From: a virus | Taxonomy: Duplodnaviria; Heunggongvirae; Uroviricota; Caudoviricetes | Virus record (IMG/VR): IMGVR_UViG_2681813268_000005 | Direction: 5' to 3' (one strand) | DNA: 7,825 bases | Shown here: positions 1-7,825 of the stretch, one piece after another | How the letters are laid out: each line of letters opens with the position of its first letter | How positions within the stretch are numbered: position 1 is the stretch's first letter | Made by a program: the position numbers and the translations under genes | Notes under the pieces: model-generated | Database searches by the model: none | Seen by the model: the letters and a program-made list of their open reading frames with translations, nothing else | What the model was told of the DNA's origin: nothing

Positions 1-121
1 AGAAAAGCCCCAGTTAACATTACGCGTCCGGCAAGACGCTTAACATTAATCTGAGGCTCAATCTATGAACGGCAAATCTAGGTTAGCCTCTTACGTGCCG
101 AAAGGCAAGGAGAAGCAGGCT

Positions 122-277
122 ATGAAGCAGCAAAAGGCGATGTTAATCGCCCTGATCGTCATCTGTTTAACCGTCATAGTGACGGCACTGGTAACGAGGA
201 AAGACCTCTGCGAGGTACGAATTCGAACCGGCCAGACGGAGGTCGCTGTCTTCACAGCTTACGAACCTGAGGAGTAA
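122..277 (+). CDS. hokD: Hok/Gef family type I toxin (small membrane-depolarising peptide), 51 aa
   Basis: Translation MKQQKAMLIALIVICLTVIVTALVTRKDLCEVRIRTGQTEVAVFTAYEPEE matches the HokD/RelF sequence as I recall it; single TM helix plus conserved C-terminal region; AAGGAG SD 106-111 about 9 nt upstream of ATG 122. The ORF track's in-frame extension from 65 is probably not the real start. Confidence 0.85.
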   Translation: MKQQKAMLIALIVICLTVIVTALVTRKDLCEVRIRTGQTEVAVFTAYEPEE

Positions 278-347
278 GAGACCAGGCGGGGGAGAAATCC
301 CTCGCCACCTCTGATGGGTCAGGCATCCTCAATGCACCCACACTTAA

Positions 348-378
348 CCCGCTTCGGCGGGTTTTTGTTTTTATTTTC
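348..378 (+). terminator. Rho-independent terminator downstream of hok
   Basis: Stem CCCGC (348-352), loop TTCG, stem GCGGG (357-361), followed by TTTTTGTTTTTATTTTC. Confidence 0.6.
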
Positions 379-385
379 AACGCGT

Positions 386-415
386 TTGAAGTTTTAGATG
401 GTGCCGGAATAGAAT
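386..415 (+). promoter_or_regulatory. Candidate sigma70 promoter for the downstream rem-like/DUF968/rusA/Q gene string
   Basis: TTGAAG (386-391), 18-nt spacer, TAGAAT (410-415); sits directly after the hok terminator and about 80 nt upstream of the next CDS. Motif match only. Confidence 0.35.
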
Positions 416-497
416 CAAAAATACTTAAGTAGCGCGCAGGGAGAAGAGGGATGGACCCCGAACAGGGGAGTGCTATTTATCTGGAAGGATTCTGTTG

Positions 498-779
498 ATG
501 AAAATCGAAGAATTACGTGAAATTTTTAGTGAAGATGGCCTCTATACTGTGCGCGTTGAGAATGGCGCTATTGTCAGCCACTGCCTTCCAGACTACACAA
601 TTCTGATAATTCAGCCGTCTTTGCCAGCAGGCACGGGCGGCGCTCTCACGCATTTAAATCTGATTGGTACCAGCATCCCCCATGCACTGAAGAACAGGCC
701 GAATGGCTCATTCAGTGTTACCGCAGGCGCGGATGCGAGGTTAAAAAAGCCCTTAGCCTCGACTACCGTCACTGGATAA
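498..779 (+). CDS. Small hypothetical prophage protein, in the position of rem in Qin-like prophages (hok - rem - ydfU order)
   Basis: ORF with AAGGA SD (485-489) 8 nt before ATG 498 (the track's 495 start is a TTG); N-terminus MKIEELREIFSEDGLYTVRVENGAIVSHCLPDY looks protein-like, the C-terminal third is low complexity. Assignment by synteny only. Confidence 0.4.
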   Translation: MKIEELREIFSEDGLYTVRVENGAIVSHCLPDYTILIIQPSLPAGTGGALTHLNLIGTSIPHALKNRPNGSFSVTAGADARLKKPLASTTVTG

Positions 780-854
780 TCTCCGTCAGGCTCCCTTACT
801 CCGAACGGCCAACGCGTCCGTCCCGCACATTCCAGCAACGGATCTGGAGGTAAT

Positions 855-1913
855 GTGCGGGTATTACTTCGACCTGTTCTGGTACCGGAACTCGGTCTGG
901 TTATCGTTAAGCCAGGCCGTGAATCAATGTCAGCATTCCATAACGGCAGAATACTGGTGGAGCCGGAACCAAAAAGCATGCGTAATCTGCCGTCCGGGGT
1001 CGTTCCTGCCGCTCGCCAGCCGCTGGTGGAAGACAAAACATTGCTGCCGTTTTTCAGTAACGCACGGGTGATTCGTGCTGCTGGTGGTGCTGGTGCATTG
1101 TCTGACTGGCTGTTGCGCCATATTAAATCCTGCCAGTGGCCACACGGCGATTATCATCACAGCGAAACCGTCATTCACCGTTATGGTACCGGCGCAATGG
1201 TGTTGTGCTGGCACTGCGACAACCAGCTGCGTGACCAGACATCCGAATCACTCGGGCAACTTGCTCATCAAAACCTGTCAGCATGGATGATTGACGTCAT
1301 CGGTCACGCAATAAGCGGTACGCAGGAGCGTGAATTATCTCTGGCTGAATTATCCTGGTGGGCGGTCCGCAATCAGGTGGCGGACGCGCTACCGGAAGCG
1401 GTATTACGTCGTTCGCTGGGGTTGCGTGCGGAAAAAATTCGCTCTGTGTACAGTGAAAGCGACATCATACCGGGAGAGCAGACAGCCACCAGCATACTGA
1501 AGCAGCGCACAAAAAATATTGCGTTACTGCCTCACGTCCACCAGCAACAGAACCCACCACAGGAAAAGACGGTGGTCAGCATTGCCGTTGATCCGGAGTC
1601 ACCGGCTCAGTATCTCCAGCGCCAGAAATCACAACGGGAAGAGATGCCTGTATACACGCGCTGGGTAAAAACGCAGAAATGCATGACGTGTGGCAATCAG
1701 GCAGATGATCCGCATCACATCATTGGTCATGGACTGGGAGGGATGGGAACAAAGGCTGATGATTTGTTTGTTATTCCGTTATGCCGTAAATGCCGTAACG
1801 AACTACATGCCGGAGTAAAAGATTTTGAAGAGAAACACGGCAGTCAGCTGTTGTTGCTGATTCGTTTTTTAATGCACGCGAGAAATTCGGGTGTTCTGAA
1901 GTGGAAAGCATAA
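855..1913 (+). CDS. DUF968-family prophage protein (YdfU-like) with a C-terminal Cys/His cluster
   Basis: 352-aa ORF; C-terminal CMTCGN...DPHHIIGHGLGG...CRKCRNELH motif typical of YdfU-type proteins found upstream of Q in Qin-like prophages; stop TAA 1911-1913 abuts the rusA ATG. Start uncertain: GTG 855 has GGAGG only 4 nt upstream; ATG 927 and ATG 978 are alternatives. Confidence 0.6.
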   Translation: MRVLLRPVLVPELGLVIVKPGRESMSAFHNGRILVEPEPKSMRNLPSGVVPAARQPLVEDKTLLPFFSNARVIRAAGGAGALSDWLLRHIKSCQWPHGDYHHSETVIHRYGTGAMVLCWHCDNQLRDQTSESLGQLAHQNLSAWMIDVIGHAISGTQERELSLAELSWWAVRNQVADALPEAVLRRSLGLRAEKIRSVYSESDIIPGEQTATSILKQRTKNIALLPHVHQQQNPPQEKTVVSIAVDPESPAQYLQRQKSQREEMPVYTRWVKTQKCMTCGNQADDPHHIIGHGLGGMGTKADDLFVIPLCRKCRNELHAGVKDFEEKHGSQLLLLIRFLMHARNSGVLKWKA

Positions 1914-2294
1914 ATGACTGAACGCATAGAATTTGTTTTGCCTTACCCGCCAACGGTGAACACTTACTGGCGTCGTCGTGGCAGCACATATTTTGTATCA
2001 AAAGCCGGGGAGCGTTATCGCCGGGCAGTGGCGCTTATTGTTCGCCAGCAGCGGCTGAAATTAAGCCTGTCCGGAAGGTTGGCAATAAAAATTATTGCAG
2101 AACCACCGGATAAGCGCCGCCGTGACCTGGACAATATTCTGAAAGCGCCGCTGGATGCGCTGACGCATGCGGGGTTGCTAATGGACGATGAGCAGTTTGA
2201 TGAAATCAATATCGTTCGTGCTCAGCCAGTATCTGGTGGACGTCTGGGGGTGAAGATTTACCCCATAATGCTTGAAGGGCAGGTCAAAAAATGA
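1914..2294 (+). CDS. rusA: RusA-family Holliday junction resolvase (crossover junction endodeoxyribonuclease)
   Basis: 126 aa; LPYPPTVNTYWRRRG N-terminus and DKRRRDLDN...DDEQ acidic catalytic motifs characteristic of RusA; typical size; ATG immediately follows the upstream stop. Confidence 0.85.
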   Translation: MTERIEFVLPYPPTVNTYWRRRGSTYFVSKAGERYRRAVALIVRQQRLKLSLSGRLAIKIIAEPPDKRRRDLDNILKAPLDALTHAGLLMDDEQFDEINIVRAQPVSGGRLGVKIYPIMLEGQVKK

Positions 2295-3112
2295 AACTGG
2301 AAGATTTACCGAAATACTACTCCCCAAAATCCCCCGGCCTGACTGATGCATCGGCCTCAACGTCGAAAGATGCGCTGAGTATCACTGATGTGATGGCCGC
2401 GCAGGGCATGACACAGAATCGGGCTGAGATGGGGGTTTCTGCGTTCCTTGGGAAAATGGGCATTAGTATGAATGACAGAGAGCGGGCAACAGAATTGCTG
2501 ACAGAATATGCACTCAGTCGGTGTGATCGCGTGGCGGCGTTAAGAAAACTCCCGGCAGAAATAAAACCGGCAGTGATGCGTATTATGGCTTCGTATGCGT
2601 TTGAAGATTATGCCCGTAGCGCGGCGAGCAAAAAACAGTGCCCCTGCTGTCACGGAAAAAAATTTATTGAAAGCGAGGTTTTTACAAACAAGATCCAGTA
2701 TCCGGATGGTAAGCCGCCGGTATGGGCAAAGTGTACGAAAGGTGTGTATCCGTCTTACTGGGAAGAATGGAAAAAAGTCAGGGAGGTGGTAAAAGTTGCC
2801 TGTCCGGAGTGTGGCGGAAAGGGTGAGGTTTCCACCGCCTGTAAGGATTGCCGTGGGCGTGGTGTCGCCATTCATCGTGAAGAGTCGGTAAAACGTGGTA
2901 TGCCTGTTATCAGAGACTGCCAGCGTTGTGGTGGTCGTGGCTGTGAAAGGCTGCCATCAACGGAGGCATTTAATGCCATATGCAAAGTGACGAGTGCTAT
3001 CACGCTTGATACGTGGAAAAAATCAGTGAAACGCTTTTACGATACGTTGGTGGTTCGGTTTGACATTGAAGAGGCATGGGCGGAGCGGCAGTTAAAGAGG
3101 GTAACGCGATAG
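2291..3112 (+). CDS. Late-gene antitermination protein Q (lambda-Q family, 273 aa, expanded zinc-binding region)
   Basis: N-terminus MKLEDLPKYYSPKSPGLTD...ITDVMAAQGM parallels lambda Q (MRLESVAKFHSPKSPMMSD...GTDVMAAMGM, from memory); one degenerate and three perfect CxxCxGxG motifs; ATGA start/stop overlap with rusA; followed directly by a lambda-like PR'/qut/tR' module. Confidence 0.8.
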   Translation: MKLEDLPKYYSPKSPGLTDASASTSKDALSITDVMAAQGMTQNRAEMGVSAFLGKMGISMNDRERATELLTEYALSRCDRVAALRKLPAEIKPAVMRIMASYAFEDYARSAASKKQCPCCHGKKFIESEVFTNKIQYPDGKPPVWAKCTKGVYPSYWEEWKKVREVVKVACPECGGKGEVSTACKDCRGRGVAIHREESVKRGMPVIRDCQRCGGRGCERLPSTEAFNAICKVTSAITLDTWKKSVKRFYDTLVVRFDIEEAWAERQLKRVTR

Positions 3113-3117
3113 TGTTG

Positions 3118-3168
3118 TTGATTTTTCCCGAATCTGTGGTAAATTTGCTCTAACGATGGGCGTTTTAT
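3118..3168 (+). promoter_or_regulatory. Late promoter PR' with Q-utilisation (qut) region and sigma70-dependent pause element
   Basis: TTGATT (3118-3123), 16-nt spacer, extended -10 TGgTAAATT (3137-3145); AACGAT -10-like pause inducer at 3152-3157; the stretch GGTAAATTTGCTCTAACGATGGG closely resembles lambda PR' GGGTAAATTTGACTCAACGATGGG (from memory). Predicted TSS near 3152. Confidence 0.65.
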
Positions 3169-3194
3169 GCCTGACGTTAGAAGATTTTTTACAC

Positions 3195-3216
3195 CCCGCC
3201 GCCTGGCGGGTTTTTT
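3195..3216 (+). terminator. tR'-like rho-independent terminator of the short PR' leader RNA
   Basis: CCCGCC (3195-3200), loop GCCT, GGCGGG (3205-3210), then TTTTTT (3211-3216); about 60 nt downstream of the predicted TSS. Confidence 0.65.
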
Positions 3217-3338
3217 ATGACTGAAATCGCGTCAGTACAGTAAACGCGCTGGTGGCGGTGAATACCTGTCTTTCAGCTTGCTGGCTTTTTCGACAAGAGT
3301 TATTGGTGTGTCACGTTAACCGGAAAAGGGAAAAAGAC

Positions 3339-3536
3339 ATGCTAAAACAGCAGGATATGACAGAAACCGCCAGAGTGGTGTTTAATGAATTAAGCGTTAC
3401 CGAACCGGCGACAGTCGGGGAGATAGCGCAGAATACTTACCTTTCACGCGAACGCTGCCAGTTAATACTGACCCAGCTGGTTATGGCGGGTCTGGCAGAC
3501 TATCAGTTCGGTTGTTACAGACGCCTTCCGCAGTGA
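3339..3536 (+). CDS. 65-aa hypothetical protein, possible small winged-helix/HTH DNA-binding protein
   Basis: ATG 3339 preceded by a purine-rich GGAAAAGGGAAAAAGAC; segment ATVGEIAQNTYLSRERCQLILTQLVMAGLADY has helix-turn-helix character; an identical 65-aa ORF recurs at 4576-4773. The track's longer 3252 start is a GTG extension not conserved in copy 2. Confidence 0.55.
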   Translation: MLKQQDMTETARVVFNELSVTEPATVGEIAQNTYLSRERCQLILTQLVMAGLADYQFGCYRRLPQ

Positions 3537-3550
3537 AGGCTTTTTTATTT
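3523..3550 (+). terminator. Rho-independent terminator overlapping the orf65 stop codon
   Basis: GCCTTC (3523-3528), loop CGCAGT, GAAGGC (3535-3540), then TTTTTTATTT. Confidence 0.55.
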
Positions 3551-3563
3551 GTGGTAAATGGGC

Positions 3564-3594
3564 GGCTGGTGGGTGTTAGGGGCACCCACCAGCC
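3564..3594 (+). repeat. Perfect 12-bp inverted repeat (hairpin, 7-nt loop) in the leader upstream of the methyltransferase gene
   Basis: GGCTGGTGGGTG (3564-3575), loop TTAGGGG, CACCCACCAGCC (3583-3594); no U-tract follows; preceded by TGTGGTAAATGGGCGG, which resembles the PR' extended -10. Confidence 0.6.
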
Positions 3595-3686
3595 ATCTGC
3601 TCATGCGTTGGGTTCACAAGCAAACCTCAGGCCCACTGCTTTGCGCAAAAGCAGAATGAGCCTATCAGAGACAGGCTTAATGATCC

Positions 3687-3803
3687 ATGCTTAATACTGT
3701 AAAAATATCCAGTTGCGAGTTAATCAACGCCGACTGCCTGGAATTTATCCGGTCGTTACCCGAAAATTCTGTTGACCTGATAGTCACGGACCGGCAGAAA
3801 TAA
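3687..3803 (+). pseudogene. N-terminal stub of the DNA methyltransferase gene (38 codons, then out-of-frame stop)
   Basis: 3687-3792 matches the 5' end of the full methyltransferase gene (4924-5029) with one substitution; homology ends at 3792, where the sequence switches to Q-gene sequence; the methyltransferase frame stops at TAA 3801-3803. Confidence 0.7.
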
Positions 3804-4351
3804 AACCGGTAGTGATGCGCATTATGGCTTCGTACGCTTTTGAGGATTATGCCCGCAGCGCAGCGAGTAAAAAGCAGTGCCCTTGTTGCTATGGGGAAAA
3901 ATTTATTGAAAGCGTAGTTTTTACAAACAAGGTCCAGTATCCGGATGGTAAGCCGCCGGTATGGGCAAAGTGTACGAAAGGTGTGTATCCGTCTTACTGG
4001 GAAGAATGGAAAAAAGTCAGGGAGGTGGTAAAAGTTGCCTGTCCGGAGTGTGGCGGAAAGGGTGAGGTTTCCACCGCCTGTAAGGATTGCCGTGGGCGTG
4101 GTGTCGCCATTCATCGTGAAGAGTCGGTAAAACGTGGTATGCCTGTTATCAGAGACTGCCAGCGTTGTGGTGGTCGTGGCTATGAAAGACTACCATCAAC
4201 GGAGGCATTTAATGCTATATGCGAGGTGACAAACCAGATAACACGCGCGTCATGGGAAAAAACAGTTAAGAAATTTTATGATGCGCTGGTGACCCGGTTT
4301 GATATTGAAGAAGCATGGGCTGAGCGGCAGTTAAAAAAGGTAACTAGGTAA
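3793..4351 (+). pseudogene. 3' fragment of a second, divergent Q antiterminator allele (C-terminal ~180 residues, lacks N-terminus)
   Basis: Homologous to 2554-3112 of the full Q gene; central segment (3941-4180 vs 2701-2940) appears nucleotide-identical, flanks diverge (about 17 aa substitutions by eye, including Cys to Tyr in GGRGCERLP to GGRGYERLP). The track ORF 3812-4351 begins at an internal GTG; no native start or RBS. Confidence 0.7.
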
Positions 4352-4356
4352 CAAGG

Positions 4357-4407
4357 TTGATTTTTCCGGAATCTGTGGTAAATTCGTCATAACGATGGGC
4401 GTTTTAT
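4357..4407 (+). promoter_or_regulatory. Second PR'/qut copy (divergent allele)
   Basis: TTGATT (4357-4362), 16-nt spacer, TGgTAAATT (4376-4384), AACGAT pause element 4391-4396; differs from copy 1 at several positions in the initial transcribed region. Confidence 0.6.
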
Positions 4408-4433
4408 GCCTGACGTTAGAAGAGTTTCTACAA

Positions 4434-4455
4434 CCCGCCGCCGAGCGGGTTTTTT
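4434..4455 (+). terminator. Second tR'-like terminator
   Basis: CCCGC (4434-4438), loop CGCCGA, GCGGG (4445-4449), TTTTTT (4450-4455). Confidence 0.6.
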
Positions 4456-4575
4456 ATGACTGAAATCGCGTCAGTACAGTAAACGCGCTGGTGGCGGTGA
4501 ATACCTGTCTTTCAGCTTGCTGGCTTTTTCGACAAGAGTTATTGGTGTGTCACGTTAACCGGAAAAGGAAAAGAC

Positions 4576-4773
4576 ATGCTAAAACAGCAGGATATGACAG
4601 AAACCGCCAGAGTGGTGTTTAATGAATTAAGCGTTACCGAACCGGCGACAGTCGGGGAGATAGCGCAGAATACTTACCTTTCACGCGAACGCTGCCAGTT
4701 AATACTGACCCAGCTGGTTATGGCGGGTCTGGCAGACTATCAGTTCGGTTGTTACAGACGCCTTCCGCAGTGA
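4576..4773 (+). CDS. 65-aa hypothetical protein, second copy (identical protein to 3339-3536)
   Basis: Identical translation; a 2-nt indel just upstream removes the spurious N-terminal extension seen in copy 1, supporting the ATG as the true start. Confidence 0.55.
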   Translation: MLKQQDMTETARVVFNELSVTEPATVGEIAQNTYLSRERCQLILTQLVMAGLADYQFGCYRRLPQ

Positions 4774-4787
4774 AGGCTTTTTTATTT
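4760..4787 (+). terminator. Rho-independent terminator after orf65 copy 2
   Basis: GCCTTC (4760-4765), loop CGCAGT, GAAGGC (4772-4777), T-run. Confidence 0.55.
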
Positions 4788-4800
4788 GTGGTAAATGGGC

Positions 4801-4831
4801 GGCTGGTGGGTGTTAGGGGCACCCACCAGCC
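4801..4831 (+). repeat. Second copy of the 12-bp-stem hairpin
   Basis: GGCTGGTGGGTG (4801-4812), loop TTAGGGG, CACCCACCAGCC (4820-4831); identical to 3564-3594. Confidence 0.6.
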
Positions 4832-4923
4832 ATCTGCTCATGCGTTGGGTTCACAAGCAAACCTCAGGCCCACTGCTTTGCGCAAAAGCAGAATGAGCCT
4901 ATCAGAGACAGGCTTAATGATCC

Positions 4924-5982
4924 ATGCTTAATACTGTAAAAATATCCAGTTGTGAGTTAATCAACGCCGACTGCCTGGAATTTATCCGGTCGTTACCCGA
5001 AAATTCTGTTGACCTGATAGTCACGGACCCGCCGTACTTTAAAGTGAAGCCTGAGGGCTGGGATAACCAGTGGAAGGGCGACGATGATTACCTGAAGTGG
5101 CTGGACCAGTGTCTGGCGCAGTTCTGGCGGGTGCTGAAACCTGCCGGAAGTCTTTACCTGTTCTGTGGTCATCGCCTGGCATCTGATATCGAAATCATGA
5201 TGCGTGAACGCTTCAGTGTGCTGAACCATATTATCTGGGCGAAGCCGTCCGGACGCTGGAACGGATGCAACAAGGAAAGCCTGCGGGCGTATTTCCCCGC
5301 CACAGAGCGCATTCTGTTCGCGGAACATTATCAGGGGCCGTATCGTCCGAAAGATGCCGGGTATGCGGCGAAGGGCAGTGCACTGAAACAGCATGTGATG
5401 GCCCCGCTGATTTCTTACTTTCGTGATGCGCGAGCTGCCCTGGGGATAACGGCAAAACAGATTGCAGATGCCACAGGAAAGAAAAACATGGTGTCGCACT
5501 GGTTCAGTGCCGGTCAGTGGCAGTTGCCGAATGAAAGCGATTATCTGAAATTACAGGCGCTGTTTGCCCGGGTGGCAGAAGAGAAGCATCGGCGTGGTGA
5601 ACTGGAAAAGCTCCACCACCAGCTGGTGGATACGTATACCTCACTGAACCGGCAGTATGCGGAGCTGCTGAGTGAATATAAACATCTGCGGCGGTATTTT
5701 GGCGTGACGGTGCAGGTGCCGTATACCGATGTGTGGACGCATAAACCGGTGCAGTTCTATCCCGGGAAACATCCGTGCGAAAAACCGGCAGAAATGCTGC
5801 AGCAGATAATCAGCGCTAGCAGTCGTCCGGGTGACCTGATTGCAGATTTTTTCATGGGGTTGGGTTCGACAGTGAAAGCGGCACTGGCGCTCGGGCGTCG
5901 TGCAATTGGCGTTGAGCTGGAGACTGAACGTTTTGAGCAGACGGTTCGGGAAGTACAGGATTTAGTCAGCCAGAACGGATGA
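4924..5982 (+). CDS. DNA methyltransferase, beta-class N6-adenine/N4-cytosine family (orphan; no restriction endonuclease gene in window)
   Basis: 352 aa; catalytic DPPY motif (VTDPPYF) near the N-terminus and AdoMet-binding FxGxG (DLIADFFMGLGST) near the C-terminus, the beta-class motif order (IV before I); the location between Q and the tRNA cluster is typical of lambdoid and Stx-type prophages. Confidence 0.85.
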   Translation: MLNTVKISSCELINADCLEFIRSLPENSVDLIVTDPPYFKVKPEGWDNQWKGDDDYLKWLDQCLAQFWRVLKPAGSLYLFCGHRLASDIEIMMRERFSVLNHIIWAKPSGRWNGCNKESLRAYFPATERILFAEHYQGPYRPKDAGYAAKGSALKQHVMAPLISYFRDARAALGITAKQIADATGKKNMVSHWFSAGQWQLPNESDYLKLQALFARVAEEKHRRGELEKLHHQLVDTYTSLNRQYAELLSEYKHLRRYFGVTVQVPYTDVWTHKPVQFYPGKHPCEKPAEMLQQIISASSRPGDLIADFFMGLGSTVKAALALGRRAIGVELETERFEQTVREVQDLVSQNG

Positions 5983-5984
5983 TA

Positions 5985-6013
5985 TTGAAGAATTAATTAC
6001 GCGTCGTTATTAT
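5985..6013 (+). promoter_or_regulatory. Candidate sigma70 promoter of the tRNA operon
   Basis: TTGAAG (5985-5990), 17-nt spacer, TATTAT (6008-6013); 9 nt before the first tRNA; overlaps the methyltransferase stop codon. Confidence 0.5.
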
Positions 6014-6022
6014 GCGGCTCCC

Positions 6023-6098
6023 GGCCCTTTAGCTCAGTGGTGAGAGCGAGCGACTCATAATCGCCAGGTCGCTGGTTCAAATCCAGCAAGGGCCACCA
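6023..6098 (+). tRNA. ileZ: tRNA-Ile2 (anticodon CAU, presumably lysidine-modified; reads AUA)
   Basis: Hand-folded cloverleaf: acceptor GGCCCTT/AAGGGCC, D-arm GCTC/GAGC, anticodon loop CTCATAA, T-arm GCTGG-TTCAAAT-CCAGC, encoded CCA; close to E. coli ileX rather than an elongator Met tRNA. Confidence 0.9.
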
Positions 6099-6105
6099 TC
6101 ACATA

Positions 6106-6182
6106 CCGCCATTAGCTCATCAGGAAAGAGCGCCAGCCTTCGAAGCTGGCTGCGCGGGGTTCAAGTCCCCGATGGCGGTCCA
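6106..6182 (+). tRNA. argN: tRNA-Arg (anticodon UCG)
   Basis: Cloverleaf: acceptor CCGCCAT/ATGGCGG, anticodon stem CCAGC/GCTGG, loop CTTCGAA, T-arm CGGGG-TTCAAGT-CCCCG, encoded CCA. Gene name by analogy with the ileZ-argN-argO clusters of lambdoid/Stx phages. Confidence 0.85.
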
Positions 6183-6195
6183 TTATCTGCATCAT

Positions 6196-6272
6196 GCGTT
6201 GTTAGCTCAGCCGGACAGAGCAATTGCCTTCTAAGCAATCGGTCACTGGTTCGAATCCAGTACAACGCGCCA
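6196..6272 (+). tRNA. argO: tRNA-Arg (anticodon UCU; reads rare AGA/AGG)
   Basis: Cloverleaf: acceptor GCGTTGT/ACAACGC, anticodon stem ATTGC/GCAAT, loop CTTCTAA, T-arm ACTGG-TTCGAAT-CCAGT, encoded CCA. Confidence 0.85.
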
Positions 6273-6299
6273 CACTTATTTTCCCTGGCTCGCTTTTGA

Positions 6300-7319
6300 G
6301 AGTTAATCAACGCCGACTGCCTGGAATTTATCCGGTCGTTACCCGAAAATTCTGTTGACCTGATAGTCACGGACCCGCCGTACTTTAAAGTGAAGCCTGA
6401 GGGCTGGGATAACCAGTGGAAGGGCGACGATGATTACCTGAAGTGGCTGGACCAGTGTCTGGCGCAGTTCTGGCGGGTGCTGAAACCTGCCGGAAGTCTT
6501 TACCTGTTCTGTGGTCATCGCCTGGCATCTGATATCGAAATCATGATGCGTGAACGCTTCAGTGTGCTGAACCATATTATCTGGGCGAAGCCGTCCGGAC
6601 GCTGGAACGGATGCAACAAGGAAAGCCTGCGGGCGTATTTCCCCGCCACAGAGCGCATTCTGTTCGCGGAACATTATCAGGGGCCGTATCGTCCGAAAGA
6701 TGCCGGGTATGCGGCGAAGGGCAGTGCACTGAAACAGCATGTGATGGCCCCGCTGATTTCTTACTTTCGTGATGCGCGCGCGGCCCTGGGGATAACGGCA
6801 AAACAGATTGCAGATGCCACAGGAAAGAAAAACATGGTGTCGCACTGGTTCAGTGCCAGTCAGTGGCAGCTACCGAACGAAAGCGATTATCTGAAATTAC
6901 AGTCGCTGTTTGCCCGGGTGGCAGAAGAGAAACATCAGCGCGGTGAACTGGAAAAGCCCCACCACCAGCTGGTGGATACGTATACGTCACTGAACCGGCA
7001 GTATGTGGAGCTGCAGAGTGAATATAAGCATCTGCGGCGGTATTTTGGTGTGACGGCGCAGGTGCCGTACACGGATGTGTGGACACATAAACCGGTGCAG
7101 TTCTATCCCGGGAAACATCCGTGCGAAAAACCGGCAGAAATGCTGCAGCAGATAATCAGCGCAAGCAGTCGTCCGGGAGACCTGGTTGCAGATTTTTTTA
7201 TGGGCTCAGGTTCAACGGTAAAAGCGGCACTGGCGCTCGGGCGTCGTGCGATTGGCGTTGAACTGGAGACCGGACGTTTTGAGCAGACAGTCAGGGAAGT
7301 TCAGGATTTAATCGTTTGA
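6300..7319 (+). pseudogene. Second DNA methyltransferase copy, 5'-truncated (first ~10 codons and start codon missing), divergent 3' half
   Basis: Homology to the full gene begins at 6300 directly after an in-frame TGA (6297-6299); no ATG before the DPPY codons (6372-6383); first canonical start is GTG 6390, downstream of DPPY. The first ~480 nt are nearly identical to the full copy, the remainder diverges (e.g. DLVADFFMGSGST, different C-terminus). Confidence 0.6.
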
Positions 7320-7330
7320 AACGGATGAGA

Positions 7331-7359
7331 TTGCAGAATTAATTACGCACCATTATTAT
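7331..7359 (+). promoter_or_regulatory. Candidate sigma70 promoter of the second tRNA operon copy
   Basis: TTGCAG (7331-7336), 17-nt spacer, TATTAT (7354-7359), 9 nt before the tRNA. Confidence 0.5.
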
Positions 7360-7368
7360 TCTGCTCCC

Positions 7369-7444
7369 GGCCCTTTAGCTCAGTGGTGAGAGCGAGCGAC
7401 TCATAATCGCCAGGTCGCTGGTTCAAATCCAGCAAGGGCCACCA
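7369..7444 (+). tRNA. ileZ: tRNA-Ile2 (anticodon CAU), second copy
   Basis: Appears sequence-identical to 6023-6098. Confidence 0.9.
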
Positions 7445-7451
7445 TCACATA

Positions 7452-7528
7452 CCGCCATTAGCTCATCAGGAAAGAGCGCCAGCCTTCGAAGCTGGTTGCG
7501 CGGGGTTCAAGTCCCCGATGGCGGTCCA
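7452..7528 (+). tRNA. argN: tRNA-Arg (anticodon UCG), second copy
   Basis: Same cloverleaf as 6106-6182, with one substitution in the variable loop (TTGCG vs CTGCG). Confidence 0.85.
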
Positions 7529-7541
7529 TTATCTGCATCAT

Positions 7542-7618
7542 GCGTTGTTAGCTCAGCCGGACAGAGCAATTGCCTTCTAAGCAATCGGTCACTGGTTCGA
7601 ATCCAGTACAACGCGCCA
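7542..7618 (+). tRNA. argO: tRNA-Arg (anticodon UCU), second copy
   Basis: Appears sequence-identical to 6196-6272. Confidence 0.85.
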
Positions 7619-7632
7619 CACTTATTTTCCCT

Positions 7633-7658
7633 GGCTCGCTTTTGTGGGCCTTTTTTTT
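7633..7658 (+). terminator. Rho-independent terminator of the tRNA operon
   Basis: GGCTCGC (7633-7639), loop TTTT, GTGGGCC (7644-7650; 7-bp stem with two G-U pairs), then TTTTTTTT (7651-7658). The matching sequence after the first tRNA cluster is interrupted inside the loop at about 6296. Confidence 0.55.
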
Positions 7659-7825
7659 AAATGTCTCACAATTCAGGCGGTTGACTGTTGTCTGGTTTGC
7701 GGGGAGTTTGTTAAAAGAAACTGGCATGGTGAATCCCCCTGTGCGGAGGGGCAATCAGCGAGTAGGTATATGGGATAATCGCGGATTCAGGTGCTGGTAC
7801 TGAATTCACCGGGAGGCACCCGGCA

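Follow-up and report, generated by a model that had tools for sequence, protein, structure and literature searches.

Does a Q gene whose product carries four cysteine motifs resembling those of DnaJ encode an unusual, expanded relative of lambda Q or an ordinary member of the lambda Q family, and what might the additional motifs do? This question is raised by a gene in a 7825-bp stretch of DNA (referred to as the "window" in this study), which is the entire contig CXEW01000199.1 of a draft assembly (GCA_001260755.1). An earlier note on this DNA had described the gene product as a 273-aa Q antiterminator with an expanded array of CxxCxGxG motifs that could form two zinc centers, and had proposed that the extra module might alter the engagement of qut or RNAP. 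Our analysis leads, with considerable confidence, to the reading that the gene encodes an intact late-gene antiterminator of a lambdoid E. coli prophage, a PF03589 protein of the common long form that would act as lambda Q does, judging by homology, and in which the inserted segment most likely stems from a tandem duplication of the arm. Family membership, insertion point, motif conservation, abundance and promoter layout were established directly, whereas zinc binding, the way in which the motifs pair and the mechanism are inferred. The coordinates of all features are collected in Table 1.

The gene product is a member of the lambda Q family

The open reading frame was confirmed over its full length, and its product matched the Pfam family PF03589 (Antiterm, Antitermination protein Q) at 167 bits (E=1e-49), the gathering score being 26.7. 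The protein also matched PHROG 127 ("anti-termination protein Q-like") from end to end. When the solved structures were searched with phmmer, the only real relatives recovered were the lambda Q chains (E=2.4e-39), and the nozzle segment, the four-helix HTH body and the zinc-ribbon arm of lambda Q (PDB 4MO1, 7UBJ-7UBN) all have homologous counterparts in the window Q. The alignment to lambda Q was split into two parts, with residues 1-113 matching lambda 1-113 and residues 182-273 matching lambda 116-207. The four-helix body with its helix-turn-helix can be superimposed on that of lambda Q, and in every family character accessible to sequence comparison or modeling the window protein agreed with the lambda Q family. 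The N-terminus, which the earlier note had called lambda-Q-like, indeed resembles lambda Q in the segment that forms the lambda nozzle. AF2 gave low pLDDT values over these 44 residues, as expected because the segment is disordered when free.

The gene context points the same way. The gene order in the window is a DUF968 protein, RusA, Q, a 65-aa open reading frame (orf65), a DNA methylase and three tRNAs, an order typical of the nin-region end in lambdoid prophages, and the position of the gene is that of lambda Q. The same order is found in complete E. coli genomes, where the Q gene is annotated as "antitermination protein".

Table 1. Features of the Q region and of the duplicated segments in the window (aa, residues of the window Q; identities are to lambda Q unless stated otherwise)
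Feature	Position	Strand	Remarks
Q antiterminator gene, long (phi80/QuuQ-like) subtype of the lambda Q family	2291..3112	+	ATG start, 273 aa
Counterpart of the lambda nozzle (torus) segment of the RNA-exit channel, aa 1-44	2291..2422	+	23/44 identical to lambda Q 1-44; G39 conserved
Segment aa 45-113			24/69 identical
Insertion relative to lambda Q, aa 114-181 (68 residues)	2630..2833	+	Motif 1, long beta-hairpin, motif 2; presumed second zinc ribbon; from split lambda alignment
Motif 1, CPCCHGKK	2639-2662	+	From aa 117
Motif 2, CPECGGKG	2801-2824	+	From aa 171
Lambda-type arm zinc ribbon, aa 182-218	2834..2944	+	Motifs 3 and 4; aligns to lambda 116-152 with the same 26-residue CxxC spacing; arm 13/35 identical
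Motif 3, CKDCRGRG	2840-2863	+	From aa 184
Motif 4, CQRCGGRG	2918-2941	+	From aa 210
C-terminal body			21/55 identical
PR'-like late promoter with qut	3118..3157	+	Aligned with lambda PR' and phi80 pR'
-35 element TTGATT	3118-3123	+
Spacer, candidate Q-binding element	3124-3139	+	16 bp
-10 element TAAATT	3140-3145	+	Identical to lambda
Sigma-dependent pause element AACGAT	3152-3157	+	Six bases past -10
Intrinsic terminator (tR' equivalent), presumed read-through target of Q-modified RNAP	3195..3216	+	Terminator scan: six G-C pairs, then T-run
Second, 5'-truncated Q copy, 179 aa (aa 95-273)	3812..4351	+	162/179 identical to the full copy
PR' of truncated Q copy	4357-4396
Terminator of truncated Q copy	4432-4457
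5'-truncated second methylase copy	6390-7319

The four cysteine motifs are conserved in a large and ordinary subfamily

The statement in the earlier note that lambda Q is a protein of 207 aa with a single zinc-binding region of two CxxC pairs is correct; the pairs, C118xxC121 and C144xxC147, form one zinc ribbon (PMC9388147). The window Q differs from it by the 68-aa insertion at lambda 113/116, which brings two further cysteine pairs. All four CxxC pairs that had been reported are present in the window Q, but the full CxxCxGxG pattern holds strictly for only three of them, as the last residue of motif 1 is K instead of G. When 110 full-length homologues were aligned, C171, C174, C184, C187, C210 and C213 proved invariant, and C117 and C120 were conserved in at least 90% of the sequences; the four motifs are therefore not a chance occurrence. 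Two residues of the hairpin between motifs 1 and 2, F131 and K134, were likewise invariant in this alignment. The cysteines of motifs 3 and 4 (C184, C187, C210 and C213) align, with the same spacing, with the four zinc ligands of lambda Q (C118, C121, C144 and C147). Motif 3 is CxC rather than CxxC in many family members, with both cysteines retained.

The proteins closest to the window Q in architecture are phi80 Q and K-12 QuuQ. Phi80 Q (gp17, AFV29194.1; 269 aa) has the same architecture with four cysteine pairs, and its insert contains the same EVFTNK...YP.GKPP.W...REVV.V hairpin; it is 39% identical to the window Q overall, and its motif 3 is of the CxC type (CRCHGKG) rather than CxxC. 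Phi80 Q has been used in experiments; Guo and Roberts are reported to have compared it with lambda Q (2004, J Bacteriol 186:3599, cited in PMC9388147). The Qin protein YdfT/QuuQ of K-12 (b1559, 250 aa) belongs to the same family and is 42% identical to the window Q. It carries four CxxC motifs in the same order (CEHCSGTG, CQHCHGKG, CRGCKGKG and CGRCNGNR), although its hairpin between motifs 1 and 2 is shorter and the gene sits in a cryptic prophage. Four cysteine pairs are also present in the Q proteins of HK225, ES18 (gp73) and SfV.

Homologues of 260-277 aa with all four motifs occur across the Enterobacterales, in Escherichia, Salmonella, Klebsiella, Enterobacter, Citrobacter, Serratia, Pantoea and other genera, and two clusters of long-form homologues formed at 90% identity contain 4648 and 3739 sequences. 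A close copy of the window Q, counted as a match covering at least 80% of the gene, is carried by 2478 of 5426 complete E. coli genomes (46%), with DNA identity of up to 99.8%. The long form was present in one piece in 131 of the 249 phage records that matched the family (a count that may favor long forms, to a smaller degree than the tally of cluster representatives below), including HK225, mEp237, ES18 gp73, SfV Q, mEp460 and Stx2c-converting phages; lambda, P22 gp23 and HK620 gave the two-piece match of the short form. Representatives of clusters formed at 50% identity could be scored in 55 cases: 28 had four cysteine pairs, 12 had two and 15 had one or three (mostly fragments), a tally that may favor long forms since the search was seeded with the long form. 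Several of the 12 two-pair representatives are lambda itself or lambda fusions.

These results show that: the four-motif architecture is ordinary, and the long form is the prevalent one in the lambda Q family; the two-motif protein of lambda is the shorter and less common form; and the long-form Q is already known as a sequence family, correctly annotated in RefSeq. The idea of an expanded, unusual array must thus be given up, as the homology searches place the window Q in a very large subfamily whose members have this number of motifs, phi80 Q and K-12 QuuQ/YdfT among them, which is in essence the outcome that the earlier note had said would speak against it.

The insert most likely repeats the zinc-ribbon arm

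The insertion point falls exactly between the lambda body (residues 61-113 and 153-207) and the lambda arm (114-152). In the AF2 model, the insert (pLDDT 69-87) contains two strands, 125-136 and 159-170, with motif 1 just ahead of the first and motif 2 just past the second; two short helices lie at the tip of this hairpin, and short strands are found at 114-116 and 179-181. Between motifs 3 and 4 the model has a strand (192-195), a helix (196-202) and another strand (206-209). The predicted insert would thus look like a zinc ribbon, in which a hairpin carries two knuckles at its base, and would repeat the pattern of the lambda-type arm. When profiles of the insert and the arm (30 and 35 diverse sequences, respectively) were compared by hhalign, they aligned with 94% probability (E=1.3e-7), with motifs 1 and 2 facing motifs 3 and 4, respectively, a score that is driven largely by the short CxxCxGxG motifs and is suggestive rather than conclusive. 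In short-form (lambda-type) proteins motifs 1 and 2 are missing together. The hairpin between these two motifs varies in length from approximately 6 to approximately 55 residues across the family.

Most likely, then, the insert stems from a tandem duplication of the arm, and the protein would have two Cys4 zinc ribbons in succession, one formed by motifs 1 and 2 and the other by motifs 3 and 4. As far as the sequence goes, the suggestion of the earlier note that the four motifs could form two zinc centers is thereby supported.

A different arrangement of the zinc centers has to be considered. In the cysteine-rich domain of E. coli DnaJ, four CxxCxGxG repeats form two nested zinc centers (1+4 and 2+3), and in structures of anti-TRAP two motifs bind one Zn. 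The four motifs of the window Q might likewise constitute a DnaJ-type cysteine-rich domain with nested centers, acquired from DnaJ/anti-TRAP-like modules or convergent on them. Both the DnaJ domain (PF00684) and anti-TRAP share with the window Q the repeated CxxCxGxG zinc-knuckle motifs, and several matches, weak in sequence and in fold, lead to them: the Pfam DnaJ_CXXCXGXG model matched residues 171-217 (E=2.8e-6), albeit with a score of 27.9, below the gathering threshold of 32.7; anti-TRAP aligned to motifs 2-3 (E=0.032); and Foldseek returned DnaJA2 with a probability of 0.97, but with E=0.34 and a TM of only 0.13-0.24. Furthermore, the precomputed Pfam annotation of the homologues includes PF00684, one homologue is named "chaperone protein DnaJ", and in relatives with short inserts motifs 1-2 and 2-3 are 13-14 residues apart, a DnaJ-like spacing. 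However, motifs 3 and 4 are homologous to, and spaced identically with, the lambda pair that binds one Zn; the lambda-type proteins lack motifs 1 and 2 jointly; and the insert and the arm align in register. We therefore regard nested centers as improbable. Successive ribbons are the likelier arrangement because of this in-register match between insert and lambda-type arm, and they are further favored because the short forms lack motifs 1 and 2 jointly while the remaining pair holds one Zn in lambda.

The likeness to DnaJ is one of motif and not of protein family, and the zinc topology is most likely tandem rather than nested. Capture of the module from DnaJ was considered, and membership in the DnaJ family was rejected, as the PF00684 match is below threshold and no other parts of DnaJ are present. 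The NCBIfam DnaJ models gave a score of 21.9 for the window Q against a cut-off of 377, and no Pfam matches to the J domain or to the C-terminal substrate-binding domains of DnaJ/Hsp40 were found in the window Q, the remainder of which is the lambda Q body. A search of the literature and the PDB returned neither a solved structure of, nor a paper on, the second zinc module of the long-form Q; one literature match merely notes two such CXXCXGXG motifs in an Acinetobacter phage Q-like protein.

The late promoter has the layout seen with short Q proteins

Directly downstream of the Q gene, its sequence indicates a cognate late promoter with a putative Q-binding element, a pause element and a terminator. 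The promoter begins 6 bp past the Q stop codon. The earlier note had called PR'/qut lambda-like and had delimited a promoter-to-terminator module at 3118-3216, and both statements hold: the -10 element is the same as that of lambda, and AACGATGGG, which starts at 3152, is identical to the lambda pause element together with its flanking GGG. A consensus promoter scan found no promoter-like sites, as PR' matches 8 of 12 positions and the threshold was 9; the promoter was retained, despite this miss, on its alignment to the late promoters of lambda and phi80.

The spacer that holds the presumed Q-binding element differs in sequence from that of lambda, and the phi80 element differs from it as well. 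The spacer sequence TTTCCCGAATCTGTG recurs without change in phage HK225, the Q of which shares 61% identity with the window Q, and the spacer is therefore the likely Q-binding element. The strong intrinsic terminator sits approximately 45-65 nt downstream of the presumed start, as compared to approximately 190 nt in lambda. Phi80 resembles the window in having a pR' (annotated Q site) with a nearby terminator, and annotated terminators occupy the equivalent relative place in phi80, HK225, ES18 and SfV.

The layout of qut is common to phages with a long Q (the window, HK225, SfV, phi80 and ES18) and to lambda with its short Q, and consists of a -35 element, a spacer of 16-17 bp, a -10 element and a pause element 6-7 nt later. 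HK225, SfV and lambda have AACGAT as the pause element, phi80 has AACGCT, and ES18 has the only loosely similar AACAGT. No differing qut architecture was found when these long-Q phages were compared with lambda. Since the layout is the same with long and short Q proteins, the extra module is not accompanied by a visibly different qut.

A second, truncated Q copy and the integrity of the gene

The window contains two overlapping, tandem-like duplications. A unit of approximately 1238 bp, running from about codon 88 of Q through PR' and orf65 to the first approximately 109 bp of the methylase gene, is present twice, as is a unit of 1346 bp that extends from about codon 9 of the methylase gene through the three tRNAs. 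The duplications leave 5'-truncated second copies of Q and of the methylase gene; the second Q copy lacks the N-terminal 94 residues, the nozzle segment included, and is probably not a functional Q. Of the 17 differences between this copy and the full-length protein, 12 fall in residues 232-255 of the HTH region. The junction of the first duplication (at approximately 3791; the other junction is at approximately 6296) was absent from the 5426 complete E. coli genomes and from the GTDB representative genomes. The duplications may be real rearrangements or an assembly artefact.

A contig with a truncated second Q and a truncated second methylase gene might suggest that the Q gene itself is decaying within a defective prophage and that its product has lost antiterminator activity, all the more as the K-12 Qin relative resides in a cryptic prophage. 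However, the open reading frame has its full length, and genes that are annotated as intact in complete genomes match its DNA at 99.8% identity; the protein shares 96% identity with the Q of a Stx2a-converting phage and 91% with Q genes of isolated phages; and all conserved residues are retained, with the promoter, pause element and terminator intact. Decay of the gene thus seems very improbable, and we continue to treat it as an intact antiterminator gene.

Proposed mechanism and role of the extra module

Lambda Q binds with its HTH and arm to a site between the -35 and -10 elements of the late promoter and captures RNAP that has been paused by sigma70 at a -10-like element just past the start; together with NusA, its first approximately 44 residues then form a torus, narrowing the RNA-exit channel and keeping terminator hairpins from forming (PMC9388147). 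The lambda arm, a type I shuffled zinc ribbon, spans residues 114-152 (Yin et al. 2022, PMC9388147). By homology, the body HTH and the zinc-ribbon arm of the window Q would bind the Q-binding element between -35 and -10 (3118-3145), and the protein would engage RNAP held by sigma70 at the AACGAT pause. [quoted passage not shown]

What the extra zinc module might add to this scheme is suggested by its location. It could change the engagement of qut DNA or RNAP in comparison with lambda Q, for example through a contact with the beta' zinc-binding domain or with DNA beside the Q-binding element, as the earlier note had surmised in more general terms. The insertion between lambda residues 113 and 116 adjoins residues 110-112, 117 and 122-126 of lambda Q, which touch the RNAP beta' zinc-binding domain, and it is near lambda residues close to the zinc ligands that touch positions 11-13 of the Q-binding element (PMC9388147); because of this neighborhood, a role in contacting RNAP or DNA is reasonable. 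The hairpin is also better conserved between the window Q and phi80 Q (approximately 55% identity as counted on the alignment) than are the proteins overall (39%), and the invariance of F131 and K134 speaks for altered engagement. On the other hand, the qut layout is the same in phages with a long Q (the window, HK225, SfV and phi80) and in lambda with its short Q, and a hairpin that ranges so widely in length within the family argues against one fixed contact. We consider altered engagement possible but less likely than not.

Meaning for the lambda Q family

The window Q is a routine, correctly annotated prophage antiterminator found in nearly half of the complete E. coli genomes, and as such it has little discovery value. 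The protein that serves as structural and textbook model, lambda Q, represents the short form, and the common form has, between body and arm, a second zinc ribbon that is probably a duplicate. Should this module indeed alter the engagement of qut DNA or RNAP, the form that prevails in the lambda Q family would load onto RNAP in a way that is absent from the lambda structures. Relatives of the window Q are located upstream of stx in some Stx2-converting phages, and the manner in which the long form loads would therefore have some relevance to the control of toxin expression.

Tandem duplications involving the Q, methylase and tRNA genes

Two tandem duplications occupy much of the window (see the table). 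The first comprises two copies of a unit of about 1238 bp, which are 94% identical in their Q parts and 100% identical in their orf65 parts. At the junction between them, where methylase sequence gives way to Q sequence, the microhomology amounts to only 2-4 nt. A search of 5426 complete E. coli genomes and of GTDB representative genomes gave no match to this junction. The ~1238-bp duplication is either a true rearrangement or an artefact of the draft assembly, the latter being conceivable because the window constitutes an entire 7.8-kb contig. The second duplication has a period of 1346 bp, and it accounts for a 5'-truncated methylase copy and a second tRNA triplet.

Coordinates of the duplicated regions and of other features in the window
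Feature	Position	Remarks
Hok/Gef-family toxin gene (hokD-like)	122-277	upstream of DUF968 gene
Rem-family ORF	498-853	upstream of DUF968 gene
First duplication (two ~1238-bp units)	2552-5032	unit: Q codon ~88 to stop, PR', terminator, orf65, first ~109 bp of methylase gene
First duplication junction	~3791	GTCACGGACC joined to GGCAGAAATAAAACC; methylase codon ~36 adjoins Q codon ~88
orf65, two copies	3339-3536 and 4576-4773	identical; between PR' terminator and methylase
Truncated Q	3812-4351	equivalent to aa 95-273
Full methylase gene	4924-5982	
Second duplication	4950-7641	methylase codon ~9 through tRNA-Met(CAT)/Arg(TCG)/Arg(TCT)
Second duplication junction	~6296	
Methylase, 5'-truncated copy	6390-7319	product of 1346-bp duplication
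tRNA triplets, two identical	6023-6272 and 7369-7618	product of 1346-bp duplication
tRNA with anticodon CAT	6023-6098 and 7369-7444	
STnc100 match	7695-7825	cut by window end

Neighboring genes and their annotation

The tRNA with anticodon CAT was called tRNA-Met by ARAGORN, whereas the corresponding gene in related prophages is annotated as tRNA-Ile in RefSeq. The triplet presumably matches the ileZ-argN-argO set, which is located upstream of stx in Stx phages. At the end of the window, there is an incomplete match to the sRNA STnc100 (Rfam RF02076; 91 bits compared with a gathering score of 47).

The 65-aa product of orf65 gave a weak, below-threshold winged-helix (TrmB) match (E=0.0026), and its counterparts in related genomes are annotated as "hypothetical protein". 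At the other end of the window, the hokD-like gene and the Rem-family ORF precede the DUF968 gene, an arrangement shared with the Qin prophage of K-12 and with related prophages.

For one Q homologue, the 258-aa protein P0031 of Serratia quinivorans, the source record gives the name "chaperone protein DnaJ", which looks like a misannotation owing to the CxxCxGxG motifs.

The truncated Q copy

All four cysteine motifs are retained in the truncated Q. It differs from the full Q at 17 positions, 12 of which lie within aa 232-255, the helix-turn-helix region. The PR' spacers of the truncated copy (TTTCCGGAATCTGTGG) and the full copy (TTTCCCGAATCTGTGG) differ by a single base. Judging from these sequences, the truncated Q together with its spacer looks like a different Q/QBE allele (QBE being the candidate Q-binding element in the spacer), one that would have originated from another prophage.

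Follow-up and report, generated by a model that had tools for sequence, protein, structure and literature searches.

The window (the whole stretch of DNA that was analysed, 7,825 nt) reads as a late-regulatory module of lambdoid prophages that occurs in several partial copies, and it is described here as three pieces, a, b and c, separated by two junctions, J1 and J2 (Table 1). The genes of piece a lead to a complete late antiterminator gene, Q; upstream of it, the DUF968 protein finds an exact match within the single-copy loci L018-L025. Q presents four CxxCxGxG zinc motifs, its RefSeq homologues are labelled "antitermination protein", and a gene of this family (PF03589) is one of the features expected of a lambdoid Q-dependent module. 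Downstream of Q lies a hairpin with a T-run that, from its sequence, is a candidate tR', and a paralogous hairpin with T-run is found in piece b. A simple scan of the interval between Q and orf65 revealed no sigma-70 consensus promoter, and orf65 is without a Pfam match. The three adjacent tRNAs downstream of the methylase (ARAGORN, Rfam) are of the ileZ-argN-argO type; homologues of this cluster in RefSeq are annotated as tRNA-Ile, tRNA-Arg and tRNA-Arg, and Stx phage records annotate argN within it.

Table 1 Features of the window, with the three scaffold pieces and the two junctions
Feature	Positions	Strand	Basis or remark
Scaffold piece a: hokD ... Q - orf65 - first 103 nt of methyltransferase gene	1-3789	+	N at 3790 in record
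hok/gef-family type I toxin (hokD-like)	65-277	+	Pfam PF01848, E=3e-23; hokD in homologous RefSeq loci
DUF968 / HNHc_6 protein (ydfU-like), 352 aa	855-1913	+	Pfam PF06147, E=2.7e-62
RusA Holliday-junction resolvase	1914-2294	+	Pfam PF05866
Complete late antiterminator Q, QuuQ-type, 273 aa	2291-3112	+	Pfam PF03589 Antiterm, E=1e-49
Terminator-like hairpin and T-run, candidate tR'	3195-3220	+	Consensus scan; 83 nt past Q stop codon
orf65, 65-aa hypothetical protein, piece-a copy	3339-3536	+	ORF list; called as 65-aa gene in L032
Tail of piece a, 73 nt, identical to head of piece c (6300-6372)	3717-3789	+	Exact suffix/prefix test
Junction J1, scaffold join, not sequence	3790	.	N in record, A in window; comparison with L032
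Scaffold piece b, paralogous partial module from another prophage copy	3791-6298	+	Bounded by both Ns
Q 3' fragment	3791-4351	+	Within piece b
Terminator-like hairpin and T-run	4432-4461		Within piece b
orf65, piece-b copy	4576-4773	+	Within piece b
Methyltransferase, 352 aa	4924-5982	+	Within piece b
Paralogous tRNA cluster	6023-6272	+	Within piece b
Junction J2, scaffold join	6299	.	N in record, A in window
Scaffold piece c: methyltransferase from codon 11 on (to 7319), tRNAs, hairpin, sRNA start	6300-7825	+	
tRNA cluster, anticodons CAT, TCG, TCT, of the a+c prophage	7369-7618	+	ARAGORN; Rfam RF00005
Terminator-like hairpin	7633-7650		Within piece c; consensus scan
STnc100-like sRNA, start only	End of piece c		Rfam

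The repeats reported by the first-pass annotation are present in the window as given. Self-BLAST of the window aligns 2552-3792 with 3791-5029 (94.0% identity over 1,244 columns) and 4950-6298 with 6296-7644 (96.1% identity over 1,350 columns), a likeness far in excess of chance. Q is seen once in full and once as a 3' fragment, orf65 twice and the three-tRNA cluster twice, while an 80-nt segment from the 5' end of the methyltransferase gene recurs at 3713-3792, 4950-5029 and 6296-6375, as had been claimed. The identical cores with divergent flanks, on which that annotation based its reading of a mosaic, are likewise genuine: exact runs are shared between copies at 2694-2942 (249 nt), 3332-3715 (384 nt) and 4954-5432 (479 nt). 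This mosaicism is that of ordinary allelic differences between separate lambdoid prophages, and not that of a nested repeat at one locus.

The nature of the arrangement becomes apparent on comparison with the deposited record, GCA_001260755.1 CXEW01000199.1 (locus L032), a 7,825-bp draft contig of which the window is the whole. Position by position the two differ only at 3790 and 6299, where the record has "N" and the window "A". The record has no further N, and each of the two lies 0-2 nt from one of the only two non-homologous junctions. A placeholder N thus sits at each novel adjacency, as is expected for a scaffold mis-join of paralogous contigs, and neither copy-to-copy junction exists as the determined contiguous sequence that a real duplication would provide. 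The microhomology seen at the joins of the window ("ACC" at J1 and "TTGAG" at J2) is partly an effect of the N-to-A substitution, and real microhomology-mediated joins, which 2-5 nt had suggested at first sight, were rejected, as the junction bases are N in the record. Single ambiguous bases do arise in a draft consensus, and the two Ns might be taken for ordinary low-quality calls in a truly contiguous, correct assembly. Such a reading is scarcely credible: the chance that both would fall at both junctions is of the order of (5/7825)^2, below 1e-6, and it leaves the overlap between pieces a and c, to which we turn now, without explanation.

An exact suffix/prefix test finds the last 73 nt of piece a identical to the first 73 nt of piece c, with no overlap between any other two pieces. 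When a and c are merged, the resulting 5,242 bp align as one piece to the single-copy loci L002 (98.9%, one gap) and L010 (97.8%) and restore a methyltransferase of 349 aa, 100% identical to the L003 protein. Removal of piece b therefore returns the canonical colinear locus with intact genes, which is the outcome expected of a scaffold mis-join. The true locus is single-copy, in the order hokD - DUF968 - rusA - Q - (putative PR'/tR') - orf65 - N6/N4 DNA methyltransferase - tRNA(CAT)/Arg(TCG)/Arg(TCT). The alleles of a+c form a mosaic of their own, L010-type on the left and L002-type on the right. The change occurs within piece a at about 2850 (the left 2.85 kb are about 99.8% identical to the L010 type), and piece c is 99.8% identical to L002. 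The Q allele of piece a occurs independently in L033, with an identical protein and 99.7% nucleotide identity.

Piece b presents a different picture. From column ~2700 on, a stretch of about 2,360 nt, it shows zero mismatches to the L010-type allele, in keeping with an independent paralogous copy; this allele is carried on IS-rich chromosomes of ~4.8-5.0 Mb, among them HE616528.1, which we take to be Shigella sonnei. The first 142 nt of piece b are 100% identical to an L003/L004-type Q allele, and a b-like Q mosaic is matched at 99.4% in strain TOE17. The exact 352-aa methyltransferase of piece b is widespread (4,314 blocks), and the product of the Q fragment, 179 aa, is not on record. The possibility that a and b are themselves chimeric at the Q core of 249 identical nt was considered and is not established, given the occurrence of the Q of piece a in L033 and of a b-like Q in TOE17.

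These observations argue, with high confidence on our part, that the nested repeat is a scaffolding artefact in which three overlapping pieces from similar prophages were laid in series. The source would be a short draft contig made up wholly of a prophage module that is present in several slightly different copies per genome, from which the assembler would have yielded the three pieces. Pieces a and c would be consecutive parts of a single prophage, overlapping by their identical bases, and b the matching stretch of a second, paralogous late region, which would come from another prophage in the genome or possibly from a contaminating strain. All three would have been linked by a read-pair scaffolder, presumably by way of the long segments identical between copies; as the homologous parts differ by 4-6%, the pieces could not be merged, and the program would have placed them in series with a single N at each join and with b wrongly between a and c. 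Replacement of N by A in the window then gave the joins the look of microhomology. The Ns themselves suggest that reads spanning the junctions were absent. Single-N insertions have been called "indicative of construction anomalies" (PMC5902842). SSPACE and GapFiller work greedily, are capable of false joins and connect contigs by N gaps (PMC5320598); the single-N convention is not explicitly described in the GapFiller paper. The joins of a scaffolder do draw on read pairs, so the pieces may, formally, lie physically near one another to some extent.

The piece ends do not point to a particular assembler setting. We considered de Bruijn node boundaries at k=77, as J1 seemed to lie 76 nt past the only SNP column (3716/4953/6299); the true ends give the 73-nt overlap, which implies k=74, and no specific k is claimed. 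Assemblers restricted to odd k, such as Velvet, would not use this even value, so the piece ends would have to be shifted by post-processing. A two-allele "bubble" with b as the alternative arm fits in part only: b begins 19 nt ahead of the first position at which it departs from a, and 148 nt separate its end from the last position at which it departs from c, unequal distances that fit a simple de Bruijn bubble poorly.

In many genomes the module is present more than once. It occurs at a median of 2 and up to 14 places per genome, and a multi-copy repeat with long identical cores is able to mislead read-pair linking. It also breaks other short-read assemblies, as the contigs of L007 and L009 begin at the equivalent of window position 6390. 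The roughly 30 related loci that we inspected are all single-copy. Neither J1 nor J2 is spanned in any of 5,426 finished E. coli genomes, though each half matches at 100% in many, and the exact junction strings have no match in IMG/VR, the GTDB species representatives or the JGI metagenomes; the duplication is not reproduced in independent assemblies or related genomes. A literature search for the accession found nothing relevant.

Against this background we weighed a real heterologous tandem array (Q ... MTase' / 'Q ... MTase-tRNAs / 'MTase-tRNAs), generated by two successive illegitimate recombinations between lambdoid prophages or phages, for which the scaffold order would be right and the joins simply unsequenced. 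In its favour, late regions of the lambdoid type are mosaic in nature, recombination is well documented between prophages that share a host, exchange between prophages would yield divergent copies like those seen here, and the order and orientation of the pieces were presumably based on read pairs. However, a novel junction is a unique and easily assembled sequence, yet both joins are N. Two independent rare events would be needed within 2.5 kb in one isolate, their junctions are found in none of the collections searched, and a true position of b between a and c would make their exact overlap, which restores a known gene, a most remarkable accident. We consider this array very improbable. If true, two Q-responsive late leaders would follow one another and the rare-codon tRNA set would be doubled. 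The first-pass annotation had left the choice between recombination among lambdoid late-region alleles and a mis-assembly stitching paralogous prophages together. The N joins, the a/c overlap and junctions found in no other public sequence bear out the latter. Its further proposal, of two Q-responsive late promoters in series with doubled tRNA dosage, lacks support, as the copies are nowhere joined by a determined base. The identical cores need not be put down to gene conversion between tandem copies either, since the copies do not lie side by side and the boundaries of the mosaic correspond to alleles found in separate genomes.

Within the scaffolding explanation, the origin of piece b deserves separate consideration. 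It may derive from another strain, present through mixing or contamination of the culture, and not from a second prophage of the same genome: b is 100% identical to the HE616528.1-type allele over about 2.4 kb, and the left 2.85 kb of a are also about 99.8% of that type; the remainder of a, like the whole of c, is of the E. coli TUM10008 type. Co-resident prophages carrying the module are the norm, however, and the copy numbers given above are enough to explain b; the window bears no sign of contamination. A second strain is therefore unlikely, and a second late region in the same genome remains our preferred source.

The apparent nested duplication is no genuine feature, and its sole value is as a warning: a short draft contig that consists of nothing but multi-copy prophage modules may in truth be a scaffold. 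Replacement of N by a real base before scanning hides the sole telltale mark, and here it also created false microhomology. Annotations of gene dosage, of a "tandem promoter" or of truncated genes drawn from this record would be spurious; such calls on the record include the Q fragment (178 aa) and a 344-aa chimeric methyltransferase. A methyltransferase product of 309 aa has been recorded, in every case on a contig that is single-copy or broken.

Comparison with known systems places both the artefact and the locus. With the false tandem duplications produced by scaffolders the window shares a single N per join, adjacent pieces that are homologous over 1.2-1.35 kb at 94-96% and too divergent to merge, and true neighbours that overlap exactly and collapse to the canonical structure without the interloper; it differs in that the 73-nt overlap and the ends of b map cleanly onto no single k. 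Genuine tandem prophages are of another kind. Lambdoid modules do in some cases occur twice at close range: several Stx2a phage records of ~90 kb have two places matching the query. There the copies sit in two entire prophages, at a distance of tens of kb and with determined sequence linking them, unlike the copies in the window, which break off within genes and have nothing but Ns between them. Beneath the artefact lies a well-known and very common lambdoid/Stx-type late-regulatory module. Merged a+c, with hokD, DUF968, RusA, Q (PF03589), the 65-aa ORF, an N6_N4 methyltransferase (PF01555) and three tRNAs, has the same gene order and content as the late module of lambdoid and Stx-converting prophages in E. 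coli and Shigella (rusA - Q - orf - DNA methylase - tRNA cluster, upstream of stx or lysis genes). There is no substantive difference from those modules; the window is without a stx gene and the combination of alleles is its own. Identity to the single-copy loci of E. coli 55989, TUM10008 and APEC strains is 97-99%, and Stx2a phages are about 93-94% identical over the orf65-MTase-tRNA part.

The repeats reported by the first-pass annotation are present in the window as given. Self-BLAST of the window returns two direct repeats that overlap each other, 2552-3792 against 3791-5029 (94.0%) and 4950-6298 against 6296-7644 (96.1%). The inventory described there (late antiterminator gene Q once in full and once as a 3' fragment, orf65 and the tRNA operon each twice, and the 5' end of the DNA methyltransferase (MTase) gene as a stub, a full gene and a 5'-truncated copy) is borne out by the ORF and tRNA calls in the table, and an 80-nt segment of the MTase 5' end occurs three times. 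The identical cores with divergent flanks are also seen: inter-copy differences are clustered, sparing exact runs of 249 nt (2694-2942), 384 nt (3332-3715) and 479 nt (4954-5432). As to its origin, the nested repeat is almost certainly a scaffolding artefact and not a real feature.

Features called in the window and members of the late-regulatory module
Feature	Position	Strand	Details
hok-family toxin	65-277		PF01848
DUF968/HNHc_6 protein, then RusA			module members
Q antiterminator, full	2291-3112		QuuQ-type, 273 aa, PF03589; ORF calls
Terminator-like hairpin	3195-3220		83 nt past Q
orf65, two copies	3339-3536 and 4576-4773		ORF calls
Terminator-like hairpin after orf65	3523-3540		belongs to orf65
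MTase 5' stub	3687-3789		ORF calls
Q 3' fragment	3791-4351		ORF calls
MTase, full	4924-5982		N6_N4, 352 aa; ORF calls
MTase, 5'-truncated copy	6300-7319		ORF calls
tRNA clusters, two	6023-6272 and 7369-7618		anticodons CAT, TCG, TCT; tRNA calls
N6_N4 DNA methyltransferase, then three tRNAs			module members
Terminator-like hairpin	7633-7650		past tRNAs
STnc100-family sRNA, start	7695-7825	+	Rfam RF02076, 91 bits (gathering score 47)

By exact-protein look-up the Q allele is known from only two contigs. One of them, CXEW01000199.1 of GCA_001260755.1 (7,825 bp), matches the window over 1-7825; the window is therefore one entire short draft-assembly contig. The two differ at two positions in all, 3790 and 6299, where the record has 'N' and the window 'A', and these are the two non-homologous junctions (J1 and J2). 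Three pieces, a (1-3789), b (3791-6298) and c (6300-7825), thus make up the "contig", which is a scaffold with a single-N placeholder at each join. Of 300-nt queries centred on J1 and J2, at most about half was covered in any of the 5,426 finished E. coli genomes; each half of both queries finds a 100% match in many of these genomes. The exact 30-31-nt junction strings occur in none of IMG/VR, the GTDB species representatives and the JGI metagenomes. Two late promoters in series and a doubled tRNA dosage, as had been proposed, are unsupported, the copies being joined by no determined base.

The N-to-A substitution masks the scaffold joins. It also adds a TGA, so that a gene of 344 aa, called over J2 in CXEW01000199.1, is untranslatable in the window. 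Apparent microhomology at the joins ('ACC', 'TTGAG') was discounted as partly a product of this substitution. Caution is due where Ns have been replaced and where a draft contig is short and consists of repeats only.

The final 73 nt of piece a (3717-3789) are identical to the initial 73 nt of piece c (6300-6372); overlap was looked for between piece ends and found for this pair alone. The merged a+c (5,242 bp) aligns in one piece to single-copy loci, at 98.9% with one gap to L002 (the E. coli TUM10008 type) and at 97.8% to the L010-type allele, and restores a 349-aa MTase that is 100% identical to that of the related locus L003. The single-N joins at 3790 and 6299 and this exact overlap bear out the alternative offered in the first-pass annotation, a mis-assembly stitching paralogous prophages together. 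Column 3716 (equivalent to 4953 and 6299) is C in piece a against T in 28/28 other alleles examined; the overlap starts one base after it and piece c begins right after the same column. A polymorphism or contig-end error at this column may be the cause of a graph branch.

Piece b is a paralogous partial module, whose source may be either a co-resident prophage or a contaminating strain. Over its first 142 nt it equals the L003/L004-type Q allele (100%), and from about column 2700 on no mismatch separates it from the L010-type allele, which lies on IS-rich chromosomes of ~4.8-5.0 Mb including HE616528.1. Piece a is L010-type until ~2850 and L002-type after, and the Q protein it encodes is also carried by a separate assembly, L033. 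The mosaic boundaries match alleles of separate genomes; the mosaicism noted in the first-pass annotation therefore reflects ordinary allelic differences between separate lambdoid prophages rather than nested repetition within a single locus.

The distance of the piece b ends from the first and last differences is not constant, and the piece ends must owe their positions to post-processing or to a third copy. An overlap of 73 nt corresponds to k=74, which is even and would not come from an odd-k assembler. These oddities leave the main conclusion intact, since the copies are linked through no determined base. The end of piece b (6287-6298) falls in the loop of a post-tRNA terminator-like hairpin, GGCTCGCTTTTG followed past the break by TGGGCC and a T-run; the site is structured and T-rich, and the corresponding hairpin is intact in piece c (7633-7650).

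In a multi-copy module with identical 250-480-nt cores, read pairs anchored in the cores could link different copies. A scaffolder expecting overlap would not merge pieces that differ by 4-6%, and would place them serially with a placeholder N. Two publications back this account. [quoted passage not shown] Contigs L007 and L009, from independent short-read assemblies, begin at the equivalent of window position 6390, 120 nt into the MTase gene, which marks the conserved MTase 5' core as a habitual assembly breakpoint.

The real locus is a lambdoid late-regulatory module of the standard kind. The homologous region is single-copy in every finished genome examined, among them E. coli 55989, TUM10008, strain 131 and the 729 series, in the order hokD, a variable segment, DUF968, RusA, antitermination protein, 65-aa ORF, DNA methyltransferase, tRNA-Ile, tRNA-Arg, tRNA-Arg. 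In 4,823 of the 5,426 finished E. coli genomes this very common module is present, at a median of 2 and a maximum of 14 places per genome. Stx2a-converting phages have the orf65-methylase-tRNA part in common with the window at ~93-94% identity. Two ENA metagenome scaffolds, L005 (2391-2756, 2886-3815) and L006 (2056-2415, 2535-3464), carry, where orf65 would stand, an ORF of 119-121 aa ahead of an MTase called as the same N-terminally short 309-aa product. Both loci are single-copy, and a natural frameshift or variant form of the MTase 5' end therefore probably exists.

Within the module, no sigma-70 consensus promoter was found in the Q-orf65 interval by simple scan, and PR'/qut is placed there putatively, by positional homology. 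The hok/gef ORF has 70 aa against 51 aa for the hokD annotation, an N-terminal extension that would fit an overlapping mok-like reading frame; in the window, Rfam scored every Sok antisense RNA family below its gathering threshold. The tRNAs at 6023-6098 and 7369-7444 are tRNA-Met (CAT) by ARAGORN and tRNA-Ile in the RefSeq homologue, which we take to be the usual ambiguity of lysidine-modified tRNA-Ile2 (ileZ-type) in Stx/lambdoid phages. The STnc100 match lies downstream of the tRNA cluster and loses its 3' end at the contig end. A 2-nt GA indel just 5' of the orf65 ATG (3330-3331 against 4568/4569) separates the alleles; with the insertion, a GTG-started 94-aa ORF reads into orf65, a product annotated in E. 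coli 55989 and twice in CP001063.1.

Follow-up and report, generated by a model that had tools for sequence, protein, structure and literature searches.

A predicted Q-dependent late-gene regulatory cassette with a family-typical 65-nt leader in a QuuQ-like lambdoid prophage

Gene content of the late-regulatory region

The DNA analysed here (hereafter the window) comprises 7,825 nucleotides of the IMG/VR virus record IMGVR_UViG_2681813268_000005 (Caudoviricetes) and corresponds to the late-regulatory region of an E. coli-type lambdoid prophage. Upstream of the gene for a 273-aa Q antiterminator lie a hok/sok module, a DUF968 gene and rusA, and downstream of it an intergenic region, a 65-aa ORF, a DNA methylase gene and three tRNA genes. 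The window ends in a tRNA/STnc100 region, and the lysis and structural genes lie outside it. Coordinates of the features under study are collected in Table 1.

The hok/sok toxin-antitoxin module falls within positions 1-380 and contains a Hok/Gef ORF (65-277), a sok RNA match (1-127) that scores slightly below the gathering score and is cut by the window start, and a weak isrK-like match with a terminator at 286-367. At the other end of the window, the tRNA cluster is duplicated (6023-6272 and 7369-7618), each cluster encoding a tRNA with a CAT anticodon, designated Met by ARAGORN and tRNA-Ile in the annotation of a related genome, together with Arg-TCG and Arg-TCT. In Stx-type phages the same tRNA arrangement is located ahead of the stx or lysis genes. 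Downstream of the second tRNA cluster, positions 7695-7825 strongly match the small RNA STnc100 in Rfam (91 bits, E=3e-19), the match being truncated where the window ends; the position after the first cluster, which is that of the duplication join, has no such match. STnc100 was considered as the 'true' PR' leader and ruled out, as it lies after the tRNAs and is associated with neither a lambda-like -10 nor a pause element, both of which are present at 3118-3160.

The Q protein aligns with lambda Q over its full length (BLASTP, 31% identity, E=7e-39) and is 40% identical to QuuQ (YdfT) of the Qin prophage of K-12. Relative to lambda Q it carries ~66 extra residues in the Cys-rich (zinc-finger) arm, with additional CXXC pairs; the enlarged arm corresponds to window positions 2640-2960 (Q residues ~117-222) and includes a sub-threshold DnaJ CXXCXGXG match. 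In lambda Q, the zinc-ribbon arm contacts the Q-binding element (QBE), and its enlargement here therefore means that the geometry of the site may differ. The Q stop codon lies only 5 nt ahead of the -35 hexamer described below, such that a PF03589 Q gene immediately precedes the regulatory unit.

The first ORF beyond this unit, which encodes 65 aa, lies between Q and the methylase gene in E. coli genomes and is labelled there as a hypothetical protein. A second intrinsic terminator overlaps the end of this ORF and, consequently, a Q-modified polymerase would need to read through at least two terminators before reaching the methylase gene.

Table 1. Positions of the features discussed in the text (window coordinates unless another sequence is named)
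Feature	Position	Strand	Basis or detail
Q antiterminator gene, 273 aa, lambda-Q family	2291-3112	+	Pfam PF03589, E=1e-49
PR' -35 TTGATT, copy 1	3118-3123	+	sequence
16-nt spacer TTTCCCGAATCTGTGG, candidate Q-binding element	3124-3139	+	position and conservation
PR' -10 TAAATT, copy 1	3140-3145	+	sequence; TG at 3137-3138 (-15/-14)
Discriminator (-6 to -1)	3146-3151	+	TGCTCT in copy 1
Predicted start (3152) and predicted sigma70-dependent pause element AACGAT (3152-3157) plus GGG, together AACGATGGG	3152-3160	+	homology
5'-terminal stem-loop of leader	3152-3178	+	MFE fold; +1 to +4 with +24 to +27, inner stem +7 to +12 with +16 to +21
tR' intrinsic terminator (predicted): stem CCCGCC/GGCGGG (3195-3210), loop GCCT, T6 (3211-3216)	3195-3216	+	terminator scan
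First ORF 3' of tR' (65 aa, weak HTH-like match)	3339-3536	+	repeated at 4576-4773
Second intrinsic terminator	3523-3540 (site 3523-3546; repeat copy 4760-4783)	+	terminator scan
5'-truncated Q fragment ahead of copy 2	3791-4351	+	94% identical to 2552-3112 over the compared part
PR'/pause/tR' unit, copy 2	4357-4455	+	-35 TTGATT 4357-4362; -10 TAAATT 4379-4384; AACGAT 4391-4396; stem 4432-4451; T-run to 4455
Tandem repeat pairs	2552-3790/3791-5027 and 4950-6295/6296-7641		repeat joins ~3713-3795 and ~6285-6300
Qin homologue of the unit	L123 6357-6423 = K-12 MG1655 1642356-1642422	-	Term-seq 3' end and predicted start

Promoter, pause element and terminator

The region following Q contains the elements of a lambda-type late promoter. 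The sequence AACGATGGG begins 6 nt past the -10 hexamer and is the same as positions +1 to +9 of the lambda late transcript (788-796 of the lambda locus, L001). Between -10 and +9, the window reads TAAATT-TGCTCT-AACGATGGG, compared with TAAATT-TGACTC-AACGATGGG in lambda and TAAATT-TGACTC-AACGATGG in P22. The window has two matches to the composite pattern TTGAYT-N15-18-TAAATT-N6-AAYGAT, against none in 200 shuffles, and TAAATT-N6-AACGATGGG, allowing up to two mismatches, was found twice against an expectation of 0.03. The second and sixth bases of the pause hexamer (A2 and T6) are kept in every family variant seen. A generic sigma70 promoter scan called neither site in the window, because its threshold is nine of 12 consensus positions and the PR' sites score eight of 12; homology-based patterns were used instead.

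In the lambda family, the QBE is located between the -35 and -10 elements (PMC4914094, PMC9388147). The corresponding spacer, TTTCC(C/G)GAATCTGTGG, is almost invariant among 26 alleles of the unit, and a related CCGAA-N-TG motif recurs together with Q proteins that are 52-61% identical. As the spacer is unlike the lambda QBE, binding of Q to this candidate element is predicted from position and conservation only.

The predicted tR' is the strongest terminator-like site in the window, with a 6-bp stem composed entirely of G+C pairs and a hairpin energy of -11.6 kcal/mol, and it is present in the minimum free energy (MFE) fold. Counting from the predicted start to the end of the U-tract gives a leader of 65 nt (3152-3216), consistent with the original prediction, which had placed the start at ~3152 and the U-tract at 3211-3216 and estimated a transcript of ~60-65 nt. 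In the predicted fold of this leader (-21.9 kcal/mol, z = -2.45), a 5' stem-loop occupies +1 to +27 and is separated from the terminator hairpin by an unpaired linker rich in A and U. The assignment of 3152 as the start, of AACGAT as the pause element and of 3195-3216 as tR' is inferred from these sequence comparisons. The earlier reading of the region as a PR'/sigma70-pause/tR' unit is upheld by the lambda-family Q upstream, by the near-identity to lambda and P22 from -10 to +9, by the retention of this position after Q in related loci and by a Term-seq 3' end in K-12, see below for details.

In copy 1 (3152-3190), the 5' hairpin is followed by the 6-nt spacer AGAAGA and then by U6 (3185-3190). 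A hairpin-spacer-U6 layout has been proposed for hypothetical 'Q-dependent' terminators (PMC9388147). The U6 after the 5' hairpin is disrupted in copy 2 (GUUUCU) and missing in K-12, and the resemblance in copy 1 is therefore probably due to chance.

Tandem duplications and the second copy of the unit

The window contains two tandem repeats, with periods of ~1,238 and ~1,346 nt, and the first of these carries a second copy of the unit. Copy 2 also has a predicted leader of 65 nt and is identical to copy 1 from +1 to +33. The copies differ at -23, -6, -4, -3, -2, +34, +38, +43 and +53/+54; these positions fall in the spacer, the discriminator (four of its six bases, with CGTCAT at 4385-4390 in copy 2 against TGCTCT in copy 1), the linker, the stem flank and the loop. 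The original description of copy 2 as having the same layout with a different loop is thus borne out, but the different initial transcribed sequence attributed to it is not.

In the usual gene order, each element is present once. Here, the sequence passes at the join near 3790 from the methylase gene, after its first ~100 bases, into the middle of Q, and both repeat joins involve this same part of the methylase gene. The Q gene ahead of copy 2 is without its first ~94 codons, so that its ORF and Pfam match represent the C-terminal part only. The joins near 3790 and near 6295 are spanned by none of 5,426 complete E. coli genomes. Since sequence identity between the repeats amounts to 94% over one stretch and to 100% over another, recombination, or mis-assembly, between two related prophages is suggested rather than a simple recent duplication.

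These observations bear on whether copy 2 and its surroundings constitute a working second cassette or are instead a mis-assembly, or a rare rearrangement, of two related prophages, and the chances of the latter are about even. The truncated Q, the two joins that find no counterpart among the complete genomes, the single copy in the canonical order and the identity split, which is as expected for a chimera of two alleles, all favour an artefactual or rare origin. However, both junctions have short microhomology and the copies are in tandem, and real unequal recombination would give the same result. The two copies had been regarded as natural variants of one compact unit; both are real alleles that are seen elsewhere, but the junction that brings copy 2 into the window is the one absent from the complete E. 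coli genomes.

Leader length across the Q family

The short leader was implied in the original prediction to be unusual in comparison with lambda. The lambda leader measures 193-194 nt by sequence, in agreement with the ~194 nt given there, and termination has been reported at +193 (PMC4914094). However, leaders of ~55-75 nt are the norm for the Q family, and that of P22 is annotated as such: the reference record NC_002371.2 marks P late/PR', a qut-like site, the RNA 5' nucleotide and tR', giving a leader of ~59 nt. Similarly, a rho-independent terminator is marked at the equivalent place after Q in the GenBank entries for HK225, ES18 and SfV.

The sequence 3' of the Q stop codon was inspected in 17 named phage records. 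In addition to P22 (59 nt), leaders of 55-71 nt are predicted for 12 named phages, including HK225, mEp237 and YeP3 (55 nt), FSL SP-016 (62 nt), SfV, an Stx2c phage and mEp460_ev081 (65 nt), ES18 (68 nt), SE1 (69 nt), Erwinia phage 49 (70 nt) and Klebsiella phage 6 LV-2017 (71 nt). Prophages were sampled by using a Q alignment to search a set of genomes in which each bacterial species was represented once, which yielded 80 loci across Enterobacterales. A -10 and an AACGAT-like element are present after Q in 66 of these 80 loci; 65 of them have a terminator as well, and their leaders have a median length of 64 nt, 56 being no longer than 80 nt. In a second set, consisting of 80 viral contigs, all 71 leaders measure 53-71 nt.

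Nine longer leaders were called among the prophage loci, three of which are detection errors (L236, with a real leader of ~59 nt, and two false start sites). True long leaders (103-202 nt) are found at L230, L243, L244, L275 and L276; their extra sequence is located directly after the 5' stem, as in lambda, and the insert in L243 and L276 resembles the interior of the lambda 6S RNA. A compact leader of 55-75 nt is therefore the rule in lambda-family Q cassettes and lambda, with 193-194 nt against a median of 64 nt in the 65 prophage loci, is the outlier. This makes the 194-nt 6S RNA of lambda unsuitable as the reference size for a leader. It also means that, with leaders of 55-75 nt, merely ~27 nt lie between the pause site and the terminator hairpin.

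Prevalence, allelic variation and the mosaic joint

A 126-base query spanning the unit finds a match in 2,497 of the 5,426 complete E. coli genomes (~46%), including ST131, O104:H4 and O157:H7 strains. Among 124 instances of the unit, 26 alleles were distinguished; that of copy 1 is the commonest (43 instances) and that of copy 2 occurs four other times. The hexamers, spacer, pause element and transcribed positions +1 to +33 are almost invariant across these alleles, and the discriminator, linker (+34 to +44) and terminator loop vary freely. Within the unit, variation is greatest in the discriminator, for which the 26 alleles show nine different hexamers.

Similarity to other phages switches at the terminator: matches to the Q module end at ~3216-3218, those to the downstream module start at ~3195, and at least six unrelated sequences are found 3' of the T-tract in other loci. 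This identifies tR' (3195-3218) as a mosaic joint. An example is mEp460_ev081, in which the same Q and unit are directly followed by tRNA genes. By these sequence comparisons, the cassette travels with its Q gene, as would be expected for a Q-specific site.

The homologous unit of the K-12 Qin prophage

A homologue of the unit follows quuQ in the Qin prophage of E. coli K-12, and has the terminator AAACCCGC-TGATGA-GCGGGTTTTGTGC. A Term-seq 3' end at 1642356(-), present in two sample sets, coincides exactly with the end of the U-tract of this homologue (PMC7815308, supplementary file 1), which shows that the terminator is used in vivo, although the start site is not proven thereby. The predicted Qin RNA is 63-67 nt in length, or 67 nt with the predicted start at 1642422(-). 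The 3' end is classed as 'orphan' (PMC7815308, supplementary file 1) and its source could in principle be quuQ transcripts that read through, instead of PR'. The Cappable-seq supplements contain no start near 1642422 among the entries listed, no RNA feature is marked at the Qin site in the K-12 reference record, and a literature search on quuQ returned nothing useful. Given that the unit is matched in ~46% of complete E. coli genomes and that K-12 has a 3' end at this position with no annotated RNA, a constitutive prophage RNA may have been overlooked.

Covariation of the 5' stem and possible roles of the leader RNA

The 5' stem of the predicted leader is common to both copies in the window (3152-3178 and 4391-4417), lambda (L001 788-810) and P22 (L132 1402-1424), and recurs across the loci L219-L298. 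The first four to five transcribed bases thereby double as the sigma70 pause element and as one strand of a stem, the complement of which lies 15-25 nt downstream. A MAFFT alignment of the first 32 nt stayed ungapped and left the stem partners unaligned, and alignment-free complement tests were used. Of 63 non-redundant family leaders, 52 contain the reverse complement of +1 to +4 within the interval +13 to +34, compared with 7.2 on average, and 14 at most, when the leader bodies were shuffled; the same test applied to 4-mers starting at +3 to +10 gave background values.

In leaders with pause elements other than AACG, the partner changes to match. The pairs observed are AACA/TGTT (seven leaders), AATGA/TCATT (three) and AACAA/TTGTT (two), with AACGG/CCGTT, ATGA/TCAT and ATAA/TTAT in one leader each. 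Fourteen of the 20 non-AACG leaders contain their own complement, against 3.7 expected with the bodies swapped, and none of 20,000 permutations reached 14, a figure that differs from a true probability as the leaders are related to each other. Several of the exceptions can be paired through G-U (AATG with CGTT, AAGGA with TTCTT), which points to the RNA rather than the DNA level. At the level of sequence, the several distinct pair types argue for repeated compensation. If the 5' stem does act at the RNA level, the sequence of the pause element would be tied to RNA stability or function.

The simplest reading of this pattern is that the 5' stem protects against 5'-end-dependent decay of the leader and late mRNA, a candidate role. 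More broadly, the leader may be selected as an RNA too, with the conserved stem either stabilizing the leader and late mRNA or making the ~65-nt RNA an StxS-like small RNA; this proposal is tentative and falls somewhat short of an even chance.

A related explanation, which would add to rather than replace the regulatory role of the unit, is that the terminated leader is itself a functional RNA (stable, possibly Hfq-binding, trans-acting and StxS-like) or that its 5' stem protects the late mRNA. This is on balance unlikely. The architecture of the leader, in which an A/U-rich linker connects the 5'-terminal stem to a U-tailed terminator, would suit such a role, and the near invariance of +1 to +33 across 26 alleles extends well past the pause element (+1 to +9). 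The family-wide covariation of the stem and the 3' end signal at the K-12 homologue point in the same direction, and StxS and IsrK provide precedents (PMC7547250). However, conservation of +10 to +33 could reflect the DNA-level needs of pausing and escape, and the leader matches no Rfam family: cmscan at E up to 1 returned nothing at copy 1 (3152-3216) and, at copy 2, only a chance-level Trp_leader match (4352-4458; 21.8 bits against a gathering score of 41). Nor is the leader one of the known prophage RNAs PasA-D or HnrS. The Northern probe sequences of the EPEC small RNAs PasA-D are absent from it. HnrS (EcOnc10-12), a 66-nt EHEC prophage RNA defined by perfect complementarity to the final 15 nt of mazF (bioRxiv 10.1101/2025.11.27.690950), was considered for the coincidence in length; no mazF-end complement exists anywhere in the window and the longest k-mer shared with the leaders is 4-6 nt. 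RNAduplex energies for the leader against the hha leader were no better than those of shuffles, and a literature search with the leader sequence returned unrelated primer matches only.

Proposed mechanism

The unit is very probably a Q-dependent late-gene regulatory cassette of a QuuQ-like lambdoid prophage, equivalent to the PR'-qut-tR' regions of lambda and P22. In lambda-type systems, a -10-like element in the initial transcribed region brings about a sigma70-dependent pause at 16-25 nt (PMC4914094), and Q of the lambda family acts as a nozzle on the RNA exit channel, where it blocks the hairpins of terminators (PMC9388147). By analogy, sigma70 RNA polymerase would start at ~3152, after which sigma70 would re-bind the -10-like AACGAT(GGG) of the non-template strand (+1 to +9) and hold the complex at ~+16/+17. 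Without Q, the polymerase would resume and terminate at the hairpin and U-tract (+44 to +65), releasing an RNA of ~65 nt. When present, Q would bind the promoter spacer and load onto the paused complex, together with NusA if it resembles lambda Q in this respect. Once loaded, it would block hairpin formation and so permit readthrough of tR' and later terminators, and transcription would then reach orf65, the methylase gene, the tRNAs and the late genes. The precise start, the pause, the contact of Q with the spacer and the Q-dependent readthrough are inferred steps of this scheme.

The remaining alternative, in which the hairpin and T-tract simply end the early-right/Q transcript, the promoter-like sequence is fortuitous and no separate short RNA is made, would accommodate the position of the terminator ~100 nt past the Q stop codon, the failure of the generic scan to call a promoter and the 'orphan' status of the K-12 3' end, which has no linked 5' end, but is highly improbable given the near base-for-base match to lambda and P22 PR' from -10 to +9, which is not expected by chance, the -10 and AACGAT-like element kept after Q in 66 of 80 diverse loci, and the invariance across alleles of hexamers and pause element within variable flanks. 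The unit is thus an ordinary Q/PR'/tR' cassette with a leader of family-typical length, and two leads emerge from it, namely the covariation of the 5' stem and the predicted K-12 RNA that lacks annotation.

Comparison with known systems

The PR'-qut-tR' region of lambda shares with the window the Q family, the -10 hexamer, the pause element AACGATGGG and the 5' stem (in lambda, AACGA at +1 to +5 with TCGTT at +19 to +23), and its mechanism is the same as that proposed here (PMC4914094, PMC9388147). The two promoters differ in detail, TTGACT-17-TAAATT-TGACTC-AACGATGGG in lambda and TTGATT-16-TAAATT-TGCTCT-AACGATGGG in the window. In lambda, the 5' stem is also separated from the terminator by an extra segment of ~130 nt, which is missing from the window and from most family members and is shared by a small number of loci (L243, L276). 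The 65-nt leader is not a sequence homologue of the lambda 6S RNA, as similarity stops after the 5' stem and the segment from +24 to ~+140 is absent.

P22 likewise has a lambda-family Q, a TAAATT -10, a 6-nt discriminator, AACGATGG at +1, a 5' stem (AACGA/TCGTT) and a terminator ~59 nt from the start, and the A that is homologous to position 3152 is marked in its record as the 5' nucleotide of the late RNA. Its Q protein differs, gp23 being 207 aa in length and near-identical in type to lambda Q, in contrast to the ~66 extra zinc-finger-arm residues found here. The P22 spacer (candidate QBE), 5'-stem loop, linker and terminator sequences are unrelated to those of the window.

The quuQ (ydfT) region of K-12 Qin encodes a Q that is 40% identical; beyond it come TAAAAT-TTTTTC-AACGATGGGC, a 5' stem and, separated from this stem by an A-rich linker, a terminator. 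Its spacer, linker and terminator sequences differ from those of the window, and Qin is a defective prophage with cold-shock genes downstream.

Short late-promoter RNAs have been noted in phages 21, phi80, 82 and P22 (PMC7547250). StxS (EcOnc15), from Stx1 and Stx2a phages, is similar to the predicted leader in being a constitutive PR' transcript that ends at tR' just past Q, and acts as an Hfq-dependent small RNA (PMC7547250). However, StxS belongs to a cassette with a 144-aa Q of the Q933 type, and its 258-nt leader is cut by RNase E to 74 nt (PMC7547250), whereas the leader described here would measure ~65 nt as made. StxS is therefore an analogue of the window leader and not a relative.

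Follow-up and report, generated by a model that had tools for sequence, protein, structure and literature searches.

Genes and Repeats around the Spacer

The window analysed here is a 7,825-nucleotide stretch of DNA from a tailed virus (Caudoviricetes, IMG/VR record IMGVR_UViG_2681813268_000005). The gene orf65 (plus strand, 3339–3536; copy 2, 4576–4773) encodes a small winged-helix-like protein with a weak TrmB match below the Pfam cut-off and ends in an intrinsic terminator (plus strand, 3523–3550) that consists of a hairpin at 3523–3540 and the run T6AT3. An N6_N4 DNA methyltransferase gene (Pfam PF01555, E = 7.9e-42) occupies 4924–5982 on the plus strand, and a truncated copy of it begins at 3687. 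Homologues of orf65 are found just upstream of the methyltransferase at about 60 of 80 loci. The prophage methyltransferase described by the Koudelka lab (PMC10810198) is not equivalent to this enzyme, as it belongs to the MT-A70 family, contains a DPPW motif and is encoded in another phage region.

The spacer between orf65 and the methyltransferase measures 150 nt (3537–3686). An earlier note, made from the sequence alone, had stated that these 150 nt recur unchanged at 4774–4923. This is correct, and the run of identity extends further on both sides (3332–3715 equals 4569–4952). The "second copy" belongs to a mosaic, in which the 5′ end of the methyltransferase is joined to internal Q at ~3790. 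None of the 5,426 complete E. coli genomes contains this junction, and the duplication therefore cannot count as independent evidence of conservation. The evidence for conservation is the occurrence of the element in other genomes.

Within the spacer lies the perfect 12-bp inverted repeat that the note had described (GGCTGGTGGGTG at 3564–3575 with CACCCACCAGCC at 3583–3594, separated by a loop of 7 nt). By our own estimate, the chance expectation for such repeats in 7.8 kb is ~0.005. The repeat is indeed not followed by a U-tract, and it fails as an intrinsic terminator in either direction: on the plus strand it is followed by ATCTGCTC, and on the minus strand GCCCA precedes the U residues. 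The near-palindrome CTGCTTTGCGCAAAAGCAG also exists, at 3636–3654 and not at ~3621–3639 as first placed. Finally, GAGCCT (3658–3663) can pair with AGGCTT (3673–3678) just 5′ of the ATG at 3687, which, in agreement with the poor start region noted before, is not preceded by a Shine-Dalgarno sequence. The note had read this pairing as a stem that occludes the start. It overlaps an apparent antisense −10 element (3659–3664), and the sense mRNA may still form the stem.

Elements of the same type were found in 59 phage records and in 1,816 of the 5,426 complete E. coli genomes, with as many as 7 sites in a single genome. They are also present in prophages of Enterobacteriaceae, Mixta, Providencia and Morganella, and their position is always directly upstream of an N6_N4 DNA methyltransferase gene. 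Across several genera, each full-length homologue of the methyltransferase that belongs to the long-spacer type has exactly one covariance-model match directly 5′ of it, and the model assigns equal scores to the two copies in the window. The element is unannotated in every match examined. Searching Rfam with both strands at gathering and permissive thresholds returned no relevant family; the top match, P26, reached 24.2 bits where the gathering score is 36, and covered essentially only a hairpin. IMG/VR searches with the window's own methyltransferase retrieved only relatives with 94–100% identity, and useful homologue diversity was gained with the Providencia and L032 proteins as queries. The homologues from Xenorhabdus and Photorhabdus have one covarying hairpin only, with no three-way junction and no strand preference, and were not counted as members.

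Covariation and Strand Preference

Covariation among 100 distinct homologues supports a fold that consists of a hairpin (P4) and a three-way junction (P1, P3 and P2). Both sides have changed in 20 of the 38 pairs, compared to 12.9 ± 1.2 in shuffled alignments and 4–8 in slid controls. On four of five measures none of 500 shuffles reached the observed value, and the slid controls fell far lower. Read as the minus strand, the alignment has standard pairs in 99.3% of 1,118 cells and double changes at 7 pairs, whereas slid controls for this alignment are only 35–57% paired.

The individual helices differ in how they vary. P4 (minus strand, 3638–3652) is a 5′-terminal hairpin, GCUUU/AAAGC, and forms the core of the near-palindrome. 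Its outer pairs are invariant, and the inner part varies between clades while still pairing. P1 closes the three-way junction by pairing GCCCAUU (minus strand, 3557–3563) with AGUGGGC (3631–3637). Its 7 pairs are 99.4% standard, two basal pairs alternate between G·U and A–U, and one homologue (L011) carries a compensatory GC-to-AU change. P2 is the 12-bp hairpin (minus strand, 3564–3594). The earlier note had proposed covariation of this hairpin across homologous prophages as a check; it is present there, and in the plus-strand alignment 8 of 11 pairs have changed on both sides. In the Providencia sequences and in L216 and L226, the P2 arms are wholly different in sequence and yet complementary. 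Most homologues have an internal loop in P2, and since the stem is perfect in only 4 of the 100, perfection is not the conserved feature. P3 (minus strand, 3595–3625, with arms at 3595–3605 and 3615–3625) is a 10–11-bp arm in which 10 pairs are 99.2% standard and alternate between CG, UA, AU and UG. The weakest helix is P5, the possible GAGCCT/AGGCTT hairpin on the plus strand (3658–3678). It stops 8 nt before the methyltransferase ATG and overlaps the predicted antisense −10 element. Pairing of P5 on the plus strand reaches 81%, with 145 G·U against 26 A·C cells. Among unpaired bases, conserved stretches occur only in the tail UUUYCACAR and in part of the P2 loop.

Several observations indicate which strand this fold suits. 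The P3 pairs are 99.2% standard on the minus strand and only 74.7% on the plus strand, because 215 plus-strand cells are C·A or A·C. Nearly all plus-strand mismatches in P3 are of this kind and correspond to G·U pairs on the minus strand (215 versus 7). RNAalifold assigns −35.3 kcal/mol to the minus strand and −27.5 kcal/mol to the plus strand. Ten of 10 diverse minus-strand sequences adopt the same fold, with minimum free energy structures equal or nearly equal to the centroid and z-scores from −2.5 to −5.9; in 7 of the 10 this fold accounts for 0.27–0.41 of the ensemble. In contrast, the plus-strand folds of the same 10 homologues are mutually inconsistent, account for 0.03–0.17 of the ensemble and have z-scores from −1.1 to −4.1. 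The earlier suggestion that the spacer is a regulatory leader holds in so far as we find a conserved structured regulatory element, but the sense strand that it implied does not, since the fold suits the minus strand far better. Two further pairings, ATGGGC/GCTCAT around the hairpin on the plus strand and a UGUGA/UCACA pseudoknot, are compatible with the sequence but vary too little for covariation to be judged, and both are superseded by the minus-strand model.

Predicted Promoter and Ends of the Antisense RNA

Taken together, the spacer is probably the minus-strand gene for a ~100-nt structured sRNA antisense to the methyltransferase 5′ UTR. The predicted RNA of copy 1 spans 3550–3652 on the minus strand with its 5′ end at 3652. 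Its minimum free energy fold is identical to the centroid (P4 and the three-way junction, z = −4.43), and copy 2 (minus strand, 4787–4889) has the same sequence. Transcription would be directed by the extended −10 element TGATAGGCT (3667 to 3659; copy 2, 4896–4904) and start at ~3652. In this predicted element TG occupies 3667/3666 and the hexamer TAGGCT runs from 3664 to 3659. P4 begins 7 nt downstream of it. The minus-strand consensus TGnTARGCT varies mainly at n and R among the 100 homologues (T 99, G 99, n A63/G24/T11, T 98, A 100, R G67/A32, G 94, C 96, T 100), and TG, TA and the final T are 98–100% kept. The hexamer TAGGCT matches the −10 consensus at 3 of 6 positions only. Located 17 bp upstream of it is a weak −35-like hexamer, TGGATC (minus strand, 3682–3687; consensus TAGATC). 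Within this hexamer is a conserved GATC, and its span takes in the A of the methyltransferase start codon ATG. As it shares 3 of 6 positions with TTGACA, we propose a promoter role for it by inference only. A simple promoter scan found no match on either strand, and missed PR′ itself.

The RNA would begin with the P4 hairpin, followed by the three-way junction (P1 as the closing helix, the P3 arm and the P2 hairpin) and the single-stranded tail UUUYCACAR. In the window P1 ends at 3557, and the single-stranded tail UACCACA follows. The terminator scan detected no canonical minus-strand terminator downstream of P1. Only 2–5 U residues follow P1, two of which are paired within P1, so that the short U-run is partly used by the helix. 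The next and only downstream hairpin on the minus strand is the orf65 terminator read backwards, which is followed by GUCUGU. The 3′ end of the sRNA may extend ~35 nt further to the minus-strand face of this hairpin. Most homologues of the Enterobacteriaceae type contain a minus-strand hairpin ~15–25 nt beyond P1, with or without orf65, and in tails of the Providencia type no hairpin was found beyond P1.

Relation to EcOnc49 and Other Phage RNAs

EcOnc49 is an Hfq-CRAC peak on the minus strand of prophage Sp9 in E. coli O157 Sakai, at 1772764–1772808 in NC_002695.1, and passed in only 3 CRAC data sets (Tree et al. 2014, Table S2, PMC4104026). Two anchors that flank the site, AsxR and EcOnc03, give an offset of +134 to +139 from NC_002695.1 to NC_002695.2. 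With this offset, EcOnc49 falls at ~1772901–1772945 in NC_002695.2 and therefore inside the spacer between ECs_1779 and ECs_1780 (1772830–1772979). The Sp9 spacer is identical to that of the window at 149 of 150 nt. On the window the peak covers ~3608–3652 of the minus strand, with its 5′ edge within ~3 nt of the predicted +1. By coordinate conversion between the genome versions, the element maps onto EcOnc49.

The two agree in locus (the orf65 homologue ECs_1779 and the methylase ECs_1780) and in strand (antisense to the methylase), and the peak extends over the first ~45 nt of the predicted RNA. EcOnc49 differs in being a crosslinking peak only, without northern blot, mapped ends, structure, promoter, phylogenetic distribution or function. 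Assignment of CRAC reads from near-identical prophage copies can be ambiguous. The name EcOnc49 was found in no other paper of the literature collection searched, and EcOnc51 and EcOnc52 do not lie at methyltransferase spacers.

Short antisense RNAs opposite a regulatory or late-control gene are familiar from lambdoid phages. The OOP and paQ RNAs of lambda are of this type, and both are thought to damp expression, in the case of OOP through cleavage of the duplex by RNase III. The predicted RNA resembles them in being short, antisense, lambdoid-encoded and opposite a gene of this kind. In contrast, OOP and paQ are located at cII and Q, their sequences are unrelated, and OOP is a simple hairpin with a canonical terminator, whereas the RNA predicted here would have a three-way junction and no clear terminator, and would be bound by Hfq. 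A second group for comparison comprises the anti-sRNAs AgvB, AsxR and EcOnc03, together with StxS, from EHEC prophages, which are likewise Hfq-bound sRNAs encoded downstream of PR′ in the same prophages, some of them antisense or convergent to late genes. EcOnc50 is similarly antisense and sits just upstream of stx2A. AgvB, AsxR and EcOnc03 are 51–60 nt long and StxS 74 nt, all with a 3′ terminator hairpin, a U-tail and a variable 5′ seed. Compared to this group, the RNA discussed here is longer, almost fully paired and located upstream of the methyltransferase; these sRNAs have Rfam families, none of which matches the element. The Pas sRNAs (preprint) were considered and rejected, given their terminator hairpins and other gene context; a methylase is never mentioned in that paper.

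Alternative Explanations

The reading closest to the earlier note is a cis-regulatory leader on the sense strand, in which the 5′ UTR controls translation of the methyltransferase or serves as a processing site for RNase III or RNase E. Such a leader and the antisense RNA need not exclude each other. The late transcript must include this region, the ATG lacks a Shine-Dalgarno sequence, and P1, P2 and P4 are Watson–Crick paired on both strands. P5 adjoins the ATG, and its wobble pairs, like some of those in P2, favour the plus strand, so the sense leader may also be structured. We nevertheless consider this explanation unlikely: P3 pairs poorly on the plus strand and is missed there by RNAalifold, the sense folds of the 10 homologues are inconsistent and make up a small share of the ensemble, no Rfam family matches, and two methyltransferase homologues (L024 and L040) occur without the element. 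A different origin of the symmetry is suggested by P2, whose plus-strand arm contains the Chi octamer GCTGGTGG. In the window this octamer is present on both strands (3565–3572, plus; 3586–3593, minus). The earlier note makes no mention of this Chi site. The plus-strand octamer is oriented as reported for active sites when RecBCD enters lambdoid genomes at the right end (PMC12315714). The element could be primarily a two-way Chi at the DNA level that protects phage DNA, whether replicating or packaged, against RecBCD, with the hairpin symmetry as a by-product. The window contains 14 Chi octamers where 0.35 are expected, phage LLS (H60) carries the element, and among the 100 homologues the plus-strand Chi is intact in 76, with 62 non-consensus cells in the 5′ arm against 92 in the 3′ arm. 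The minus-strand Chi is intact in only 16, however, and the Providencia-type homologues, L216 and L226 have no Chi and a fully compensated P2. Chi is a single-stranded DNA signal that needs no inverted repeat or hairpin, several clades retain the helix and dispense with the octamer, and the covariation of P1, P3 and P4 is left unexplained. A primary role as Chi is thus very unlikely, and the plus-strand arm of P2, which doubles as a Chi site, is best read as being under a second constraint.

The remaining explanations concern promoters, operators and peptides. Directly after the orf65 terminator lies TGTGGTAAATGGGCGG (3550–3565), in which the earlier note had seen a possible promoter remnant. 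The sequence match on which this reading was based is real: the same 10-mer, TGTGGTAAAT, forms the extended −10 of PR′ at 3135–3144 and is followed 13 nt later by GGGCG (AACGATGGGCG at 3152). In the spacer, too, GGGCG comes after the 10-mer. Many homologues also carry TGTGAAAAT, which looks like an extended −10. One could therefore propose that TGTGGTAAATGGG is a PR′ late promoter in degenerate or duplicated form, or else a separate sigma-70 promoter that serves the methyltransferase. The 16-mer is, however, a lineage variant of the conserved CTGTGRAAATGGGCGG and a local variant of CTGTG(A/G)AAATGGGCGG, and its occurrence is independent of the Q/PR′ type. It is also found in Sakai Sp9 and Stx2a_WGPS2, where the annotated antiterminators have 176 and 113 aa compared to 273 aa in the window, and where no AACGATGGG pause element was found in the flanks examined. 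Conversely, SfV and mEp460 have a PR′ of the AACGATGGG type and yet carry TGTGAAAATGGGCGG in place of TGTGGTAAATGGGCGG. The 16-mer thus accompanies more than one Q/PR′ type and so is not the remnant of a promoter. Most variants cannot satisfy both key −10 positions (A−11 and T−7): GAAAAT, GGAAAT, GTAAAT and TGAAAT lose A−11, and the alternative register lacks T−7. The site also has no −35, no AACGAT pause element and no match in the promoter scan. The motif instead includes AATGGGC, the plus-strand face of the P1 3′ strand, and L011 has lost the TG while keeping compensatory pairing in P1. Promoter function at this position is accordingly highly improbable. We regard as still more doubtful that the palindromes are protein operators, for example for the orf65 protein as a controller of the methyltransferase. 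The tight linkage of the two genes, the near-perfect DNA palindrome of P4 with its invariant outer bases, and the small winged-helix partner known for a different phage methyltransferase (PMC10810198) would fit this idea. On the other hand, the element is fully conserved at no fewer than 13 loci without detectable orf65, and neither the covariation of three long helices to unrelated sequences nor a strand-specific tolerance of G·U is expected of operators. Least credible is attenuation by a translated leader peptide, ATG GGC GGC TGG TGG GTG TTG TAG (MGGWWVL). The ATG inside AAATGGG is invariant, and many homologues contain the 7-codon frame with tandem Trp codons, but TGG TGG is inherent to the Chi octamer and no usable Shine-Dalgarno spacing exists. 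Indels of 1 nt in the P2 loop alter the frame and length of the peptide, Providencia has an unrelated one, and the Xenorhabdus frame is shifted. Because 1-nt indels shift the frame between homologues, both MGGWWVL and a 19-aa minus-strand ORF were rejected.

Possible Function

As to what the antisense RNA may do, our best guess is control of the methyltransferase and the late transcript. We infer this function entirely and hold it tentatively, at somewhat less than even confidence. In lysogens the RNA would pair with sense transcripts that leak past tR′ and the orf65 terminator. The resulting duplex of ~100 bp could be cut by RNase III or otherwise be destabilised, so that the methyltransferase, and perhaps the tRNA, toxin and lysis genes further downstream, would stay silent. 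Q-driven late transcription would then overwhelm both the RNA and the promoter from which it is made. The RNA might also act in trans in an Hfq-dependent manner; the hallmark of such sRNAs, a Rho-independent terminator hairpin with a 3′ U-tail, was not found downstream of P1 on the minus strand.

A bolder version would make the antisense RNA the gatekeeper of the whole late operon. Here the RNA, Hfq and RNase III would set the threshold at which PR′ transcripts express the methyltransferase, phage tRNAs and Shiga toxin genes, the last of which lie ~1.5 kb downstream in phages such as phiP27 or Stx2a_WGPS2. With its conserved GATC in the −35 region and the overlap with the methyltransferase start codon, the promoter could moreover be tuned by methylation through Dam or the phage enzyme, which would close a methylation-sensing feedback loop. 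We consider this version quite improbable. The hypothesis of an antisense RNA is directly testable in public dRNA-seq, Term-seq and CRAC data from Sakai.

Although one in three complete E. coli genomes and prophages of several enterobacterial genera carry the element, Rfam has no entry for it, and a single line of a supplementary table is all that has been recorded of it. The encoded RNA would be an unusual sRNA, as it is predicted to be almost fully paired around a three-way junction and Hfq-bound without a classic terminator. One of its stem arms would serve two purposes, as RNA helix and as Chi site. Since the element sits between the late promoter and the late genes, and in some Stx phages ~1.5 kb upstream of stx2, the antisense RNA could affect the leakiness or timing of methyltransferase, toxin and lysis gene expression.

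Genomic Setting of the Spacer

The 7.8 kb of the window form the late-control region of a prophage that is lambdoid and resembles Stx phages. A hok/sok remnant is followed by a DUF968/HNH gene, rusA and a gene for a 273-aa Q antiterminator (2291–3112), and then by the late promoter PR' (TGTGGTAAAT at 3135, an extended −10 with the pause element AACGAT) and its terminator tR' (3195–3215). In Stx phages, this PR'-tR' unit (here at 3135–3215 and 4374–4455) gives rise to a short RNA of the StxS type. Next come orf65, a 65-aa winged-helix-like ORF with its own terminator (3339–3536 and 4576–4773), the 150-nt spacer (3537–3686) and an N6_N4 DNA methyltransferase gene, the first copy of which starts at 3687. 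The tRNA genes ileZ-argN-argO, and after them STnc100, complete the order. The remnant at the left edge (1–280) is sok/hok-like and matches Rfam sok with 55.6 bits, just below the gathering score; the STnc100 sRNA at the right edge (7695–7825) is truncated and scores 91 bits.

The methyltransferase gene starting at 3687 is broken at about 3790, where it is joined to the interior of another Q copy. Two more units come after it, the second running PR'-orf65-spacer-methyltransferase-tRNA and the third, truncated at its 5' end, methyltransferase-tRNA; the junction at about 6296 joins sequence just past tRNA argO to approximately codon 10 of the methyltransferase. The junction at 3790 occurs in none of the 5,426 complete E. 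coli genomes searched, and the internal duplication is likely to reflect either a rare rearrangement or paralogous prophages joined in a chimeric assembly. For this reason, the identity of the two spacer copies, which is real (3332–3715 equals 4569–4952), cannot serve as evidence of conservation.

Conservation and Linkage to the Methyltransferase

Other genomes supply the evidence for conservation. Among 5,426 complete E. coli genomes, 1,816 carry the 150 nt, at as many as seven places each, with no annotation of the element among the matches listed. The sequence is also present in 59 phage records, among them SfV, mEp460, phiP27, cdtI, LLS and Stx2a/2c phages. In every annotated case a small ORF comes first, then the spacer of about 150 nt and then the methyltransferase. 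This unit sits 3' of quite different Q genes, and in phiP27 and Stx2a_WGPS2 it lies about 1.5 kb upstream of stx2.

More distant loci were gathered via the methyltransferase protein, in one search with one genome per species and three of IMG/VR. Once duplicates were removed, this type of spacer was represented by 100 distinct sequences, from Escherichia, Enterobacter, Klebsiella, Salmonella, Citrobacter, Kosakonia, Buttiauxella, Mixta, Providencia, Morganella and others. In each locus, a covariance model detects the element exactly once, immediately 5' of the methyltransferase. Of 80 species-level loci, about 60 have orf65 adjoining the methyltransferase on its 5' side; in at least 13 loci with no detectable orf65 homologue, the element still accompanies the methyltransferase. 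The orf65 product matches TrmB under the Pfam cut-off and recalls PNB-2, the winged-helix partner subunit of a different prophage methyltransferase (PMC10810198). A Trabulsiella prophage (L009) carries a weak extra covariance-model match at 513–629 (+) (E = 0.0027), about 800 nt 5' of the true element.

Homologues from Xenorhabdus and Photorhabdus (L047–L084) were rejected as the same element: their spacer is shorter and holds a single covarying hairpin, some 60–75 nt upstream of the methyltransferase start. The sequence of this hairpin is wholly different between species (for example L061 and L069), with complementarity kept; that of L061 resembles a two-way terminator. Some of these methyltransferases start with GTG, preceded by a two-codon mini-ORF, ATGGAATAG.

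A Conserved Fold on the Minus Strand

The sequence features listed in the earlier note are all in the window, with one position to correct: the near-palindrome lies at 3636–3654, about 15 nt to the right of its original placing. The perfect 12-bp inverted repeat spans 3564–3575 and 3583–3594, with a 7-nt loop and no U-tract, and GAGCCT/AGGCTT occupies 3658–3663 and 3673–3678. Covariation supports a fold of five helices. In a structural alignment of the 100 sequences, both partners have changed in 20 of 38 pairs, compared with 12.9 ± 1.2 pairs in column shuffles and 4–8 with slid partners. The 12-bp hairpin, for which covariation among homologues had been proposed as a check, corresponds to helix P2; 8 of its 11 pairs covary, and its arms are entirely different yet complementary in Providencia-type spacers (GACUGUAAAGGUG/CACCCUUACAGUC) and in homologues L216 and L226. 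The hairpin thus withstands the refutation that the earlier note had set for it. What is conserved is the helix and not its perfect form, which appears in 4 of the 100 distinct sequences; in most, a small internal loop interrupts the stem. No Rfam family matched either strand of the spacer. On the minus strand, P2 and P3 together (3563–3627 and 4800–4864) resemble the Pseudomonas sRNA P26 below threshold (24.2 bits; gathering score, 36), which is probably just hairpin similarity.

The earlier note was right that the spacer is more than filler, but it read the structure as a sense-strand leader, and the fold is conserved specifically on the minus strand. Helix P3 is only 74.7% paired on the plus strand, where its mismatches are nearly all C·A or A·C (215 cells, against 7 G·U); since these read as G·U on the opposite strand, they pair there. 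Taken jointly, P1–P4 have 95.7% canonical cells on the minus strand versus 89.9% on the plus strand. RNAalifold returns the full three-way junction at −35.3 kcal/mol for the minus strand, and −27.5 kcal/mol with P3 absent for the plus strand. In a separate minus-strand alignment of 51 diverse sequences, 99.3% of cells are standard over 22 pairs (35–57% in slid controls), with seven doubly changed pairs. When folded singly, 10 of 10 diverse minus-strand sequences share one structure, the minimum-energy fold being equal or close to the centroid: a hairpin (P4), a junction of P1 (7 bp), P3 (10–11 bp) and P2 (11–13 bp), and a 6–7-nt tail. This structure holds 0.27–0.41 of the ensemble in seven of the ten, with z from −2.5 to −5.9. 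Plus-strand folds of the same sequences are mutually discordant and poorly defined. The sole helix favoring the plus strand is P5 (GAGCCT/AGGCTT), which adjoins the methyltransferase ATG.

Alternative Origins of the Motif and the Hairpin

The spacer had also been proposed to hold a PR' remnant. The motif TGTGGTAAATGGGCGG is indeed present at 3550–3565 and starts with the 10 nt of the PR' extended −10. The 16-mer is this locus's version of a conserved CTGTG(A/G)AAATGGGCGG, which varies independently of PR' type. Sakai Sp9 and Stx2a_WGPS2 share TGTGGTAAATGGGCGG exactly; the retrieved flanks of both lack the AACGATGGG pause element, and the antiterminators annotated there fall well short of the window's Q in length. 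SfV and mEp460 have a AACGATGGG-type PR', yet their spacer has TGTGAAAATGGGCGG. In most variants, the two critical −10 positions cannot be retained together. Furthermore, AATGGGC forms the 3' strand of P1 on the minus-strand RNA (GCCCAUU), a pairing supported by a compensatory double change in homologue L011 and by basal G·U/A-U alternation. We therefore reject the remnant and consider the likeness to PR' coincidental.

A feature that had gone unremarked is that the P2 stem arm GCTGGTGG is a Chi octamer, so that the hairpin consists of two inverted Chi sites. The 7.8-kb window contains 14 such octamers against 0.35 expected, or about 9 in some 5.3 kb of unique sequence: 1022, 1080, 3248, 3565, 4487, 4802, 5622 and 6968 on the plus strand, and 1486, 1538, 3586, 4823, 5616 and 6962 on the minus strand. 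Within the methyltransferase coding sequence, a 14-bp perfect palindrome, CCACCAGCTGGTGG (5616–5629 and 6962–6975), comprises overlapping Chi sites, one per strand. In P2, the 5' arm keeps its plus-strand Chi intact in 76 of 100 homologues and is less variable than its partner; the minus-strand Chi is intact in 16. We read Chi as a second constraint on one arm of an RNA helix rather than as the cause of the hairpin. Clades without Chi retain the helix.

A Probable Antisense RNA and Its Possible Role

The minus strand also carries a predicted promoter. The conserved block under P5 reads TGnTARGCT, in which T, G, T, A and the last T are kept at 98–100% and n is free (A63/G24/T11), the signature of an extended −10. 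The predicted −10 runs from 3664 to 3659 (−), with TG at 3667/3666 and +1 at 3652; the first G of P4 is invariant and lies exactly 7 nt 3' of the motif. Since the −10 hexamer (3/6 matches) and the −35 (TGGATC) are weak, we treat the promoter as a prediction. This −35 overlaps the methyltransferase ATG and contains a conserved GATC, 2 nt 5' of the ATG. The RNA would end either just past P1 or about 35 nt further on, where it reads the orf65 terminator in reverse.

A published Hfq-bound RNA signal coincides with the spacer on this strand. EcOnc49 is an orphan Hfq-crosslinking peak in E. coli O157 Sakai prophage Sp9 (minus strand, 1772764–1772808, NC_002695.1; Tree et al. 2014, Table S2, PMC4104026). 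With a genome-version offset of +134 to +139, derived from the anchors AsxR (1.27 Mb) and EcOnc03 (1.77 Mb), it converts to approximately 1,772,901–1,772,945 in NC_002695.2. The peak then falls within the ECs_1779–ECs_1780 spacer, which differs by one base from that of the window, antisense to the methylase and with its 5' edge on the predicted +1 (1,772,945). The strand labels of Table S2 are reliable, because EcOnc15 agrees with the mapping of StxS in Sy et al. 2020. EcOnc49 is named in no other paper of the literature searched, and no follow-up was found there. Another antisense RNA, the northern-validated and Hfq-dependent EcOnc50 (Sakai NC_002695.1, 1266899–1266967 (−), locus L326), lies between argO and stx2A and likewise faces the late operon in a region of this kind.

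The predicted sRNA is perfectly complementary to the methyltransferase leader from about −35 to −135. The methyltransferase ATG lacks a Shine-Dalgarno sequence (CTTAATGATCCATG, 3678–3689 and 4915–4926). We tentatively suggest cis-antisense control of this leader as the most economical function, one that is possible rather than probable. In a lysogen, the RNA would pair with sense transcripts that escape tR' and the orf65 terminator, and pairing would trigger RNase III cleavage or decay of the sense transcript; after induction, Q-modified transcription would override the antisense RNA. Hfq binding and a conserved unpaired tail (UUUYCACAR) leave room for targets in trans, and P5 may give the sense leader a structure of its own near the ATG.

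The earlier finding is thus real, and more interesting than a plain spacer, but its interpretation needs reversing. The element is best described as neither a sense leader nor a PR' remnant, but as a widespread, unannotated family of antisense sRNA genes with a three-way-junction fold, glimpsed once before as EcOnc49.

Follow-up and report, generated by a model that had tools for sequence, protein, structure and literature searches.

The closest described counterparts of the methyltransferase considered here are the paralogous enzymes M.EcoGI and M.EcoGII. [quoted passage not shown] 2018, PMC5778455). M.EcoGI matches it at 333 of 349 positions, with the remaining 16 differing, and shares with it the lack of specificity, the prophage location and the silence in the lysogen. 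Phage 1720a-02 encodes an enzyme described as 'very similar', and forced expression of an enzyme of this family is toxic (Murray et al., PMC5778455).

Against this background we analyzed a stretch of DNA of 7,825 nucleotides (the window, by which we mean the whole of that stretch), which is the entire contig CXEW01000199.1 of the draft S. sonnei assembly GCA_001260755.1. The account that we consider likely, taken as a whole, is that its intact methyltransferase is a member of the M.EcoGI/M.EcoGII family placed in a Q-controlled late module, and that the repeated features around it are an artifact of assembly. The features on which this account draws are collected in Table 1.

Table 1. Features of the window, with positions counted from its first nucleotide
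Feature	Position	Strand	Details
Piece 1	1-3792		hok to complete Q, orf65, first 106 nt of methyltransferase
DUF968/HNH protein	855-1913		PHROGs; standard lambdoid nin-region gene
Complete Q antiterminator gene	2291-3112	+	273 aa; PF03589 Antiterm E 1e-49; phrog_127 'anti-termination protein Q-like'
PR'-like late promoter, copy 1	3118-3160	+	read from sequence; aligned with lambda PR'
tR'-like intrinsic terminator, copy 1	3195-3216	+	CCCGCC-GCCT-GGCGGG then TTTTTTAT; hairpin in MFE fold
orf65, copy 1	3339-3536	+	small conserved ORF between the two terminators; 198-nt CDS in complete genomes; phrog_331, unknown function
Second terminator-like hairpin, copy 1	3523-3546	+	GCCTTC-CGCAGT-GAAGGC then TTTTTTAT; overlaps orf65 stop
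A-type methyltransferase, first 106 nt	3687-3792	+	orphaned 5' end; alignments; translation MLNTVK...IVTDRQK*
Junction J1	3791-3793		methyltransferase nt 106 joined to mid-Q, 2-nt (CC) overlap
Piece 2	3791-6298		3' end (561 nt) of a different Q allele; orf65; intact methyltransferase (352 aa); tRNA trio
Second, different Q allele, 3' 561 nt	3791-4351	+	'T-type' over 3810-3932; identical to S. sonnei allele from 3933
PR'-like promoter, copy 2	4357-4399	+	directly upstream of intact methyltransferase; same motifs at 4357, 4377, 4391
tR'-like terminator, copy 2	4432-4457	+	terminator scan and MFE fold
orf65, copy 2	4576-4773	+	ORF listing
Second terminator-like hairpin, copy 2	4760-4783	+	terminator scan
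Intact methyltransferase gene, S. sonnei allele	4924-5982	+	352 aa; ATG 4924, stop 5982; M.EcoGI/GII family
Sigma70-like promoter before tRNA genes	5985-6013	+	TTGAAG-17-TATTAT; conserved in second copy
tRNA trio, copy 1	6023-6272	+	tRNA(CAU) (tRNA-Ile in RefSeq), tRNA-Arg(UCG), tRNA-Arg(UCU)
Junction J2	6299		single A between tRNA-downstream sequence (ends 6298) and methyltransferase nt 31 (6300)
Piece 3	6300-7825		A-type methyltransferase nt 31 to end, three tRNAs, downstream sequence
A-type methyltransferase, nt 31-1050	6300-7319	+	alignments; 'second allele' of the initial annotation
tRNA trio, copy 2	7369-7618	+	

The class of the intact enzyme is readily established. In a Pfam profile search its 352-residue product matches PF01555 (N6_N4_Mtase) with an E-value of 7.9e-42 and 144.1 bits, against a curated threshold of 26.7 bits, and the alignment over residues 29-340 takes in profile positions 1-219 of 221. 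The catalytic DPPY of motif IV (residues 35-38, nt 5026-5037) lies N-terminal to the SAM-binding FxGxG of motif I, here FMGLG (residues 310-314, nt 5851-5865), with the recognition region between them, which is the beta-class order that the initial annotation had recognized. The PHROGs category of the protein is 'DNA methyltransferase', and NCBIfam, in which it has no dedicated model, gives matches to models of other adenine methyltransferases that all stay below threshold. By sequence, the closest solved structures are those of M.BceJIV (8urk/9c3u), M.RsrI, CcrM, M1.HpyAVI and M.MboIIA. For an AlphaFold model of only moderate confidence (pLDDT 67), each of the 38 best matches in the PDB is a beta-class methyltransferase, but the TM-scores are 0.16-0.41. 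With M.BceJIV, M.RsrI, CcrM and M.MboIIA the protein has in common the motif order and, apparently, the catalytic Rossmann core; however, its identity to them is only about 20% and confined to the two motif regions, and its central ~170 residues, a helical linker followed by a helix-turn-helix bundle, have no counterpart in those sequence-specific enzymes.

The further claim that this is an orphan enzyme also holds: there is no restriction-endonuclease-like gene in the window, nor within 10 kb in the complete S. sonnei and E. coli loci that carry the same gene. Thus, no cognate endonuclease adjoins it in the manner of a type II restriction-modification system, and its neighbors are instead Q, orf65, tRNAs, IS elements, an esterase and a holin. 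The open reading frame is, accordingly, confirmed as a beta-class amino-methyltransferase without a partner endonuclease.

As for its family, the intact allele is identical to M.EcoGII at 324 of 348 positions (about 93%), and the second allele of the window, once reconstructed, at 331 of 348 (about 95%). Both values are floors, since the M.EcoGII reference (GenBank EGT69837.1) was taken as machine-read from Table S1 of the SUPREM paper (PMC11551740), and this copy has a few obvious OCR errors; an exact look-up of the hand-corrected sequence in the protein collection returned no match, and the identity therefore rests on the machine-read table. Like M.EcoGI and M.EcoGII, which fall in the same range of 349-352 residues, the protein has DPPY followed by FxGxG, is prophage-borne and has no partner endonuclease. 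Its N-terminal 146 residues are the same as those of M.EcoGII, bar one probable OCR difference, whereas its C-terminus is 3 residues longer and of different sequence (…DLVSQNG vs …DLIV). The initial annotation had held that the target specificity could not be read from the sequence, and had regarded a close match to an already characterized phage methyltransferase as telling against its reading. M.EcoGII is such a match, and at this degree of identity to a non-specific adenine methyltransferase the specificity may after all be inferred from the sequence: the product of the intact gene is probably a non-specific N6-adenine methyltransferase of the M.EcoGI/M.EcoGII family.

The protein is also far from rare. 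Its exact sequence, which goes by the database name 'site-specific DNA-methyltransferase [Shigella sonnei]', occurs in 4,314 index blocks representing thousands of S. sonnei assemblies, including that of S. sonnei 53G (HE616528), and the wider family comprises 2,679 clusters at E<=1e-20 across the Enterobacterales. No peptides of the protein were found in the full texts of papers. The family is characterized, the gene context is the usual one of lambdoid and Stx prophages, and databases already contain the exact protein in thousands of copies; the locus therefore has little value as a discovery, being a known type of enzyme where one would expect to find it.

Not all of the residues that are invariant in the family are kept by the intact allele. 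First, it carries S313L (codon nt 5860-5862). The position concerned is flanked by the two motif I glycines and is serine in 100% of the family cluster representatives with a recognizable motif (115/115; 108-115 scored), the most distant of which are about 74% identical to the window protein. Second, it carries S197G (codon nt 5512-5514) at a position that is serine in 99% of the family. Neither substitution is found in M.EcoGI or M.EcoGII, and the neighboring A-type allele keeps both Ser313 and Ser197. One might, therefore, suppose that the intact gene is a decaying one in a degraded S. sonnei prophage, its product catalytically impaired by the exchange of serine for leucine in the SAM-binding loop and by the loss of a second serine in the DNA-binding helix-turn-helix region. 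The conservation of the two positions speaks for this, as does the state of the host prophage, which is riddled with IS elements (IS1, IS3-family and IS21 genes within 10 kb). However, the reading frame is of full length and its exact sequence is maintained in the thousands of assemblies mentioned above, the formal FxGxG pattern is still present in the form FMGLG, and the residue between the glycines is variable in other methyltransferase classes. The AlphaFold model was left out of this assessment because its confidence is only moderate. On balance we think it doubtful that the allele is impaired; still, because its prophage is so IS-riddled, a reduction or loss of its activity has to be taken seriously. 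Were the S. sonnei allele indeed such a variant, it might be inactive, attenuated and hence tolerated, or altered in its use of cofactor or substrate. M.EcoGII is commercially used and is a widely used footprinting enzyme, and S313L in the common S. sonnei allele could be of use if a natural attenuated variant of that enzyme were wanted.

The setting of the intact gene agrees with the late, Q-dependent read-through control that the initial annotation had proposed. The complete Q protein is identical to CST13703.1 [Shigella sonnei]. At 6-34 nt past its stop codon at 3112 there is a PR'-like promoter made up of a -35 element TTGATT (3118-3123), an extended -10 element TGG-TAAATT (3137-3145, with TAAATT at 3140-3145) and the pause-inducing AACGATGGG (3152-3160); the spacer measures 16 nt when TGG is counted with the 13 nt before it. 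Lambda PR' (GGTAAATTTGACTCAACGATGGG, from NC_001416) aligns with it in the -10 element and the pause element. The promoter is absent from the results of a consensus scan because it scores below the threshold (8 of 12). A first, strong intrinsic terminator follows ~45-65 nt past the predicted PR' start, and a second one at the end of orf65. All of these, namely Q, PR', the terminators beginning at 3195, 3523, 4432 and 4760, and the late genes, are on the + strand, as in the lambdoid late-operon layout. In the consensus scan, nothing resembling a promoter turned up from Q to the methyltransferase, and the sole promoter that it gave in the region from Q to the tRNAs (5985-6013) lies past the methyltransferase. 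The combination of PR', two terminators preceding the gene and no intervening promoter therefore supports expression by Q-dependent read-through. The Q protein here is of the PF03589, QuuQ-like type, a different family from lambda Q, and PR' was identified by its similarity to lambda; hence, both the engagement of Q at this PR' and the dependence of methyltransferase expression upon it are best taken as probable. Likewise, the two terminators and the lack of a consensus promoter suggest that the gene would be silent in the lysogen. This late-control architecture agrees with the silence in the lysogen and the toxicity upon forced expression that were reported by Murray et al. (PMC5778455). A comparative paper on pR' (PMC6266700) leaves the methyltransferase unmentioned.

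Complete genomes show how this region is ordinarily arranged. There, the order is hokD, (rem), DUF968/HNH, RusA, Q, a 65-aa ORF, the methyltransferase, tRNA-Ile(CAU), two tRNA-Arg genes, an esterase and the lysis genes, with each element of this hok-to-lysis layout in a single copy and no endonuclease among them. The 65-aa ORF, orf65, has only a weak Pfam match to the TrmB wHTH. In prophages with a different Q allele, Q/PR' is directly joined to the tRNAs, and because of this we regard orf65 and the methyltransferase as an optional module.

Putting these observations together, we posit the following scheme. The M.EcoGI/M.EcoGII family consists of SAM-dependent beta-class enzymes that work as homodimers, are encoded by lambdoid prophages and methylate adenine at N6 in any sequence context, and the optional orf65-methyltransferase module is placed in the late operon, with PR' and its tR' on one side and the tRNA genes of the phage on the other. 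In the lysogen, transcripts from PR' would end at tR' and at the second terminator, so that the toxic methyltransferase is absent. Upon induction, Q would load on RNA polymerase at PR' and allow read-through of both terminators, and the methyltransferase might then coat the replicating phage DNA with m6A before it is packaged. Such methylation of the progeny DNA may afford protection against many adenine-sensitive restriction systems.

The window departs from the complete genomes in its tandem layout. The initial annotation had noticed a second, divergent allele downstream of the intact one and raised the possibility that it has a different specificity. Methyltransferase sequence is certainly present there, amounting to the 3' 97% of an A-type gene, but the gene is incomplete: with A6299, the base at the junction, codon 10 becomes an in-frame TGA, and the first usable start, GTG 6390, lies downstream of DPPY. 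The missing 5' end is found at 3687-3792, upstream of the intact gene, in a reading frame that stops 3 codons past J1. When 3687-3716 is put together with 6300-7319, a 349-aa protein is rebuilt that is 348/349 identical to WP_000935509.1 of E. coli 55989; its C at gene nt 30 (position 3716) is rare but occurs naturally, for instance in E. coli H3. The rebuilt protein is 96% identical to that of the intact allele, with 12 substitutions over 349 aligned residues. One could still conceive of a sequence-specific orphan methyltransferase represented by two alleles with different specificities, given that 7 of these 12 differences fall at residues 197-263, that is, in or just past the predicted recognition domain (residues 160-237). 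However, M.EcoGI and M.EcoGII differ at more positions than that, 16, and are both non-specific, and the two window alleles, at 93-95% identity to M.EcoGII, lie inside the divergence range of that pair. We therefore find this alternative very improbable, and a different specificity of the second allele, as such, is unlikely.

Relative to complete genomes, the window resolves into three collinear blocks. Over 3933-6298 the middle one agrees with the S. sonnei prophage at every position (100% identity), and the third agrees with E. coli TUM10008 at 99.7%. The two non-homologous junctions between the blocks do not recur in the independent data searched: 5,426 complete E. coli genomes contain neither J1 nor J2, nor do the GTDB representative genomes, and searches with the junction-specific ORFs (a 309-aa truncated methyltransferase and a 178-aa truncated Q) led only back to this contig or to unrelated truncations and contig-edge fragments that lack these junctions. 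The 178-aa product of the partial Q is itself found at contig edges in other assemblies. In an independent assembly, moreover, a contig (L026) matches 3815-6298 at 100% identity and then runs on into the normal downstream sequence rather than J2. We also considered whether Q might have been naturally truncated at its 5' side, at 3791 beside intQ, and rejected this, as the truncated Q in another contig (L023) reaches 45 nt further upstream.

The breakpoints have peculiarities of their own. The segment 3717-3792 is exactly repeated at 6300-6375, which makes an identical block of 76 nt, the left edge of which is one base past a genuine paralog SNP, gene nt 30 being C in the first copy (3716) and T in the intact gene (4953). 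As for the middle piece, its last base, 6298, directly precedes a position that is C in the S-type and T in the A-type, and its first base, 3791, directly follows one that is T in the T-type Q but C in the A and S types. The junctions thus coincide exactly with what would be node boundaries in a de Bruijn graph. The length of the block equals k-1 for an odd k of 77, a reading that is post hoc. Pipelines combining Velvet, SSPACE and GapFiller use k at 66-90% of the read length, and their authors admit to false joins by the greedy joiners (PMC5320598). The block together with its SNP edge has the look of two Velvet-style contigs flanking a bubble. Offsets arising from Velvet node descriptors, i.e. 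pieces lacking their first k-1 bases, were rejected because they do not fit the breakpoints, while full-contig boundaries at k = 77 do.

The tandem could, in principle, be real: microhomology-mediated template switching or illegitimate insertion between co-resident prophages might have placed a 2.5-kb segment, running from the partial Q through orf65 and the methyltransferase to the tRNAs, inside the resident methyltransferase gene, disrupting it and duplicating PR', orf65 and the tRNA trio. The junctions show the 2-3 nt of microhomology (CC at J1, TTG at J2) that is expected of such events, de Bruijn assemblers rarely create non-homologous joins unaided, and the same contig is on record for two samples. 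Weighed against this are the facts that three of the four breakpoints adjoin independent paralog SNPs, that the flanking 'duplication' is exactly 76 nt long and begins one base past one of them, that neither junction turned up in the complete genomes or in the contigs reached via the junction-specific ORFs, that the independent contig shows the inserted piece continuing normally, and that scaffolders and gap closers are known to make joins of this kind. A genuine tandem is, thus, quite unlikely. Even the broader proposition that one of two departures from our account holds, i.e. either that the S. sonnei allele is a natural variant with altered properties or that the contig is correct by virtue of a template switch between prophages, strikes us as improbable.

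Given junctions absent from the complete and representative genomes searched, the 76-nt block, the breakpoints abutting SNPs, the normal continuation in the independent contig and the known false joins, we conclude that the tandem layout is very probably a short-read assembly or scaffolding artifact that joins two prophages. By this reading the piece from 3791 to 6298, from the 3' part of Q to the tRNAs, would belong to one prophage and would have been set inside the homologous region of another in the same S. sonnei genome. The tandem 'second allele' would thus need read-level support before it is given any biological reading. The genome of the isolate has two family members under the artifact and the rearrangement readings alike. 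It probably carries them as two separate, complete genes, in which it would resemble O104:H4, with its two paralogs M.EcoGI and M.EcoGII within one genome.

In terms of known systems, the locus finds its parallels at two levels. First, its control region resembles the late operon of lambda (Q, PR', qut, tR' and 6S RNA) in having the promoter right after Q, the TAAATT -10 element, the AACGATGGG element and then an intrinsic terminator. However, the Q protein of the window belongs with PF03589/QuuQ rather than with lambda Q and has a zinc-finger region resembling that of DnaJ, the terminator is placed much closer to the promoter, at about 45-65 nt, and there is a second terminator past orf65. 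Second, its gene order is that of Stx-converting and other lambdoid phages (1720a-02, phiP27 and the Stx2a phages LC5678xx), in which a methylase similarly lies between Q/PR' and tRNAs of the ileZ-argN-argO type, with 87-94% nucleotide identity over the stretch from orf65 through the methyltransferase to the tRNAs; for phage 1720a-02 the identity to the window over 3195-7659 is 94.7%. The DNA methylase of these Stx-converting and related lambdoid phages is itself 94% identical to M.EcoGII at the protein level. What sets the two apart lies beyond the tRNAs, where the Stx phages have stx, whereas the window and its S. sonnei relatives have IS elements, an esterase gene and lysis genes and no toxin.

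The 140 nucleotides or so between the second terminator, a hairpin overlapping the orf65 stop, and the methyltransferase ATG form a leader whose predicted fold is very stable: the segment at 4784-4935 (152 nt) has a minimum free energy (MFE) of -63.4 kcal/mol (z -3.97), a stability reached by 0 of 200 shuffles. Within it lies a perfect 12-bp inverted repeat (GGCTGGTGGGTG…CACCCACCAGCC), which the predicted fold lengthens to a bigger hairpin, and the start-codon region of the methyltransferase is itself base-paired in the MFE structure. Such a leader structure could exert translational or processing control over a toxic methyltransferase.

Features of the contig (first and second copies where repeated)
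Feature	First	Second	Remarks
hok/sok locus	1-277		type I toxin-antitoxin
Q	2291-3112		273 aa
orf65	3339-3536	4576-4773	conserved 65-aa protein, phrog_331
Leader	3547-3686	4784-4923	second terminator to methyltransferase ATG
Extra PR' core	3550-3559	4787-4796	TGTGGTAAAT; directly behind orf65 terminator
sigma70-like promoter	5985-6013	7331-7359 (homologous)	TTGAAG or TTGCAG, 17 nt, TATTAT
First tRNA of trio	6023-6098	7369-7444	tRNA-Met (CAT) per ARAGORN
STnc100 sRNA	7695-7825		Rfam match 91 bits, gathering score 47

The leader also carries a second copy of the core of PR', the predicted Q-dependent late promoter; judging from its hexamer, TAAATG, whose final base is G, this copy is probably not an active promoter. 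Upstream, between tR' (the first terminator behind PR') and the second terminator, orf65 encodes a product with a weak TrmB-type winged-helix match. The methyltransferase always has orf65 alongside; some prophages lack both genes, the one in E. coli SK1144 being an example.

Across the whole gene-position index, the identical Q protein occurs on only two contigs, namely the present one and, in GCA_013945005.1, a second that is 1.9 kb long. The 3' end of the gene (2943-3205) resembles the E. coli strain TUM10008 and the remainder is near S. sonnei. Q would be either a rare mosaic or a further product of the mixing of paralogues in short-read assemblies.

At the start of the contig, the Hok ORF (start at 65 or 122, end at 277) matches PF01848 with an E-value of 3e-23. 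The sok antisense RNA, truncated by the contig edge, for that reason scores slightly under the gathering threshold, at 55.6 bits. The strong STnc100 match lies 3' of the second tRNA trio and is clipped by the contig end.

The sigma70-like promoter sits immediately 3' of the methyltransferase stop, with the tRNA trio 10 nt further on; this placement between the two suggests that the phage tRNAs may be transcribed without need for Q. Besides its first gene, which the RefSeq annotation, differing from ARAGORN, calls tRNA-Ile, the trio holds two tRNA-Arg genes (UCG and UCU). Together the three constitute the classic rare-codon tRNA trio, the first gene being, on the RefSeq reading, the lysidine-modified ileZ type known from Stx and lambdoid phages.

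Follow-up and report, generated by a model that had tools for sequence, protein, structure and literature searches.

The tandem duplication of a rare-codon tRNA operon in the DNA analysed here, a stretch of 7,825 nucleotides referred to below as the window, is very probably a scaffolding artefact and not a real feature. Exact protein look-up with the Q sequence led to record CXEW01000199.1, from the draft assembly GCA_001260755.1, and this Q protein is annotated as Shigella sonnei. The window equals the entire record save for two places, 3790 and 6299, at which it shows A and the deposited sequence N; there are no other differences. Both positions coincide exactly with the two repeat junctions. 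The Ns indicate that the record consists of three contigs (C1, C2 and C3) joined by single-N scaffold gaps. The tandem arrangement was never sequenced: the deposited scaffold has an N placeholder at either junction, and neither is read as continuous sequence. The A displayed at 6299 is foreign to both flanks, the terminator having T or C at this place and the methylase gene likewise T or C. The gene order, with Pfam matches to Antiterm (Q) and N6_N4_Mtase, is that of the late-regulatory region of a lambdoid prophage. The features along the window are the following.

1-3789, plus strand: contig C1, its boundary given by the N at 3790 in the deposited record
65-277, plus strand: hok (ORFs and Pfam, as for the next three)
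855-1913, plus strand: DUF968 gene
1914-2294, plus strand: RusA gene
2291-3112, plus strand: Q antiterminator gene
3339-3536, plus strand: ORF of 65 aa; C1 also holds a pR'/tR'-like region
3688 (ATG) to the end of C1, plus strand: first 102 nt of an N6/N4 DNA methyltransferase gene (ORFs, Pfam)
3790, no strand: scaffold gap, N in the record; junction A of the repeat 2552-3795 / 3791-5032
3791-6298, plus strand: contig C2, assigned to a second prophage copy by its identity to S. sonnei 53G and to contig L023 (Pfam for its genes)
3815-4351, plus strand: called product of the 3' 60% of the Q gene held by C2, which also has a pR'/tR'-like region
4576-4773, plus strand: ORF of 65 aa
4924-5982, plus strand: complete methyltransferase gene, 352 aa
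5985-6013, plus strand: promoter-like site TTGAAG-17-TATTAT ahead of tRNA set 1
6023-6272, plus strand: tRNA set 1, after which C2 ends inside the terminator stem
6023-6098, plus strand: tRNA(CAU) (ARAGORN and Rfam, as for the other five tRNA genes)
6106-6182, plus strand: tRNA-Arg(UCG)
6196-6272, plus strand: tRNA-Arg(UCU)
6299, no strand: scaffold gap, N in the record; junction B of the repeat 4950-6298 / 6296-7644
6300-7825, plus strand: contig C3, 1526 nt, all but 3 of them as in E. coli TUM10008 (L002)
6300-7319, plus strand: methyltransferase gene from its nucleotide 30 to the stop
7331-7359, plus strand: promoter-like site TTGCAG-17-TATTAT ahead of tRNA set 2
7369-7618, plus strand: tRNA set 2
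7369-7444, plus strand: tRNA(CAU)
7452-7528, plus strand: tRNA-Arg(UCG)
7542-7618, plus strand: tRNA-Arg(UCU)
7633-7658, plus strand: intrinsic-terminator-like hairpin GGCTCGCTTTTGTGGGCC followed by T8, after the second tRNA set only
7695-7825, plus strand: STnc100 (RF02076), a prophage sRNA gene, present in its 5' two-thirds and truncated where the contig stops

Two apparent repeats are seen when the scaffold is read as one sequence. The downstream one (4950-6298 against 6296-7644), longer than in the sequence-only reading, has 96.0% identity over 1349 nt and covers almost the whole methyltransferase gene together with the tRNAs, and the upstream one (2552-3795 against 3791-5032, 93.8% identity) spans the 3' part of Q, the pR'/tR' region, the 65-aa ORF and the 5' end of the methylase gene. 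Consecutive contigs thus overlap by about 1.2-1.35 kb of homologous DNA that is 94-96% identical, including fully identical stretches (3332-3715 and 4569-4952; 4954-5432 and 6300-6778; also the tRNA region). The joins themselves share merely 2-5 nt at both junctions, which argues for scaffolding rather than k-mer overlap and led us to reject a pure mis-path in the de Bruijn graph.

The pieces represent different natural alleles. C2 shows 100% identity to the prophage resident in S. sonnei 53G (L007) over 3933-6298 and, over 3815-6298, to L023, an unrelated contig from another assembly. C3, so close to TUM10008, has 57 differences from 53G, and C1 is 53G-like until 2942 (7 mismatches from 586) and TUM10008-like afterwards. 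Since the pieces match separate natural alleles at 99.8-100%, the 4-6% by which the copies diverge is allelic variation that existed beforehand, and the copies are not derived from one another. Divergence after duplication, or gene conversion, was rejected as its source on these grounds and because the joins are N. The sequence-only reading had taken the whole operon, with its promoter, to be duplicated in tandem; this claim falls, as the junctions are N and the pieces are different alleles that end at inter-allele SNPs.

The positions of the contig ends are informative. Ends at inter-allele SNPs are expected from a de Bruijn graph, and a recombination junction has no reason to fall there. C2 halts at CTTTTG, a string followed by C in its own allele (L023 and a further locus, L003) and by T in the C3 allele; its final base is the last before an inter-allele SNP, and the first base of C3 is the first after one. 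C3 opens one base past nucleotide 29 of the methylase gene, a position at which C1 has C, and C2 and every other locus checked have T. The start of C2 at 3791 is less cleanly explained than the other contig ends, with the next allele difference merely 19 nt away. The C2 allele continues as CTTTTGCGGGCC, and the continuation in L023 or 53G reads CTTTTGCGGGCCTTTTTTTT...; in L023 and L003 the native continuation runs from the terminator straight into STnc100-type sequence. The claim that a terminator follows only the second tRNA copy therefore stands as far as the hairpin and T8 at 7633-7658 are concerned, and its supposed loss from the first copy does not, because contig C2 ends there.

These contig ends speak against the main alternative, namely that the scaffold order is correct and the tandem arrangement real, which we consider very unlikely. 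It would have been formed by two illegitimate recombinations at the level of microhomology, involving either co-resident lambdoid prophages or a prophage and an infecting phage; the copies would already have been divergent alleles, and the assembler would have been unable to read through the junctions. Judging by the joins, the contig order would indeed have some read-pair support, and in principle each N could hide a real short junction. Lambdoid prophages are, moreover, mosaic and recombine often, and up to 16 copies of the pieces occur per genome. Against this, both junctions are unsequenced Ns, two independent illegitimate events would be required within 2.5 kb, and unique junction k-mers would normally have been assembled and not left as gaps. 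If the arrangement were true, the dosage of the rare-codon tRNA operon would be doubled, with two transcribed tRNA sets, and the locus would also carry a Q truncated at its 5' end, a methylase stub of 38 aa and another methylase copy without a start codon.

The relation between C1 and C3 also weighs against a real tandem arrangement. C1 ends in exactly the 73 nt with which C3 begins, and merging the two over this overlap (window 1-3789 followed by 6373-7825) gives a 5242-bp locus that is collinear with TUM10008 at 98.9%. The merge restores an intact methyltransferase of 349 aa, 1 aa different from the TUM10008 protein. A point against the artefact reading is that 73 nt is not one less than any odd k-mer length, as used by Velvet, except if the N took the place of a base. 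As scaffolded, the second methylase copy has no start codon; it carries an in-frame TGA at 6297-6299, and its first possible start is GTG 6390, just past the DPPY motif. This start-less copy is a product of the false join. The corresponding 309-aa ORF from GTG 6390 was found in five other contigs, always in single-copy loci or at contig starts, so a recurrent truncated methylase paralogue is unsupported. For the truncated Q, exact protein look-up found no record of the 179-aa GTG-start version, and the 178-aa ATG version was found on 12 contigs. The latter lies mostly at contig ends, which marks Q as a frequent assembly break point, and a biologically truncated Q was rejected.

The junctions were also searched for in other genomes. 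With a 161-nt query across junction B and a coverage of at least 80%, none of the 5426 complete E. coli genomes gave a match, and the exact junction-B string had no match in IMG/VR, the GTDB species representatives or the JGI metagenomes, so that the junction recurred neither in independent assemblies nor in relatives; this too counts against a real tandem. The two halves of the query, taken singly, match 2381 of the 5426 genomes, with 2 places in the median genome and up to 16. No one-piece, end-to-end match to the window was present among the complete E. coli genomes and phage records, where related loci are single-copy. Ten complete S. sonnei genomes have the C2-type prophage next to ompW, in the ordinary single-copy layout. 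Still less probable than a real tandem is a correct order with large gaps, in which the prophages would lie at neighbouring sites, for instance as tandem polylysogens, with many kilobases hidden behind each N: short-insert read pairs cannot span tens of kilobases and so could not have supported the joins, the exact C1/C3 overlap shows these two contigs to be neighbours with nothing between them, and the layout in the ten S. sonnei genomes is ordinary.

False scaffolding is thus the reading that we favour. Judged from sequence comparison, the record most likely derives from two ordinary lambdoid prophages, each of which has a single Q–methylase–tRNA module. At least two lambdoid prophages related to each other would be present in the isolate, and each would hold a single copy of a module made up of the Q antiterminator, pR'/tR', the small ORF, the DNA methyltransferase, tRNA-Ile2(CAU), tRNA-Arg(UCG), tRNA-Arg(UCU), the terminator and STnc100. 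Short-read assembly would have broken this multi-copy region where the alleles merge or start to differ, and the scaffolder may then have linked the three contigs by read pairs whose place within the identical stretches is ambiguous. Finding no exact overlap, it would have set the contigs one after another, separated by one N. Because successive contigs come from different prophage copies and span homologous intervals that overlap, the joined sequence looks like two nested tandem repeats whose copies diverge by 4-6%. C1, in its 3' part, and C3 would together form one normal TUM10008-like prophage late region through their 73-nt overlap, and the methylase and tRNA set of C2 probably belong to the resident S. 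sonnei prophage next to ompW. Both junctions probably lack read support across them.

This course of events is compatible with published practice. Page et al. 2016 applied a Velvet, SSPACE and GapFiller pipeline, which is in wide use, to, among others, 299 S. sonnei isolates (PMC5320598); the pipeline places N gaps where read pairs join contigs, and the authors state that greedy tools can make false joins (PMC5320598). By analogy, the single-N gaps, the homologous but non-identical overlaps and the ends at allele SNPs resemble false joins of the SSPACE/GapFiller type, and the fact that the whole record is a short, repeat-only scaffold would likewise fit such pseudo-duplications. The sequence-only reading had itself allowed for an assembly artefact, and the evidence supports that outcome. 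What stands of its overall observation is the presence of six tRNA genes in the window; what does not is the placement of both copies in one DNA molecule.

The tRNA genes themselves are well supported. All six score 58-72 bits in Rfam against a threshold of 29, and ARAGORN and Rfam agree with the anticodons CAU, UCG and UCU read from the sequence earlier. Each set holds three genes with valid cloverleafs in the order typical of Stx phages (Ile2-CAU, Arg-UCG, Arg-UCU), and they lie in the late region downstream of Q and the DNA methylase, with the equal order found in L001, TUM10008 and the Stx2a phage Stx2_EH2246 (L029). The two sets differ by one base (C6150/T7496), located in tRNA-Arg(UCG) just 3' of the anticodon stem. 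The tRNA(CAU), a candidate tRNA-Ile2 with lysidine modification, carries C4-G69 and C5-G68, which are regarded as TilS determinants. Its homologue is annotated as tRNA-Ile in RefSeq (L001, L002), while ARAGORN calls the gene Met, as does GenBank LC567837. Ahead of the tRNAs, the promoter-like element TTG(A/C)(A/G)G-17-TATTAT has a -10 hexamer and a 17-nt spacing that are invariant in 6 haplotypes, which include loci without the methylase, where the element directly follows tR'.

Three anticodons, their order and their position downstream of Q and the DNA methylase are all shared with Stx2-converting lambdoid phages, and the nucleotide identity between the window and Stx2a phages is about 94%. 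In 933W and VT2-Sakai the cluster is known as ileZ-argN-argO, gene names reportedly used by Plunkett and colleagues in 1999. A published list gives 933W, Min27, VT2-Sakai, Stx2-II and Stx2-86 as phages with three phage tRNA genes (PMC4631060).

The single module would work as follows. The tRNA cluster may be transcribed constitutively from its own sigma-70-like promoter and, lying inside the Q-dependent late unit, may receive additional transcription by Q-antiterminated read-through from pR'. The tRNAs would then supply isoacceptors for ATA, AGA/AGG and CGA, relieving rare-codon limitation in prophage genes. Codon usage, proposed earlier as a check, agreed with this expectation: ATA, AGA, AGG and CGA are 2-6 times commoner in the prophage genes and stx2AB than in the core-gene sample. 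Together, these four codons amount to 10.8 per 1000 in the core-gene sample, 37.3 in prophage early genes, 21.2 from nanS-p through the lysis genes and 61 in stx2AB, and iraM has 54 ATA per 1000 codons. A codon benefit of the tRNA cluster is plausible at most, because phages with these tRNAs are not better codon-adapted than relatives without them (PMC4631060).

Downstream of the terminator, neither an ORF nor an stx start was found in 7659-7825, in agreement with the sequence-only reading, which had left the identity of the downstream cargo open. The cargo can now be named as the 5' part of the sRNA STnc100, and the continuation in TUM10008 is without stx. The covariance model scores 91.2 bits in the window against a Rfam gathering score of 47 and matches model positions 1-142 of 206. 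In TUM10008, a full-length STnc100 (132 bits) occupies the equivalent place; the window copy differs from it in lacking its 3' part, where the contig stops. The published STnc_100 qPCR primers (PMC12370729) match window 7725-7817, and expression of this sRNA in STEC strains has been reported by qPCR (PMC12370729). STnc100 is related to PasD (Zhu, Shabalina and Storz, bioRxiv 10.64898/2026.05.13.724894). A pairing with stxB has been proposed and is termed hypothetical by those who proposed it. In TUM10008, the closest complete genome, the order is STnc100, iraM (minus strand), the SASA/NanS-p esterase gene, holin and lysozyme, with no stx; the neighbourhood of iraM and the NanS-p esterase gene is shared by this locus and published STnc100.

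The earlier statement that the cluster adjoins the toxin genes in Stx phages was borne out in Stx2_EH2246, where it lies 90 nt upstream of stx2A. The order in this phage is as follows.

4095-4346: tRNAs
4437-5396: stx2A
5408-5677: stx2B
5719-5903: STnc100-homologous DNA, followed by iraM and nanS-p

In Stx2 phages, STnc100 lies 75 nt downstream of stx2B (PMC12370729). In the window, it begins 77 nt past the last tRNA, and the element immediately downstream of the cluster is not an stx operon. Window 7542-7659 aligns to 4270-4386 of Stx2_EH2246 and window 7662-7825 to 5719-5903; the 1332-bp stx2AB segment (4387-5718), which separates the terminator from STnc100 in the Stx2 phage, therefore corresponds to a 2-nt interval in the window, 7660-7661. 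Judged by this alignment, the stx slot of the C3 prophage copy is empty.

The record carries a caution: with the scaffold Ns displayed as A, two joins that had never been sequenced looked like unbroken DNA, and a credible-looking tandem duplication, a gene cut short and a "lost terminator" were the result. The biological weight of the single-copy Q–methylase–tRNA–STnc100 module, an ordinary and already described part of lambdoid prophages, is small here: pieces of it are present in 2381 of 5426 complete E. coli genomes, often several times. Comparison with the Stx2a phage places the stx2AB insertion at the 2-nt interval 7660-7661, with the tRNA terminator on one side and STnc100 on the other, and this site is empty in the present prophage copy.

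The window departs from its source record, contig CXEW01000199.1 of a draft Shigella sonnei assembly, solely at positions 3790 and 6299, the two single-N scaffold gaps between its component contigs, which read N in the record and A in the window. With a real base in place of the scaffold N, an unsequenced join reads as uninterrupted sequence, and other stretches of DNA in the series may have been altered likewise. At the left end, window 1-585 (the hok region) is 100% identical to S. sonnei 53G. Beyond position 585, approximately 250 nt extra are present in 53G and missing from the window (window 586 onward compared with 53G locus L007, 6067-6902), while some relatives (E. coli TUM10008, L002, and a second relative, L001) instead contain approximately 1.8 kb of additional genes that separate hok from the DUF968 gene. 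Across these alignments, this is a variable spot of the prophage.

Immediately 3' of both Q stop codons lies a conserved stretch (3113-3215 and 4352-4455), followed by a conserved ORF. The features of this region are as follows:

3195-3210, strong terminator-like hairpin with a T-run, at the end of conserved stretch 3113-3215
4432-4451, strong terminator-like hairpin with a T-run, at the end of conserved stretch 4352-4455
3339-3536 and 4576-4773, conserved 65-aa ORF, between tR' and the methylase gene
3523-3540 and 4760-4777, the ORF's own terminator-like hairpins, after it

Judged by position, the two post-Q stretches are the pR'-tR' unit of lambdoid phages; neither matched a family in Rfam. 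Stx phages make a short transcript from pR' that is an Hfq-binding sRNA in its own right, StxS. The 65-aa ORF had no Pfam match and carries a "hypothetical" annotation in every relative.

For the Q allele of the second component contig, the product called on 12 contigs is a C-terminal one of 178 aa, with L020-L028 among the loci examined. In L024 (739-1571), this allele is divided into ORFs of 87 aa and 178 aa, a split that may also be an assembly effect, because an N run lies just upstream on that contig. In L026, unrelated sequence is found upstream of the same point.

Some prophages (L021, L022 and L024-L026) lack both the methylase gene and the 65-aa ORF. Because the tRNA promoter-like element in these prophages comes immediately after tR' (for example, L021 600-760), the tRNA cluster together with this element behaves as a separable module.

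Downstream of the cluster, relatives have the following as their first protein-coding gene past STnc100:

L002 13318-13653, minus strand, iraM

Its ATA codons (6/112, or 54 per 1000, in L002) represent the highest enrichment among all gene sets examined, and it contains no rare Arg codons. Comparison with the Stx2a phage Stx2_EH2246 (L029) placed a 1332-bp insertion carrying stx2AB (L029 4387-5718) between the tRNA terminator and STnc100, where the window has a counterpart of 2 nt (7660-7661). In this alignment, the stx2AB site of the window is empty.
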